The notes under the pieces: generated by a model
What the model saw: only the letters and a program-made list of their open reading frames with translations
Database searches by the model: none
Told to the model about the DNA's origin: nothing
Position numbers and translations under genes: made by a program
Part shown: piece after piece, positions 1-64,000 of the stretch
How the letters are laid out: each line of letters starts with the position of its first letter
Position numbering within the stretch: the first letter of the stretch is position 1
NCBI GenBank assembly: GCA_963665325.3
Contig: CAXXWS020000002.1
Coordinates: forward strand, 256,001-320,000
From: Alphaproteobacteria bacterium
Lineage (GTDB): Bacteria; Pseudomonadota; Alphaproteobacteria; Bin95
Length of the DNA: 64,000 nt
Direction: 5' to 3'

Positions 1-1
1 C

Positions 2-847
2 ACGCTTGCGCGGGTCATGTCGGGCCTGTTGCCGGCGACCGACGGGGAGATATTGCTGGATGGGCAGGCCCTCCGCCCCGGTCTCCAGCAGCGGGCGCGC
101 AGCGAGCTCCAGAAAGTGCAATTCGTGTTCCAGATGGCGGATGTCGCCCTCAATCCGCGACAGAGGATCGGCGGCATTCTCGGGCGCCCGCTCGAGTTCT
201 ATTTCGGCCTGAGGGGGAAGGAAAAGCGACAGCGCGTCGCCGAACTTCTGCAAATGGTGGAGTTGCCGGCCGAGTTTGCCGGGCGGTATCCGGAGGAGCT
301 GTCGGGCGGGCAGAAACAACGGGTCAATCTCGCCCGCGCGCTCGCGGCATCGCCGGAGGTGCTGCTCTGCGACGAGGTGATTTCCGCGCTCGACACCATC
401 GTTGGCGCCAATGTCATCGAACTCCTCAAGCGGCTGCGGCGGCAGAGCGGCGTCTCGTTCGTCTTCATCAGCCACGATCTGTCCACCGTGGCGTCCTTCG
501 CCGACGACATCGTCGTGCTCTATGCCGGGCGGGTGGTCGAGCAGGGGCCGACGGACCGGGTGCTCTCACCCCCGTATCATCCCTATACCCGGTTGTTGAT
601 CGCGTCGGTTCCGGAGCTTCGCATCGGCTGGCTGGAAGAGACGATGGAGAGCCAGGCAGCGCAGGCGGGCATCGACCGCGTGGTCACGATGACCGATGTG
701 GGCTGCCCGTTCTTCGACCGCTGCCCGATCGCCATCGCAGGGACCTGCGACCGAGAAACGCCGCCCGTCCGGCATCTCGGCGCCCGGCATGCTATCGAAT
801 GCCACCGGAGCGAGTCGGAGTTTCTCGAGGGGATGACGCCGGCCTGA
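2..847 (+). CDS. Dipeptide/oligopeptide ABC transporter ATP-binding protein (5'-truncated by window edge)
   Basis: Frame open to the window start (TLARVMSGLL, just after Walker A); signature LSGGQKQR, Walker B LLCDE, H-loop ISHD, C-terminal HPYT..GCPF..RC oligo_HPY motif. Confidence 0.92.
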   Translation, partial: TLARVMSGLLPATDGEILLDGQALRPGLQQRARSELQKVQFVFQMADVALNPRQRIGGILGRPLEFYFGLRGKEKRQRVAELLQMVELPAEFAGRYPEELSGGQKQRVNLARALAASPEVLLCDEVISALDTIVGANVIELLKRLRRQSGVSFVFISHDLSTVASFADDIVVLYAGRVVEQGPTDRVLSPPYHPYTRLLIASVPELRIGWLEETMESQAAQAGIDRVVTMTDVGCPFFDRCPIAIAGTCDRETPPVRHLGARHAIECHRSESEFLEGMTPA

Positions 848-874
848 CCGGCCCCGGCGAGTCGGAGGGGAAGA

Positions 875-1999
875 ATGTACCCCGTGCTGGACTTGTTGCT
901 TCGCTCCCGGCGACAGCCGCCAAGGCGGCTGCCCAACTCGGACATCGCCGCCGCCCGACGGGGGTTGGCGGCGCTGGGCGTATATCTGGTCGCCATAACG
1001 GCGAGCCATACGCTCGCCATGATGGCATTCGAGGGGCTGGGTCTCGGCGACGCCGCCTGGCTGACGGCAACCACGATGACGACGGTCGGCTATGGCGACC
1101 TGTCTGCATCGACGGCAGCGGGGCGGTGGTCCACCGTCCTGCTGGTGTATGTCGGCGGCGTGTTTGCGCTGGGAAAAGGCGCGGCCGACTATTTCGAATA
1201 TCGGGCGAACCGGCTCGCGCTCAGGAGGCGCGGCCTCTGGAGGTGGCGGTTGAAGGACCATGTGCTGATCGTCAATGCGCCGACTGCGGGCGCCGATCCC
1301 TATTTCGAAACGCTGCTGCGACAGTTCCGGGAGACCGCATGGGGGCGGAACAGGGATGTTCTTATCCTCTCCACCTGCTGGCCGGAGGGGCTTCCCGACA
1401 GCCTCGCCCGTCTCGGCGTGGTCCATGTCCACGGCGGATCCGCCTCGGACGAAAAACTGCTGGACTCGGGGGCGGTGGACGCGGCGGCCGTGGTCGTGCT
1501 TGCCAGCGACGAGAAAGATACGGCATCGGACGGGACGGCTTTCGACCTGGTGCACCGGCTGGTCGGCATGGGCGCGAAGGGGCGGATTGCCGTGGAATGC
1601 GTGAACGACCGGAACCGGGACCGGCTGCGCGACGCCGGCGCCTCGACGGTCATGCGGCCCATGCGCGGCTATCCGGAAATGCTGGTCCGGGCGCTGATTG
1701 CGCCGGGCTCGGAATCGATCATCGAAGACCTCTTCACGCGGCACGGCGATGAGTGCGTTCGATTTGAGGTGCCGGTCGCAGGAATCGTCTGGGGACCGCT
1801 GGCCGCCCGCCTGATCTCCGCCGGCGCGGGGACGGCGCTGGCATATGCCGATGCAGCCGACGGGAAGGTGGTCGTCAATCCGCGCCCCGGGCAGCGCATA
1901 TCCGCCTCGGCGCTCTTCCTGGTGGTCAAGGAAGGGTACGAGCCGACCGCGGACATGGTGGCCCGGTTGATCCGGGAGGAAAGTGAAGTCGCGGCGTGA
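875..1999 (+). CDS. Potassium channel protein (2-TM pore plus RCK/TrkA-N domain)
   Basis: Selectivity filter TMTTVGYGD between two hydrophobic helices, then a Rossmann-like RCK region (HVHGG..DEKLL..GA..AAAVVVLA); GGAGGG SD upstream. Confidence 0.88.
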   Translation: MYPVLDLLLRSRRQPPRRLPNSDIAAARRGLAALGVYLVAITASHTLAMMAFEGLGLGDAAWLTATTMTTVGYGDLSASTAAGRWSTVLLVYVGGVFALGKGAADYFEYRANRLALRRRGLWRWRLKDHVLIVNAPTAGADPYFETLLRQFRETAWGRNRDVLILSTCWPEGLPDSLARLGVVHVHGGSASDEKLLDSGAVDAAAVVVLASDEKDTASDGTAFDLVHRLVGMGAKGRIAVECVNDRNRDRLRDAGASTVMRPMRGYPEMLVRALIAPGSESIIEDLFTRHGDECVRFEVPVAGIVWGPLAARLISAGAGTALAYADAADGKVVVNPRPGQRISASALFLVVKEGYEPTADMVARLIREESEVAA

Positions 2000-2026
2000 C
2001 GAGATCCGGGACCGCGCTCCCGGGCC

Positions 2027-3589
2027 TCATGCCCCCGTCCGGTCGGGCCGGGACGGTAGCAGCCGGCGCACTTCCCCCGCCCTGACGGCGCCGAGGCCGA
2101 GCGCAGCCAGAACGAAGACCGCGAGGCCGCCGCCGCAGAGCGCCGCCAGCGCGGCGATCCGCCGGGCCTCCCCGCCGTCGAGCCAGGAGCCGGCCGCTTC
2201 GAGCCCGGCGACAAGCGCTGCAGCCATGATGAGCGCCGCCCCGGCCGCGCGCGGCAACCGGGAGAGCAGGCGCTTGTCCGCCCGGCAATGATCGCGCCGC
2301 CGGAGCGCGGCCCAGAGCAGCGCCGTGTTCGCCCAGGCTGCCGCGCTCGTTGCCGCAGCGATGCCGACATGGCCGATGACGCGGTAGAGCGCCAGGCTGA
2401 GGCCCGTGTTGAGCACCACGACGACGACCGTGATCCGGAACGGGGTGCGCATGTCCTCGCGAGCGAAGAATCCCGGCTGCAATATCCGCACCAGCACGAA
2501 GGCGGGCAGGCCGGCCGCGAAGGCGGCGATCGCCGCTGCCGTCGCTTCCGTGTCCGCCGCGGAGAAGGCGCCGCGCTCGAACAGCACACGGGCAACCGCC
2601 TCGGGCATGGCGATGAGCGCGGCGGCGGCCGGCAGCGCGAGCAGCATCGCGACCTCGATGGCCCGGTTCATCTCGTTGGCGGCCCCCGCGCTGTCGCCGG
2701 TCTGCAGCGTGCGGGTGAGGCGCGGAAGCAGCGCCGTGCCGAGCGCGATGCCAACCACGCCGAGCGGCAGCTGGTAGATGCGGTCGGCGTAGTGCAGCCA
2801 GGCGACGGCCCCGGTCGGCAGCAGCGAGGCGATCACCGTGCCGATCAACAGGTTGATCTGGAGCGCGCCCGCGGACAGCGTGCCCGGCACCAGCTGGCGC
2901 AGCAGCCGGCGGACGCCGCGCGTGAGCCGGGGGAAGCGCAGACGGAGCCTGAGCCGCGCCCGGCGCATGTCCCAGAGGATCAACGCCAGCTGCCCGAACC
3001 CGGCAATGCTGACGCCGATGGCGAGCGCGAGCCCCGGCGCGCCGGTCCAGAGCGCCGATACGGCGAGCGCGGCGATCAGCACGACATTGAGCAGGATCGG
3101 CGCGGCGGACGGGACCGCGAAGCGGTAGAAGCTGTTCAGTATGCCGGCGAAGAATGCCAGCAGCGCCATGCAGAGCAGATAGGGGAAGGTGAGCCGCGAG
3201 AACAGCACCGCGGGCCCGAAGCGTTCCGGCTGGTCGAGGAAGCCCGGCGCTAGGATCGTCACCAGGATCGGCATGAAGGCTTCGGCAAGCGCGGTGAACA
3301 CAAGCAGCGCCGCGAACAGCACCGCCATTACTTCCTCGGCGAAGGCGAGCGCGGCTTTCCTTCCGTCCTGCTGGAGCCGGCCCGAGAACATCGGCACGAA
3401 GGCTGCAGCGAAAGCGCCCTCGGCAAACAGCCGGCGGAACAGGTTGGGCAGCCGGAAGGCAACCAGGAAGGCGTCTGCGATGGGACCGGCACCGAGCAAG
3501 GCGGCGAAGGTGAGGTCGCGCACGAAGCCCAGCACCCGGCTTGCCATCGTGTAGCCGCCGACGGTCGCGGCGGCGCGCAGAAGCGCCAT
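2027..3589 (-). CDS. murJ: Lipid II flippase MurJ (MviN)
   Basis: SRVLGFVRD, ADAFLVAFRLPNLFRRLFAEGAF, YADRIYQLPLG motifs; follows glnD as usual in Alphaproteobacteria. Confidence 0.97.
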   Translation of the reverse strand: MALLRAAATVGGYTMASRVLGFVRDLTFAALLGAGPIADAFLVAFRLPNLFRRLFAEGAFAAAFVPMFSGRLQQDGRKAALAFAEEVMAVLFAALLVFTALAEAFMPILVTILAPGFLDQPERFGPAVLFSRLTFPYLLCMALLAFFAGILNSFYRFAVPSAAPILLNVVLIAALAVSALWTGAPGLALAIGVSIAGFGQLALILWDMRRARLRLRLRFPRLTRGVRRLLRQLVPGTLSAGALQINLLIGTVIASLLPTGAVAWLHYADRIYQLPLGVVGIALGTALLPRLTRTLQTGDSAGAANEMNRAIEVAMLLALPAAAALIAMPEAVARVLFERGAFSAADTEATAAAIAAFAAGLPAFVLVRILQPGFFAREDMRTPFRITVVVVVLNTGLSLALYRVIGHVGIAAATSAAAWANTALLWAALRRRDHCRADKRLLSRLPRAAGAALIMAAALVAGLEAAGSWLDGGEARRIAALAALCGGGLAVFVLAALGLGAVRAGEVRRLLPSRPDRTGA

Positions 3590-3598
3590 TGCCTGCCC

Positions 3599-6340
3599 TC
3601 AGCCGGTTTCGTCGGGGCCCGCTATCGCTTGGAGCAGTATCTCATGCACGCGGGCGAGCTTGCCGTCATGGACGACTTTCAGCCCGAACACGTCCTTCAC
3701 ATAGAACACATCGACCACCCGTTCGCCATAGGTGGCGATGCGCGCCGTGGTAATCCGGAGGCTGAGGTCCGACAGCGCGCGCGCCACATCGAACAGAAAG
3801 CCCGGGCGGTCGCGTCCGTTGACCTCGATCACGGTGTGGGTGGCCGACGCGCGGTTGTCGATCAGCACGCGCGGCGGCACGGTGAACACGGCGGTGCGCG
3901 AGGGCCAGCCGCGCCGGCGGCGGACCTCCTGCCTGAGGTCGATCTCGCCGCTGAGGGCCTCGCGCACCCGGCGTTCCAGCGCCTGCAACTGGCGCGTGCC
4001 GGTCACCGCGTGGGCTTCGGCATCCTGGACCTGGAAGGTGTCGATGGCGATTCCGTTCGCAAAGGTGAAGACCCTGGCCTCGACAACGCTCATTCCCGAC
4101 GCGGCAAGCGCGCCTGCGAAACGCGAGAACAGGCCCGGATGGTCCTGCGCGCAGAATACGACCTCAGTGACCGCGCGGCTCTCGTCGATACGCGCCTTCA
4201 CCGAGAGCGCCGAGGGATCGTCCCGGACCTCCGCGATCATGTCGGCGTGATGCACCAGGGTGTCGCGGTCCCAGGCGAGCCAGTAACTGGCGGGCGCGGC
4301 GTCGGCGAATTCGGCGAAGACCTCGTCCGGCCAGCCGGGCAGGGCGGCGCGAAGCTCATCCTGCGCCTCGCTGACCCGTTCGGCGGCGGCGAGGCGGATA
4401 TCGCCGCCGGTCAGCAATTCCTCGGTCTTGAAATAGAGCTCGCGCAGGAGCGCGGCCTTCCAGGCGTTCCAGACATTGGGGCCGACCGCGCGGATGTCGG
4501 CGACGGTCAGCACCAGCAGCAGGCGCAGCCGCTCCGGCGACTGCACCAGGTCGGCGAAATCGGCAATGGCGCTTGCATCGTTCAGGTCCAGCTTGAAGGC
4601 GGCGGCACTCATCGCAAGATGGTGGCGCACCAGCCAGGACACCGTTTCGGTCTCCTCCGCGCTCAGGCCGAGCTCCGGCCCGAGCCTGAGCGCGTCCTCC
4701 GCTCCCAGGATCGAATGGTCGCCGCCGCGCCCCTTGGCGATGTCGTGCATGAAGACGGCGAGATAGAGCGCCCGGCGCGAGAGCACCTTGTGGACGACTT
4801 CGGAGGCGACCGGGGCCTCTTCCCGGAGCTCGCCCTGCTCAATGCGGTACAGGATGCCGATGGCCCGGATCGTGTGCTCGTCCACGGTGTAGGTATGGTA
4901 CATGTCGTATTGCATCTGCGCCACGACCCGCCCGAACACCGGAATCAGGCGGCCGAGCACGCCGGCCTCGTTCATCCGCCGGAGCGTGACGTCGGGCGCC
5001 ATGGTCGAGGTCATCATGTCCAGGAACAGTCCGGCGGCTTCCGGCCGGCGGTGGAAGCCGGAGTCGATCCGGTGCAGGTTCCGCGTCACCTGGCGCAGCG
5101 CCGCCGGGTGGATGTCCAGCTCGTGGTGCTGCGCCTCGTGGAACAGCCGCAGCATGGCGGTCGGGTCTTCGGCGAAGGCATCCTCGTGCGCAAGGTTGAG
5201 CCAGCCGCTCTCGGCGGAGAACGGCCCCATCTGCCTGTCGCGGGTCAGAAGCCGGGAGATGGAGAACAAAGGCTTGCGGCGGTGCTCGTCCTCCAGCGCG
5301 GCGCAGAAGATGCGCGTCAGGTCGCCGACCTTCTTCGCCTCCAGATAATAGTGCTTCATGAAGCGCTCGACCGGGCGCGCGCCGGCGCGGCTGCGGTAGC
5401 CCAGGCGGGAGGCGATCTCCTGCTGGAGGTCGAAAGTCAGCCGTTCCTCGGCCCGTCCGGCCAGGTAGTGCAGATGGCAGCGCACGGTGGACAGGAAGCG
5501 CTCCGCCTTGACGAAGGCCGCAAGCTCGGCGTTCGAGAACACGCCTTTCGCCGCCAGCTCGCCCACCTCGTCCACCCGGTAGAGATATTTGGCGATCCAG
5601 TAGAGGGTGTGGAGGTCGCGCAGCCCGCCCTTGCCTTCCTTGACGTTCGGCTCAACGACATAGCGGCTGTCGCCGAAGCGCAGATGCCGTTCGTCCCGCT
5701 CGGCCAGTTTTCGCTCGGCGAATTCCGGGCCGGTCTTCCTGACCAGCTCGTCGGCGAAGCGGGTGCGAAACTCCTCGTAAAGCCCGGCTTCGCCCCAGAG
5801 AAAGCGCGTCTCCAGCAGGCTCGTGCAGATCGTCGTGTCCCGGCCGGCAAGCCGGAGGCACTCCTCGGCCGAGCGCGTGGCGTGGCCGACTTTGAGGCCC
5901 GTGTCCCAGAGCAGCAGCAACACATATTCGACGATCTGCTCGACCCTGGGCGTCACCTTCCAGGGCAGCAGGAACAGCAGGTCGAGGTCCGAATAAGGGG
6001 CGAGGCTGCCGCGTCCGTAGCCGCCCTGGGCGACGAGCGCGAAGCGGTCGCCGGTGGTGGGGTTGGCGGCCGGGAACACCGTTCCGGCGACGAAGTCGAA
6101 CAGGCCGCCGGCGATCCTGTCCATGGACGAGGAGAGGCCGTGCATTGCGACATCTGCCGGTTGCCCGGCCTCGAAGGCCGCGCGCACGGCCCCGCGCGTC
6201 TCCTCCACCCCTTCTTTCAGGATTGCGAGTACCCGCTCCCGGTCGGGGCGCGTCTCGGAGCCCAGCGCATCGAGCCGGGCGACCGTCCGCGCCGCCTGCC
6301 GGGCGCTCTCCCCGGCAAATTGCAGGCCGGTTCCGTCCAC
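3599..6340 (-). CDS. glnD: [Protein-PII] uridylyltransferase/uridylyl-removing enzyme
   Basis: GGYGRG..SDLDL nucleotidyltransferase motif, EPNVKEGKGGLRDLH, HD domain (YTVDEH, HDIAKG), two C-terminal ACT domains (DHPGLF, DRPGFL). Confidence 0.97.
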   Translation of the reverse strand: MDGTGLQFAGESARQAARTVARLDALGSETRPDRERVLAILKEGVEETRGAVRAAFEAGQPADVAMHGLSSSMDRIAGGLFDFVAGTVFPAANPTTGDRFALVAQGGYGRGSLAPYSDLDLLFLLPWKVTPRVEQIVEYVLLLLWDTGLKVGHATRSAEECLRLAGRDTTICTSLLETRFLWGEAGLYEEFRTRFADELVRKTGPEFAERKLAERDERHLRFGDSRYVVEPNVKEGKGGLRDLHTLYWIAKYLYRVDEVGELAAKGVFSNAELAAFVKAERFLSTVRCHLHYLAGRAEERLTFDLQQEIASRLGYRSRAGARPVERFMKHYYLEAKKVGDLTRIFCAALEDEHRRKPLFSISRLLTRDRQMGPFSAESGWLNLAHEDAFAEDPTAMLRLFHEAQHHELDIHPAALRQVTRNLHRIDSGFHRRPEAAGLFLDMMTSTMAPDVTLRRMNEAGVLGRLIPVFGRVVAQMQYDMYHTYTVDEHTIRAIGILYRIEQGELREEAPVASEVVHKVLSRRALYLAVFMHDIAKGRGGDHSILGAEDALRLGPELGLSAEETETVSWLVRHHLAMSAAAFKLDLNDASAIADFADLVQSPERLRLLLVLTVADIRAVGPNVWNAWKAALLRELYFKTEELLTGGDIRLAAAERVSEAQDELRAALPGWPDEVFAEFADAAPASYWLAWDRDTLVHHADMIAEVRDDPSALSVKARIDESRAVTEVVFCAQDHPGLFSRFAGALAASGMSVVEARVFTFANGIAIDTFQVQDAEAHAVTGTRQLQALERRVREALSGEIDLRQEVRRRRGWPSRTAVFTVPPRVLIDNRASATHTVIEVNGRDRPGFLFDVARALSDLSLRITTARIATYGERVVDVFYVKDVFGLKVVHDGKLARVHEILLQAIAGPDETG

Positions 6341-6369
6341 GCGCCTTGCCCCCGCTGCCGTCAGGCGCG

Positions 6370-6398
6370 ACCATGGGCGGCAGAGGGCAGCCCGTCAA
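6370..6398 (-). promoter_or_regulatory. Putative sigma70 promoter of glnD-murJ
   Basis: Minus strand TTGACG-N17-CATGGT ending about 30 nt upstream of the GTG start. Confidence 0.5.
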
Positions 6399-6437
6399 GG
6401 CGGCGGGCGGCGCCGGTTGCAGCTATGGGGGCGACTT

Positions 6438-7058
6438 ATGGGTAACGGAATCCTGGCGGTGTGGACGGACTGCGCCGCGGACGGCGAAGCGGATTTCAAC
6501 GAGTGGTACAACCGCGAGCACCTGCCGGAGCGGGTGGGCGTGCCGGGTTTCCTCAAGGGCGTGCGCTACCGCGCGGTCGAGGCCGACCGGGGCTATTTCA
6601 CCTGGTACCGGACGGAGGATGTGGGCGTGCTGGCGTCGCAACCCTATCGCGACCGGCTGAACGACCCGACCGAGTGGACGCAGCGCGTGATGCACGTCTT
6701 CCGCAACACCATCCGCTCGGCGATGACGGTCGAGGCTGAGACGGGGGAAGCGTCCATAGGCGCCTGGGCGGCAGTGCTGCGGACGGACGAGGAGCTGGGC
6801 GCGGTCGATCTGGAAGGCCTTGCCGGGGCCGGGGAGGCCTTGAGCGCGATGCGTTGGCACCTCGACATGGGGGCGACGGGCAGTCCGACCGTGGAAGCCT
6901 CGATCCGCGGGCCGGACACGCAAGCGGCGCGGGCGGTGCTGGTCCAGACAACGACGGAAGCAGCGGCCCGCCGCGCGGCGGCGGCGCTCGCAGGGCAGGG
7001 CGAAGTGGGCGTCTATGCGCTGATGGCGGTGCTGATGAGCGAAGACCTGGCCGGTTGA
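6438..7058 (+). CDS. Hypothetical protein, dimeric alpha-beta barrel (EthD/DUF4286-like)
   Basis: ATG at 6438 (MGNGILAVWTD); motif DFNEWYNREHLPERVGVPGF typical of EthD-like barrels; the longer track ORF overlaps glnD. Confidence 0.75.
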   Translation: MGNGILAVWTDCAADGEADFNEWYNREHLPERVGVPGFLKGVRYRAVEADRGYFTWYRTEDVGVLASQPYRDRLNDPTEWTQRVMHVFRNTIRSAMTVEAETGEASIGAWAAVLRTDEELGAVDLEGLAGAGEALSAMRWHLDMGATGSPTVEASIRGPDTQAARAVLVQTTTEAAARRAAAALAGQGEVGVYALMAVLMSEDLAG

Positions 7059-7101
7059 GCGGTCGCGGCCGTTGCAGGGATGACAAGGGAGTGTGCAGTG
7101 G

Positions 7102-7177
<76 letters not shown>

Positions 7178-7296
7178 ACACATCGCAAGCTGTCGCCTCT
7201 AGGCGGCAGCCGGGAAGCGGGGTTATGTTGCAGGCTGCGGGAACCTGTCAAGGCCCCGCGCGACCTGCATCCATCCACCGGAGGCGTCCGGGGCCC

Positions 7297-7596
7297 ATGA
7301 ATGTCATCCTGATCCCGCTGCTCCAGCTTCTCGACATCGTGCTGGAGCTCTACCAGATCGTCCTGATCGTCTGGGTGGTGCTGAGCTGGCTGGTCTCCTT
7401 CAATGTGGTCAACACGGCCAACGGCTTCGTGCGCGGGGCCATGAACGTGCTTTGGCGGCTGACCGAACCGACGCTCCGCCCGATCCGGCGCTTCGTGCCC
7501 ATGGTCTCCGGGCTCGATTTCTCGCCGCTGATCCTGCTGCTCGCGATCTACTTCCTGCGCGGCGTGGTCGGCCGCATGATCTTCTCCATGGCCTGA
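7297..7596 (+). CDS. yggT: YggT family membrane protein
   Basis: [36 protein letters not shown]; upstream of folD as in other Alphaproteobacteria. Confidence 0.92.
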
Positions 7597-7612
7597 GGGG
7601 GGAGGAACTTCC

Positions 7613-8500
7613 ATGAGCAGTGCCCGAATCATCGATGGCAAGGAGCTTGCGGCGAAGCTGCGCGAGCGTGTGGCGGCGCAGGTCGCAGCGCTCGACGGAT
7701 CGGTCCGGCCCGGCCTCGCCGTGGTGCTGGTCGGCGAGGACCCGGCGAGCGCCGTCTATGTCCGCAACAAGAACCGCGAGACGCAGGCCGCCGGCATGGC
7801 CTCCTTCGAGCACAACCTGCCCGCCGACACGGGCGAGGCGGAACTGCTGGCGCTGGTGGCGAGCCTGAACCGCGACCCGGCGGTGCATGGCATCCTGGTG
7901 CAATTGCCGCTGCCGGACAGCATCGATTCCGCCAAGGTGCTGCGCGCCATCGACCCCGCCAAGGACGTGGACGGCTTCCATCCCGAGAATGTGGGCGCGC
8001 TTTGGACCGGCGCCCCGGCGCTCGCGCCCTGCACGCCGCGCGGCTGCATGACCATGCTGGCCGAGGTCCACCCCGCCGGGCTTGTCGGCAAGCGCGCGGT
8101 CGTCGTCGGCCGGTCCAATATCGTCGGCAAGCCGATGGCCGCTCTGCTTCTCGCGCAGCATTGCACGGTGACGCTCGCCCATTCCCGCACGCAGGACCTG
8201 CCGGGCGTCTGCCGGGGGGCGGACATCCTGGTGGCGGCCGTTGGGCGGGCGCGCATGATCGAGGGCGATTGGGTCCGGCCGGGCGCGACGGTGATCGATG
8301 TCGGCATCAACCGCATACCGGCGGAGCAGGAGGGCAAGACGCGGCTCGTCGGCGATGTCGATTTTGCAGGCGCCTCCGAGGTCGCGGGCGCCATCACGCC
8401 GGTGCCCGGCGGCGTCGGCCCGATGACGATCGCCTGCCTGCTCGCCAACACCGTGACTGCCGCCTGCCGTCTGGCGGGCGTGGCGGAACCGGAGGTCTGA
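7613..8500 (+). CDS. folD: Methylenetetrahydrofolate dehydrogenase/cyclohydrolase
   Basis: [48 protein letters not shown]. Confidence 0.98.
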
Positions 8501-8508
8501 GCGCAGCG

Positions 8509-9906
8509 ATGACCGACATTGGCGAGGGGGCGGGCGGCGCCCGCGAGGGCGCACTCGACCGCGTCCGCGACCACTATGACAGCGGCGCCTTCATAGAGGT
8601 GCTGGCGCGCCGCGTGGCGGTGCCGTCCACCAGCCAGGACCCGGCCTTCGCGCCCCATCTCTGGCGCTATCTGGAAGACGAGATCGCGCCCGCCGCCAGC
8701 GACATGGGCTTCGAGGTCCGGGTCGAGCCGAATCCGGAGGAGGGTGGCGGGCCCCTGCTGACGGCGGTGCGCCATGAGGGCGACGCGCTGCCGACCGTGC
8801 TGGTCTATGGCCATGGCGACACGGTGCTCGGCCATGAAGGCCAGTGGCGCGAGGGCCGCGACCCCTGGACCCTCGACCGGGATGGCGAGAAGCTCTACGG
8901 GCGCGGCACGGTGGACAACAAGGGCCAGCACGGCATCGCGCTCGCCGCGCTGGAGGCGGTGCTGGCGGAGCGCGGGCAGCTCGGCTTCAACGCGAAGCTG
9001 CTGGTCGAGACCAGCGAGGAGACCGGCTCGAAGGGCCTGCGCGCTTTCGCCGAGGGCAACCGGGAGCGGCTCGCCGCAGATGTGCTGATCGCGTCCGACG
9101 GGCCGCGCGTCGCGCCCGACAGGCCGACCGTCTATCTCGGCTCGCGCGGCGTCATCAACTATGCGCTGGAGATCGACGCCCGTGAGGGCGGGCACCATTC
9201 CGGCAATTGGGGCGGGCTGCTCTCCAACCCCGCAACCCGGCTCGCTAGCGCGGTCGCCAGCATGGTGGACGCGCGCGGACGCATCCTGGTCGAGGGCCTG
9301 AGGCCGCCGCCCATGTCCAATGCCGTGCGCACCGCGATTGCCGACTGCGCCGTGGACGGCGGGCCGGGCGCGCCGGAGATCGACCCCGACTGGGGCGAGC
9401 CGGGCCTCACGCCCTGGGAGCGTGTCTTCGGCTGGAACGCGCTCGAAGTGCTGGCCCTGGGCGCGGGCGATGCCGAGCGGCCGGTGAACGCCATTCCGCC
9501 GAGCGCCCGGGCCGTCATCCAGATGCGGTTCGTTGCGGGCTCGGACGATGAGGGCTTCCTGCCGGCGATCCGCGCGCATCTCGACGCAAATGGCTTCGAG
9601 GACGTGCAGGCCGCGCCCATGCGCACCACCATGAAGGCGACCCGCACGCCGCTCGACGATCCCTGGGTGCGCCGCGTCATGACCTCGGTCGAGAAGACGC
9701 TGGGTCGCCCCCCGGCGCTGCTCCCCAATCTCGGCGGCTCCATCCCGAACGACGTGTTCACCGACGTGCTCGCCATGCCGACCATCTGGGTGCCCCACTC
9801 CTTCGCCGGCTGCTCCCAACACGCCCCCAACGAACACGCCCTCGCCCCCCTGCTGCGCGAAGGCCTCGAAATGATGACCGGCATCTTCTGGGACATCGGC
9901 GCGTAG
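8509..9906 (+). CDS. M20 family metallopeptidase/amidohydrolase
   Basis: YGHGD, YGRGTVDNKGQH, SEE, HSGNWGG, QHAPNE metal-binding motifs; ATG at 8509. Confidence 0.92.
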   Translation: MTDIGEGAGGAREGALDRVRDHYDSGAFIEVLARRVAVPSTSQDPAFAPHLWRYLEDEIAPAASDMGFEVRVEPNPEEGGGPLLTAVRHEGDALPTVLVYGHGDTVLGHEGQWREGRDPWTLDRDGEKLYGRGTVDNKGQHGIALAALEAVLAERGQLGFNAKLLVETSEETGSKGLRAFAEGNRERLAADVLIASDGPRVAPDRPTVYLGSRGVINYALEIDAREGGHHSGNWGGLLSNPATRLASAVASMVDARGRILVEGLRPPPMSNAVRTAIADCAVDGGPGAPEIDPDWGEPGLTPWERVFGWNALEVLALGAGDAERPVNAIPPSARAVIQMRFVAGSDDEGFLPAIRAHLDANGFEDVQAAPMRTTMKATRTPLDDPWVRRVMTSVEKTLGRPPALLPNLGGSIPNDVFTDVLAMPTIWVPHSFAGCSQHAPNEHALAPLLREGLEMMTGIFWDIGA

Positions 9907-9996
9907 GGGACGCTGGCGTGCTACCTTCCGGTTCGGGCAAAAGGGGGTTCGAGCACGGTCCCAAGGTCTTCAACCGGGGCGAACAGGGAGGCTTAC

Positions 9997-10401
9997 ATGG
10001 CGAAACTTCGACATATCGCGGTCACGGTTCCGGACCTGGAGGCGGCGGCTCAGTTCTATGAGAACACCTTCGGCATGACGCGGCAGCAGCAGTCCGACAT
10101 CGCGATCCTGCTTTCCGACGGCACGGTCAGCCTGGCGATCCTGAAGTTCAGGACCGACGAGCAGGCGGGCGATGAGCGCGGCAAGGACTTTCACGGCCTG
10201 CACCATATGGGCTTCGTGGTCGATGACATCGACGCGATGAGCAAAGAGATCGAGGCCAATGGCGGGCGCTACCATATGCGGCTCCCGGACTCGGCCGACG
10301 GCGCGACCGAGATCAAGTTCTACGACCCCAACGGCGTCGTCTTCGACATCGTCACCGCCGACTACGCCACCAATGCCTGGGGCGCCAAGGTCTCGGACTG
10401 A
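9997..10401 (+). CDS. VOC (glyoxalase/bleomycin resistance) family protein
   Basis: LRHIAVTVPDLE..FY, GLHHMGFVVDD, FYDPNGVVFD; GGAGG SD. Confidence 0.9.
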   Translation: MAKLRHIAVTVPDLEAAAQFYENTFGMTRQQQSDIAILLSDGTVSLAILKFRTDEQAGDERGKDFHGLHHMGFVVDDIDAMSKEIEANGGRYHMRLPDSADGATEIKFYDPNGVVFDIVTADYATNAWGAKVSD

Positions 10402-10471
10402 CCGCGCCACTTGCCGCCGCGCGGGGCGGGCGGCTACAAGGCGGCGTTCGTTCCGAACGAAGGGACAGTCC

Positions 10472-11347
10472 ATGACCGAGGCGGCGCTCGTTCCGCTGCT
10501 TGTCCGCATTGCCGATGCGCTGGAACGGCTGGCTCCCGAGCCGGGGGCGGCGCCGGACCTCGCTTCGGCCGACGCCTTCGTCTGGCATGCCGAGGGCGGG
10601 CGGCTCGCGGCGGTGGCGGAGGTGAGCCACGTGGCGCTGCCGCTGCTGCGCGGCATCGACCATGTGACGAACATCCTGCTGGAGAACACGCGGCGTTTCG
10701 CAGACGGTCTGCCCGCCAACAACGCCCTGCTCTGGGGCGCGCGCGGCATGGGCAAGTCCTCGCTGGTCAAGGCCATCCACGCCCATATCGCGGCCGAGCG
10801 GCCGGGGGCGCTGGCGCTGGTGGAAATCCACCGCGAGGACATCGGCTCGCTGCCGGGCCTGCTGGCGCTGCTCCGCGATGCCGGGCGGCGCTTCGTGCTG
10901 TTCTGCGACGACCTCTCCTTCGACGGCAGCGACACCACCTACAAGTCGCTGAAGGCCGTGCTCGAAGGCGGGCTGGAGGGCCGGCCGGAGAATGTCGTGT
11001 TCTACGCGACCTCCAACCGCCGTCACCTGATGCCGCGCGACATGATCGAGAACGAGCGCTCGACGGCGATCAGCCCCGCGGAGGCGGTCGAGGAGAAGGT
11101 GTCGCTGTCGGACCGCTTCGGCCTCTGGCTCGGCTTCCACAATTGCGACCAGGCAACCTATTTTGAGATGGTCGAGGGCTATGCCGCGCATTTCGACCTG
11201 GAGGTGGAGAGCGGGGCGCTGCGCCGGCAGGCGAACGAATGGGCCATAACGCGGGGCGGGCGCTCCGGCCGCGTCGCCTGGCAGTTCGTGCAGGACCTGG
11301 CGGGCGGGCTCGGCCGGAAGCTGAACGGGAAGGGCGGCGCCCAATGA
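10472..11347 (+). CDS. AAA+ ATPase, DUF815 family
   Basis: NNALLWGARGMGKSS Walker A, FCDDLSF, YATSNRRHL, EEKVSLSDRFGLWLGF, RSGRVAWQ. Confidence 0.93.
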   Translation: MTEAALVPLLVRIADALERLAPEPGAAPDLASADAFVWHAEGGRLAAVAEVSHVALPLLRGIDHVTNILLENTRRFADGLPANNALLWGARGMGKSSLVKAIHAHIAAERPGALALVEIHREDIGSLPGLLALLRDAGRRFVLFCDDLSFDGSDTTYKSLKAVLEGGLEGRPENVVFYATSNRRHLMPRDMIENERSTAISPAEAVEEKVSLSDRFGLWLGFHNCDQATYFEMVEGYAAHFDLEVESGALRRQANEWAITRGGRSGRVAWQFVQDLAGGLGRKLNGKGGAQ

Positions 11348-11970
11348 TCCTGCTGATCGATAACTATGACAGCTTCGTCTACAACCTGATGCACTTCCTG
11401 GGCGAACTCGGGGCGGAAATCGAGGTCCGGCGCAACGATGCGCTGAGTGCCGACGAGGCGCTGGCGATGCAGCCGGAAGCGATCGTGATCTCGCCCGGCC
11501 CCTGCGACCCCGACAAGGCCGGCATCTGCCTGGAACTGGTGGAGAAGGCCGCCGGACGGGTACCGCTCTTCGGCGTCTGCCTCGGCCACCAGTGCATCGG
11601 CCAGAGCTTCGGCGGCGATGTCCGGCGCGCGCCGGTCTGCATGCATGGCAAGCTCTCGCGCATCCACCATGACGGCACGGGCGTGTTCGCCGGCCTGCCG
11701 TCCCCCTTCGAGGCGACGCGCTACCACTCGCTGACCGTGGAGCGGGACAATCTGCCGGAGGACATGGCGGTAAATGCTTGGACCGAGGACGGTATCGTCA
11801 TGGGCCTGCGTCACCGCACGCAGGAGGTCCACGGCGTGCAGTTCCACCCCGAGAGCATCGCTTCCGAGCACGGCCACCGGTTGCTCGCCAACTTCCTGAC
11901 TTCGGTATCGGGGCAGGCGCCGGAAGGGGCGCCGAAGCCGCTGCCGGAGCGGCGGGTGTTCGCGGCATGA
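11344..11970 (+). CDS. trpG: Anthranilate/aminodeoxychorismate synthase component II
   Basis: MILLIDNYDSF, ISPGP, GVCLGHQ, RYHSL, GVQFHPES; precedes trpD-trpC. Confidence 0.95.
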   Translation: MILLIDNYDSFVYNLMHFLGELGAEIEVRRNDALSADEALAMQPEAIVISPGPCDPDKAGICLELVEKAAGRVPLFGVCLGHQCIGQSFGGDVRRAPVCMHGKLSRIHHDGTGVFAGLPSPFEATRYHSLTVERDNLPEDMAVNAWTEDGIVMGLRHRTQEVHGVQFHPESIASEHGHRLLANFLTSVSGQAPEGAPKPLPERRVFAA

Positions 11971-12986
11971 GCGGCGACTTGAGGGCCATTCTGGCGCGCG
12001 TGGCCGACGGCGCGATGCTCGGCGAGGCGGAGGCGGAGGCCGCCTTCGAGATATTGATGTCCGGCGACGCCACGCCCTCCCAGGCGGGCGCCTTCCTGAT
12101 GGCGCTGCGCGTGCGCGGCGAGACCATCGACGAGATCACGGGCGCGGCGCGGATCATGCGCGAGAAGGTGCTCGGCATCGAGGCGCCGGCGGACGCCATC
12201 GACACCGCCGGCACGGGCGGCGACGACAAGGGAACGCTCAACATTTCCACCGCCGCCGCGCTCCTGCTGGCCGGCGCGGGCGTTCCCGTGGTCAAGCACG
12301 GCAACCGGGCGCTCTCTTCGCGGGCGGGCTCCTCCGATGTGCTGGCGGCGCTCGGCGTCGATATCGACTGCGACATGGCGCTCGTCTCGAAGGCGCTCGA
12401 AGAGGCGGGCATCTGCTTCCTCATGGCGCCCCGCCATCACGGCGCCATGCGCCATGTCGCCGGCACGCGGGTCGAGCTCGGCACGCGCACGATCTTCAAC
12501 CTGCTGGGGCCGCTCTCCAACCCCGCGGGCGCGCGCCGCCAGCTTGTCGGCGTGTTCGCGGAGCGCTGGATCGAGCCGCTCGCCCATGTGCTCGGCAATC
12601 TCGGCGGCGAGCGCGCCTGGGTCGTCCACGGCTCGGACGGCATGGACGAGCTTACGACCACGGGCATCAGCCATGTGGCGGAGTTGAAGGGGGGCGCCGT
12701 CAGGCGGTTCGAGGTCGATCCGCGCGAGATCGGCCTGCCGCTTGCTGCGCCGGAGGACCTGCTGGGCGGCGATCCGGAATACAATGCCGGCGCGATGCGG
12801 ACCCTGCTGGACGGGGGGGCCGGCCCGTATCGCGACATCGTGGTGCTGAACACCGCTGCCGCCCTCGTGGTGGCGGAACGTGCCGGGACGCTGGCCGAAG
12901 GCAGGGCGCTGGCCGAAGACGTCATAGACAGCGGCGCAGCGCAGGACCGCCTCGCGGCGCTGGTGCGCGTCACCAATGGCGGCTGA
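11967..12986 (+). CDS. trpD: Anthranilate phosphoribosyltransferase
   Basis: [39 protein letters not shown]; ATGA overlap with trpG. Confidence 0.97.
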
Positions 12987-13005
12987 GGCGCCCGGAAGAG
13001 GAGGC

Positions 13006-13803
13006 ATGTCGGACACTCTCGCCAGGATCGTCGCCGAGAAGCGCGGGCATGTGGCGCGGATGAAGCGCGAGCGGCCGCGCTCATGGTTCGACGCGGCGGA
13101 CGGCGGCGGGCCGCGCGGCTTCGCGGCGGCGCTGGCCCGCGCGGACGGCTACGGCCTGATAGCGGAGATCAAGAAGGCCTCGCCCAGCAAGGGCTTGATT
13201 CGCGCCGATTTCGACCCCGCGACGCTCGCGCGGGCCTATCTCGACGGCGGCGCCACCTGCCTGTCGGTGCTGACCGACACGCCATATTTCCAGGGCGAGG
13301 ACCGCTACCTGGCCGAAGCGCGGGACACCGCGCCGCTGCCGGCGCTGCGCAAGGATTTCATGGTCGATCCCTGGCAGGTCGCGGAAGCCCGCGCGCTCGG
13401 GGCGGACTGCATCCTCATCATCCTTGCCGCCGTGGACGACGCGCTCGCTGGAGAACTGGAAGCAGCGGCGTTCGAACTCGGCATGGACGCGCTGGTCGAG
13501 GTGCATGACGAGGCGGAACTGGAACGCGCGCTCCGCCTTTCCTCGCCGCTCATCGGCATCAACAACCGCAACCTCAAGACGCTGGAAGTCGATCTGGCCA
13601 CCGCCGAGCGCCTGGCGCCGATGGTTCCGGGGGACCGCATCGTTATCGGCGAAAGCGGGCTTGCGGCCACCGCCGACCTGGAGCGGCTGGCGAAGGTCGG
13701 CGTCACTCGTTTCCTGGTTGGCGAGTCGCTGATGCGCGAGGCGGATGTGGCGGCCGCGACGCGCGCCCTGCTCGGACTCGACATGCTGCGGCAGGCGGTA
13801 TGA
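13006..13803 (+). CDS. trpC: Indole-3-glycerol phosphate synthase
   Basis: [46 protein letters not shown]. Confidence 0.97.
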
Positions 13804-14282
13804 GCGCGCGCCTCACTCATTTCGACGAGGAAGGCCGTGCGGCCATGGTGGATGTATCCGCCAAGGCTGAGACCGAGCGCGTCGCCGTTGCCGGGGGCCG
13901 GGTCGCCATGGCCCCGGAAACGCTGGCGCTGATCCGGGCGGGCGAAATCGGCAAGGGCGACGTGCTGGGCGTTGCGCGCCTCGCCGGCATCATGGCCGCC
14001 AAGCGCACGGCGGACCTGATCCCGCTCTGCCACCCGCTGGGGCTGACCTCCGTCGCTGTCGACCTGGTTGCCAACGAGGCCGCTTCGGCCGTGGAGATCA
14101 CCGCGACCTGCCGGCTGAAGGGCCGGACCGGCGTCGAGATGGAAGCGCTGACCGCCGTCTCGGTGGCGGCGCTCACCGTCTATGACATGTGCAAGGCGGT
14201 GGACCGCGGCATGACGGTCAAGGCCGTGCGCCTGCTGCGCAAGGAAGGCGGGAAGTCCGGCACCTGGATCGCGCCGGCGTGA
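13800..14282 (+). CDS. moaC: Cyclic pyranopterin monophosphate synthase
   Basis: [43 protein letters not shown]. Confidence 0.97.
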
Positions 14283-15472
14283 TTCCGGTCGCCGAAGCGA
14301 TAGCCCGCGTCCTCGCGGAGGCGCAGCCCCTGCCCGCGGAAATGGTTTCGCTCGGCGACGGGCTCGGCCGGGTGCTGGCGGAAGACCTGGCGTCCCGGCG
14401 CACCCAGCCGCCGGCGGCGGTTTCCGCCATGGACGGCTATGCGGTCCGCGCGGAAGACGTGGCCCGGACCCCGGCGGAATTGCGCATCGTGGCGGAGATC
14501 GCCGCCGGGGCGGCCTGGACGGGCGAGGTCGGGCAGGGTGAGGCGGCGCGAATCTTCACCGGCGCGCCCGTGCCCGACGGAGCCGACGCCATCGTCATTC
14601 AGGAGGATTGCGAGCGGTCTGGAGACCTTGTGTCGGTGCGCGAAGCGGCGAAGGCTGGCGGCTTTGTCCGCCCGGCGGGGCTCGACTTCGCGGAGGGCGA
14701 CGTGCTGTTGCGAGCCGGGCGGCGGCTCAACTCGCGCGATATCGGCCTCGCCGCGGCGATGAACCGGCCGTGGCTGCCGGTAGCGCGCCGCCCGCGCGTG
14801 GCCCTGCTGGCGACGGGGGACGAGATCGCCTTGCCGGGAGAGCCGCTCGGACCCCAGCAGATCGTCAGCTCCAGCGGGCCGGGTCTGGGGGCGCTCGTCG
14901 CGGAAGCAGGCGGGGTGCCGATCTCGCTCGGCGTGGCGGAGGACAGTGTGGATTCGCTCCGCGCGCGCGCTGCGGGGGCCGAAGGGGCGGACATCCTCGT
15001 GACCATGGGCGGGGCGTCAGTCGGCGAGCACGATCTTGTGCAGGAGGCGCTGGCCGCAGACGGCCTCGAAGTCGATTTCTGGCGCATCGCCATGCGGCCG
15101 GGAAAGCCGCTCATGTTCGGTCGCATGGGCGGGTCACTGGTATTGGGGCTGCCCGGCAACCCGGTCTCGGCCTTTGTCTGTGCGCTGCTGTTCCTGCGGC
15201 CCCTGATCGACGCAATGCTGGGCCTGCCGGCCGGGCCGCCCGCGCGCGAGCCGGCCCGGCTCGGGACGGACTTGGCCGCGAATGACAGGCGCGAGGACTA
15301 TCTGCGCGCCCGGCTCGCCCCGGATGGCGAGGGCCTGCCCGTGGCGACGCCCTTCGCGCGCCAGGACAGTTCCATGCTGGCGCGATTCGTGGAGGCCGAC
15401 GCGCTTCTGGTCCGCGCGCCCCACGCCCCGCCGGCCAGCGCCGGCGACCTCGTCGACATCATCCGCCTGTGA
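14279..15472 (+). CDS. moeA: Molybdopterin molybdotransferase
   Basis: GTG start overlapping the moaC stop; [39 protein letters not shown]. Confidence 0.96.
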
Positions 15473-15488
15473 GGCGTTTGAGGCAGCG

Positions 15489-15989
15489 CTAACGGCCGCT
15501 GCGCAGTTCTGGGGGCGGGTATTCCCGGAGCGCGAAGTCGAGGCTGTCACGGCCGCAGTTCATCCGCTTCATGTTGAAGCGCAGGTGGCCCGCCTTGCGT
15601 CTGCGCCAGAACCCGCCGAAGGCGACCACGATCCAGGGGAAGGATGGCGCCGGCGGCGCGAAATGGATGAGAAGCTCGTTGCGGCTGAGCAGCGACTGCT
15701 GGCGGATTGTGCGGATGCCGGACCAGTCCCGGTGGGGAATGTCGAAAATCGGGAAGGCGATCCCGCTCCGGTCGAAGACGACCGCGGGCAGATGGGCGCG
15801 GCGGACGATCCAGGCCGCATAGCAGGCAATGCCGCCCAGCAGCGCCGCCAGCAGCGCCGCCATAGCAAGCGGCGGACCCTGCTTGCCGGCCATCAGGCCG
15901 TTGACCAGCAGCGCCAGCAGGCCGATCGACACGAGCCCGGCGGCGACCGCCAGCATGACATAGGTGGGCCGGTAGTAGTAGATCGTCAT
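15489..15989 (-). CDS. Hypothetical membrane protein (two TM helices plus small PH-like soluble domain)
   Basis: ATG at 15989; two hydrophobic stretches then PAVVFDRSGI..DWSGIRTIR; fills the moeA-lexA gap. Confidence 0.6.
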   Translation of the reverse strand: MTIYYYRPTYVMLAVAAGLVSIGLLALLVNGLMAGKQGPPLAMAALLAALLGGIACYAAWIVRRAHLPAVVFDRSGIAFPIFDIPHRDWSGIRTIRQQSLLSRNELLIHFAPPAPSFPWIVVAFGGFWRRRKAGHLRFNMKRMNCGRDSLDFALREYPPPELRSGR

Positions 15990-16144
15990 GGGCTGGCCTA
16001 TAGCCGGGCGGGTGTTCCGGAGCAAGCAGGGGTTGCCCTCGCGGGCGTGAGCTGTCGCTCGGGTCCGAAGGTATCAGAACCTATGCCCCTGGTTTATTGC
16101 GTCCCCTTTCCCATTACTCACTCCGTTGGCGCATACTCTTTCGC

Positions 16145-16205
16145 TTGACGCCTGCTTCGAACTAATGTAGAACAACGATACCGGTGTCCGGTTCGTATAA
16201 GGAAC
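16145..16205 (+). promoter_or_regulatory. lexA promoter with alphaproteobacterial SOS box
   Basis: TTGACG(16145)-N17-TAGAAC promoter overlapped by GAAC-TAATGTA-GAAC (16159-16173), matching the GAAC-N7-GAAC alpha LexA box; second element GTTC-N7-GAAC at 16191-16205. Confidence 0.85.
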
Positions 16206-16226
16206 ATTGCTGGAGGGAACGGCAGC

Positions 16227-16904
16227 ATGTTGACCAGGAAGCAGAACGAATTGCTGCTGTACATCTCGCAGCAGATTTCCAAGGACGGTGTGTCGCCTTC
16301 CTTCGACGAGATGAAGGACGCGCTTGGCCTCAAGTCGAAATCGGGCGTCCACCGGCTGGTGACAGCGCTGGAGGAACGGGGATTCATCCGCCGGTTCGCG
16401 AACCGCGCCCGCGCGCTCGAGATCGCGCGCTTGCCGGAAGCCGAGGCGTATGAGGGCCGGGGCCGCACGGGGCGGCCGGCTTTTCGCGGCTTCCGCCGGC
16501 GTCTCGATCCGGCCGACACGGTGCAGAACGAACTGCCTCTCTACGGGCGCATCGCCGCCGGCACGCCGATCGAGGCGCTGCGCGACCCGGACAGCACGGT
16601 GGCCGTGCCGCAGGGCATGATCGGCAGCGGGCGCCACTATGCGCTCGAGATCGCAGGCGACTCGATGGTCGATGCCGGGATCATGGATGGCGACACGGTC
16701 ATCATCCAGGAGTGCGAGGAAGTGGAAAGCGGCGCCATCGTGGTGGCGCTGGTCGATTCCGAGGAGGCCACGCTGAAAATCTGGCGCCCGGCGAACGGTC
16801 GCGTGGTGCTGGAAGCCGCCAACGACGCCCATCCGGCACAGGATTACGATCCGGAACAGGTCCAGGTCCAGGGCCGGCTTGTCGGGCTGCTTCGGGACTA
16901 CTAG
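16227..16904 (+). CDS. lexA: SOS repressor LexA
   Basis: MLTRKQ..SPSFDEMKDALGLKSKSGVHRL winged HTH; Ala-Gly cleavage site (IAAG), catalytic Ser (GDSM) and Lys (ATLK). Confidence 0.98.
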   Translation: MLTRKQNELLLYISQQISKDGVSPSFDEMKDALGLKSKSGVHRLVTALEERGFIRRFANRARALEIARLPEAEAYEGRGRTGRPAFRGFRRRLDPADTVQNELPLYGRIAAGTPIEALRDPDSTVAVPQGMIGSGRHYALEIAGDSMVDAGIMDGDTVIIQECEEVESGAIVVALVDSEEATLKIWRPANGRVVLEAANDAHPAQDYDPEQVQVQGRLVGLLRDY

Positions 16905-18916
16905 TCCGCGGGCCGGGGCCCGGCGAGCGCGACCCAGGGCCGCCGGCCGCGGCGGTCCCAGTCGGTCTCTACAACCGGGCCCTCGGACGTGAAGCGGATT
17001 GAATGCGAGCCCAGCCGGCGCAGGCGTTGCCGGTCCACGATCAACACGTTGTCCGCGCAGTAGCGCCGCCGGGCCCGGCGGGAGACCGTCACCGCCGACA
17101 GCACGATTCCGACGCGCCGGCAGTCCTCCTCCAGTGCTTCGTGACGCAGGATGATCGCGAGTCCGTCAGCCGCACAGCCGAGCGGGTCGCAGGAAAGGCC
17201 GGGGCTGCCGGGCGCAGTGGAGCCCGGTTCTTCGGCGCCTGCAGCTTCCATCCACACCCGGCCGAGGAAGCCGGCGCGTGTCTTCGAAAGGTATAGCCGG
17301 CCGTCCGCATGGCGGGCGAAAAGGCGGGCGTCGCTGTCGGCCATGAGGTCGGGCGGATGCGCGCCGGCATGGATTGCAAGCGCTGCGGCGAGGCCGGCAA
17401 CGCCGAGGAGCCGCCATCGGGTTTGCCATAAGCAGAGCCAGAGGCCGCCGGCCGCGGCCGCGATCGCGCCCGCCACCGGCATGGGCGGAAAGCGGCGCAC
17501 TGCGCCGGGCAAGGCGGAAACCGTTTCGGCTGTCCAAAGCACTGCATCGATGCCGGCCTCCATGACCGCAAGCGGCCAGGCTTCGAGGCCGAGGGGCATG
17601 GCAAGCGTGCCGAGGATTGCCGCCGGCATGATCCAGAAGGCCGCGGCCGGGACGGCAATAAGGTTCGCAGCAAGGCCGTAGGCGGCGATGCGGCCGAAGT
17701 GGTGCGCTGCAAACGGCGCCGTCGCGAGCGTTGCTACGATGGTGGTGAGCAGGGTTGCGGCCAGAAAGAACGGTGCGCGCCCCAGCCGGGAGCGGGCCTC
17801 GGAAAGAGAGGGGGCCAGCCATTCGTAAACGGCGACCAGCGCCGCGACGGCCGCAAAGGAGAGCTGGAAGCTCGCTGTGGTCAGCGCATACGGCTCCAGG
17901 ATCAACACGGCGAAGGCAGCCAGCGCCACCAGCCGCATGCCGATTTCCAGACGGTCCACCATGACTGCAAGCAAGGCGAGCGAGACCATGACGAAGGCCC
18001 GCTGGGTCGGCACGGTTGCGCCCGCGAGCAGCATGTAGAAGAAGGCGGCGGCGATGGCTGTCGCCGCCGCCCATTTCTTGACCGGGTAGCGGAGCGCCAC
18101 GCCCGGCCACAAGGCGAGTGCGGCCCTGACCGCAGCGAAGACGAGGCCCGCCACGAGGCCCAGATGCAGGCCGGAGATCGCGAGCAGATGGGCGAGGCCT
18201 GCATCGCGGATCGCCTGATGTGCCGCCCTGGGCAGGTCGCCGCGAAGGCCCGTCGTGAGTGCGATGGCGACGCCGGCCGCTGCTGGATCGGCGATGGCCT
18301 TGCCGATGCGTGTAGCGATCCCGTGGCGCAGCCGCTCGATGCCCCGGTCTTCGGCGGCTTCCAGAAGGCGCGGATGGCCGAGCCCGAAGCCCGCTGCGCC
18401 GATACCCTGGTAGAAGGCCCGCCTCGCCGGGTCGTAACCGCCGGGCATAGCGGGCTGGGGCACGGGCTCCAGCCGGGCGAGCACGGAGATGCGCGCGCCG
18501 GGGCCAGCGCCCGGCGGCAGCGACGCGAGGCGCAGGCGCAGGCGTTCAGGCGTCCGTTCCGGGGGGAGCCGCGAGACGGTTGCATCCTCCAGCACCACTC
18601 GAACCGGGCCTTCGATCCGGTCCTGGCGGAGAATCCTGCCGCTCACCTCGGTCGGGCCGATGGAACGCTCCAGCACCGGTGCGCGGGCGAGCTCGGTATG
18701 GAAGCCGGCCCAGAAAAGCCCGGCAATGGCCAGGGCGGCAGCGAGGCCTGCCGGGAAGAGCGCCGACCGGCGGAGATAGACGGCAAGCAGAGCCGCCAGG
18801 CCGGCTGCCGAGGCCGTGATATGGATCGGCGGCTCGAAATCGAGCGAGAAATAGACGCCGATGCCGAGCGCGAAGAAAACCGGCAGCCAGAGCGCCCACC
18901 GGTCCCGCTCGCGCAT
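16901..18916 (-). CDS. comEC: ComEC/Rec2 competence protein
   Basis: [33 protein letters not shown]; position between lexA and gltX; start uncertain (18916 or 18997). Confidence 0.92.
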
Positions 18917-18995
18917 CGGCAGCGTGCCAGCGGCCTTGACCTCTTGGCGCAGCCTTTCGATAAACGCGCGCCGCTTCCCGGAAGTATTGCCGCCC

Positions 18996-20384
18996 ATGAC
19001 CGTCGTTACCCGGTTCGCTCCTTCGCCCACCGGCCTCCTGCATATCGGGGGCGCACGCACGGCGCTATTCAATTGGCTCTTCGCGCGCCGCCATGGCGGG
19101 CGGTTCCTGCTGCGCATCGAGGACACGGACCGCCGGCGCTCGACGGAGGAGGCGGTCGCCGCGATCCTTGACGGGCTCGCCTGGCTCGGCCTCGACCCCG
19201 ACGAGCCCCCGAGCTACCAGTTCGCCCATCGGGCGCGTCATGCGGAGGTCGCCGGGGCGATGCTGGCGGCCGGGACGGCCTATCGTTGCTACGCCACGCC
19301 GGATGAGTTGCAGGCGATGCGCGAGGCAGCCGCCGCGCGCGGCGAGCGCTTTCGCTACAACGGGCTCTGGCGGGACCGGGACCCTGCGGAGGCGCCCGAG
19401 GATGCCCCCTTCGCGATCCGCCTCAAGGCGCCGCAGGAGGGCGAGACGGCCATCCGCGACCTTGTGCAGGGCGAGGTGCGGGTCGCCAATGCCGAACTCG
19501 ACGACATGGTGCTGCTGCGCGCCGATGGCACGCCCACTTACATGCTTTCCGTAGTGGTGGACGACCATGACACGGGCGTGACCCATGTCATCCGCGGCGA
19601 TGACCATCTGAACAACGCCTTCCGCCAGGCCCAGGTGTTCGAGGCGATGGGCTGGCCGCTGCCCGCCTTCGCCCATATCCCGCTGATCCACGGACCCGAT
19701 GGCGCGAAGCTGTCCAAGCGCCACGGCGCGCTCGGCGTCGATGCCTACCGCGAGATGGGGCTGCTGCCGGAAGCGGTGCGCAACTACCTGCTGCGTCTCG
19801 GTTGGAGCCACGGCGACGCCGAATTCGTCTCGACGGAAGAGGCCGTCGCCTGGTTCGGACTGGACGCGGTGGGCCGGTCGCCGGCGCGTTTCGACCGGGA
19901 GAAGCTGGAAAGCGTCAACGCCCACTACTTGCGCTCTGCCGAGGAGGACCGACTGCTTGGTCTGGTGGAACCGTTCCTCGCCGCGCCGCCAGACGAGGCC
20001 GGCCGGACGCGCCTCCGGGCCGGCCTGGGCGCGCTCCTCCCGCGAGCGAAGACCTTGATCGAGCTGGCCGACGCCGGTGCGATCTACACGGCGGCGCGGC
20101 CGCTGGAGCCGGATGCAAAGGCCGCGCGCCTGCTGGCGGACGAGGCGGCCCGTTCGCTGCTTGCGCGTTATGCGGCGGCGTTGGAAGGAGCGGAGTGGAC
20201 GGAGGCCGCGCTGGACTCCACGACGCGGGCTTTCGCGGAAGCCGAAGGGTTGGGCCTCGGGCGGATCGCCCAGCCGGCGCGCGCCGCACTTACCGGACGG
20301 ACCGCGTCGCCGGGCCTTTTCGAGGTGCTGGCGGCACTGGGCCGTGACGAGGCGCTGGGCCGCCTCGGCGACGCCGCACTGTGA
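18996..20384 (+). CDS. gltX: Glutamate--tRNA ligase
   Basis: [13 protein letters not shown] (HIGH), LRIEDTD, IRGDDH, KLSKR (KMSKS-like). Confidence 0.98.
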
Positions 20385-20413
20385 TTGCCAAGGCGGCCGT
20401 GCCGCCATATGGT
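20385..20413 (+). promoter_or_regulatory. Putative sigma70 promoter of gltA
   Basis: TTGCCA-N17-TATGGT immediately after the gltX stop. Confidence 0.5.
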
Positions 20414-20445
20414 GGCGCCCTAAGTCAGGGAGGATGAAGGGCGCG

Positions 20446-21741
20446 ATGACCAGCCGCACCGTTTCCATTGTAGATCGGGCGAACAACAAGACCGTTGAAC
20501 TGCCGATCATGAGCGGGACTTTGGGAACGGACGTCATCGACATCCGCTCCCTCTACAAGGAACTCGGCTATTTCACCTTCGACCCGGGCTACACCGCTAC
20601 CGGGAGCTGCCAGTCCAAGGTCACCTACATCGACGGCGACGAGGGCGTCCTGCTCTATCGCGGCTATCCCATCGAGCAGCTGGCCGAGCACTCCGACTAT
20701 ATGGAGACCTGCTACCTCATCCTGTTCGGGGAGCTGCCGAACGCGGAACAGAAGACGAAATTCGTTTACGACATCACGCATCACACGATGCTGCACGACC
20801 AGATCAACAATATCTATCGGGGCTTCCGGCGGGACGCTCACCCGATGGCAGTCATGTGCGGCGTGGTCGGCGCGCTGTCGGCCTTTTATCACGACAGCAT
20901 CGACATCGAGGATCCCTGGCACCGGACCGTCGCCTCCTACCGGATGATTGCCAAGATGCCGACCATCGCGGGCTGGGCGTACAAATATTCCATGGGCCAG
21001 CCCTTCACGTATCCACGCAACGACCTCGACTACGCCTCCAACTTTCTCCGGCTCTGCTTCGCGGTGCCGACGGAAGACTTCGAGGTCAACCCGGTGCTCG
21101 CCAAGGCGATGGACCTGATCTTCATCCTCCACGCCGACCACGAACAGAACGCGTCTGCCTCGACGGTGCGTCTGGCGGGCTCCACCGGCGCCAATCCGTT
21201 CGCTTGCATCGCCGCCGGCTGCGCGGCGCTCTGGGGGCCGAGCCATGGCGGGGCGAATGAAGAAGTGCTCAAGATGCTTGGCGAGATCGGCTCGGCCGAC
21301 AAGGTGGGCGACTGGGTGCTGAAGGCCAAGGATCCCGACGATCCCTTCCGTCTCTTCGGTTTCGGCCACCGGGTCTACAAGAACCATGACCCCCGGGCGC
21401 GGGTGATCCAGAAAGCCTGCTACGACGTGCTGAACGAGCTCGGCCTGCACGACCCGTTGCTGGAGGTCGCGCTTGAGCTGGAGAAGGTGGCGCTGGAGGA
21501 CGACTTTTTCGTCGAACGCCGCCTCTATCCGAATGTGGACTTCTATTCGGGTATCATCCTGAAGGCGATGGGCTTCCCGGTCTCCATGTTCACGGCGCTG
21601 TTCGCGGTGGGTCGTACGGTCGGCTGGATCGCCCAGTGGAACGAGTTGATCGAGGACCCCTCGCAGAAGATTAACCGACCCCGCCAGCTCTATACCGGCC
21701 CGCCCCAGAGAGACTACGTCCCCCTCGCCGACCGGGGCTAA
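20446..21741 (+). CDS. gltA: Type II citrate synthase
   Basis: [58 protein letters not shown]; start 20434 or 20446. Confidence 0.98.
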
Positions 21742-21783
21742 AGCGCCGACGGTAGTCGCCTCTTGTCGGGGGAAACACCGCTT

Positions 21784-22866
21784 ATGGAGGTCTGGACCGG
21801 TTGCATGCCTGCGCCGCGCCGCATCGTTCATGAGGCGCGGGAGCTGGAGGAAAGCGGCTGGGATGGCATAAACGTCGTCGATTCCCAGAACCTCGCCGCG
21901 GATTCCTTTGTCGCGCTGGCCATGGCGGCGACCTCGACAGAGCGGCTGAAGCTCGGCACCGGCGTCTCCAATCCGGTCACGCGAACCGCTGCAGTCCTGG
22001 CCTCGGCGACGGCCACCGTGCACAGCGTCTCGCGCGGGCGGATGACGCTTGGCATCGGCCGCGGCGACTCCGCACTCGCGCATCTGGGCAGGGCGCCGGC
22101 GCGGCTTGGGCAATTCGAGCGCTATCTTCGCCATCTCCAGGCCTATCTTTCCGGCGGCAACGTGCCGTTCGACGAACTCGTCGATATTCCTGCTGCTTCC
22201 GCGCCGCCGGTAGAAACCCTTGGGCTTGCAGAGACCCCGGACGTGAGCGGGATCCGATGGATTGCCGGCACGACGGCGAGGGACGGCAAGCCGCTTGTCG
22301 AGGTCGCGGCGACAGGGCCGAAGGTCATCGCCATCGCGGCGCGGCTGGCCGACAGGGTGATGTTCGCCCTTGGTGCCTCGCCGGAGCGGATCGGCTGGGG
22401 CATCGGCATTGCCCGCGCCGCGCGGGAGGCGGCGGGCCTCGATCCGGAGGGCCTGCGCTTCGGCGCCTATGTCTCCTGCGGCTGCCATCCTGACATGGAA
22501 ACGGCCCGGGACATGGTGCGCGGCAACCTGACGGTCTTTGCGCGCTTCGCCATCATGCACGGCAGGACGAGCGGCCCACTCTCCGACCGGAGCCGGGACG
22601 TGATGCGGAAATTGCGCAGCGCCTATGACATGCACAGGCACACGCAGGGAGACTCAGCCCAGGCAGCGGTGCTCACGCCCGAGTTCATTGAGGAATATGC
22701 CGCCGTCGGATCGCCGGAGCAGGTTCTGGAACGGCTAGCCGGGCTGCGGGAGCTGGGACTGGATAAAGTCGTCATCAACGGCAAGTGGCGCAGCGCCAGA
22801 GGCGGTTCCGGCGCCGCCGCCAGACAGTTGATCGAGACAGAGGTCCTTCCCGCGCTGCGCGCTTGA
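21784..22866 (+). CDS. Luciferase-like (LLM) flavin/F420-dependent oxidoreductase, Mer-like
   Basis: DSQNL, RLKLGTGVSNPVTR, GRMTLGIGRGDS, AATGPKVIAIAARLAD; start 21763 (TTG) or 21784 (ATG). Confidence 0.88.
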   Translation: MEVWTGCMPAPRRIVHEARELEESGWDGINVVDSQNLAADSFVALAMAATSTERLKLGTGVSNPVTRTAAVLASATATVHSVSRGRMTLGIGRGDSALAHLGRAPARLGQFERYLRHLQAYLSGGNVPFDELVDIPAASAPPVETLGLAETPDVSGIRWIAGTTARDGKPLVEVAATGPKVIAIAARLADRVMFALGASPERIGWGIGIARAAREAAGLDPEGLRFGAYVSCGCHPDMETARDMVRGNLTVFARFAIMHGRTSGPLSDRSRDVMRKLRSAYDMHRHTQGDSAQAAVLTPEFIEEYAAVGSPEQVLERLAGLRELGLDKVVINGKWRSARGGSGAAARQLIETEVLPALRA

Positions 22867-22869
22867 CCG

Positions 22870-23811
22870 CTATCCCCAGGCCAGTTCGGCGAAGCCCTCG
22901 AGGCGGCGTGTGCAGGTGTCCTCGTCCGGGCTCTCATAGCCGACGATGAGCGTTTCCAGGCCGGCTTCGGCGAAGGCCGCGAGGTCGTCGCGGATGGCGG
23001 CACGGTCGCCGGTGAAGGGGCGGCGGTTGCCCTCGTCGTCGAGAACCGTCTCGCCGGGCATCACCCAGATGGCGTAGAGGCTGCCGGAAGGCGCCGGTCG
23101 CCCGGCTTCTTCGGCCGTTTCCCTCACCTGGGCGAGGCCGGCGGCGTAGCGTTCCGGCGTGTTGAACCGCCAGCGGGGATGGTTGCCGAGCGGATACCAG
23201 GCGTCGCCCAGCCGCCCCGCGCGGCGCCGGGCCGCCGGGCTCTCGCCGCCGACCCAGATTGGGGGATGCGGCTTCTGCGCGGGCTTCGGCGAGAACAGCA
23301 ATCCGTCGAAGGCCACATGCTGCCCCGCATAGGCCGGCGCTGGCTCCGTCCAGAGACTGCGGAAGGCTTCCAGCGTCTCGTTGGCCACCGCGCCCCGGCG
23401 TTCGAAGTCCGGCGCGTCCAGCAGGTCGAACTCTTCGCGCAGCCAGCCGACGCCGACGCCGAGCGTCAGCCTGCCGGCCGAGAGTATGTCCGCCGTTGCG
23501 AGCATCTTTGCGGCAAGCAGGGGCGGGCGGTGGCCCAGCACCATGACAGAGGTAAGCAGCCGGATGCGCTCGGTTGCAGCCGCGAGGAAGCCGACCGTCG
23601 TCACCTGCTCCAGGCATTCGCCCGTGTCCTCCGCGAACCAGCGCCCGTCCTTCGTATAGGGATAGGTCGTGGCGGAGGCGCGGGCGATCACCACATGGTC
23701 GCTGACGCCGAGATAGCCGTAGCCGGCGGCCTCGGCGCGCTGCGCCATTCGGCGCAGGGAATCCGGCTGTCCCGCGGGGCCTCGCAGGCCGAGATGAAGT
23801 CCGAATTGCAT
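22870..23811 (-). CDS. LLM-class probable F420-dependent oxidoreductase (Rv2161c-like)
   Basis: VSDHVV, AKMLATADILSAGRLTLGVGVGWLREEF, PKPAQKPHPPIWVGGES. Confidence 0.9.
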   Translation of the reverse strand: MQFGLHLGLRGPAGQPDSLRRMAQRAEAAGYGYLGVSDHVVIARASATTYPYTKDGRWFAEDTGECLEQVTTVGFLAAATERIRLLTSVMVLGHRPPLLAAKMLATADILSAGRLTLGVGVGWLREEFDLLDAPDFERRGAVANETLEAFRSLWTEPAPAYAGQHVAFDGLLFSPKPAQKPHPPIWVGGESPAARRRAGRLGDAWYPLGNHPRWRFNTPERYAAGLAQVRETAEEAGRPAPSGSLYAIWVMPGETVLDDEGNRRPFTGDRAAIRDDLAAFAEAGLETLIVGYESPDEDTCTRRLEGFAELAWG

Positions 23812-23856
23812 GGTGCTCGGTCTCCCTTGGGCTGTTCCGGGACCTGCCTCCAGCGC

Positions 23857-25116
23857 TCAGATGCTCCTGAGCGTTAGCCAGGCGCGGAACGCGGTCTCGA
23901 ACGCGGCGGCGCGAACCGGGCGCAGGCGATCGGCGCTGACCTTGTGTGCCGGCAGCGGCGGCGGATCGCCCCCGAGTGCGGCGTCGGCGAGCCAGTGGCC
24001 GAGCACCGTGCCGGGCCCGATGCCGCGGCCGTTATAGCCCATCACGGCCCAGAGGCCGCGCGCCGGGGTGAGCAGGCGGGGCAGGTGGTCGCGGGTAAGT
24101 GCGATGCGCCCGTGCCACGCGCACTCCCAGTCCAGCTTACCGAGCGCTGGAAACAGCCTGCGGGCGGTCCTATCCGCCCAGCGCTCGGACAGCCGGCCGG
24201 CAAGGCGGCCCATGCTACCGAGGATCAGCCGTCCGGCGCGATCCCGCCTTGCCGAGGTCATCACCGGCGCCGTATCCCACACGCCCTGGCGGCCCGGCAC
24301 GATGTCCGCGCCCGCTTCGCCGAGCGGCTTGCTGGCAATCTGGAAATAGTGGATCGGTGTGTAGGCCGCATCCGCGCCGAGGCCGCCGCCATAGGCATTG
24401 GTCGCCAGCAACACCTGCCCCGCACGAACGCGGCCGTGCGGCGTCTCGACGACCCAGCCGTTTCCGGCGCCGGAGACGCCGGAAACGGGCGTGCCGGCGA
24501 ATATGCGGGCGCCCGCATTGCGCCCGCCCGCGTCGATGGCGGCGGCGGCGAGGCCGCGTGCATAGCCGAGCGGGTTGATGGTGCCGGCCCGCCGATCCAG
24601 CAAGCCGCCGTGAAAGGCGCGGGTGCCGATGGCCTTTGCAGCGGCGTCGCGGTCCAGCAGTTCCACGGGTGCGCCCAGTGCTGACCAGGCTGCGCAGCGC
24701 TCTTCGAGCTCCCGCTGTCCCGATGGGCTGTGGGCGGCGTGGATCGTGCCCGTGCGGGTGGCCTCGCAGTCGATACCGTGCCGGTCGATCAGCGTGAACA
24801 CCCGGTCCGGCGCCTCGGAAAGCGCCGAGACCAGCTGTTCGCCGTTCTCCTTGCCAAGCGCCGCTTCGATGCGGTCTGGCGGTAGCCAGAGGCCGGCATT
24901 GACGAGGCCGACATTGCGCCCGGAGCCGCCATAGCCGATCTCGTTCGCCTCCAGCACGCAGCAGGTAACGCCGCGCTCGGAGAGGTGCAATGCGGCGGAG
25001 AGGCCGGTGAAGCCAGCACCGACAATGGCGACTTCGGTCTCGGTATCGCCGTCTAATGGCGGGCAGTCGGGTCCGGCCGGCGCTGTCCGGGCCCAGAGAG
25101 AGTCCAGCCTAGACAA
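23857..25116 (-). CDS. FAD-dependent oxidoreductase, DAO family (PuuB/OrdL-like)
   Basis: VAIVGAGFTGLSAA, GGSGRNVG, ATNAY, GYNGRGIGPGT; TTG start overlapping the upstream gene. Confidence 0.9.
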   Translation of the reverse strand: MSRLDSLWARTAPAGPDCPPLDGDTETEVAIVGAGFTGLSAALHLSERGVTCCVLEANEIGYGGSGRNVGLVNAGLWLPPDRIEAALGKENGEQLVSALSEAPDRVFTLIDRHGIDCEATRTGTIHAAHSPSGQRELEERCAAWSALGAPVELLDRDAAAKAIGTRAFHGGLLDRRAGTINPLGYARGLAAAAIDAGGRNAGARIFAGTPVSGVSGAGNGWVVETPHGRVRAGQVLLATNAYGGGLGADAAYTPIHYFQIASKPLGEAGADIVPGRQGVWDTAPVMTSARRDRAGRLILGSMGRLAGRLSERWADRTARRLFPALGKLDWECAWHGRIALTRDHLPRLLTPARGLWAVMGYNGRGIGPGTVLGHWLADAALGGDPPPLPAHKVSADRLRPVRAAAFETAFRAWLTLRSI

Positions 25117-26275
25117 CCGACAAATCGGCCGGGTGGCCCATCAGGAAGGCCCCTACGGTGCGAAAATGCGACTTGCGGCCCTGGAGTTGCTGCGTGACGG
25201 AATGGAGGTCGCGGAAGCGGCGCTCAAACTCCGCTTCGGCGAAGATCGCGCTCGCACCAGCCGCGTCGTAGAGCAGGTCGGCGGCCGTCTTCGCTTCGTG
25301 TATGGCGAAGGTGGAGGCGAGGCGGATGCGGATCCGGTCCGCAATTTCCAGCCGGCCCGATTTCTGGGTTGCCGCCCAGATGTCCTCGACCTCGGAGAGT
25401 ACGAAGGCGCGCGCCGAGCGGATGCGCGCAACGGCCTGCGCGGTGTCGTACTGGACGAGGTCGTTGTCCGCGAGGCGCGACTTGTGGAGGCGGGGCGTCT
25501 TGTCCTGTGCCAGCGCCATGAAGGCGTCCAGCACGCCCTGTGCGATGCCGAGCGCCGTGCCGGCAAAGCCCATAGCGTACATGTTCATGCTGAGGAACAG
25601 GTAGAGCGGCGCCTCATATTGGCGGTAGTCCGCCTCGTCCCGGACCGTGGTAAAGGCCGCCGGCACGAAGCGGTCCTTCAGCGTGTAGCCATCGCTCGCT
25701 GTGCCGCGCAGGCCGATGGTGTTCCAGATGTCCTCGATCTCGATGCTCGAAGCCGGCATCAGGAAAGACCGGATGAGCGGCGAGCCGTTGGGCATCCGCT
25801 GGCGCTCGCCGCTTTCGTCCACGACCGGCATATGCGCGCCGAGCCAGGTCGCGTGGCGGGCTCCGCTGGCGAAGGCGATCTTCGCATCGATCCGGTATCC
25901 GCCCTCGACTTCGCGGGCTTCGGCCGGTCCCGGCCCCCAGGCGAGCACGGCGGCCGGGTCGCCGCCCCACATTTCCTCCGCGACTTCCGGCGCGAGATAG
26001 GCGGCGGCCATGGCGCAGCCGTTCGCCTGACAGAGGCACCAGGCGGTGCTGCCGTCGTGGCGCGCAATTTCGGAGATCGTCTTGAAGAACAGCGGCGGCG
26101 GCGTCTCCAGCCCACCATAAGGCTTCGGCAGCAGCATCCGGAACAATTTGTGCTCGTGCAGCGCTTCGAGCAGGTCGGGCGTCAGCCGCCGCTGTCGGTC
26201 GATCTCCAGCGCGGCCGCCTCTATCTCGGAGCCGATGCCGCGCACGGCATCGAGCACATTGTCCGGGCGGGACAT
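25109..26275 (-). CDS. Acyl-CoA-dehydrogenase-fold flavin-dependent monooxygenase (HsaA-like)
   Basis: RMLLPKPYGGLE, DGSTAWC, FASGARHATW, WNTIGLRGTAS, ERRFRDLH. Confidence 0.88.
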   Translation of the reverse strand: MSRPDNVLDAVRGIGSEIEAAALEIDRQRRLTPDLLEALHEHKLFRMLLPKPYGGLETPPPLFFKTISEIARHDGSTAWCLCQANGCAMAAAYLAPEVAEEMWGGDPAAVLAWGPGPAEAREVEGGYRIDAKIAFASGARHATWLGAHMPVVDESGERQRMPNGSPLIRSFLMPASSIEIEDIWNTIGLRGTASDGYTLKDRFVPAAFTTVRDEADYRQYEAPLYLFLSMNMYAMGFAGTALGIAQGVLDAFMALAQDKTPRLHKSRLADNDLVQYDTAQAVARIRSARAFVLSEVEDIWAATQKSGRLEIADRIRIRLASTFAIHEAKTAADLLYDAAGASAIFAEAEFERRFRDLHSVTQQLQGRKSHFRTVGAFLMGHPADLSVV

Positions 26276-27354
26276 CAGAACATGATGACGCTGCGCGCCA
26301 CGCTGCCTGATTTCATATCGTCGAAAGCCTGGTTGATATCCTTGAGCTCGATGCGTTGCGAGATCATCTCGTCGAGGCGCAGCTTGCCGTTCAGGTAGAA
26401 ATCGACGAGGCGGGGCATGTCCACCCGGAACCGGTTCGAGCCCATGGTCGAGCCCTGGATGCGCTTCTCGCGCAGGAACTCCGGCCCGTGCAGCTCGATC
26501 TTGGTGCCGACCGGCACCATACCAACGATGGTCGCCGTGCCGCCCGGACGGATCATGCGGAAGGCGTTCTCAGACGTGGCCTTGAGGCCAATGCACTCGA
26601 TGGCGTGGTGGACGCCGCCACCGGTGATCTCCCGCACCTCGCCGACCATGTCCTGCTCTGTCGCGTCGATCACATGCGTTGCGCCGAACTCCTTGGCGAG
26701 GTTGAGCTTGGAGCCGACCGTGTCGATGGCGATGATCCGCCCGGCCCCGGCTATGGCCGCACCGTTGACGGCCGAGAGCCCCACGCCGCCGCAGCCGATG
26801 ATCGCCACGTCCATGCCGGGCTCGACCTTGGCCGTGTGGAAGACGGCGCCCACGCCCGTCATCACGCCGCAGCCGATGAGCGCGGCGCGGTCGAGCGGCA
26901 TGTCCTCGCGCACCTTCACCAGCGCGTGCTCATGCACCAGCATCATCTCGGCATAGGAGGAGAGGTTGGCGAACTGCGTCATCGGCGCGCCGCCCTTGGC
27001 CAGCCGCGGCTCGTCCTCCGGGCCACGCTGCAGGTCCGGGTTATCGCAGAGCGACATATGCCCGGTCAGGCAGTATTCGCACTCGCCGCAAAAGGCGGAG
27101 AGGCAGGTGATGATGTGGTCGCCCTTCTTGACATAGGTGACCTGCTCGCCGACCTCCTCGACGATGCCGGCGCTCTCGTGGCCCAGCACGATGGGCAGCT
27201 TCGCCGGGTAGAGGCCCTCGACGAAATGCAGGTCCGAGTGGCAGACGCCGGCCGCCACAGTGCGCACCAGCACTTCGCGCGGGCCGGGCTTCGATATCTC
27301 CACATCCTCGATTTCGAGCGGCGTGCCGACTTCGCGGAATACGGCGGCTTTCAT
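26275..27354 (-). CDS. Zn-dependent alcohol dehydrogenase (class III-like)
   Basis: GVCHSD, GHESAG, CGECEYC..C structural Zn, GCGGVG NAD-binding motif. Confidence 0.95.
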   Translation of the reverse strand: MKAAVFREVGTPLEIEDVEISKPGPREVLVRTVAAGVCHSDLHFVEGLYPAKLPIVLGHESAGIVEEVGEQVTYVKKGDHIITCLSAFCGECEYCLTGHMSLCDNPDLQRGPEDEPRLAKGGAPMTQFANLSSYAEMMLVHEHALVKVREDMPLDRAALIGCGVMTGVGAVFHTAKVEPGMDVAIIGCGGVGLSAVNGAAIAGAGRIIAIDTVGSKLNLAKEFGATHVIDATEQDMVGEVREITGGGVHHAIECIGLKATSENAFRMIRPGGTATIVGMVPVGTKIELHGPEFLREKRIQGSTMGSNRFRVDMPRLVDFYLNGKLRLDEMISQRIELKDINQAFDDMKSGSVARSVIMF

Positions 27355-27424
27355 GGGCGTCGTCCTCTCCCGGTATCTTGCTGTCCTCAGGGGCGATGAT
27401 GCCCCAAGCCGGCCACTGGCGGAA

Positions 27425-28444
27425 TCAGTTCTTGGACCGGTCCACCAGCGCGTTTTCGCCGATCCACGGCATCATGCCGCGCAAGCGTGCGCCGACTTCC
27501 TCCACCGGATGCTCCGCCGCGCGCCGGCGCATGGCCTTGAAGCTCGCCTGCCCGGCGGCGTTCTCCAGCACCCATTCGCGTGCGAAGGCGCCCGACTGGA
27601 TTTCGCCCAGAATGGTTTTCATCCGCTCCTTCACGCCAGCGTCCACAATGCGCGGGCCGCGGCTGTAATCGCCGTATTCCGCCGTGTTGGAAACCGAATA
27701 GCGCATCTGCGCGAGGCCGCCCTCATAGATGAGGTCCACGATCAGCTTTACTTCGTGGACGCACTCGAAATAGGCCATTTCCGGGGCGTAGCCGGCTTCG
27801 CAGAGCGTCTCGTAGCCGGCCTGGATCAGCGACGTGATGCCGCCGCAAAGCACGGTCTGCTCGCCGAACAGGTCGGTCTCGCACTCTTCCTTCATGGTTG
27901 TCTCGATGACGCCGGCCCGGCCCGCGCCGAGGGCGCATGCATAGGAGAGGCCGAGTTCCTGGCAGTTGCCGGAGGCGTCCGCATGGACTGCCAGCAGGCT
28001 CGGCACGCCCGCGCCGCGCACATATTCGGAGCGCACCAGGTGGCCCGGGCCCTTGGGCGCGACCATGAACACGTCGAGGTCGGAACGCGGCTCGATGAGG
28101 TTGAAATGGATCGAGAGGCCGTGCGCGACGGCGAGCGCGGCGCCTTCCTTCATGTTGCCGGCAAGGTCGCCGGAATAGAGCGCCGAATGGCCCTCGTCGG
28201 GGGTGAGCATCATCACCACATCGGCAGTCCGCGCCGCCGCATCGGGCGTCATCACGGTGAAGCCGGCGCCCTCGGCCTTCGGCCGGCTGCCGGAGCCTTC
28301 GCGCAGGCCGACGATGACGTTCTCGACGCCGCTCTCCCGCAGGTTGTTGGCATGGGCATGGCCCTGGCTGCCATAGCCCAGTATGGCGACGGTCCGCGAC
28401 TTGATGAGGTTGAGATCGGCGTCGCGATCGTAATAGACGCGCAT
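27425..28444 (-). CDS. ilvC: Ketol-acid reductoisomerase
   Basis: [44 protein letters not shown]. Confidence 0.98.
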
Positions 28445-28486
28445 GGGGCAGGCTTCCTTTCTATCGTCGTGTCTGTTCGCAGGCGT

Positions 28487-29044
28487 TCACATGCCTTCGG
28501 CGCCGCGGGCGATGGCCACGACGCCGGTCCGCGCCAGGTCCGTCAGGCCGAGCGGGCGCATCAGGTCGATGAAGGCGTCAATCTTTTCCGTCGAGCCGGT
28601 CACCTCGAACACGAAGGACCGATGCGTGCTGTCCACGGCGCGCGCCCGGAAGATGTCGGCAATGCGCAGCGCCTCGATCCGCCGCGGGCCGCCGCCGACC
28701 ACCTTCACGAGCACCAGTTCGCGCTCGATATGCGGGCCTTCGCTGCTGAGGTCGGACACGCGGTGGACGGGCACCAGTCTCGCAAGCTGTGCCTTGATCT
28801 GCTCCAGCACCATGAGCGTGCCGGAGGTGACGACGGTTATGCGGGAGAGATGGCCGGTCGGATCGATCTCCGCGACCGTGAGGCTCTCGATATTGTAGCC
28901 GCGGCCCGAGAACAGGCCGATGACGCGCGCCAGCACGCCGGGTTCGTTGTCCACGACAACGGCGAAGATACGCCTTTCCTGCGATTGCTCGGTGGCGGCC
29001 AAGTAGGTCTCTCCTCGCGCCGGGCGGCCAGAATTCAGGGCCAA
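28487..29044 (-). CDS. ilvN: Acetolactate synthase small subunit
   Basis: ACT domain NEPGVLARVIGLFSGRGYNIESLTV, ERELVLVKV, ARTG; start (TTG) uncertain. Confidence 0.95.
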   Translation of the reverse strand: MALNSGRPARGETYLAATEQSQERRIFAVVVDNEPGVLARVIGLFSGRGYNIESLTVAEIDPTGHLSRITVVTSGTLMVLEQIKAQLARLVPVHRVSDLSSEGPHIERELVLVKVVGGGPRRIEALRIADIFRARAVDSTHRSFVFEVTGSTEKIDAFIDLMRPLGLTDLARTGVVAIARGAEGM

Positions 29045-29046
29045 TC

Positions 29047-30810
29047 CTAGACGAGGACCATGCCTTCGGCGTCGATCTCCGCCTCCGGGTCTTCCATGCC
29101 GCCCAGGATCATCTCGTTATGCGCCTTGCCGGAGGGAATCATCGGGAAGCAATTTTCCTTCTGCGCGACACGCACGTCGGCGATGACCGGGCCGTCGGCG
29201 GCGATCATCGCGTCAATCAGGCCGTCCATCTCGTCCGGCCGCTCTGCACGCAGTCCCGTCCAGCCGAAGGCTTCGGCGAGGCGCACGAAGTCGGGCAGGC
29301 TGTCGGTGTAGCTCTCGGAATAGCGCTCGCCGTGCAGCAGCTCCTGCCACTGGCGCACCATGCCCATCCACTGGTTGTTCAGGATGAAGAGCTTGACCGG
29401 CAACCGGTATTGCGAGGCGGTGGAGAGTTCCTGGATGTTCATCAGGATCGAGGCCTCGCCGGCCACATCGATCACAAGGGCGTCCGGATGCGCGACCTGC
29501 ACGCCGATGGCCGCCGGCAATCCATAGCCCATCGTCCCGAGTCCGCCCGATGTCATCCAGTGGTTGGGCCGCTCGAAGCGCAGGAACTGCGCTGCCCACA
29601 TCTGGTGCTGGCCGACCTCGGTGGTCACGAACACATCGTCGCGGCCGGCGATCTTCGCCTGGAGGCGCTCAAGGGCGTATTGCGGCTTGATGACCGTGTC
29701 GTCCTGCTCGTATTTCAAGCAATCGCGCTGGCGCCACTTTGCGATCTGGCGCCACCATTTTTCGATGGCACGGTGGTCCGTGTGCCCGCCGCGCGACGAC
29801 CACAGCCGCCGGATCGCATCGACCGCCTTGCCTGCGTCCGCCACGACCGGCACATCGACCATAACGTTCTTGTTGATCGAGGACGGGTCGATGTCGATAT
29901 GCACTTTCTTGGCGTTGGGCGCGAAGCCGCTCAGCAGGCCGGTTACCCGGTCGTCGAAGCGCGCGCCGACAGCAAGGATCAGGTCGGCGCCGTGCATGGC
30001 GAGATTGGCCTCGTAAAGGCCGTGCATGCCGAGCATGCCGACGGATTGCGGATGTGAGGCCGGGAAGGCACCGAGACCCATCAGCGTTTGGGTGCAGGGA
30101 AAGCCTGTGGCCTCGATCAGGCGGCGGAGCACGCGGCACGCAGCCGGTCCCGAATTGATGACGCCGCCCCCGACATAGATCACCGGCCGTTTCGCTTTCT
30201 CGATCAGCGCCACGGCTCTTTCCACCGCCTGCGGCTCGGGCCGCGTGCGGGGCTTGTAGCTCCTGTGCTTTACCTCCTCCGGCGGCTTGTAGGCGCCAGT
30301 GGCGAACTGCACGTCCTTGGGGATGTCCACCACCACCGGTCCGGGACGGCCGCTGCGTGCAACATAGAATGCCTCGTGAATAGTGCCGGCGACATCGTCC
30401 GCGCTGCGGATGAGGTAGTTGTGCTTGGTGCAGGGCCGGGTGATCCCGGTCGTGTCCGCCTCCTGGAAGGCGTCGTTGCCAATCAGGTGGGTCGGCACCT
30501 GGCCGGTCAGGCAGACGACCGGCACGCTGTCCATGAGCGCATCGGTGAGGCCGGTCACCGCGTTGGTCGCGCCGGGTCCCGAGGTCACGAGCACGACGCC
30601 GACCTTGCCGGTCGAGCGGGCATAGCCTTCCGCCGCGTGGACGGCGCCGCCTTCCTGGCGGACAAGGAAATGGCGCAGCTGGTTCTGCTTGAAGATCTCG
30701 TCATAGATCGGCAGCACGGCGCCGCCCGGATAGCCGAAGACCGCCTCGACACCCTGATCGACGAGGGCTTTGACGATCATTTCGGCGCCGGTCATGGTCC
30801 TGACGGTCAT
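29047..30810 (-). CDS. ilvB: Acetolactate synthase large subunit
   Basis: FGYPGGAVLP, TSGPGATN, AFQEAD, RFDDRVTG, VGQHQMW, SGGLGTMG, GMVRQWQ. Confidence 0.98.
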   Translation of the reverse strand: MTVRTMTGAEMIVKALVDQGVEAVFGYPGGAVLPIYDEIFKQNQLRHFLVRQEGGAVHAAEGYARSTGKVGVVLVTSGPGATNAVTGLTDALMDSVPVVCLTGQVPTHLIGNDAFQEADTTGITRPCTKHNYLIRSADDVAGTIHEAFYVARSGRPGPVVVDIPKDVQFATGAYKPPEEVKHRSYKPRTRPEPQAVERAVALIEKAKRPVIYVGGGVINSGPAACRVLRRLIEATGFPCTQTLMGLGAFPASHPQSVGMLGMHGLYEANLAMHGADLILAVGARFDDRVTGLLSGFAPNAKKVHIDIDPSSINKNVMVDVPVVADAGKAVDAIRRLWSSRGGHTDHRAIEKWWRQIAKWRQRDCLKYEQDDTVIKPQYALERLQAKIAGRDDVFVTTEVGQHQMWAAQFLRFERPNHWMTSGGLGTMGYGLPAAIGVQVAHPDALVIDVAGEASILMNIQELSTASQYRLPVKLFILNNQWMGMVRQWQELLHGERYSESYTDSLPDFVRLAEAFGWTGLRAERPDEMDGLIDAMIAADGPVIADVRVAQKENCFPMIPSGKAHNEMILGGMEDPEAEIDAEGMVLV

Positions 30811-30844
30811 GGGCCTGTCTTCCGAATTCCGGGAGAGTGCGCGA

Positions 30845-30873
30845 ACCTAAACACCGCTAAACCGCTGGTCAAC
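30845..30873 (-). promoter_or_regulatory. Putative sigma70 promoter of ilvBNC
   Basis: Minus strand TTGACC-N17-TAGGTT about 35 nt upstream of the ATG; no room for an attenuator leader. Confidence 0.55.
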
Positions 30874-30923
30874 AGGCAGAACGGCATGTCCGGGGCTCCG
30901 TGGAAACCGCTCCCGGCGGCCTG

Positions 30924-31856
30924 TCACGGGCTGCGAACCGCCTCCGGCAGGCCGGCCATTGCGGCGGCGAACAGGGCAGGAGAATAGTCCTCCCGGAATC
31001 CTGCGTCGGCGCGAAGGCGGTTGCGGAACCAGGTGCGCTGGCGCTTGGCGAAGCGACGGGTGGCGAAGACCGCCCGCCTTTTGGCCTCGTCAAGCGCGAT
31101 CTTCCCGGCGAGACAGGCATGAAGCTCGGGCAGCCCCAGCGCCTTCATGGCGGGCAGGTCGGGATCGAGGCCCCGAAGGCGTTCCGCTTCCTCGACTGCG
31201 CCACTGGTGAGCATGGCGTGGAAGCGCTCTTCGATGCGCGCGTGCAGCCGTTCGCGCGGCGGGTCCAGCAGCACCGTCCAGGCCCGCAGCGGTTCGGGGC
31301 GCGGCCCTGCCTGCCAGTCCGTGAGCGGCGTCCCGGTCGCCTCGAACACCGCCCAGGCCCTGAGCAGCCGCTGGCGGTCGCCGGGCGGCACTCGCCGGGC
31401 GAGGTCCGGATCGCGCGCAGCGACCTCGCGGTGGAAGCCCTCAGCGCCCAGCGTTTCGTGGCGGGAACGGGCCATGGCCTCGAACCCGGGCGCGACCTCC
31501 GGCATGTCGGAAAGGCCGTGCAGCAGTGCCTCGACATAGAAGCCGGTGCCGCCGCAGAAGATCGCCGGCCCCCCATCCGGCTCGCGGAGTGTCCTGAGCG
31601 CCATCTCGCGCCAGCGCGCAGCGGAACACCGTTCCCAAGCGGACAGGACGCCGTAGAGACGGTGCGGCACCCGCGCCTCGTCGTCCCGCCCTGGCCGCGC
31701 ATTCAACACCCGGAGCTCGCGATAGACCTGCATGCTGTCGGCATTGACCACCCTGCCGCCGAGCGCGGCCGCCATTTCCAGCGCCAGCTTCGATTTGCCG
31801 CTCGCCGTGGGGCCCGCAATGACGATGATGGGCGGCGTGTCGCAGGAGGATGGCAT
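30924..31856 (-). CDS. miaA: tRNA dimethylallyltransferase
   Basis: IAGPTASGKS, VNADSMQVY, PHRLYG, GGTGFY, TRRFAKRQRTWFR. Confidence 0.97.
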   Translation of the reverse strand: MPSSCDTPPIIVIAGPTASGKSKLALEMAAALGGRVVNADSMQVYRELRVLNARPGRDDEARVPHRLYGVLSAWERCSAARWREMALRTLREPDGGPAIFCGGTGFYVEALLHGLSDMPEVAPGFEAMARSRHETLGAEGFHREVAARDPDLARRVPPGDRQRLLRAWAVFEATGTPLTDWQAGPRPEPLRAWTVLLDPPRERLHARIEERFHAMLTSGAVEEAERLRGLDPDLPAMKALGLPELHACLAGKIALDEAKRRAVFATRRFAKRQRTWFRNRLRADAGFREDYSPALFAAAMAGLPEAVRSP

Positions 31857-32703
31857 GGGCTGGGTGGCCGTGGCGTTGGCGCCGGAAGGCGAGGCGTTGG
31901 ACGACGCGATTGTCGCGCGCCTCGCAGGGCGGCTCAAGGCGGATTCCGTGCGCCGGCTCGGGCCGGACGCGGCGGAGATGGCGGTGGCCTCGCCCGGCGC
32001 CGAACCGGGCGAGGCGGGGATCGACTGGGCCGTGCTGCCGGCGCGAGACCGGCGAAAACGCCTGCTGATTGCCGACATGGACTCGACGATGATCGTCGGC
32101 GAAACGCTGGACGAACTGGCAGCGGAAGCCGGAATTGGGGAGCGCGTTGCCGCGATCACCGCGCGCGCCATGAATGGCGAGCTCGATTTCGAAGCCGCGG
32201 TCCGCGAGCGGGTCGGCCTGCTGGCCGGGCTGCCGCTGGCGGCGGTGGAGCGAGTGCTCGTGCGCCTCCGTCCCGCGCCGGGCGCGCGCGCCGTCGTCGC
32301 GACGATGCGCGCTTCGGGCGCCCACTGCATGCTGGTGTCCGGTGGCTTCACCCTGTTCGCGGAACCGGTGGGCGCGCGGCTCGGTTTCGACGAGGTGCGG
32401 GCCAACCGGTTGGAGGTGCAGGACGGCCGGCTGACTGGCCGGGTGCTGGAGCCGATCCTCGGCCGGGACGCGAAGCGCCGCGCGTTGGAGGATCGCCGGA
32501 CGACGCTTGGCCTGGCGCCCGGCGAGACGCTTGCGGTCGGCGACGGGGCCAATGACCTCGCCATGCTGGCCGCCGCCGGTCTCGGCGTTGCGTTCCGCGC
32601 CAGGCCTGCGGTGGCGGCGCAGGCCCGCATCCGGGTGGACTGGGCCGGTCTCGGCGCCTTGCTCTACCTGCAGGGCTTTGCGCGCGCCGAGTTTGTAACC
32701 TGA
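31855..32703 (+). CDS. serB: Phosphoserine phosphatase
   Basis: HAD motif ADMDSTMI, ITARAMNGELDF, LVSGGF, GDGANDLAML; GGAGG SD at 31845. Confidence 0.96.
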   Translation: MGWVAVALAPEGEALDDAIVARLAGRLKADSVRRLGPDAAEMAVASPGAEPGEAGIDWAVLPARDRRKRLLIADMDSTMIVGETLDELAAEAGIGERVAAITARAMNGELDFEAAVRERVGLLAGLPLAAVERVLVRLRPAPGARAVVATMRASGAHCMLVSGGFTLFAEPVGARLGFDEVRANRLEVQDGRLTGRVLEPILGRDAKRRALEDRRTTLGLAPGETLAVGDGANDLAMLAAAGLGVAFRARPAVAAQARIRVDWAGLGALLYLQGFARAEFVT

Positions 32704-32716
32704 GCGCCGTCAGCCG

Positions 32717-34264
32717 TCAGTTGGCCTGCCGCTTGAGGAAGGCCGGGATATTGAGCTGCTCATCGTCCTCCGCGGGGGCCGGCACCGCATTGCCACTGCC
32801 GATGCTTACGTCCAGAACGGAAGGCTCCTTCGAAGTTTCTTCGGTTTCCCGTCCCAGGAGGCCGGGCAGTCCGAACCAGCCGCGCCGCTGCGGCGCCGGC
32901 GCCGACGGCGTTTCCTCCGGCTTGGCGACAGTGGGCCGGTTGCTGAACAGCTGCGTCTTGCGCGGCGCGACCGCCCCTTCCGGCAGGAAGGGCCTGCCAT
33001 AGGCCGCCTTGCGGGCCGGCACCGGCTCGGGATCGTCCGTCTGCGCTGCGGCGGGCTTGATCTCGGGCGTCGCCCCTTCTTCTTCCACCTTTTCCTCCGG
33101 CTCGTCCGCAGCCCCGATCGCGGCCTCCGCCGGGACCTCTTCCTCGCCGGTCCCGACAGCCGCCACTTCCTCGGCCGGCTCTTCCGGGACACCCGCCGGT
33201 TCCCCCTTCACGGTCGTTTCCGCCATGTCCTCCTCCGCAGGCAGCGGAACGGTCCCGACATTCGAGGCGACCGGATCGGTGATGCGCTTGAATTCGGTGT
33301 CGATGCCCGTCGCGACCACAGAAACGCGTATCTTGTTGTTCATGCTCTCGTCGAGTGTCGAGCCGAACACGATATTGGCGTTTTCGTCCACCTCGCGGCG
33401 AATGCGGTTGGCAGCCTCGTCCACTTCCAACAGGCCCATGTCGAAACCGCCGGTGATGTTGATGAGCACCGCCTGTGCGCCCCGCATGGACGTGTCGTCC
33501 AGAAGCGGGTTATCGATGGCGGCTTCGGCTGCATCGATGGCCCGGGTTTCTCCGTCGGCTTCGCCGGTGCCCATCATCGCCTTGCCCATCTCGCGCATGA
33601 CGGAGCGTATGTCGGCGAAGTCGAGATTCACCAGACCCGGCTTGATCATCAGATCGGTAACGCCTCGCACACCCGACTGCAGCACCTCATCCGCCATCTG
33701 GAACGCTTCGGCCAGCGTCGTCCGCGGGTCGGCGACCTGGAACAGGTTCTGGTTCGGGATGACGATCAGCGTATCGACGAACTTGGCCAGTTCCTCGATA
33801 CCGTTCTCGGCGGCGCGCATCCGGCGCGTACCCTCGAAATTGAACGGCTTGGTTACGACGCCCACCGTCAGCACACCGTGCTCTCGCGCCGCCCTCGCGA
33901 TGACCGGGGCGGCGCCGGTGCCGGTGCCGCCGCCCATGCCGGCGGTGATAAAGAGCATGTGGCAGCCTTCGACTTCCGCCATGACTTCGTCCAGCGCTTC
34001 CTCGGCGGCCGCGCGACCGATATCCGGTTCGGCGCCGGCTCCAAGACCGTTGGTCAGGTTCGCGCCGAGTCGGATGCGGTTCGGAGCGTCGGACAGGCCG
34101 AGTGCCTGAGCGTCGGTATTGGCGACGAGGAACTCGACACCCTGGAGGTCGGAGCGGATCATGTTGTTGACCGCATTGCCTCCCGCTCCGCCGACCCCGA
34201 TTACGGTGATTCGTGGCCTCATCTCGACATAGTCGGGCGGAGAGTGGAAGTTGATTGTGCTCAT
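32717..34264 (-). CDS. ftsZ: Cell division protein FtsZ
   Basis: [18 protein letters not shown] tubulin signature, NLDFAD, long acidic linker, C-terminal [12 protein letters not shown]. Confidence 0.99.
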
Positions 34265-34307
34265 CGGGTTCTCCTGTCTGGACGTCGTGCTGGCAGGGGT
34301 TTCCAAG

Positions 34308-35546
34308 TCATATGTGCTGGCGCATCCACGCGCCGAAGCGGCCGAACAGATGGGTGGAAGCGGGAGTCAGGTTCGGCATGGTCAATGTCGCCGCCGCATT
34401 CCCGCCCCCGGCGTGAACGAGCAGGCCGGCACAGGCGGCATAGGCCGGACCGGTCCGCGAGTCGGCAATTCGGAAGGGCGGCCCGACCGTTCCGGTGCGG
34501 ACCTGCCGTTCCAGAATCAGTTCGCCCAGCCGCGCGGCGCCGACCAGCTGGCTCGCTCCGCCGGTGAGGACGACCCGCCGGCCCGCTTCCAGGCGGGCAT
34601 AGGTTTCGTCCAGGCGGGCTCGAACGCGCTCGAAGGTCTGTTCCGTTCGCGGGGTAACGATCTGTCTCAAATAGGGCGGCACCACGTGGTGCCCGTTCTT
34701 CCGGAAGCTCTCTTCCGCGCCGGGCGCCTGCAGCGAATCCGTCTCGAAGGGCGAGCCGCTCAGGCAGCTTGCTTCCTTCACCTTGATTTCCTCCGCCTCG
34801 CGGAAGCTGAGCGAGAACGCGTATGCGACATCTTCGGTCAGCCGCGCGCCGCCCTTCTTCAACACATCTACGAATGTCACGCCGCGGTTGTTGAAGACCG
34901 CGATCCCCGTGGTCCCGCCGCCCATGTCCGCCACGGCTATACCGAGTTCGCGGTCCTCTTCGCCAAGCACCGCCAGGCCGGCCGTGTAGGGTGCCGGGAG
35001 TATCCCGGCGACATCGACATGGGCCGCCTTGACGCAAGCTTCGAGGTTGGCGATCGGGCCGGCTTCGGCGGTGATCGCATGCAGGTCGATTCCGATGCGG
35101 CTGCCATACATGCCGAGCGGGTTTTCGATGCCGTCCACGCCGTCTACCGCGTAATCCAGCGGCCGGACCAGAAGCAGGCGGCGGTCCTTGGTGTCGATGC
35201 GCGCATAGGCGGCGATCTGAATCCCGCGAATATCGGCGGGAACGATTCTCGGCCCGGCAACCGGGAGCTCGACGCGAATGCGCTGGCTCGCTGGGCGTCC
35301 CCCGCTGGTCGCCACATGAATCTGTTGGACTTCGACCCCGGCCATCCGCTCGGCCTGCGAAACCGCCGTGGCGATGGCCTGGCCGGCGGCGTGGATATCG
35401 ACGACCGCCCCTTCGAGGATGCCGCGCGATGCGCGATCGCCGATGCCGATAACGTCGTAACGCCCCTGTTCGGAGACCCTGGCAATGAAGCAGCAGATTT
35501 TGGTGCTGCCGACATCGAGCGCTGCGACGATGTTCTCCCGCGCCAT
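34308..35546 (-). CDS. ftsA: Cell division protein FtsA
   Basis: [35 protein letters not shown]-terminal amphipathic helix; between ftsQ and ftsZ. Confidence 0.95.
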
Positions 35547-35550
35547 GGCT

Positions 35551-36336
35551 TCAGCTCCGTTCTGCGGTCGTGTTGCCGGCCATGCGCAGAACCATTCGGC
35601 CGTCGAAACGCATGTCGATATGGGCAATGTCGCCATCCAGCAGCTGCCGTTCCCGGTCTATCTGAGCCAGACGCGCCCACGCGGCCTCGGTGCCGTCTTC
35701 CGGCAGCTTGATCTCGATTCGCCAGTCGAGATGAACGTTCCAGCGCCGCCCCGACACATAGGAAAGCCCGGTGATGCGCCGCGCGATGTCGCGTTCCTTT
35801 CGCAGCATGGCAAGCATGGCGGGCGCGGCGCCGGCGGCGCCGTCGCCGCGGATCACGGGCAGGTCGGCATAGGCGCGCGGGTCCGCGGCGGCGATGGGCT
35901 TGCCTCTCTCATCGACAACCGCAAAGTCCTTGCCCCGGTCCCAGACCGCCAGCGTTTCGCGCTCGATCAGGCGAATGACCAGTACGTCGGGAAGTGCCCG
36001 TTCGACTTCGACTTCCTGCACCCAGGGCAATGCCTCGACGCGCGTTCGCGCGGCACGAATATCCACCGCGAGAATGGGCGATCCGGCGACGGCGCCGACC
36101 GCGCTGCGGATTTCCTCGCGGCTCGTCCGCTTGCGGCCGATGACCATCACTTCTCGAACCCCGAATCCGGCGCGGGCCGACAGGGCGAGCGCCCGATCCA
36201 TGGCGGTCCGGATGTGATGGGCGGCCCACTCAGTCTCGGCCGTGCGGTAGGCGGCCGCCGCCACTGCCGCAAGCAGCAGCACCGCCCCCAGGCGCCAAAG
36301 GCGCCGCCGGCCTGACCGGCCCTTCAGAAATCGCAT
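35551..36336 (-). CDS. ftsQ: Cell division protein FtsQ
   Basis: N-terminal TM, POTRA (LPWVQEVEVERALPD), RRWNVHL, IDMR. Confidence 0.93.
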   Translation of the reverse strand: MRFLKGRSGRRRLWRLGAVLLLAAVAAAAYRTAETEWAAHHIRTAMDRALALSARAGFGVREVMVIGRKRTSREEIRSAVGAVAGSPILAVDIRAARTRVEALPWVQEVEVERALPDVLVIRLIERETLAVWDRGKDFAVVDERGKPIAAADPRAYADLPVIRGDGAAGAAPAMLAMLRKERDIARRITGLSYVSGRRWNVHLDWRIEIKLPEDGTEAAWARLAQIDRERQLLDGDIAHIDMRFDGRMVLRMAGNTTAERS

Positions 36337-37226
36337 CGCGCAGCCTCCGTCATCAGTTGCACGAGGCTCGGGAAATCGATGCCCGCATAAGCGGCAATTT
36401 CCGGCACCAGGGAGAGCGGCGTCAGGCCCGGCTGGGTGTTGACCTCCAGCAGGTAGAGCCCGCCGTTCTGCTCGTCGTACCGGAAGTCGGCGCGCGTGAC
36501 CGACCGGCAGCCAAGCGCCATGTGGGCGCGTTCGGCGATGTCGAGTGCCTGGGCCGCCACCTCGTCATCTACCGGCGCCGGAATCAGGTGGTCGGCGCGC
36601 TCCTCGGTATATTTCGTGTCGTAGTCGTAAAAGCCCTGGTAGGGGCGGATTTCGAGCACGCCCAGCGCCCGGTCGTCATTTACCGCAACGGTGAGTTCGC
36701 GCCCCGGAATGTATCGCTCGACCAGGGCCTTCGTGCCGAACGGCCAGGTCTCTGCTGTCAAGGGAACCGCGTTGGAACCTTCTTCGACAATGATGATGCC
36801 GACGCTGGATCCCTCTGCGACCGGCTTGATCACATAGGGCGCGGGCATCGTGTCATGCGCATCTTCGCAGGACACCACCGCGCCTTCCGGCACGGAGATG
36901 CCGGCTGTCCGGAAGACGGCCTTCGACGCCGCCTTGTCCATGGCGAGAGCGGAGGCGCGAATGCCGGAATGGGTATAGGGAATTCCCATCAGTTCCAGCA
37001 GGCCCTGGATGCAGCCGTCTTCGCCGAAGCGCCCGTGAAGGGCGTTGAACGCCGCGTCGGGAGCCGGTGTCAGGCGTGCCGCCAGGGCCGGGACATCGGC
37101 CCCGACATCGATGGGATCGACGCAGTAGCCGAGCGTCGCAAGCGCTTCGCACACGGCTTGCCCCGTCACCAGCGAGACCTCGCGTTCGGCGGAAACGCCG
37201 CCCATGAGTACAGCGATCCTATTCAT
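36324..37226 (-). CDS. ddl: D-alanine--D-alanine ligase
   Basis: VLMGGVSAEREVSL, LHGRFGEDG, EGSSVG, YDYDTKY, LEVNTQPG. Confidence 0.98.
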   Translation of the reverse strand: MNRIAVLMGGVSAEREVSLVTGQAVCEALATLGYCVDPIDVGADVPALAARLTPAPDAAFNALHGRFGEDGCIQGLLELMGIPYTHSGIRASALAMDKAASKAVFRTAGISVPEGAVVSCEDAHDTMPAPYVIKPVAEGSSVGIIIVEEGSNAVPLTAETWPFGTKALVERYIPGRELTVAVNDDRALGVLEIRPYQGFYDYDTKYTEERADHLIPAPVDDEVAAQALDIAERAHMALGCRSVTRADFRYDEQNGGLYLLEVNTQPGLTPLSLVPEIAAYAGIDFPSLVQLMTEAARCDF

Positions 37227-38131
37227 GCCGGGCACGCTCCCCGGCGGCCGACGCGCTCGATCTCCCAGTCGAGGCCGACGCCGGTGGAGGCGAGCACGCG
37301 CGCCCGGACGTCTTCGGCCAGGTCTTCGAGGTCGGCGGCGCTGGCAGCGCCGGTATTCACGAGGAAATTGCAGTGCATTTCGGAGACCATCGCTCCCCCG
37401 TGCTTCAGCCCACGGCAGCCGGCCCGGTCGATCAGCTCCCAGGCCTTGGCGCCTTCCGGGTTCCGGAAGGTGGAGCCGCCCGTGCGGGTGCGGATCGGCT
37501 GGCTCGCTTCCCGAGCGGCTGCGATCTCGGCCATGGCGGCGCGGACTTCGTCGCAGGGGCGCTTGACGCATCGGAAGCGGGCCGAGAGGAAAATACGGTC
37601 TTTCCCGAGCGCATTGCCGCGGTAGCGGAAGCCGAAGTCCGCGTTGAAGAGGCGTTCGACTTCGCCCCGGCGCGTCATCGCATCGGCGTCGATCAGCGCA
37701 TCGGCGGTTTCGCGGCCGTAGGCGCCGGCGTTCATGGCGAGCGCGCCGCCGACCGTGCCCGGTATGCCGGAAAGGAACTCGAGCCCTCCGAGCCCGGCGT
37801 CCGCTGCGGTGCGGGCGACATTGGCGCAGAGCGCGGCCGCACCGGCGGCAACGGTTTCGCCCTCGGTCCGGATGTCGGCAAAGCCGCGGCCGAGCCGCAG
37901 GACGAGGCCGTCTATGCCGCCGTCCCGGACCAGGGTGTTCGAAACAACGCCGAGCACCGTCAACGGCACGTCATCGGGCAGTCCCGCCAGCAGCACCTGC
38001 AGGTCGGCCCGGTCCACGGGGCGAGCCATCGCCTCGGCGGGCCCGCCGACCCGGAACCAGGTGATCCGGTCGAGCGGGGCCGAGCGGGTCATGCGCCCCC
38101 GAATGCAGGGCAGGGGGAAGCGCGGGGTCAT
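37223..38131 (-). CDS. murB: UDP-N-acetylmuramate dehydrogenase
   Basis: TWFRVGGPA, SNTLVRDGG, GIPGTVGGALAMNAGAYG, GSTFRNP, HCNFLVN. Confidence 0.97.
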   Translation of the reverse strand: MTPRFPLPCIRGRMTRSAPLDRITWFRVGGPAEAMARPVDRADLQVLLAGLPDDVPLTVLGVVSNTLVRDGGIDGLVLRLGRGFADIRTEGETVAAGAAALCANVARTAADAGLGGLEFLSGIPGTVGGALAMNAGAYGRETADALIDADAMTRRGEVERLFNADFGFRYRGNALGKDRIFLSARFRCVKRPCDEVRAAMAEIAAAREASQPIRTRTGGSTFRNPEGAKAWELIDRAGCRGLKHGGAMVSEMHCNFLVNTGAASAADLEDLAEDVRARVLASTGVGLDWEIERVGRRGACPA

Positions 38132-39513
38132 TGCCGGGCCTCCCGGAGCGTATCCGGCAGGGCGTGCGCCCAGGCCGTGATGGAGCCGGCGCCGAGGCAG
38201 ACGATGGTGTCGCCCGGTGCGGCCCATGATCCGGCGCAGGCCGCAAGGTCGTCGGGGCCGTCGATCGCCGCCACATCCCGGTGCCCGCCTGCCCGCGCCG
38301 CGGCCACTAGCGCATCGCGGTTCGCGCCCGCGATCGGGGACTCTCCGGCGGCATAGACGGGCGCGATCAACACCTTGTCCGCTTCGGAGAAGCAGTGCGC
38401 GAAATCGTCCAGCAGGGCGCTCAGGCGGGTGTAGCGGTGGGGTTGCATGACCGCCATGATCCGTCCGCCGCCGGCCAGGCGGGCGGTGGCGAGCACGGCC
38501 GCTATTTCGGTCGGGTGGTGGGCGTAGTCGTCTATGATCCGCACACCGTCCACCTCGCCGGCGAGCGTGAAGCGGCGCTCGACACCCCGGAACTCCGCGA
38601 GCGCGCGGCGAATGGCGTCCTCCGGCAGGCCCAGAAGATGACCGACCGAGACCGCGGCCAGTGCGTTCTCAGCATTGTGGCGACCGGGCACGCCTATCCG
38701 AAGGCCTTCGATTGTCACGAGGCCGGACACATCGAGCCTGCTGCCAGCAGGGTTCAGCGCCAGCGCGCTGGCGCGAATGTCGGCGTCGGGCGCAAACCCG
38801 TAGCGAACGACCGGCCGCCGGCACGTCTTTGCCAGCCGGCGCGAGCCATCGTTGTCCACCGAGACGATGGCGCTGCCGAAGGCAGGCACGGAGTCCGCGA
38901 ACCGGGCGAAGCAGGCCTCGATCTCGGCGAGGTCGCGGTAATGCTCCATATGCTCGGCTTCGATATTGGTGATCACGGCCAGGGTCGCCGGCAGGTTGAG
39001 GAAGGACCTGTCGCTCTCGTCCGCTTCGATGACCGCCCAGGGGCCGCTGCCGAGCTTTGCGTTCGATCCGAACCCTTCGAGGACTCCGCCGTTCACCACC
39101 GTCGGGTCCACGTTGCCGGCTTCCAGGACTGCCGCGATCATCGCGGTGGTCGTGGTCTTTCCGTGCGTGCCGGAAACGGCAATCGACCATGAGAGGGAGG
39201 CGATGGCCGCAAGCGCCTCTGAGCGGTGCAGCACGGGCAGGCCGCGCCGAAGCGCCTCCTGCCGTTCCGGGTTGTCGTCCGGAACGGCTGTCGAGACCAC
39301 GACTGCCGCTGCATCGCCGAGATTGGCGGCGTCGTGGCCGATCCGGATCGTCAGACCGAGCGTCTCCAGCCGGGCCGTGTTGGCGCTTGCCGAGGCGTCA
39401 CTGCCGCTGACCGGGCAGCCGAGCCGGTGCAGCAGTTCGGCGATGCCGCTCATGCCGATGCCGCCGATCCCGACGAAGTGGAGCGGCCCGAAAGGAAGGG
39501 GTAGAGGCCTCAT
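38128..39513 (-). CDS. murC: UDP-N-acetylmuramate--L-alanine ligase
   Basis: HFVGIGGIGMSG, GTHGKTTTT, EADESD, DDYAHHPTEI, QPHRYTR. Confidence 0.98.
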   Translation of the reverse strand: MRPLPLPFGPLHFVGIGGIGMSGIAELLHRLGCPVSGSDASASANTARLETLGLTIRIGHDAANLGDAAAVVVSTAVPDDNPERQEALRRGLPVLHRSEALAAIASLSWSIAVSGTHGKTTTTAMIAAVLEAGNVDPTVVNGGVLEGFGSNAKLGSGPWAVIEADESDRSFLNLPATLAVITNIEAEHMEHYRDLAEIEACFARFADSVPAFGSAIVSVDNDGSRRLAKTCRRPVVRYGFAPDADIRASALALNPAGSRLDVSGLVTIEGLRIGVPGRHNAENALAAVSVGHLLGLPEDAIRRALAEFRGVERRFTLAGEVDGVRIIDDYAHHPTEIAAVLATARLAGGGRIMAVMQPHRYTRLSALLDDFAHCFSEADKVLIAPVYAAGESPIAGANRDALVAAARAGGHRDVAAIDGPDDLAACAGSWAAPGDTIVCLGAGSITAWAHALPDTLREARQ

Positions 39514-40547
39514 GACGCCGCCTCCCGGACTTCCGACAGGACGAATTCGGCCAGGGCGTCGGCGGCGTCCGGCCTGCCGAATTGCCGCGCGCCGGCCGCC
39601 GCGCGGACGAGTCGCTCGGGGTCTGCGATGCAGGCTTCGACGAGGTCCCGCAGCCGGTCGGGGGTAAAGTCCCGGTCCCCGATCAGCCAGCCGCCGCCAG
39701 CCTCTATGACCGCGCGGGCATTGGCGCTCTGGTGGTCGTCGGTTGCATAGGGATAGGGCGCGAAGACTGCAGGCCGGCCTGCTGCCGCAAGTTCGGCGAC
39801 TGTGGAGGCCCCGGCCCTGGCGATGACCAGATGCGCCTCGCCGAGCGCGCCCGCCATGTCTTGGATGAACGGTTCGAGCTGTGCCTCGACGCCCTCGCGG
39901 CGATAGGCGCCGCGCGCCGGCTCTAGGTCTTCCACCCGGCATTGCTGACGCACGGCGACGCGGCCGGCAAGGGGGCCGAGGGCCTCGGGCAGCACCTCGG
40001 AGAAGATGCGTGCGCCCTGGCTTCCGCCGAATACCAGCACCCTCAACGGCTCACCCGGCGCGGGAGGCGCATAGGGCCGGTTACGCAGCGCCGCGATCTC
40101 GGGCCGGACGGGATTGCCGACCAGGCGGTCGCCCATGCCGGGATAGCTGGCGGCGACCTTGACCCTGCCGCGAGCCAGCAGCCGGTTGGTTCTGCCGAGC
40201 AGGGCGTTCTGCTCGTGCAACACGGTGGTCAGCCCGAGCCACCGGGCGGCGACCACGGTCGGCGCGGAAGGATAGCCCCCGAAGCCGACGACCGCGCGCG
40301 ACCGCGTCTTTGCGAGCACCTTGCGGGCGTCGAAGATGCCGAGTCCGAGTTGCACGATGCCTCGCAGGCTGCGGGGCGGTCCGGCGCGGATGGTATGCAC
40401 CGGCGCGTCCCCGGCGAACACGGCGCCGCGACTGTCGGTGACGGCGATGGCTGCCTCGCCTCGCGCGGCAAGGCAGGCGGCGAAGGCGCGGGCGGGGAAC
40501 ACATGGCCTCCCGTGCCGCCGGCAGCGATGGCGATCGGGCCGGCCAT
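39510..40547 (-). CDS. murG: Undecaprenyldiphospho-muramoylpentapeptide beta-N-acetylglucosaminyltransferase
   Basis: GGTGGHVFP, GFGGY, HEQN, GNPVR, GGSQGA, RAGAST.AE, HQSANA. Confidence 0.97.
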   Translation of the reverse strand: MAGPIAIAAGGTGGHVFPARAFAACLAARGEAAIAVTDSRGAVFAGDAPVHTIRAGPPRSLRGIVQLGLGIFDARKVLAKTRSRAVVGFGGYPSAPTVVAARWLGLTTVLHEQNALLGRTNRLLARGRVKVAASYPGMGDRLVGNPVRPEIAALRNRPYAPPAPGEPLRVLVFGGSQGARIFSEVLPEALGPLAGRVAVRQQCRVEDLEPARGAYRREGVEAQLEPFIQDMAGALGEAHLVIARAGASTVAELAAAGRPAVFAPYPYATDDHQSANARAVIEAGGGWLIGDRDFTPDRLRDLVEACIADPERLVRAAAGARQFGRPDAADALAEFVLSEVREAAS

Positions 40548-41671
40548 CACAACACCTCCGCCTGTCCGTCCCTGCGCCGGTTGAGCGCGAGGACGAAGCC
40601 GAGCGTGATCGAGGCGGCGAACAGCGATGAACCGCCATAGCTGAGGAAAGGCAGGGTCGTGCCCTTGGTCGGGATCACTTCCAACGCCGAGGCCATATTG
40701 ATGAATGCCTGTAGCCCGAAACTTGCAAGCAGCCCGGAGACGGCCAGGAAGGCGAACAGGTTCTCTTCCGCCATCAGGCGAAACGCGCCCCGGCAGACGA
40801 TCAGGCCATAGAGCCCGAGCACGGCGATGCAGACCAGCAGGCCGAATTCCTCGCCCAGGACGGCGAAGATGAAATCGGCATGGGCGTCCGGAAGGGTTTC
40901 CTTGACCGTGCCTTCGCCGGGGCCTTGCCCGACGAGCCCGCCCTGCTTGAAGGACTCGAGCGACCGCCCGATCTGATAGCGGTCTCCTCCGACGCCGTTG
41001 ATGAAGGTATCGACGCGGTTCGAGACGTGGCTGAAGCCGAAATAGGCAATGACGCCGCCGGCGCCTGCGGCCAGAACGAGGCCCGCCAGCGCCAAAAGAG
41101 ACATGCCGGCAAGCGTGAACTGCCCGAACCAGACCGAGACGACCATGAAGGACATGCCGACGTCGGGCTGCAGCAGCAGCGCGCCGACGACGACGGCGAG
41201 CAGCGCTGCCGCAATCAATAGCGCGCGCGAGCCGACGACGACGCGGTAATGCGCGAACAGCCAGGCGGACACGACGGCCATGCCCGGTTTCAGGAATTCC
41301 GAAGGCTGCAAGCCGATGAAGCCGAGCGAGAGCCAGCGCTGGGCGCCCTTGTTCTCCGGCCCGACAAGCGCCGTGAAGAGCGTCAGCAGCAGCGCGCCGG
41401 CGCACACCAGGCCGGCGGTCTGAAGCACTTGGACGGGGCTCAGCAGCGCGCAGACCATCAGCAGGGCGATCGCCACCGGCAGGAACAGTGCGTGCTTGAA
41501 CAGGAAGTGGAAGCGGGGGGCGCCGTTCAGCTCGGCGACGGCCGGTCCCGCCGTCGCGATCAGGATAAGGCCGAAGACGACCAGCGCGACGACGGCGCCG
41601 ACCGTGACGCGGTCCACCGTCCAGACCCACTGGGCGGTCCAGCTCCGGTCGGTGCGGGGCAGGAGGCTCAT
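40547..41671 (-). CDS. ftsW: Peptidoglycan glycosyltransferase FtsW
   Basis: KGAQRW, QPSEFLK, LQPDVG, LPDAHADFIF..EEFG, PTKGTTLPFLSYGGSS. Confidence 0.97.
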   Translation of the reverse strand: MSLLPRTDRSWTAQWVWTVDRVTVGAVVALVVFGLILIATAGPAVAELNGAPRFHFLFKHALFLPVAIALLMVCALLSPVQVLQTAGLVCAGALLLTLFTALVGPENKGAQRWLSLGFIGLQPSEFLKPGMAVVSAWLFAHYRVVVGSRALLIAAALLAVVVGALLLQPDVGMSFMVVSVWFGQFTLAGMSLLALAGLVLAAGAGGVIAYFGFSHVSNRVDTFINGVGGDRYQIGRSLESFKQGGLVGQGPGEGTVKETLPDAHADFIFAVLGEEFGLLVCIAVLGLYGLIVCRGAFRLMAEENLFAFLAVSGLLASFGLQAFINMASALEVIPTKGTTLPFLSYGGSSLFAASITLGFVLALNRRRDGQAEVL

Positions 41672-42927
41672 ACCGCGCCTCCCGCCAGCCCGCGCACGCC
41701 CTCGCGAAAGGCGTCTCCGCGTGCCTCGAAACTCTCCCACTGGTCGAAGGATGCCGCGGCAGGTGCGAGCAGCACGACTTCGCCTGGCCGCGCGTCGCGA
41801 TGGGCGGCTGCCAGGGCGGCGTCGAGGTCGTCGAGGCATTCGCATGCGGCGTAGCCCGAAAGTGCATCCGCGAATGGTGCTTGCGATGCGCCGATGAGAT
41901 ACGCCTTCGCAATCCGGCCGAACCAGGGCCGGAGCGCGTCGAGGTCGTCCGTCTTCGCCTTTCCGCCGGCGATCCAGCGCACGCGCTCGAAACTGGCGAG
42001 CGCAAAGGCCGCCGAGTCCGGGTTGGTCGCCTTGCTGTCGTTCACGTAACGGACCCCGTCGATCTCGCCCACGGTTTCCATACGGTGCGGCAGGCCCTGG
42101 AATTCGGACATGGCGTCGAGCGCATCCCGGCGGTCGATGCCGAGCGCGCCGAGCGCGGCAAGCGCGGCGGCGGCGTTGCGCCGGTTGTGGGGGCCCGGCA
42201 GGCGGGAAAGGGAAGGACCGTCGTCCCCGATTGCGGTAACGGCGCGGCCTTCCGCCCGCAGGCGCCGCGCCAGCCGACGGCACCACGGATCGCTGTCGCC
42301 GATTACAACGGCTGCCCAGTTCTCGAAGATACGCGCCTTGTCGGCGGCGTAGCAGTGCATGCCGCCGTGGCGGTCGAGATGGTCGGGAGCGATATTCAGC
42401 AGCACCGCCACATCGAAGGCGGGGCGCGGCAGGAGCGCGAGTTGGTAGGAGGAAAGCTCGAGGACATACACCCCGCCCGCACCGAGCGCCGGCAGGCCGA
42501 GAGCAGCCGGGCCGAGATTGCCGCCGACGGCATGCGGCAGCCCAAGCCTGTCGAGCGCGTGTCCGATCAGGGCCGTCACGGTCGATTTTCCGTTGGTGCC
42601 CGTGACGCCGACGAAGCGGCAGTCGGGCATGGCTTCGACGAGCAGGGAGATGTCCGCGACGGGCCTCACCCGTGCGGCGTCCGCCCGGACGGCCAGCGGA
42701 TGCGGGCGTGGATGGAGATGCGGTATGCCCGGGCTCCAGACCAGCCGGTCCAGGCCGGACGGGTCGAAGGGCTGCGCTTCGCCGAATTCCCTGCACAGGT
42801 CCTTGCGGTCGTCCCAGACATGGAGATGCGCGCCGGCAGCCGCAAAGGCCGCCGCCGCCGCCCGTCCGGACCGTCCGAGCCCCATGACGCCCACTTCGGC
42901 GCCGCGATATGCCGGCAGCGGAATCAT
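41668..42927 (-). CDS. murD: UDP-N-acetylmuramoyl-L-alanine--D-glutamate ligase
   Basis: GLGRSG, SPGI, GTNGKST, ELSSYQ, DHLDRH, NDSKATN. Confidence 0.97.
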
Positions 42928-44012
42928 CTGAGCTTCAGCGTCGCGAGCCCGGCCAGCGCCAGAACGACGGCGATGATCCAGAAGCGGATGACGATGGTCG
43001 GCTCCTTCCACCCCTTCTGCTCGAAGTGGTGGTGCAGCGGCGCCATGCGGAAAACACGCTTGCCGGTCAGCTTGAAAGAGGCCACCTGCACGATCACCGA
43101 GACCGCTTCGAGCACGAACAGCCCGCCGACGATGGCGAGCACCAGTTCGTGCTTGGTGATGACTGCGACCGAGCCGAGCGTGCCGCCGCAGGCGAGCGAG
43201 CCCGTGTCGCCCATAAACACCATGGCCGGCGGCGCGTTGTACCAGAGGAACCCGAGGGATGCGCCCACCAGCGCGCCCAGAAGCACCGACAGCTCGCCGG
43301 CACCGGGCACCGGATGGATCTGCAGGTATTCCGCAAACACGGTGTGGCCGGCGAGATAGGCGATGAAGCCGAAGCAACTGGCGGCGATCATCACCGGCAC
43401 GATCGCGAGCCCGTCGAGCCCGTCGGTGAGATTGACCGCGTTCGACGCCCCGGTCATCACCAGCACGGCGAAGGGCACGGCTAGCCAGCCGAGGTCGATC
43501 ACGAGGTCCTTGACCACCGGGATGGCGAGCCCGTACCCGAGCGGCGCACCCACGATTTCGGCCGCTGCAATGGCCGCAACCGCGCTCACCACGACCTGGA
43601 TTCCGAGCTTCGCCTTGCCGGGCATGCCGCGGCTGTTGCTGCGCGCCAGCTTCAGGTAGTCGTCCGCGAAGCCGACGAGGCCGAAACAGAGCGTCACCGC
43701 AAGCACGATCCACACATAGGGATTGGTGAGGTCGGCCCAAAGCAGCGTGCTGGCGACGAGCGCAGTCAGGATCAGCGTCCCGCCCATGGTCGGCGTGCCG
43801 CGCTTGGTTTCCAGATGTGATTTCGGGCCGTCCTCGCGGATCGGCTGGCCGTTGGCCTGCCGGGAGCGCAGCCAGGCGATCATGCCGGGGGCGAGCAGGA
43901 AGCTCAGCGCCAGGGCGGTGAGCGTCGCTGCGCCGGAACGGAAGGTGATGTAGCGGAACAGGTTGAAGAGCTGGAAGTCTTCGGCCAGCGGTGCAAGGAG
44001 GTTGTAAAGCAT
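42924..44012 (-). CDS. mraY: Phospho-N-acetylmuramoyl-pentapeptide transferase
   Basis: [41 protein letters not shown]. Confidence 0.99.
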
Positions 44013-44018
44013 GGGCGC

Positions 44019-45386
44019 TCAACCTCCTGCACCTGCGCGCCGCTCCAGCGCTTCGATAACGGGCTTCATGCCTATGCCCAGCGAGCCCTTGACCAGCACG
44101 ACGTCGCCGGGCGCCACCGCTTCGGCGACCAGGGGGGCGAGCGCGGCCGCGTCCAGGCGGTGCGCGCTGCGCCGGCCGGGCGGCAGGCGGTCGAAGAGCC
44201 GGTGCATATGGGGTCCGACGGCGAAAACCAGATCGACGGACGCGTCTTCTAACGGTCCTGCGAGTTCCTCATGGGCGCGGCCCGCGTCCTCGCCCAGCTC
44301 GAGCATGTCGCCTAGAACGGCGATCCGCCGCCCGCCAGGGCCGGGTTCGACGAGGCCGAGCACACCGAGGGCGGCGTTCATGGCGGCGGGGCTCGCATTG
44401 TAGCTTTCGTCGATCAGCGTCCAGCCGCCCAGGACCCGCCGCTTGCCGCGGCCGGCGGGCGGATGGAACACTGCCAGGACCTCGGGATCGGGGGCGACGC
44501 CGAAGGCATCCAGCACCAGCAGCGCGCCGAGCGCATTGAGCGCCCAATGCTCGCCGGGAGCTCCCAGCCGGAAGTCGAACCGCTTGCCGCGAATCTCCGC
44601 CGCAATATCGCTGCCGGAGGCATCGAGGTCGGCATGGAGCAAGACCGCGTCGCCCGCCCGGCGGGAGAACCGCAGGATATCGGCGCCGGCCCGCTCAGCC
44701 GCGGCTTCGAGGCGCTCGATATAGGGGGTGTCGGCATTGAGCACGGCAGTGCCGCCGTGCTCCAGGCCCTCGAAAATCTCGGCTTTGGCGTCGGCGACTT
44801 CGGCAAGGCCGCCGAAAAAGGCCGTATGCGCCGGAGCGATGGCGGTCACCAGCGCTACATGGGGGCGAACCAGGCGGGAGAGGGGCGCGATCTCGCCAGC
44901 ATGGTTCATGCCGAGTTCGAAGACGGCGAAGTCCGCCTCGCGCGGCAGGCGGGCGAGGGAAAGCGGGGCGCCCCACTCATTGTTGAGATTGCCGCGGCTG
45001 GCTTCCGTTCGTCCGGCGCGGGACAACAGGTTGGCAAGCAACTCCTTGCAGCCCGTCTTGCCGACGCTACCGGTGACGCCGGCGATGCGCGCATTCGAGC
45101 GCGCGCGCGCGGCGCGAGCGAGCGCATACAGGCCCACGCGCGTGTCCGGAACATGGAGCGACGGTACATCGGCGCCGCAATCGCGGCTGACCATTGCCGC
45201 GACCGCTCCGCCGGCGAGCGCCCGGTTCACGAAGCAGTGCCCGTCATGGTTCGGCCCTGCCACGGCGACGAACAGATCCCCGGCCGCAATTGTGCGGCTG
45301 TCGATGGCGACGCCGGACGCCTCCCAACCTCCGCGCGGCGCACCTCCGGTGGCGGCGGCAGCTTCGCTTGCGGTCCAGAGCGTCAT
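44019..45386 (-). CDS. murF: UDP-N-acetylmuramoyl-tripeptide--D-alanyl-D-alanine ligase
   Basis: IDSR, DGH.F, TGSVGKT, ELGMNHAGEI, DESYNASP, GDMLELG, VKGS. Confidence 0.97.
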   Translation of the reverse strand: MTLWTASEAAAATGGAPRGGWEASGVAIDSRTIAAGDLFVAVAGPNHDGHCFVNRALAGGAVAAMVSRDCGADVPSLHVPDTRVGLYALARAARARSNARIAGVTGSVGKTGCKELLANLLSRAGRTEASRGNLNNEWGAPLSLARLPREADFAVFELGMNHAGEIAPLSRLVRPHVALVTAIAPAHTAFFGGLAEVADAKAEIFEGLEHGGTAVLNADTPYIERLEAAAERAGADILRFSRRAGDAVLLHADLDASGSDIAAEIRGKRFDFRLGAPGEHWALNALGALLVLDAFGVAPDPEVLAVFHPPAGRGKRRVLGGWTLIDESYNASPAAMNAALGVLGLVEPGPGGRRIAVLGDMLELGEDAGRAHEELAGPLEDASVDLVFAVGPHMHRLFDRLPPGRRSAHRLDAAALAPLVAEAVAPGDVVLVKGSLGIGMKPVIEALERRAGAGG

Positions 45387-46825
45387 GCCTCCCACCCCGC
45401 CAATTCGCGGGCGATGGCCCTGTCGTCGAAGGGGCGCACTTCCGCGCCGACGGTCTGGCTCGTTTCATGCCCCTTTCCGGCGATCAACAGCGCGTCCTCG
45501 GGGCCCAGCCCGTCTATACCCGCCGCTATCGCAGCTTCGCGGTCGCCTATTTCCGACGCGCCCGGGCAACCGGCAAGAATCGCGGCCCGGATCGCTGCCG
45601 GGTCCTCCGTGCGCGGGTTGTCGTCGGTGACGATCACCCGGTCGGCCAGTCGGTCCGCCACGGTGCCCATTTCCCGCCGCTTGCCCGCGTCGCGGTCGCC
45701 GCCGGCGCCGAATGCCAGAACCAGCCGTCCATGCACGGAGGGCCGGAGAGCGTCCAATACAGCGGCGAGCGCGCCCGGCTTGTGGGCGTAATCGACATAG
45801 ATCGGAGCGCCCGAAGGCGCGTGCGCCGCCAGTTCGAGCCGGCCGCGGACGCCGCGGAGCCCCTCCAGACAGGGGACCGCGGAATTGGGATCGTCGCGAT
45901 CGCCGGCCGCCGCGCCCAGGGCTGCGAGCGCATTCTCGGCCTGGAATGCGCCGATGAAGGGCATCCGGACCCGATGGCGCCGTCCGAGAAACCGGAACGC
46001 CACCACCTGTCCTTCTCCGGCGGGCTCTATGCTCTCGATCTCGATCTCCAGCCGGGGCCCGTTTCGCCCGATGCGCCACACCTCGTGACCGGCGGCGCGG
46101 GCCGCTTCTCCGGCTGCCCTGCCTGCGGGATCGTCCGCATTGACGACGGCGAGCCCGCCCGGCGCCATGACCCTGCGGAACAGGCCGAGCTTGGCGTCGA
46201 GATAGCTCTCGAGGTCGGGGTGGTAATCGAGATGGTCGCGCGAGAGGTTGGTGAACACGCCTGTCGAGACCTTCACGCCGTCGAGGCGGTACTGGTCCAG
46301 CCCGTGGCTGGACGCCTCCAGCGCGACATGGTCGATGCCGTTTTCGGCCAAACGGGCCAGCTCGCGGTGCAGCTCCACGGGATCCGGCGTTGTCAGCGCG
46401 CCGGCCCGGCAGCGACCGGGGGCGACGATCCCAAGCGTGCCGAGGCTGGCCGCCGACAGTCCGAGAAGGCGCCACAATTGCCGGATGAAATCCACCACCG
46501 AGGTCTTGCCGCTGGTGCCGGTAACGGCGGCTACTCCGGCCGGCTGGGCGCCGAACACCCTGGCCGCCAATTTGGCGAACAACCTGCGCGGCGCGTCGTC
46601 GAGAATGACCGGGACGCCGGCCGGCAGCGAGTCCGTCGCCGTTCCAGCAGGCGCGAGTATCGCCCTGGCACCCCTTGCAAGCGCGTCCTGGATGAAGGCG
46701 CGTCCGTCCGCCCGCGCGCCCGGTACCGCCATGAACAGATATCCCGGCCGGACTTCGCGGGAATCGGCCGTCAGGCCGCAGATGCCGAGCGCATCGAGAT
46801 CGATCCGGCATCCGGCGGTGGGCAT
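45383..46825 (-). CDS. murE: UDP-N-acetylmuramoyl-dipeptide--meso-DAP ligase
   Basis: TGTSGKTS, LTTPD, EASSHGLDQYR, DHLDYH, DYAH, DNPR (meso-DAP specificity), AGKGHE. Confidence 0.97.
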   Translation of the reverse strand: MPTAGCRIDLDALGICGLTADSREVRPGYLFMAVPGARADGRAFIQDALARGARAILAPAGTATDSLPAGVPVILDDAPRRLFAKLAARVFGAQPAGVAAVTGTSGKTSVVDFIRQLWRLLGLSAASLGTLGIVAPGRCRAGALTTPDPVELHRELARLAENGIDHVALEASSHGLDQYRLDGVKVSTGVFTNLSRDHLDYHPDLESYLDAKLGLFRRVMAPGGLAVVNADDPAGRAAGEAARAAGHEVWRIGRNGPRLEIEIESIEPAGEGQVVAFRFLGRRHRVRMPFIGAFQAENALAALGAAAGDRDDPNSAVPCLEGLRGVRGRLELAAHAPSGAPIYVDYAHKPGALAAVLDALRPSVHGRLVLAFGAGGDRDAGKRREMGTVADRLADRVIVTDDNPRTEDPAAIRAAILAGCPGASEIGDREAAIAAGIDGLGPEDALLIAGKGHETSQTVGAEVRPFDDRAIARELAGWEA

Positions 46826-48498
46826 TACGCCTCCTCGTCCTTGAAGAGCCGGGACAGGAGCCGTTCGGGAACGATCCGCCGCATCCATGCGTCCGAATCC
46901 GGGCCTGCCGCGGGGACGCCCAGTATCGATCCGATACGCGGGATCACGGCGCCGGCCACCGGGACGGCATTCCAGGCGGCGGTCGCAAAACCGTATGTCT
47001 CCTTGAGGGCCTTCGGCTCGTCGAGCATGACGAAGATGGCGTAGCGGGGGGCGTTTATGGGAAAGACGCCGACGAAGGAACTGAGCCGCTTGCTCCGGTC
47101 GTAGCGGCCGTTGACCACCTTTTCCGCCGTGCCGGTCTTGCCCCCGACCGGGTAGGCGATGTTGTCCGCCCGCGACCCGCTGCCCCGGAGCACGACCTGG
47201 CGCATCATCCAGCGTATCTTCTCCGAGGTTTCGGACGAAAAGACCCTCCGGGCCTTCGGCGGCACGACCCGCCTCAGGAGGGTGACCGGCACCGCCACCC
47301 CGTCATTCGCTAGCGTCCCGATGGCGGATGCGGTATGGAGGGGACTGACGGAAAGGCCGTGGCCGAAGCCGACCGTCATCGTGGTCAGGGGATGCCAGGT
47401 CCGCGGCACGATGGGGTGGCCGACCTCCGGCAATTCCAGTGGCGGGCGGCTCAGGAGGCCGAGCCCCTGGAGAACTTCCTTGAATATCTCCGGGCCGATC
47501 GCCTCCGCCATCCGCGCAGCGCCTATGTTGGACGAGTGGACGACGACCTCGGCGGCCGAAAGCACCCGCTTCTTGCCCCGGTAGTCGTCGATCCTGTGCC
47601 CGAACGCCTTGATAGGCGCGCTCGCGTCGAAACGGCTCGTCAGGCGGGCAACGCCCCGGTCGAGCGCAGTGGCGAGGGTAATGAGCTTGAATGTCGATCC
47701 CATCTCGGCAACCAGCAGCGAGGCGCGGTTGGCCTGCGCTTCATCTGTCTTTGCCTGCCGATTGGGGTCGAAATCGGGCAAAGAGACCATTGCCAGCACT
47801 TCGCCGGTGCGGGTGTCGAGCACCAGGCCGGCGCCCCCGATCGCGGAGAAGCGGTCTACCGCCCTCGACAGTTCCTCGCGAAGAACGTGCTGGACACGGA
47901 CATCGATCGAGAGCTGCACGCTCTGCGTCGGGTCGGAGAGAATGGCGTTGAACCGCTGCTCCGCGCCGGCATTGCCGACCGGGCCGGCATCGCTGGGCTT
48001 GGTGCGCCCGACGACATGCGCGGTCAGCTGTCCGTGGGGATAGATGCGCAGGTCCTCGGACTCCAGGCCGATTCCCGGCAGGCCGAGGTTGAGCACCGCT
48101 TTCTGGTCCTGGGGGGTCAGGCGGCGCGCCACGAAGACGAATTTCTGCTTCAGAGACAGCCGATGGCGCGCCTCTTCAAAGCTGAGCCAGGGCAGGGCGC
48201 CGGAAAGCCGCTCGGCGCCCCCCTGGACATCGTCGATTTGCGGCGGCCATGCGACGAGCGCGCGCGAGACGACGCTGGTGGCGAGCAGCTCGCCATTGCG
48301 GTCCACAATATCTCCGCGATCCACGGGATGTTGCGATACTGCCTTTTCGGCGGGTGGCGGACCGTCCTGGGCCACGGTGCCGAGATCGACGAGCTTGATC
48401 GTCAGGACGGCGAGGCTGACGAAGAATGCGAGCACGCCGAACGCCAGGCGGGTGCGGGCCAGCGCCAGGGCCGGCGATGCCGAACGATGCGGGTTCAT
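46825..48498 (-). CDS. ftsI: Divisome transpeptidase PBP3 (FtsI)
   Basis: RGDIVDRNG, RIYP.G, SxxK (STFK), SxN (SSN), KTG (GKTGTA). Confidence 0.96.
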   Translation of the reverse strand: MNPHRSASPALALARTRLAFGVLAFFVSLAVLTIKLVDLGTVAQDGPPPAEKAVSQHPVDRGDIVDRNGELLATSVVSRALVAWPPQIDDVQGGAERLSGALPWLSFEEARHRLSLKQKFVFVARRLTPQDQKAVLNLGLPGIGLESEDLRIYPHGQLTAHVVGRTKPSDAGPVGNAGAEQRFNAILSDPTQSVQLSIDVRVQHVLREELSRAVDRFSAIGGAGLVLDTRTGEVLAMVSLPDFDPNRQAKTDEAQANRASLLVAEMGSTFKLITLATALDRGVARLTSRFDASAPIKAFGHRIDDYRGKKRVLSAAEVVVHSSNIGAARMAEAIGPEIFKEVLQGLGLLSRPPLELPEVGHPIVPRTWHPLTTMTVGFGHGLSVSPLHTASAIGTLANDGVAVPVTLLRRVVPPKARRVFSSETSEKIRWMMRQVVLRGSGSRADNIAYPVGGKTGTAEKVVNGRYDRSKRLSSFVGVFPINAPRYAIFVMLDEPKALKETYGFATAAWNAVPVAGAVIPRIGSILGVPAAGPDSDAWMRRIVPERLLSRLFKDEEA

Positions 48499-48896
48499 TG
48501 CCGGCCTCCGGTCTCCAGGGCAAAGGACAGGCGGGACGGCTGCTCCGTCGGGAGTTCGGAGTTGGGATCGCCGTCCCGCCCGGCACGCGCCCCGGTTCGG
48601 GGCGGCTCGGGAGCGCTGGCCGGTCTAGCCGGGAGGAAACTTGACCGGTGAAGCTGATCCGCCTCGATGGGGACCAGTCCCAGGGCGCGTGCATTCTGGA
48701 ATTCGAGGGTTTGCGGTTGCGTGAGGAAGGCAAGCTCGCTGCGCAACACCTGGATGCGCTCGCGTTCGGCGAGGACCAGGCGGTTGAGTTCGGCAAGCCG
48801 GTCCTTGCGGTCGCGGACATGATCGCCGACCGCGAAGAGCCCGGCCGCCATTGCCGCCGCGCCGATGCACCAGAAGAATGTCGTCCGCGCGCTCAT
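48495..48896 (-). CDS. ftsL: Cell division protein FtsL
   Basis: TM then coiled coil ..RIQVLRSELAFLTQPQTL; position between rsmH and ftsI. Confidence 0.8.
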   Translation of the reverse strand: MSARTTFFWCIGAAAMAAGLFAVGDHVRDRKDRLAELNRLVLAERERIQVLRSELAFLTQPQTLEFQNARALGLVPIEADQLHRSSFLPARPASAPEPPRTGARAGRDGDPNSELPTEQPSRLSFALETGGRQ

Positions 48897-49819
48897 GCCG
48901 CGAGCCTCTCGGCGGCGCGCAGCCGGGCCGACCTCGCGCGGGGATTGGCGGCGACTTCGGCCGCGCCAGGGCGGGTTGCGCGGCGATGCAGCATCCGGAA
49001 GCAAGCGGGATGCGAAGGAGACGTCGGCGGCCGGTGCCGCGAACCGCCGGGAGCACCGTCGCTCCGCTCGCGCAGGAAGCGCTTGACGGCGCGGTCCTCC
49101 AGGGAATGGAATGAGACGACGGCGAGACGCCCGCCGGGCGCGAGGAGCCTTTCGGCGGCTTCCAGGCCGCGGTCCAGCTCGGCCAATTCGTCGTTAACGG
49201 CTATTCTCAGGGCCTGAAAAGTCCTTGTCGCCGGATGAATTCGACCGTCCGACGGCGCCGCGCGCGCCACGATCGCAGCAAGACGGTCCGTCGTGCGGAT
49301 CGGCGCCTCGTTGCGCGCCCAGGCGATCGCCCGGGCGACCCGGCGCGCGCGCGGCTCTTCGCCATAGCGGCGGATGATCTCGGCCAAGCGGTCCTCGTCG
49401 AGGTTGGCCACGAGGTCGGCCGCGCTCGGCCCCTCGCCGCTCATCCTCATGTCCAGCGGGCCGGGCGCGAAAGAAAAGCCTCTCGCCGGTTCGTCGAGCT
49501 GGCCGGAGGACACGCCGAGATCGAAGGCGATGCCGTCCGCCGGCGCGAAGGCTTCGTCGGCGGCGATCCCTTCCATTTCGGAAAACTGTGCGCGGCGGAA
49601 GCGGAAACTGTCTCCGCAGTTCCGGGCGAGCTCGGCCGCCGCGCCTTCGGCTGCCGGGTCGCAATCCAGTGCGAGCACCCGGCAGGGCGCCGACGCCAGC
49701 AATGCGCGCGTATAGCCCCCGCGGCCGAAGGTGGCGTCCACATAGCGACCGCCCGGGCGCGGGGCGATGGCCGCGACGACCTCCGAAGCCATGACCGGGA
49801 TGTGCCCGCCCGCAGTCAC
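48893..49819 (-). CDS. rsmH: 16S rRNA m4C1402 methyltransferase
   Basis: HIPV, DATFGRGGY, DLGVSS.QLD..RGFSF, PLDMRM, SFHSLEDR, NPRARSARLR; GTG start overlapping the mraZ stop. Confidence 0.97.
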   Translation of the reverse strand: MTAGGHIPVMASEVVAAIAPRPGGRYVDATFGRGGYTRALLASAPCRVLALDCDPAAEGAAAELARNCGDSFRFRRAQFSEMEGIAADEAFAPADGIAFDLGVSSGQLDEPARGFSFAPGPLDMRMSGEGPSAADLVANLDEDRLAEIIRRYGEEPRARRVARAIAWARNEAPIRTTDRLAAIVARAAPSDGRIHPATRTFQALRIAVNDELAELDRGLEAAERLLAPGGRLAVVSFHSLEDRAVKRFLRERSDGAPGGSRHRPPTSPSHPACFRMLHRRATRPGAAEVAANPRARSARLRAAERLAA

Positions 49820-50325
49820 GACGCCAGGTCCGACTGCAGGAACCCGCCGAAACGGATCAAGGCCTTCGTTCCCTCGTCCAGGTCCGAGGTTACGTCTCCG
49901 ACCCACTTGTCGTGGGCGGCAGGCTTCCAGATCTCGATAATGTCCACATTGCCGATGAAGCGGACTTCGTTCTCGATGCCGCAGGCCTGACGCAGATCCT
50001 GCGGAAGCAGCAGGCGGCCCTGGCCGTCGATTTGCGTGTCGCGCGAACTGCCGACGAAAAGGCTGACGATCTTGCCGGAGTCGATCCGCTTGCCGGTCGC
50101 GGTCCTGGCTTTCTTCAGTTTCTTATGGATTTGTTTAGCCCAATTCTGCAAGTATCTCTCTTCGCAGAAGAAGATGGCGGTGCGGTCGTCGAATACGGGC
50201 GCGGCCAGCAACCGCATCTCGGCATCCTGGGGAATCACACGCCGATGAGCAGCAGGCACAATGACCCGCCCCTTTCCATCCAGTTTGGCGTCGTATTGAC
50301 CCGAGACCCGCAACGGAGGTTCCAC
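49816..50325 (-). CDS. mraZ: Transcriptional regulator MraZ (divergent)
   Basis: Two SpoVT/AbrB repeats with DxxGR motifs (LDGKGRVIVP, IDGQGRLLLP), IEIW; first gene of the dcw cluster. Confidence 0.9.
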   Translation of the reverse strand: MEPPLRVSGQYDAKLDGKGRVIVPAAHRRVIPQDAEMRLLAAPVFDDRTAIFFCEERYLQNWAKQIHKKLKKARTATGKRIDSGKIVSLFVGSSRDTQIDGQGRLLLPQDLRQACGIENEVRFIGNVDIIEIWKPAAHDKWVGDVTSDLDEGTKALIRFGGFLQSDLAS

Positions 50326-50351
50326 CTTTCACGTTTTGGCTGAAGGGCGTC

Positions 50352-50400
50352 ACCCCTTTCAGCCACTTTGCCGCCACTTACAACCACTTTCTGCCACTTT
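50352..50400 (-). promoter_or_regulatory. MraZ operator direct repeats
   Basis: Plus-strand CCACTT at 50363, 50374, 50384, 50394 and CCCCTT at 50353 (period 10-11 nt), i.e. (A/T)AAGTGG repeats on the coding strand just upstream of mraZ. Confidence 0.8.
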
Positions 50401-51007
50401 ACGGTCGCTCGTCAAGACTTTCGCGAGAAAAAGTTTGGTGTTGCCAATCGGAAAACTCTTCGCGGCATTGGAACAAAGAGCGTATCGACTTAGCATGTCC
50501 ATGTTCGTCTTGTGGATCGCTTCAAGTTCGACTACTAAATCCAGTGTGAATCGCCCTTTCGGATCGAGCTCTGGAAGCATGGGAATGACATTGTGCCGGG
50601 TCCACAACGGTTGCGCTGTGGGCAGGGCGGGACATGCGGAAGGGCCAGTAAACTCACGACTTGGGGGAAACGGCTTTCGGCCTTCCCGCTCGATCGCCTG
50701 TGATGGAAGTCGCAAATTGTTCGGTATTTTTGAACTTTTTCCTGATAAGAGCCTGACTACAGAATAGCTGAGCTAGACTACTGGGTTCGAGGGAAGGGGC
50801 GTCCGCGGACCACTTCCCTCCCCCGGCACGGCGCCGGAACGACCCCTTCGACTCCGAAGACAACGACGAATTCGACGGCGACGACTTCGCCCCCGACCAT
50901 GACAGAACACTTCTCATGACACTTCGCGGGGTGCCGGCAGCCGCGCTGCTATGCCTCCGCCGGAACCTGGCAGCGGTTTCGTCGGTTCCGGTTACGGAAC
51001 AGCGACC

Positions 51008-52057
51008 TAGAGCGTGATGATTTCATACGGAAGCATATCCAGCGTTTTGTAGGTAGTTGGCGCATTCACGGGGTGAGAAGCGTTCGAGGAGGGTGCCGAT
51101 ACGCTGCCATGTGGTTTCGGTGGTTCGTTCGGCGGCGTCTCGCAACAGATGTTTGAGTTTGGCGAAGACCTGCTCGATCGGGTTCAGGTCGGGACTGTAT
51201 GGCGGCAGGAACAGCAAGTGGGCGCCGGCATTTCGGATGGCCTTTCTGACGGTTGCGTTTTTGTGGCTGGCAAGATTGTCCATAACGACCACATCGCTTG
51301 GGGCCAGCGTGGGGACGAGGAAGTGTTCGACATAGGTTTGGAAGGCCTTGGCGTTGACCGGTCCGTCGAGGACGCAAGGCGCGTCGATCCGGTCGACGCG
51401 CAGTGCGGCGATGAAGGTCATGGTACGCCAGTGGCCGTGCGGCGCGCGCCCGATCAGGCGTTTGCCCTTCGGCGCCCAGCCGCGCAGCGGAGCCATGTTG
51501 GTTTTGGCCCAGGTCTCGTCGATGAAGACCAGCCGGCGCGGATCAACCCGTTTCTGGTGGCGTTTCCAGCGCGTCCGTCGGCGCGCGACGTCCGGGCGGC
51601 ATTGCTCGCTGGCCAGCGCGGTTTTTTTTGAACGAGTAGCCCGCCCGATGCACCGCCGACCAGACCGTGCGGTAATCCACCCGGAGGCCGCGCGCGGCCA
51701 ACTCGCTCACCAGACCACGCAGGGTGAACGGGGTTTCGATCCGCTCCAGAAGCCAGTCCTCATACGCCCCGACGATCTTGCGCGGACGCCGCCCGCCGAT
51801 CTTCGCCGGCGCGCAACTGCCGGTCGCCCGCAGACGCTGCGACCACTTCACGATACTCGACGGCGCCACAGAGAGCGCCGACGCCACCTGACGGACGCTC
51901 TGTCCCTCGGCCAACCGGACCATCGCGCGTTCGCGCAAGTCCATCGAAATTGCACGGCTCATCGCCCAAGCCTCCACTGTCGGAAAAACAACAGTGAATC
52001 AGCTCAAGCCTGAAACCGGAATCCCCTTGCGATTCTCAATTAAATCATCCCGCTCTA
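51008..52057 (-). mobile_element. IS630 family insertion sequence
   Basis: Terminal inverted repeats TAGAGCGTGATGATTTCAT (51008) and ATTAAATCATCCCGCTCTA (ends 52057), 17/19 match; CTAG at both ends (TA duplication); encodes a DDE transposase. Confidence 0.95.
51023..51962 (-). CDS. IS630 transposase, split over two frames at an A8 run (51622-51629)
   Basis: ORF A HTH (MSRAISMDLRER..GYSFKK) joins ORF B (TALASEQ..RLVFIDET..VVMDNLASHK..LPPYSPDLNPIE) by a +1 shift. Confidence 0.9.
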
Positions 52058-52071
52058 GTCCGCAAGAGGAC

Positions 52072-52473
52072 GGTCCAGAAGGCCTGTAGGCCGGGTTCTG
52101 TACCGCCCGTTTCCGGGCGGCGACGGCCATTCGTCTGGGACGCCCGTCTCCGGACGCCTCGAGCGACCAACCCGAGCAGCGGGCGCGGAGGCCGCCGGCC
52201 GGAACGATGCGTCCCGGCCTGCCGCTCCTATTCGGTCTTGCTCCCGGTGGGGTTTACCTTGCCGGCCCCGTTGCCGGAGCCGCGGGGCGCTCTTACCGCC
52301 CCGTTTCACCCTTGCCGACCGGCGGGGCGCACCCTGCGGGCCGGCGGTTTGTTTTCTGTGGCACTTTCCCTGGGGTCGCCCCCGCCGGGCGTTACCCGGC
52401 ACCGTTCCTCCGTGGAGCCCGGACCTTCCTCACCGGGCGCGATGCCCGGCGCGGCCGTCCAGCCTTCTGGACC
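52072..52473 (-). ncRNA. rnpB: RNase P RNA, bacterial type A
   Basis: GAGGAAGGTCCGGGCTCC, GGAAAGTGCCACAGAAA, GGGTGAAACGG, GGTAAGAGC, GGTAAACCCC, CAGAACCCGGCCTAC; P1 formed by GGTCCAGAAGGC/GCCTTCTGGACC ends. Confidence 0.97.
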
Positions 52474-52483
52474 GAACCTGTAT

Positions 52484-54286
52484 TCAGGCGCTTTCGAGTT
52501 CCTCGCGCAAGAGGGCAAGTTCCAGCCATTCCTCTTCCAGCGCGGCAAAATCCGACCGCGCCTTGTCCAGAAGCTCGGCCGCACGGGCGAATTGCCCGGG
52601 GTCACGCGCATAGAATCCGGGATCGGCCAGCGTCCGCTCCAGTTTCGCGGCACGAGCCTCCGCGTCCAGCATTGCTCCAGGCAATTCCTCCCAGCGCCGC
52701 TGCTGGCGGAAGCTCAACTTGTTAGCCAGGCGGCGCGGCCGCGCCGGTGCGGCCTTCGGTTGCGGCTTCGCTTCGGTCTGCCGCCCCGCGGAAGGCCGGG
52801 CGCGGCGGTAATCGCTGTAGCCGCCGGCGAATTCGTGCGCCGCGCCGTCTCCTTCCAGCACGATCACGCTTGCCACCGTCTTGTCGAGGAAGTCCCGGTC
52901 ATGGCTGACCAGGATCAGCGTGCCCTCGAAATCGCCCAGCACGTCCGCCAGCAGGTCGAGCGTGTCCATGTCGAGATCGTTGGTCGGCTCGTCCAGCACC
53001 AGCAGGTCGCATTGGCGCGCGAGCGTGCGCGCAAGCAGCAGGCGGTTGCGCTCGCCGCCGGACAGCGACCCGACCGGGCTCTCCACTTGGTCGAAGTCGA
53101 ACAGGAAGTCCTTGAGATAGCCGACCACATGCCGGGGCCGGCCGCGTACGAAGACGGTATCGCCGCCTTCCGGGCAGAGCGTGCGCTTGAGCGTGGCGTC
53201 GTGGTCGAGCGCCGCGCGGCGCTGGTCGAAATAGGCGGACTGCAGGGTCGCGGACCGGCGGACCTTGCCGGAGTCGGGTTTCAGGTCGCCTATCAGCATG
53301 CGCAGCAGCGTCGTCTTGCCGGCGCCGTTCGGCCCCAATATGCCGATCCGGTCGCCGCGAAGGATACGAGTGCTGAATCCCTCGACGATCGTGCGGCCCC
53401 CATATTGTTTGGAGACATTCCGGGCCTCTATCGCCATGCGGCTCCTGATTTCGCTTTCCTCGAGTACGATGCGGGCGCGCTGCGGGACCCCGAGCATGGC
53501 GGCGCGGCGTTCGCGCATGTCGTTGAGTGCGGCGAGTCGGCCCTGGTTGCGCTTGCGCCGCGCGGTGATGCCGCGATGCAGCCAGCGCGTCTCCTCCGCG
53601 ATCCGCTTGTCCAGCTTTTCCTGCCGCCGCAATTCCTCCGCCACCACCGCTTCCGACCACTCCTCGAAAGCGGCGAAGCCGCGGCCGGTCTGGCGCAGCC
53701 GGCCGCGCTCCAGCCAGAGGATGCGGTCGGTGACGCCGGCCAGGAAACGGCGGTCATGGCTGACGACAACCACTGCGCCCTCATAGCCGCGCAAGAGGCG
53801 CTCCAGCCACTCGATGGCGGGCAGGTCGAGATGGTTGGTCGGCTCGTCCAGCAGCAGGATGTCCGGCGCGATGGCCAGCACGCGCGCAAGCTCCGCTCGC
53901 CGGCTCTCGCCCCCGGAAAGCGTCGCCATACGCCGGTCCGGATCGAGTTCGAGCCGGTCCAGCATTGCCGCGACGGCGTGGTCGGGAGCGGCCGGGCCGT
54001 CGTCCGGCGGACGGCGCGCATAGTCGCCGACAAGCGCTTCGGCATCGACCGGCGGGTCCTGGTGCAAATAGGCGATGCGGATGCCGGGCTGGGCGTAGCG
54101 CTCGCCGAGGTCGAGTTCGAGCTCGCCGGCTATCACCTTCATCAGGGTGGACTTGCCGCAGCCGTTGCGCCCGATCAGGCAGGCGCGGTCGCCGCGCGCT
54201 ATGCCGAAGCCGACATCGGCGAACAGGCTCGCGCCGCCGAATCCGAGTTCCGCATCGCGCAGGGTGAAGATCGGCGGGCCGGCCAC
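52484..54286 (-). CDS. uup: ABC-F family ATPase (Uup-like)
   Basis: Two ABC domains (GRNGCGKST, LSGGE, LDEPTNHLD; GPNGAGKTT, LDEPTNDLD), linker ITARRKRNQGR, C-terminal KLSF..ELP coiled coil. Confidence 0.92.
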   Translation of the reverse strand: MAGPPIFTLRDAELGFGGASLFADVGFGIARGDRACLIGRNGCGKSTLMKVIAGELELDLGERYAQPGIRIAYLHQDPPVDAEALVGDYARRPPDDGPAAPDHAVAAMLDRLELDPDRRMATLSGGESRRAELARVLAIAPDILLLDEPTNHLDLPAIEWLERLLRGYEGAVVVVSHDRRFLAGVTDRILWLERGRLRQTGRGFAAFEEWSEAVVAEELRRQEKLDKRIAEETRWLHRGITARRKRNQGRLAALNDMRERRAAMLGVPQRARIVLEESEIRSRMAIEARNVSKQYGGRTIVEGFSTRILRGDRIGILGPNGAGKTTLLRMLIGDLKPDSGKVRRSATLQSAYFDQRRAALDHDATLKRTLCPEGGDTVFVRGRPRHVVGYLKDFLFDFDQVESPVGSLSGGERNRLLLARTLARQCDLLVLDEPTNDLDMDTLDLLADVLGDFEGTLILVSHDRDFLDKTVASVIVLEGDGAAHEFAGGYSDYRRARPSAGRQTEAKPQPKAAPARPRRLANKLSFRQQRRWEELPGAMLDAEARAAKLERTLADPGFYARDPGQFARAAELLDKARSDFAALEEEWLELALLREELESA

Positions 54287-54295
54287 CGGAAACCG

Positions 54296-54871
54296 TCAGG
54301 CGTTGAGTTTCGCGGCGAGCCGGACGGTCTCCCGGACGACCCGCCGGACCGCTGCGGCGTGGGGTTCCTCGGCGAGCGCGCCGTCGCTGTCGAAGGCATC
54401 GCCGGCTCGTGCAACGGCGTGCTGCGCCGGCGCGACGATGACGCCGATGCCGGACAGGATCTGCCGCACATGGACGAGGCCCCGCAAGCCGCCGAGCGGC
54501 CCGGGCGATGCCGCCATGAGGCCCGCGACCTTGCCCGTGAACCAGACCAGCGGCGGCTGCCCGGCAACGGGCCGGGACACCCAGTCGATGGTGTTCTTCA
54601 GGAGCGGCGAGATCGAGCCGTTATATTCCGGGGACGCGATAAGGAAGCCGTCATGGGCCAGGAACAGCTCCTTCAGCCGGACCGCGCCGGCCGGCAGGCC
54701 CTCATCGGCTTCAAGGTCGCCATTGTAGAGCGGCAGGCCGAAATCGGCCAGATCGAGGGGCACGGCCGCTGCCCCCGCAGCTTCTGCCTCGCGCGCCGCA
54801 AACCGGGCCAGCCGGGCATTGAACGACTCCCGACGCACGGACCCCGCAAAGACGAGCAATCTGGCAGTCAC
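54296..54871 (-). CDS. NADPH-dependent FMN reductase
   Basis: FAGSVRRESFN, SPEYNGSISPLLKNTIDWVSR, ASPGPLGG; GTG start overlapping the upstream stop. Confidence 0.93.
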   Translation of the reverse strand: MTARLLVFAGSVRRESFNARLARFAAREAEAAGAAAVPLDLADFGLPLYNGDLEADEGLPAGAVRLKELFLAHDGFLIASPEYNGSISPLLKNTIDWVSRPVAGQPPLVWFTGKVAGLMAASPGPLGGLRGLVHVRQILSGIGVIVAPAQHAVARAGDAFDSDGALAEEPHAAAVRRVVRETVRLAAKLNA

Positions 54872-56226
54872 AGGCGGACGATCTTCCCGGGATTCATGAT
54901 GTTCTTCGGGTCGAGCGCGCGCTTGATGGCGCGCATCGCCGGCAGCGCCGAGGGATGCTCTGCCTCGAGCCAATGGATCTTGCCGTAGCCGATCCCGTGC
55001 TCGCCCGTGCAGGTGCCGCCCATGGCGAGCGCCCGGCGCACCAGGCGTTCATTGAGTTCGGTCGCGATCCGCACTTCCTCGGCATCCTCCGTCTTTATGA
55101 CGAAGATCACATGGAAATTGCCGTCACCGACATGGCCGACGATGGGCGTCGGGAAGGGCGCGGAGGCGAGGTCGGCCCGCGTCTCGGCAATACACTCCGC
55201 AAGCCGCGAGATCGGTACGCAGACATCGGTCGGCCAGCCCTCGCAGCCGGGGCGCAGCGCAATCGCGGCGAAGAAGGCGTCGTGGCGCGCCTGCCAGAGC
55301 CGGTTACGCTCCTCCGCGGTCGTGGACCAGGCGAAGTCCGAGCCGCCGAACTCCTGTGAGATAGCGCCCGTCGCTTCGGCCTGCTCGGCAACACCGGCCG
55401 GCGTGCCGTGGAACTCGAAGAAGATATGCGGGGAGGGCGCATAGTCGAGTTTCGAATAGCGGTTGCAGGCGTCCATCTGCGCTTCGTCGAGCAGCTCGAT
55501 CCGCGCGACCGGGATGCCGGACTGGATCGTCAGGATGACGGCGTCTACCGCAGCGTCCACCGAGGGGAAGGCGCAGACCGCGGAGGCGATACTCTCCGGG
55601 ATGCCGTAAAGGCGAAGGTGGATGCCGGTGACGATCCCGAGCGTGCCCTCGGAGCCGATATAGAGGCGCGTGAGGTCGTAGCCCGCCGAAGACTTGCGCG
55701 CGCGCGTTCCCGTCTGGATCAGGCGCCCGTCCGGCAAAACGACTTCGAGGCCCAGTACATTCTCGCGCATGGTGCCGTAGCGCACCGCGTTGGTGCCGGA
55801 GGCCCCGGTCGCCACCATGCCACCGAGCGAAGCGTCGGCGCCGGGATCGATGGGAAAGAACAGGCCGGTGTCGCGTAACTCTTCGTTGAGCCGCTTGCGC
55901 GTGACGCCCGGCTCGATGAAGCAGGTCATGTCCTCGTCGTGGACGGCGCCGATCCGGTCGAGGCCGGTCAGGTCGATAGTGATGCCGCCCCCCAGCGCAC
56001 CGATATGGCCTTCCAGCGAAGTGCCCGCCCCGAAGGGCACGATCGGCGTGCCGGACTCATGGCAGGCGCGAACGATCTCCTGCACTTCCTCCACCGTCTC
56101 CGGGAACACGACGGCGTCCGGCGGGTGCGGCGCATGGAAGGTCGCATCCTTGCCGTGATGCCCGCGCACCGCCTCGGAGGTGCTAAACCGCGTACCGAAG
56201 CGCTCCTTGAGGGCGACGAAACTCAT
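54868..56226 (-). CDS. FAD-linked oxidase, D-lactate dehydrogenase (cytochrome)-like
   Basis: PFGAGTSLEGH, PIDPGADASLGGM, GSEGTLG, GHVGDGNFH, GEHGIG.GK, MNPGK. Confidence 0.93.
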   Translation of the reverse strand: MSFVALKERFGTRFSTSEAVRGHHGKDATFHAPHPPDAVVFPETVEEVQEIVRACHESGTPIVPFGAGTSLEGHIGALGGGITIDLTGLDRIGAVHDEDMTCFIEPGVTRKRLNEELRDTGLFFPIDPGADASLGGMVATGASGTNAVRYGTMRENVLGLEVVLPDGRLIQTGTRARKSSAGYDLTRLYIGSEGTLGIVTGIHLRLYGIPESIASAVCAFPSVDAAVDAVILTIQSGIPVARIELLDEAQMDACNRYSKLDYAPSPHIFFEFHGTPAGVAEQAEATGAISQEFGGSDFAWSTTAEERNRLWQARHDAFFAAIALRPGCEGWPTDVCVPISRLAECIAETRADLASAPFPTPIVGHVGDGNFHVIFVIKTEDAEEVRIATELNERLVRRALAMGGTCTGEHGIGYGKIHWLEAEHPSALPAMRAIKRALDPKNIMNPGKIVRL

Positions 56227-56603
56227 TTGGCGCAGATCGCCTCGATCTCGACGACCATCGCCGGGTCGGCCAAGCCCGCCACGAAGAGTAGCGTGGAGGC
56301 CGGCGGGCTGTCGCCGAGAAAGGCACCCCGGCTCTCGCGGTAATAGCCGATATCCTCGCGGCGGGTGAGGAAGACGTTGACCTTGACGATATTCTCCGTG
56401 GAGAGGCCCGCCGCCTCCAGCTGCAGGCCGAGATTGACCCAGACCTGATCGATCTGGCCGTGCGCATCCTCGACGAGGGAGCCGTCGGGCCGAATGCCCA
56501 CCTGACCGGCAATATGGACCCAGGTCGCGCCCGCCGGCGCTTCCACCGAATGCGAATAGCCGCGCGGGGCGTGGACAGTGTCGGGACTGCGTCTCGTCAG
56601 CAT
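56223..56603 (-). CDS. RidA/YjgF family protein
   Basis: YSH.V, IAGQVG, NIVKVNVFL, PPASTL..VAGL..VEIEA. Confidence 0.92.
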   Translation of the reverse strand: MLTRRSPDTVHAPRGYSHSVEAPAGATWVHIAGQVGIRPDGSLVEDAHGQIDQVWVNLGLQLEAAGLSTENIVKVNVFLTRREDIGYYRESRGAFLGDSPPASTLLFVAGLADPAMVVEIEAICAK

Positions 56604-56695
56604 GGCGTTTCCTTTCTCCCCGGGTGAACGGGTAGTGGCCGACAGATAGCATATCGGACGGCATCGGACACGGCTTCCCCGGCGGCCGGCCGCGC

Positions 56696-56733
56696 AAAAA
56701 GAAAACCCGCGGCCGGCTTGCGCCGGCCGCGGG
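56696..56733 (-). terminator. Rho-independent terminator of the TRAP operon
   Basis: 12-bp stem CCCGCGGCCGGC/GCCGGCCGCGGG with a GCAA loop on the minus strand, followed by TTTTCTTTTT. Confidence 0.9.
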
Positions 56734-56755
56734 CGATTTGCCGAGGGCTAGGCCG

Positions 56756-57811
56756 CTAGTTTAGCAGCTTCGCGTCCTCTTCCTCGATCTCCATCTTCGC
56801 CTGGGCGATCGACTCCTCAAGCAGCTTCAGCCACTTGTCGCCGAAGCGCTCCACATACCACTGCTTCAGCGGCTGGACGGACTCGACGAACTGCGCCTTC
56901 TCTTCGGGCGTCGGCACATAGACCTCGCCGCCATTTTCCTTGAAGGCGGCATAGCCGGCGAGCGCGGTGAACTTCGGATCGTCGGAAGCCATCGACGTCA
57001 AATGGTGGAATCCGGACGCGACGACCTTCTTGATTTCGGGCGAGAGCCCCTGAAGGAAGTCGTCGTTCATCCACCAGAACAGGAACATGTAGGCGTGGTG
57101 GTCGAGCGTCACGCGATGCAGGAACTCGTGGAACTTCATGTTCACGATGTCGGTGATGCCGTTCTTGGTGCCGATGACGACGCCGGTGGCGAGCGAGGTG
57201 TAGAGTTCCTGCCACGGAATCGGCGTCGGGTTGCCGCCCATCAGGTTGACCATCTCGACCTGAAGCGGGGACTCGATGGTCCGCATCTTCACGCCCGCAA
57301 GGTCGGCCGGCGTCTTGATGGTGACGTCGGTGGTGAAGAAGTCGCGCCAGCCGCCGGTGTTGTTGAGGCCCATGAGGCGCAGCGTGCCGGTCTTCTCAAG
57401 CACCGCCTTGCGGACCTCGTCCATGAACGGGCTCTTCATCACCTTCTCGGCGACGCGGTCGTTCGGGAACATGTAGGGCAGGTCGGTGACCTGGATTTCC
57501 GGGAAGATGTTGGCGATGCCGCCGACGGTCGTGCCCGTGATCTCGCAGGTGCCGAGCTGGACCGATTCCAAGCACTGGCGGAAATTGCCGCAAAGCTGGC
57601 CGCCCGGGTAAATCTCGACCTCGACCGCCCCGTTGGTCTGCGATTCGACGAAATTCTCGAAGACGAGCGAGCCCTTGTGGTCCTCGTCGTCGGTCGAGCC
57701 GATATGGCAGATCTTGATGGTCGTATCGGCCGCGCCGGCCGCGCCGGCTCCGCCCAGCGCAACGGCCAGGCCGAGCCCGACCGAGGCCAGCAACTCTGTA
57801 TGCTTCTTCAT
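56756..57811 (-). CDS. dctP: TRAP transporter substrate-binding protein (DctP family)
   Basis: Signal peptide, VEIYPGGQL, DLPYMF, DLAGVKMRT (conserved Arg), PIPWQELYTSL.TG. Confidence 0.93.
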   Translation of the reverse strand: MKKHTELLASVGLGLAVALGGAGAAGAADTTIKICHIGSTDDEDHKGSLVFENFVESQTNGAVEVEIYPGGQLCGNFRQCLESVQLGTCEITGTTVGGIANIFPEIQVTDLPYMFPNDRVAEKVMKSPFMDEVRKAVLEKTGTLRLMGLNNTGGWRDFFTTDVTIKTPADLAGVKMRTIESPLQVEMVNLMGGNPTPIPWQELYTSLATGVVIGTKNGITDIVNMKFHEFLHRVTLDHHAYMFLFWWMNDDFLQGLSPEIKKVVASGFHHLTSMASDDPKFTALAGYAAFKENGGEVYVPTPEEKAQFVESVQPLKQWYVERFGDKWLKLLEESIAQAKMEIEEEDAKLLN

Positions 57812-57910
57812 TTTCTTCCTCTCCCTGGAAGTTGCCGAAACCGCAAGATTGCGGGGGTGTTCCGGCCGAAGGCCGGCAACCGCGGGGCCGGGCATCCTCC
57901 AAACGCTGCG

Positions 57911-59221
57911 TCATACTATGAACCCGGGCGCGTTCCTGACGAAGCCCAGCCAGTATGGCAGCGACATGGAAATGACCGGGAAGTAGGTGACGACGAAGAT
58001 CGCCAGGATTTCCACGGCCAGCAGCGGCAGCATCTCGAGTGCGATCACCTCGACGCGCAACCGCGAGATGCTCGACGCGACGAACAGGATCAGCCCCATG
58101 GGCGGCGTCGCCAGCCCGATGGTGAGGTTGATGCACATGATGACCGCGAAATGCAACGGATCGACGCCGAGACCCGTCATGGTCGGCGCCAGGATCGGGC
58201 CGAGGATCAGGATCGCCGGCCCGGCGTCCAGGAACATGCCGACGATCAGCAGCAGCACATTGATGAAGAACAGCAGCAGCAGCGGATCGCTTGTGATGCT
58301 GAAGAAGAAATTGGACAGGTGGACCGGCACCTGCGAGAGGCTGGCGATGGCGGCGAAGGCCGTGGCGGTGCCGATGATCAGCAGGATCGCACCCGAAGTG
58401 ACGGCCGCGTGAAGGAACAGGTCCGGCAGGTCGCGGAACTTCAGGGTGCGCAGCACGATGAGGCTGATGAACAGCGCATAGAAGGCCGCCGCCGCCGCCG
58501 ACTCGGTCGGCGTGAAGATGCCGCCCAGAATGCCGCCCAGGATGATGACCGGCGTCATCAGCGGCAGCACCGCGCCCCAGGCCGCCTGGCCGACTTCCTT
58601 GACGGTCGCGCGGCTGTGCGCCTTGGGGTAGTTGCGCCGCTTGGAGATGATCCCGGTCACCGACATCAGCATGAAGCCGACCATGAGCCCCGGGATGAGC
58701 CCGGCGGCGAATAGCCCGGCCACCGAGACATTCATGATGAAGGCATAGACCACCATGATGAGGCTCGGCGGGATGATCGGGCCGATGACCGATGAGGCGG
58801 CCGTGATGGCGGCGGCGAACTTGCGGCTGTAGCCGTCCTTCTCCATGGCCGGGATCAGGATCGAGCCGACCGCCGAGGTATCGGCGACGGCGGAGCCGCT
58901 GATGCCGGCGAACAGCATGCTGGTGACGATGTTCACATGCGCCAAGCCGCCGCGCAGATGGCCGACCAGCGTGTTGGCGAAATTCACCAGGCTCATCGTG
59001 ATGCCGGCCCGGTTCATCACCTCGCCGGTCAGGATGAAGAACGGGATCGCCAGCAGCGGGAACTGGTGGATGCCGGCGAAGGTGCGCTGGAAGAGCATCT
59101 TCAGGAAGATGGGCTTCTCGGCCAGCAGGAAGCCGACCATCGGCGCGAAGCCGAGTGCGAAGACGATCGGCATGCCGATGAACATCGCGGCCAGGAATAT
59201 CCAGAAGAAGGTGACGCCCAT
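57911..59221 (-). CDS. dctM: TRAP transporter large permease
   Basis: LLAIPFFILTG, GISGSAVAD, IIPPS, FTPTES, TPPMG. Confidence 0.95.
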   Translation of the reverse strand: MGVTFFWIFLAAMFIGMPIVFALGFAPMVGFLLAEKPIFLKMLFQRTFAGIHQFPLLAIPFFILTGEVMNRAGITMSLVNFANTLVGHLRGGLAHVNIVTSMLFAGISGSAVADTSAVGSILIPAMEKDGYSRKFAAAITAASSVIGPIIPPSLIMVVYAFIMNVSVAGLFAAGLIPGLMVGFMLMSVTGIISKRRNYPKAHSRATVKEVGQAAWGAVLPLMTPVIILGGILGGIFTPTESAAAAAFYALFISLIVLRTLKFRDLPDLFLHAAVTSGAILLIIGTATAFAAIASLSQVPVHLSNFFFSITSDPLLLLFFINVLLLIVGMFLDAGPAILILGPILAPTMTGLGVDPLHFAVIMCINLTIGLATPPMGLILFVASSISRLRVEVIALEMLPLLAVEILAIFVVTYFPVISMSLPYWLGFVRNAPGFIV

Positions 59222-59242
59222 GACTTGTGTCCGCCGGCTCCC

Positions 59243-59803
59243 CTATTCCGCTCTGACCGCGTCCTGCTGCGTGAGCGTCGGCTTGGCATTGGCCGGGTCG
59301 ATGACGCCCCGGAGCGCGTTGACCATGTATTCCAGCGCTATCATGGCGACGACGAAACTGCCGATCGGCATGCAGATATAGACATAGAAGATCGAGATAT
59401 CGATCGTGGAAGCGCGCTGGATGCGGGCGTTCCAGGTCATGAACGCCCCTTCCTTCACGAACACCACCATCAGCGCGATGATGCCGGCGAAGATCATCAT
59501 GATGAGGAACTGCCGGATCCGTCCGCGCAACTGGCCGAGGATCACTTCGATGCCGACATGCGCGCCCATGCGCAGCCCGACGGGCGCCACGAAGAAGGTG
59601 AGCCACACCATGACGAACTTGGCGATCTCTTCCGACCAGGCCAATGCGTCGTTCATCACGTAGCGCATGAACACGGCGATATCGACGATGATGAGCATGA
59701 TGGCGAGCAGGGCGATGGCAAGCCACTTGAACGCCACGATCACCCGGTCGTTCACCCAGGCAAGCCCGGTCTCAAGCCTTTCGAGCATCGCCGGGAATGA
59801 CAT
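59243..59803 (-). CDS. dctQ: TRAP transporter small permease
   Basis: RYVMN..WSEEIAKF..W..F, GAHVGIE; four TM helices. Confidence 0.93.
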   Translation of the reverse strand: MSFPAMLERLETGLAWVNDRVIVAFKWLAIALLAIMLIIVDIAVFMRYVMNDALAWSEEIAKFVMVWLTFFVAPVGLRMGAHVGIEVILGQLRGRIRQFLIMMIFAGIIALMVVFVKEGAFMTWNARIQRASTIDISIFYVYICMPIGSFVVAMIALEYMVNALRGVIDPANAKPTLTQQDAVRAE

Positions 59804-59898
59804 CCGGATGGCGCCCCCTCTCCACTCCGTCCCGGTCGAGCCTAGAGCAGACTTTCAAAGGCCGCAATCGGCCTACCGGAACCGGCTTGCCGAAACCG

Positions 59899-59927
59899 TG
59901 GCCGGAGGCGGCCGATACGCCTATGAT
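59899..59927 (+). promoter_or_regulatory. Putative promoter of the glutaredoxin-DinB/chrA operon
   Basis: TGGCCG-N17-TATGAT, followed by SD GAGGAGG (59944-59950) and ATG 59958. Confidence 0.45.
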
Positions 59928-59957
59928 GAGCCGCATGACGGGAGAGGAGGCATGCGC

Positions 59958-60710
59958 ATGAGCGAGCAGATCAAGGTTTTCTGGCGGCCCGGCTGAACCA
60001 GCTGCCTGCGAACCAAAGAGTTCCTCTCGGTCCGTGGGATCGAGTTCGACAGCATAGACGTGACGACGCACCCGACCGGCATGGACCAGCTGCGCGCCCT
60101 CGGCGCCCGGTCGATCCCGGTCGTCTCGCGGGGCGAGGAATTCGTCTTCGCCCAGGCGATCTCGGATGTGGTGGCCTTTCTCGGGCTCGACGAGGATGTG
60201 GGGCCGGAACTGACCATGCAACAGCTGGCGGCGAAGCTCGACATGGTGCTGGCGGCTGCCGCGCGCTATGTGGCCCAAGTGCCGGACGACCGGCTCGGCG
60301 ACAAGCTGCCTGGACGCGACCGCGCCTACCGGGTCCTGTTCCACCACATCTTCAACATCGCGGATTCGACCGTGGCGGCGATAGAAAGCGGCCGGCCGGT
60401 GAACTATGAAGACCTGACCGCGCTGCCGCCGGACGACATGCAGACCGTCGCCGACATCGTGGCCTATGGCGAGGGTGTGCGGTCGCGGGTCGCGCGCTGG
60501 TGGGAATCGGGATCGAAGCCGGACCCGGTAGATACCTATTATGGCTCCCACTCGCTGCATGAGGTGTTCGAGCGCACCACCTGGCATCCGGCCCAGCATG
60601 TCCGCCAGCTCATGCTGATCCACGAGATGCTCGGCATCGAGACCGACGGACCGCTCGGGGCCGAAGACTTCCGCGGCCTGCCGCTTCCCGAGCAGGTCTG
60701 GGACGGCTGA
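59958..60710 (+). CDS. Probable selenoprotein: glutaredoxin/NrdH-like domain (UxxC) fused to a DinB-like domain, 250 aa
   Basis: MSEQIKVFWRPG-TGA(59994-59996)-TSCLRTKEFLSVRGIEFDSIDV..GARSIPVV reads as a full Grx fold across the TGA, in frame with the track ORF 60060..60710; C-terminal LFHHIF and TWHPAQHVRQ His motifs; strong SD. Confidence 0.85.
60026..60044 (+). promoter_or_regulatory. Candidate bacterial SECIS hairpin
   Basis: CTCGGTCC-GTG-GGATCGAG 8-bp stem (one G:U) with an apical loop starting GU, 37 nt after the UGA. Confidence 0.5.
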
Positions 60711-62026
60711 GCGCGGAGACGCCGCTGCAGGCCGCGTCGGTTCCCTTCCGGGAAGCGTTCGCGGCCTGGACGCGGATCGGGTTCGCCAGTTTCGGCGGGC
60801 CGGCGGCGCAGATCGCGCTCATGCACCGCGTGACGGTGGAAGAGAAGCGCTGGCTCGACGAGCCGCGTTTCCTCCATGCGCTCAATTTCTGCATGCTGCT
60901 GCCGGGGCCGGAGGCGCAGCAGCTTGCCACCTATGTCGGCTGGCTGCTGCATGGCATCCGCGGTGGCTTGGCGGCGGGCATTCTGTTCATCCTGCCGGGT
61001 GCGGTCGTCATGGCGGCGCTGGCGGCGGTCTATGCGCTTTACGGGCGCTTGCCGGCGGTCGAGGCGGCATTCCTCGGCGTGAAGGCGGCGGTGCTGGCCT
61101 TGGTGGTCGAGGCGCTACTCCGGATCGGCGCGCGGGCGCTCAAGGACGGCTTCGCCTGGGCGCTCGCCTGCGGGGCGTTCGCCGCACTCTTCCTGTTCGA
61201 CGTGCCCTTTCCGGCGGTGATCGCCGCGGCGGCGTTGACGGGCGGCGCGACGGCGTTCCTCCGCAAAGGGACCGTAACCGGGGAGGAAGCGGCCCCGGCC
61301 CGCTCGCGAGCCGCGCCCCGCACAGGCAGGCTGGCGCTCGTCCTGCTCGCCGCCTGGCTGCTGCCGACCGCAATCCTGCTCCTCTGGCTCGGCGGCGGGC
61401 ATGTCTTCTCCGGCATCGCGGTCTTCTTCTCGAAGATGGCGGTGCTGACCTTCGGCGGGGCCTATGCGGTGCTCTCCTGGGTGGCGCAGGAGGCCGTGGC
61501 CGCGAGGGGCTGGCTTGCGCCGGGCGAGATGCTGGATGCGCTCGGGCTCGCCGAGACGACGCCGGGGCCGCTCATCCTGGTGGTGGAGTTCGTCGGCTTC
61601 CTGGCGGCCTGGCGCGAGTCCGGCGGGCTCGACCCCTTGGTCGCGGGGCTGCTCGGCGCGGCGCTCACGCTCTGGGTCACATTCGCACCCTGCTTCCTGT
61701 TCATCTTCGCCGGCGCCCCGCATGTCGAACGGCTGCGCGGCCGGCCCGGATTGCAGGCCGCGCTTGCCGGCGTGACGGCGGCCGTGGTGGGCGTGATCGC
61801 CAACCTCTCCGCCTGGTTCGCGCTCAACGTGCTGTTCGCCGACGGCGCGCGGGCTGTGACGGGCCCGGTCTCCGTCTATCTGCCGGACCCGGCAAGCCTT
61901 GACTTCAAGGCGCTCGCGCTCGCCGCGCTGGCCGCTGCCGCGCTGTTCGTGCTGCGGCTCGGCGCGTTCCGCACGCTCGCCGCCGCCGCGCTCGCCGGCC
62001 TCGCGCTGTTCGCGGCGGGACTGTGA
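60707..62026 (+). CDS. chrA: Chromate efflux transporter (long-chain CHR family)
   Basis: SFGGPAAQIALMH, LPGPEAQQLATYVGW, TFGGAYAVL, ETTPGP; conserved N-terminus lies upstream of ATG 60821, best start is CTG 60707 overlapping the upstream TGA. Confidence 0.93.
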   Translation: MSAETPLQAASVPFREAFAAWTRIGFASFGGPAAQIALMHRVTVEEKRWLDEPRFLHALNFCMLLPGPEAQQLATYVGWLLHGIRGGLAAGILFILPGAVVMAALAAVYALYGRLPAVEAAFLGVKAAVLALVVEALLRIGARALKDGFAWALACGAFAALFLFDVPFPAVIAAAALTGGATAFLRKGTVTGEEAAPARSRAAPRTGRLALVLLAAWLLPTAILLLWLGGGHVFSGIAVFFSKMAVLTFGGAYAVLSWVAQEAVAARGWLAPGEMLDALGLAETTPGPLILVVEFVGFLAAWRESGGLDPLVAGLLGAALTLWVTFAPCFLFIFAGAPHVERLRGRPGLQAALAGVTAAVVGVIANLSAWFALNVLFADGARAVTGPVSVYLPDPASLDFKALALAALAAAALFVLRLGAFRTLAAAALAGLALFAAGL

Positions 62027-62911
62027 TCAGCGGGCCTGCCGGGCGGCGATTGCCTCGGCGATGCGGAGCACGGCCTTGGCGCGTTCGGCGACCGGCACGT
62101 CCACCATCTTGCCGTCCACGGTTATCGCGCCTTCGCCGCGCGCCAGCGCCTCGTCATAAGCCTCGACCACACGCCGGGCCTCATCGACCTCGGCCTCGGT
62201 CGGGCCGAACTCCTCATTGCAGACGCGGACCTGGTTCGGGTGGATGCACGACGCGCCGCAGAGGCCCATCTTCTTCGACCGGCGGATGATGCGCCGGAAG
62301 CCCTCGATGTCGCGGAACTCGGCGATGGAGCCGACGAAACCCATCGGCAGGATGCCGGCCTCCCGGGCGCAGGCGACCACCTGCTGCTTCAGGCCGTAAA
62401 GCGTCTCCTCGTCGGCGGTCATGCCCATGGAGAGGCCGAAATCCTCCGAGCCGAGCGACAGCGAGACGCTGCGCGGGTCGGCATGCGCGATCTCGCGGAG
62501 GTTGAGATAGCCTTTCGCCGTCTCGACGGCGATGCAGAGCCGGATCTGGCCAGCCGGGATGCCGCGCTCGGCCTCCAGCTCGGCGACCGTCTGGCTGAGC
62601 GCGATCACATGCTCGGCGCTGTCCACCATCGGGCAGAGCAGGCCGGTCAGCTCGGGGATGACGATGGCCTCGAGGTCGCGCACAGCAAGGCGCCAGGGCC
62701 GGTTGACGCGCACCAGCGTGTCGATGCCCTGCGCCGCGAAGCCGCGCACGATGTCGGGCGCCGCGGCGCGGGCGGCCTCCTTGGCATTGGCCGCGACCGA
62801 GTCCTCCAGGTCGAGGATCAGCCCGTCGGCGCCGACGCCTGGGCCCTTCTCGATGAACTTTTGCGCCGTCGCCGGGACGAACAGCAGCGAGCGCCAGACA
62901 GGCAGGCTCAT
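62027..62911 (-). CDS. HpcH/HpaI aldolase/citrate lyase family CoA-ester lyase (CitE-like)
   Basis: RSLLFVPA, ILDLEDSV, VRVN, ETAKG, GSEDF, CIHPNQ, GKMVDVPV. Confidence 0.93.
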   Translation of the reverse strand: MSLPVWRSLLFVPATAQKFIEKGPGVGADGLILDLEDSVAANAKEAARAAAPDIVRGFAAQGIDTLVRVNRPWRLAVRDLEAIVIPELTGLLCPMVDSAEHVIALSQTVAELEAERGIPAGQIRLCIAVETAKGYLNLREIAHADPRSVSLSLGSEDFGLSMGMTADEETLYGLKQQVVACAREAGILPMGFVGSIAEFRDIEGFRRIIRRSKKMGLCGASCIHPNQVRVCNEEFGPTEAEVDEARRVVEAYDEALARGEGAITVDGKMVDVPVAERAKAVLRIAEAIAARQAR

Positions 62912-63999
62912 ATCGTGCCCTCCTCCTTGAGCCGGTCGAGGTCCAGACCGAGACCTCCCAGGATTTCCTCGTTATGCGCGCCGATTTCCGGCGCGGGCGT
63001 GCGGATGGCGCCCGGCGTGCCCGAAAGGCGCGGGATGACATTGTGCATGGGCAGGCGTCCGAGCTCGTCATCCGGCAGGTTGACGATCACGCCGCGCTCC
63101 TGCGCATGGCGGTCTTCCTTGAGTTGCGCGGCGGAATAGATCGGCCCCGCCGTCACGCCCTCGCGCTCGAAGATCTCCATCGCTTCGGCGAGCGTGCGCT
63201 CGGCGATGAAACCGCCGACGATGGCATCGACCTCCTCGCGGTTTGCCGAACGCGCGGCTTGCGTGTTGTAGCGGGGGTCGTCGCACATGTCGGCGCGGCC
63301 GATGGTGCGGAAGATGCGCATCGCCATGGACTGCATGGAGCCGCTCATGGCGATCCACTCGCCGTCCTTCGTCCGGTAGGCGTTGCGCGGCGAGGTGGTG
63401 TTGGAGGCGTTGCCGAGCCGTGCCGGCGCCGTGCCGGTCGCGCTGTGGATCGCGGCGTCGGGCCCGAGGATCGAAACCACCGGCTCCAGCAGCGAAAGGT
63501 CGATCACCTGGCCTTCGCCGCCCTTCAGCTCGACCTCCCTGAGCGCCACCATGACGCCGAAGGCGCCGTAAAGCCCCGCCACCATGTCAGCGAGTGCCAG
63601 CGGCGGCAGGGCGGGCGGCTTGTCGGGAAAGCCGTTCTTGTAGGCGAAGCCCGACATTGCCTCGACCAGCGTGCCGAAGCCCGGCTTGTGGGCGTAGGGG
63701 CCGGTCTGGCCGTAGCCGCTGACGCGCGCGACGATCAGCTTCGGGTTGCGCGCGAGCATGATGTCGGGCCCGAGCCCCATTCGTTCCAGCGCACCGGCCT
63801 TGAAATTCTCGATGAGGACCTGCGCCGTCGGCAGGAGGTCGAGCAGGACCGCGCGCCCCTTCTCGCTGCGCAGGTTCAGCGAGATGCTCTTCTTGTTGCG
63901 GGCATACACCTTCCAGCTGCAAGAGACCCCGGCGGCGGCCCAGTGGCGGAGCGCATCGCCCTCATCCGGGTCCTCGACCTTCACGACCTCCGCGCCGTG
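62908..63999 (-). CDS. CaiB/BaiF family III CoA-transferase (5'-truncated by window edge)
   Basis: GAEVVKVE..GD..R, RNKKSISLNL, ENFKAG, SGYGQTGPY, catalytic Asp (LADMVAG), APEIGAHN. Confidence 0.95.
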   Translation of the reverse strand, partial: HGAEVVKVEDPDEGDALRHWAAAGVSCSWKVYARNKKSISLNLRSEKGRAVLLDLLPTAQVLIENFKAGALERMGLGPDIMLARNPKLIVARVSGYGQTGPYAHKPGFGTLVEAMSGFAYKNGFPDKPPALPPLALADMVAGLYGAFGVMVALREVELKGGEGQVIDLSLLEPVVSILGPDAAIHSATGTAPARLGNASNTTSPRNAYRTKDGEWIAMSGSMQSMAMRIFRTIGRADMCDDPRYNTQAARSANREEVDAIVGGFIAERTLAEAMEIFEREGVTAGPIYSAAQLKEDRHAQERGVIVNLPDDELGRLPMHNVIPRLSGTPGAIRTPAPEIGAHNEEILGGLGLDLDRLKEEGTI

Positions 64000-64000
64000 G

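Follow-up and report, generated by a model that had tools for sequence, protein, structure and literature searches.

The bacillithiol and mycothiol S-transferases are members of the DinB/YfiT superfamily, and for most proteins of this superfamily no substrate is known. Three solved proteins of this type, DR0053 (6iz2), BH3987 (2f22), and YizA (2qe9), have in common a four-helix bundle and three histidines in a conserved pattern. Redoxins of the NrdH/YruB type are reduced by thioredoxin reductase; NrdH-redoxin, Bacillus cereus BC3987 (3zij/3zit), and the YruB-family small redoxins are stand-alone proteins of 75 to 85 residues with a CxxC motif. Among selenoproteins, Table 1 of PMC13188914 enters a selenocysteine (Sec)-containing glutaredoxin as 'Glutaredoxin (Grx), PF00462, UxxC', marks it as experimentally verified, and gives Kim et al. 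2011, on a Clostridium enzyme, as the reference. Such Sec-containing glutaredoxins come from clostridia and deltaproteobacteria. In the UXX-star glutaredoxin-like selenoproteins, Sec lies three residues from the C-terminus.

The locus described here lies in a 64,000-nucleotide stretch of DNA (the window) from an uncultured member of the Alphaproteobacteria. By sequence inspection, a Shine-Dalgarno sequence is followed by one continuous forward-strand frame at 59958-60710, comprising an ATG, 12 codons, a TGA, and 237 codons. From comparative sequence evidence, we consider it about 90% probable that this is one gene encoding a 250-residue selenoprotein, in which a glutaredoxin-like Sec-x-x-Cys domain is fused to a DinB domain. 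The features are as follows.

59944..59950, forward strand: Shine-Dalgarno sequence GAGGAGG, 7 nt ahead of the start codon; a GGAG-type run is equally spaced in most of 30 relatives.
59958..60710, forward strand: full predicted selenoprotein coding sequence, 250 residues plus the terminal TGA (60708-60710), with start codon ATG at 59958-59960.
59958..60182, forward strand: glutaredoxin/NrdH-like thioredoxin-fold domain, residues 1-75 (Pfam, Foldseek); the codon for cis-Pro54, which is invariant, is at 60117-60119.
59994..59996, forward strand: in-frame TGA, codon 13, predicted U13 of the U-T-S-C motif; relatives have the same TGA, and the column is U or C throughout the alignment.
60003..60005, forward strand: TGC for Cys16, presumed to act as the resolving cysteine in the UxxC pair, in an invariant column.
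60026..60044, forward strand: candidate bacterial SECIS hairpin CUCGGUCC-GUG-GGAUCGAG, loop at 60034-60036.
60060..60710, forward strand: shortened ORF from the mechanical ORF listing, in the same frame as the 59958 start.
60216..60707, forward strand: DinB_2/YfiT-like four-helix-bundle domain, residues ~87-250 (Pfam, Foldseek).
60345-60347, 60585-60587, and 60597-60599, forward strand: codons for H130, H210, and H214, invariant in alignment A1.
60707..62026, forward strand: chromate-transporter gene chrA, downstream, whose frame overlaps the stop of the selenoprotein gene as C-TGA.

The Shine-Dalgarno sequence, the ATG at 59958, the 12 codons, the TGA at 59994, and the frame shared with the ORF at 60060..60710 are all as the first-pass annotation had claimed from the sequence and its translation, and the read-through product, MSEQIKVFWRPG-U-TSCLRTKEFL... 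(250 residues), is identical to the peptide given there. A further in-frame ATG at 59952 is only 1 nt past the Shine-Dalgarno sequence and is not conserved among relatives; therefore, we place the start at 59958. All 30 relatives that were fetched have an ATG with an SD-like purine run, 12 codons, and a TGA within the same motif, a shared layout that far exceeds chance.

The Grx-DinB architecture proposed at the outset was borne out by Pfam, an AF2 model, and Foldseek. Pfam PF00462 (Glutaredoxin) scores 41.2 bits against a gathering cut-off of 22.9 over residues 5-63, a match that spans the TGA, and PF12867 (DinB_2) scores 31.8 bits against 24.8 over residues 128-218. In the AF2 model (pLDDT 95.2, pTM 0.92), U13xxC16 precedes a helix at residues 14-25, and the TGA falls, as had been suggested, at the N-terminal nucleophile position of the Grx/NrdH motif, with U13-T-S-C16 accompanied by the invariant cis-Pro54. 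The first domain belongs with the glutaredoxins by its PF00462 score, its cis-Pro loop, and the position of its CxxC-type motif at helix 1; the PF12867 score and a four-helix-bundle match place the second in the DinB_2/DinB-YfiT fold. The solved proteins closest in sequence to the redoxin domain are 7c10, named 'Glutaredoxin' (2.9e-10), 3zij/3zit, and NrdH 1h75, and Foldseek matches this domain to 3zit with a TMt of 0.87. A search for sequence relatives of the DinB domain among solved structures gave none at E <= 1. By structure, Foldseek matches it to 6iz2 (TMt 0.82-0.83, rmsd 2.7 A), 2f22 (TMt 0.75), and 2qe9 (0.67), which share the bundle (TMt 0.67-0.83 overall) and the three-histidine pattern but are only 14% identical and are without a fused redoxin or Sec. 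All 126 of the 126 sequences have H130, H210, and H214, which may correspond to the metal ligands of the DinB family.

Like the Sec-containing glutaredoxins, the predicted protein combines a thioredoxin fold and a PF00462 match with a UxxC motif at the N-terminus of helix 1, with Sec in place of the attacking Cys. It differs from them in having 250 residues and two domains, the C-terminal one being DinB_2, in its host, and in that its redoxin domain scores nearer to NrdH/YruB-type models than to classical Grx. Residues 1-80 are matched best, in sequence and in fold, by NrdH-redoxin, BC3987, and the YruB-family redoxins, with NCBIfam scores that are all below cut-off: the NrdH-redoxin models TIGR02194 and NF007657 give 44.6 against a curated 85.75 and 36.8 against 131 bits, and the YruB model gives 40.9 against 88.55 bits. 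Judged by these scores, the redoxin domain resembles NrdH without belonging to the NrdH-redoxin family. The UXX-star models (NF041212, NF041211, NF047338, and NF041114) likewise remain under cut-off, at best 33.1 against 66 bits, and the Sec of the Grx-DinB protein would be residue 13 of 250. Canonical glutathione S-transferases (GSTs) have a like order of domains, an N-terminal thioredoxin fold followed by an all-helical domain, and are the top whole-length Foldseek matches by E-value (~1e-4), but with TM values of only 0.25-0.38 and an rmsd of 10-16 A. Membership of the canonical GSTs was rejected on those TM values, the lack of a Pfam GST match, and the identity of the helical part as a DinB bundle; the GST likeness is one of analogy.

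The first-pass annotation had raised the possibility that the TGA is private to this assembly. Instead, it occupies the same codon in all 40 full-length homologues from 61 related species genomes, exactly one in each, at 48-96% protein identity, and each of the 30 loci fetched has it as codon 13. It is also unchanged in contigs of DNA runs X1 and X3, from two studies, one of which may be the source sample. Alignment A1, with 30 U sequences and 96 full-length Cys proteins, has U or C in this column in 126 of 126 sequences, and both flanks, whose conservation had been proposed as a check, are conserved: W9 and P11 before the TGA and S15, C16, and L17 after it are invariant. More distant homologues have TGC or TGT. 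Genomic relatives were classified as Sec or Cys forms for the best 80 of 309, which yielded 79 motif-bearing genomic-contig loci (16 TGA, 60 TGC, and 3 TGT), and six further loci of other alphaproteobacterial MAGs among these best 80 of 309 also have the TGA.

The 63 Cys-form loci and 96 Cys proteins are mostly from Burkholderiales MAGs and have the common motif VFWxPx[U/C]TSCL. These Cys-type Grx-DinB fusions (Burkholderiales and other proteobacterial MAGs) have 252-260 residues, the same two domains, and 48-59% identity to the predicted protein. They share VFWQP[GW]CTSCL and the invariant His triad, and they differ in carrying Cys for Sec and in being without the GUG hairpin described below. 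Their source names are 'glutaredoxin domain-containing protein' or 'DinB family protein', and our literature search found no paper characterising them.

The pattern of substitution indicates purifying selection on either side of the TGA. Values of pN/pS are 0.011 for codons 14-35, 0.15 for codons 36-80, and 0.20 for codons 81-250, and this range of 0.011-0.20 speaks against the relaxed selection past the TGA that had been named as a possible objection. Codons 2-12 give a pN/pS of 0.48 with a low pS, and the changes are mostly at residues 2-6.

The genome encodes SelA, SelB, SelD, and tRNA-SeC(tca), such that the whole of the Sec machinery whose presence the first-pass annotation had made a test was located. 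Of the 40 genomes that have the TGA form, 39 carry SelA, versus 2 of the 21 that lack this form; the search for SelA found none in the remaining TGA-form genome, G047, which is 77% complete. The same genome carries six UGSC-family genes with one in-frame TGA apiece, and its formate dehydrogenase homologues (FdhA, considered as a reference for SECIS) have no in-frame stop.

A candidate SECIS element was recovered at 60026-60044. It has 8 bp, a GUG loop, and a distance of 37 nt from the UGA; with the closing C-G pair open, it has 7 bp, a CGUGG loop, and a distance of 36 nt. According to the Fig. 2 legend of PMC13188914, the bSECIS model specifies a loop of 3-9 nt, a stem of 4-16 bp, a G in the first two loop positions, a location 16-37 nt from the UGA, and an MFE <= -7.5 kcal/mol. 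The candidate agrees with every one of these quoted properties, its spacing being at the upper limit of 16-37 nt. Folded by itself, it has -10.1 kcal/mol, which 1 of 200 shuffles match. RNAalifold over 81 aligned columns gives it as the sole consensus structure. Of 33 distinct TGA forms, 31 have it; across the 33, 92.8% of cells are paired and compensatory change occurs at three pairs, and none of 500 shuffles attains the score observed for these forms. Cys forms (n=63) have 41% of cells paired, and none has more than 5 of the 8 pairs, i.e. the hairpin is found in 0 of 63. The two TGA forms without it, L074 and L077, have a nearer substitute with a folding energy of only -5.4 kcal/mol. Within the genus, 17 of 17 genes have identical nucleotides across codons 21-29. 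Among the Sec genes, codon 26 is CGT in 30 of 30, against 8.0% CGT among their other Arg codons, and 29 of 30 have GGG as codon 27, compared with a share of 16.6%. SelB would most likely be recruited by this conserved hairpin. Its conservation across genera, together with a spacing at the outer edge of the accepted range, makes the element useful for testing models that predict SECIS.

Note that the hairpin emerged only through comparison across sequences. The 57-nt context of the window sequence folds otherwise, into a structure not distinguishable from shuffles (z -1.1), and a single-sequence fold of 86 nt around the TGA is no better than shuffles (z +0.58). An Rfam scan of 59800-60300 at E <= 10 returned no SECIS family, just three chance-level snoRNA matches. 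A genome scan for TGA plus hairpin gave 529 candidates, of which 291 passed a redox-motif filter; these were mostly noise, and only UGSC sites were later confirmed. In a crude scan, the candidate hairpins of two UGSC genes in the same genome are ~18-19 nt from the UGA.

If the TGA were a true stop, the product would be a DinB protein of ~209-216 residues from an internal start (GTG at 60060 or the ATG of MDQL...), with the upstream 12 codons a short leader ORF or untranslated. The mechanical ORF listing and public gene callers give just such an output, and under table 11 codons 1-12 are just a short ORF. However, that product would begin partway through the thioredoxin fold, without strand 1 or the active-site helix, and Cys forms do not conserve the internal starts. 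Residues W9, P11, S15, C16, and L17 are invariant across 126 sequences that include uninterrupted Cys forms, the pN/pS over codons 14-35 is 0.011, and an ATG with its SD is kept 12 codons ahead of the TGA in 30 of 30 loci. We regard a true stop as highly improbable. Pseudogenization, or an assembly or sequencing error, could turn a Cys-type Grx-DinB gene into this one by a single base substitution (TGC/TGT to TGA), but this explanation is effectively already refuted by the TGA in 40 species genomes (48-96% identity at the protein level), in six other alphaproteobacterial MAG loci, and in contigs of two DNA runs (one possibly from the source sample), together with strong purifying selection downstream.

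Read-through of the UGA by a near-cognate Trp or Cys tRNA or another suppressor would yield a full-length protein without Sec. In the classical E. coli fdhF, the hairpin lies nearer the UGA than it does here, which would fit such a reading. Nevertheless, the aligned residue is Cys, the standard Sec counterpart, in all 96 uninterrupted A1 proteins, the Sec machinery tracks the TGA form (by the SelA counts given above), and a bSECIS-type hairpin with compensatory changes is kept only in TGA forms. Moreover, the terminal stop of the same gene within the genus is also TGA, an ordinary stop there. Suppression without Sec is therefore very unlikely. The reading of the locus as a 250-residue selenoprotein, first advanced from the window alone, is favored by the combination of a conserved TGA, Cys counterparts, Sec machinery, a TGA-specific hairpin, and purifying selection.

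On the selenoprotein reading, the UGA at 59994 would be recoded as Sec by SelA, SelB, SelD, and tRNA-Sec, and the predicted redox center U13-T-S-C16 would lie at the start of helix 1 opposite cis-Pro54. The U13 selenolate may be the attacking nucleophile and form a selenenylsulfide with C16, and the His triad may bind a divalent metal by analogy with DinB-superfamily thiol transferases. Both domains would then act as one enzyme, with the DinB site holding an oxidized or electrophilic substrate or a low-molecular-weight thiol and the Sec/Cys pair delivering reducing or nucleophilic chemistry. Re-reduction might be by thioredoxin reductase, as for NrdH-type redoxins, or by glutathione. The fused UxxC redoxin argues for redox or thiol-transfer chemistry by this DinB domain, and the protein is probably a redox or thiol-transfer enzyme; the particular enzymatic role outlined here, taken by itself, is a tentative proposal. 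More speculatively, and in our estimate unlikely, the protein could be the first DinB-superfamily selenoenzyme; a selenolate on the fused redoxin, next to the DinB metal site, would replace the free bacillithiol, mycothiol, or glutathione of other DinB-type transferases. It would then work on its own as a GST-like enzyme for detoxification or reduction, assembled from parts other than those of a GST, and in this genus it may be translationally coupled to the chromate-family transporter. A selenoprotein of this kind would link Sec-based thiol chemistry to the DinB/YfiT superfamily, two poorly connected subjects.

The linkage of chrA to the selenoprotein gene is seen within this genus only, and the first canonical start of chrA is only at 60821, within its Pfam domain. 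A Pfam comparison of 20 chosen flanking ORFs from 11 loci gave no neighbors common to different lineages; the families seen include DctQ/ChrA, GST_C/DUF1611, AMP-binding, Cu/Zn SOD/2-hydroxyacid dehydrogenase, thiolase/Asp dehydrogenase, OYE/luciferase-like, and Dus/ApbA, among others. Context thus offers no functional lead outside the genus. An all-against-all clustering of ORFs for conserved neighbors was swamped by spurious high-GC ORFs and was set aside. Contigs from the RNA libraries X15 and X16 contain a relative ~94% identical from 59966 on, 28 nt before the TGA; the figures of the two libraries are identical, and these are probably one data set filed twice. We counted the contigs neither as bridging the TGA nor as expression because only 28 nt lie upstream and DNA carry-over is possible.

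The first-pass annotation had also held that gene callers shorten the protein and that a Sec-containing Grx-DinB fusion is uncharacterised, and both points agree with the collections, libraries, and papers examined. In a large protein collection, close relatives are present only as fragments of 151-216 residues, mostly 209 (P0002-P0020, P0117), and no NCBIfam model attains its cut-off on the read-through protein. The gene is systematically misannotated, and because only fragments are in collections and no NCBIfam model applies, the selenoprotein family is invisible to standard pipelines. A 2026 table of 119 selenoprotein families contains no DinB fusion, and a literature search found no paper on a DinB-type selenoprotein, although supplementary lists might carry such a gene as 'Grx' or 'Grx-like'. 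The word 'DinB' occurs 0 times in the available parts of PMC13188914, PMC2398784, PMC13326102, and PMC12013277. The 'Grx-like' class of PMC2398784 (42 Sec sequences) could overlap the Grx-DinB family. Besides at least 40 species in an uncultured group of Alphaproteobacteria, several other lineages have the family, whose natural Sec/Cys pairs are ready material for testing the contribution of Sec. A quick IQ-TREE phylogeny requires four Sec/Cys changes, of which well-supported branches force only one.

The gene layout proposed by the first-pass annotation, wherein a ribosome-binding sequence and an ATG are followed by twelve codons, a TGA, and a continued open frame, matches the window sequence at 59944–60710 and comprises the following elements.

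59944–59950, + strand, Shine-Dalgarno sequence GAGGAGG
59958, + strand, start codon ATG, followed by twelve codons MSEQIKVFWRPG
59994–59996, + strand, in-frame TGA, after which the same frame runs on to the terminal stop
60708–60710, + strand, terminal stop TGA

When the TGA is read as selenocysteine (Sec, U), the frame from 59958 encodes 250 residues. The gene was indeed missed by the mechanical ORF listing, which reports only 60060..60710 (216 aa) and thus starts after the TGA. We assign the start to 59958 because the second in-frame ATG, at 59952, resides 1 nt from the Shine-Dalgarno sequence and is absent as a conserved feature in relatives.

The read-through protein was searched against 61 related species genomes, and full-length matches with 48 to 96% identity to the window product were recovered from 40, each with exactly one internal TGA (40/40). 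The TGA is therefore not private to this assembly. This form is present in 16/16 genomes of the same genus plus that of the window, in 10/10 and 9/10 genomes of a second and a third genus, and in four genomes from other families of the class; the remaining seven rows of the search are weak, stop-free matches to glutaredoxin only. In all 30 loci fetched from relatives, the TGA is codon 13 within VFWxPxUTSCL, and an ATG preceded by a Shine-Dalgarno-like run is located twelve codons upstream. The terminal stop of these loci is TGA in the same genus and TAA or TAG in others. The TGA of the window is also unchanged in contigs from two DNA runs of two studies, one of which may be the source sample.

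A search of a large protein collection yielded 1766 relatives (E ≤ 0.001). Those above ~76% identity are all fragments of 151–216 aa that start after the TGA, and from ~59% identity down there are full-length proteins of 250–267 aa, annotated at source as 'glutaredoxin' or 'DinB family protein', with the motif VFWQP[GW]CTSCL. The protein alignment combines 30 Sec and 96 Cys forms; five of the 101 proteins P0021–P0121 were omitted, either because they were truncated or because an N-terminal extension kept the motif from showing in the first 40 residues. Across all 126 sequences, no variation occurs in the Sec/Cys column or in W9, P11, S15, C16, L17, P54, H130, E205, R206, W209, H210, Q213, or H214. 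A one-genome-per-species scan of the whole collection returned 309 relatives, and a motif search placed 79 of the best 80, whose codons at this site are TGA (16), TGC (60), and TGT (3). Ten of the TGA loci belong to the same genus as before and six (L055, L066, L074, L077, L091, and L120) to other alphaproteobacterial MAGs; the Cys forms among the best 80 come mostly from Burkholderiales, with a few from Alphaproteobacteria. Homologues that carry Cys in place of the TGA, with both sides conserved, thus exist as the 96 aligned proteins and the TGC and TGT loci. A quick tree unites the Cys forms from Burkholderiales in a single well-supported clade (57 members) and spreads the Sec forms over several alphaproteobacterial groups, with deep branches poorly resolved.

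Relaxed selection downstream of the TGA, which the first-pass annotation had named as evidence against a selenoprotein, was not observed. Across 136 within-genus pairs, pN/pS is 0.011 for codons 14–35, 0.15 for codons 36–80, and 0.20 for codons 81–250. For codons 2–12 the value is 0.48, with a pS of only 0.10 and changes chiefly at residues 2–6.

The genome also encodes the machinery for Sec insertion, including SelA (486.8 bits), an adjoining SelB (442.2 bits), SelD (270.6 bits), and one tRNA-SeC(tca). Of the 61 related genomes, 39/40 that carry the TGA form yielded SelA (G047, which is 77% complete, did not) versus 2/21 that lack the TGA form, which we treat as consistency rather than as a statistical test because the genomes are kin. 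Contigs C1 and C3 of the same genome further contain six regions that match the UGSC selenoprotein family (NF041046), and two of these reach its curated cut-off.

C3:670881–671309, UGSC match
C1:260033–260458, UGSC match
C1:963596–964033, UGSC match
C1:697462–697890, UGSC match
C3:1241125–1241547, UGSC match
C1:734931–735383, UGSC match

Because each holds one in-frame TGA, the host is predicted to be a multi-selenoprotein user. The formate dehydrogenase homologues of this genome contain no in-frame stop.

In an alignment of 33 distinct TGA forms, which extends between 9 nt upstream and 69 nt downstream of the TGA, the sole consensus structure reported by RNAalifold is a hairpin (columns 42–48/54–60), corresponding in the window to a candidate SECIS.

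60026–60044, + strand, candidate SECIS hairpin, CUCGGUCC-GUG-GGAUCGAG

In its 8-bp version, 92.8% of cells are paired in the TGA forms (n = 33) versus 41% in Cys forms (n = 63). At least 7 of the 8 pairs are formed in 31/33 TGA forms versus 0/63 Cys forms (Cys maximum 5), and the GUG loop is distributed likewise (31/33 versus 0/63). Three pairs are maintained by two-sided changes among the TGA forms, the observed pairing or covariation score was reached by 0/500 shuffles, and structures slid by 1–3 columns pair just 19–61% of cells. Synonymous sites in the hairpin zone are frozen: codons 21–29 are nucleotide-identical in 17/17 genus genes although flanking codons vary, and pS in the zone (0.21) falls below that of the region further downstream (0.30–0.32). 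Arg26 is CGT in 30/30 Sec genes versus an 8.0% share of CGT among their other Arg codons, and codon 27 is GGG in 29/30 versus a 16.6% share. The isolated hairpin folds at −10.1 kcal/mol, a value equalled by 1/200 shuffles; in a 57-nt single-sequence fold a different structure wins, which is indistinguishable from shuffles.

The bacterial SECIS model stated in one figure legend (PMC13188914, Fig. 2 legend) has a loop of 3–9 nt, a stem of 4–16 bp, G in the first two loop positions, a distance of 16–37 nt from the UGA, and MFE ≤ −7.5. The candidate agrees with the model as worded there, its spacing of 36–37 nt being at the limit. Putative hairpins of two UGSC genes lie at ~18–19 nt by a crude scan. 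The hairpin is absent from the TGA forms L074 and L077, and the SECIS of this lineage may have moved or lie elsewhere. A weak hairpin (L074:184–200 and the same columns of L077; CGAAAGA-GUU-UCUUUCG, −5.4 kcal/mol) is present there 23 nt after the UGA. Six loci of one genus (L036, L037, and L039–L042) carry an extra small hairpin, CCUUC-GUGU-GAAGG, 13 nt after the UGA (alignment A2 columns 21–34), which accompanies the conserved GUG hairpin.

Both domains of the proposed glutaredoxin–DinB fusion were recovered by Pfam, with Glutaredoxin on residues 5–63, across the TGA (41.2 bits, cut-off 22.9), and DinB_2 on residues 128–218 (31.8 bits, cut-off 24.8). No NCBIfam model reaches its curated cut-off, the best scores being NrdH (44.6 versus 85.75), YruB-family (40.9 versus 88.55), and the Uxx-star (seleno)protein subfamily (33.1 versus 66). 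An AlphaFold2 model from the 126-sequence alignment (mean pLDDT 95.2, pTM 0.92) agrees with the fusion, placing residues 5–74 in a beta-alpha-beta-alpha-beta-beta-alpha thioredoxin fold followed by long helices, with UxxC directly before helix 14–25; a pTM this high points to a fixed arrangement of the two domains. In Foldseek comparisons with the PDB, the N-terminal part resembles the thioredoxin-like protein BC3987 (3zit, TMt 0.87) and the C-terminal part the DinB/YfiT proteins 6iz2 (TMt 0.82–0.83, rmsd 2.7 Å), 2f22 (0.75), and 2qe9 (0.67). A profile search of solved structures returned small glutaredoxins and NrdH (7c10 at 2.9e-10, 3zij, 1h75) and no DinB structure at E ≤ 1. Although the domain logic recalls that of glutathione S-transferases, the fold differs, and these enzymes appear as whole-length Foldseek matches with TM-scores of just 0.25–0.38. 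The predicted product thus joins a redoxin domain with U13xxC16 to a DinB domain with three invariant histidines.

We judge from the sequence evidence that the UGA is recoded and that this is very probably a genuine selenoprotein gene (probability roughly 0.9), which supports the first-pass interpretation overall. In DinB-type thiol S-transferases, the DinB domain holds a metal together with a substrate or thiol cofactor. As a hypothesis for the specific enzymatic role, drawn from these families, the selenolate would attack a disulfide, sulfenate, or electrophile, C16 would resolve the selenolate adduct, and the DinB domain would bind metal and a substrate or thiol cofactor. The NrdH-like character suggests that thioredoxin reductase could recycle the redoxin centre.

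Thioredoxin-fold UxxC proteins are listed as the commonest bacterial selenoproteins, and Sec-glutaredoxin with UxxC as an experimentally verified family (PMC13188914, Table 1). As had been surmised, no characterized Sec-containing glutaredoxin–DinB fusion was encountered: a DinB-domain protein is among 0/119 entries of that selenoprotein table, 'DinB' is absent from the main texts of that review and of the GOS selenoproteome, BSepDB, and deep-Sep papers (the metagenomic 'Grx' and 'Grx-like' classes could hide members), and a full-text literature search combining DinB and selenoprotein terms gave nothing relevant. By comparison with this literature, the gene therefore combines a Sec redox centre of known type with a two-domain architecture that is new and unannotated. 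The finding is of moderate to high value to selenoprotein and DinB specialists and of high value for annotation practice, and introduces no new principle.

The gene neighbourhood differs in every lineage sampled and offers no functional lead. In the window, a TRAP transporter operon lies upstream of, and divergent from, the selenoprotein gene.

56756–59803, − strand, TRAP transporter operon
56756–57895, − strand, DctP-like, judged from translation only
57911–59221, − strand, DctM-like, judged from translation only
59243–59803, − strand, DctQ, by Pfam

Downstream, the chromate-transporter gene chrA has no ATG, GTG, or TTG before its conserved N-terminus in 14/17 genus genomes (L013–L029; the N-terminus marker was found in 16, L016 not being placed), and the other three have as their sole canonical starts a GTG located 77 or 81 codons upstream or a TTG located 9 codons upstream. 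Wherever the marker was placed (16 genomes), the chrA frame crosses the selenoprotein stop, with GGC-TGA read as C-TGA (window region 60698–60830). This suggests that chrA starts at CTG or another non-canonical codon and is translationally coupled to the selenoprotein gene. The product from ATG 60821 matches Pfam only from profile position 25.

A crude, mostly noisy scan of the genome gave TGA sites with redox-like context and a downstream hairpin at C1 + 1044838 and C1 + 2156901 (CVYUTTSH) and at C2 + 126487 (WUPDC), all given as oriented indices, which could be additional selenoprotein genes. The context ARGMPEUTATTGA recurs in > 15 copies on C1 and C2, and EPGDGLUGARACL and LGEGAGUEAGGRP in several copies each; such recurring identical contexts probably represent multi-copy insertion elements or repeats. 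Two RNA-library runs (X15 and X16) with different study codes have identical contigs, depths, and differences, and probably represent a single data set deposited twice.
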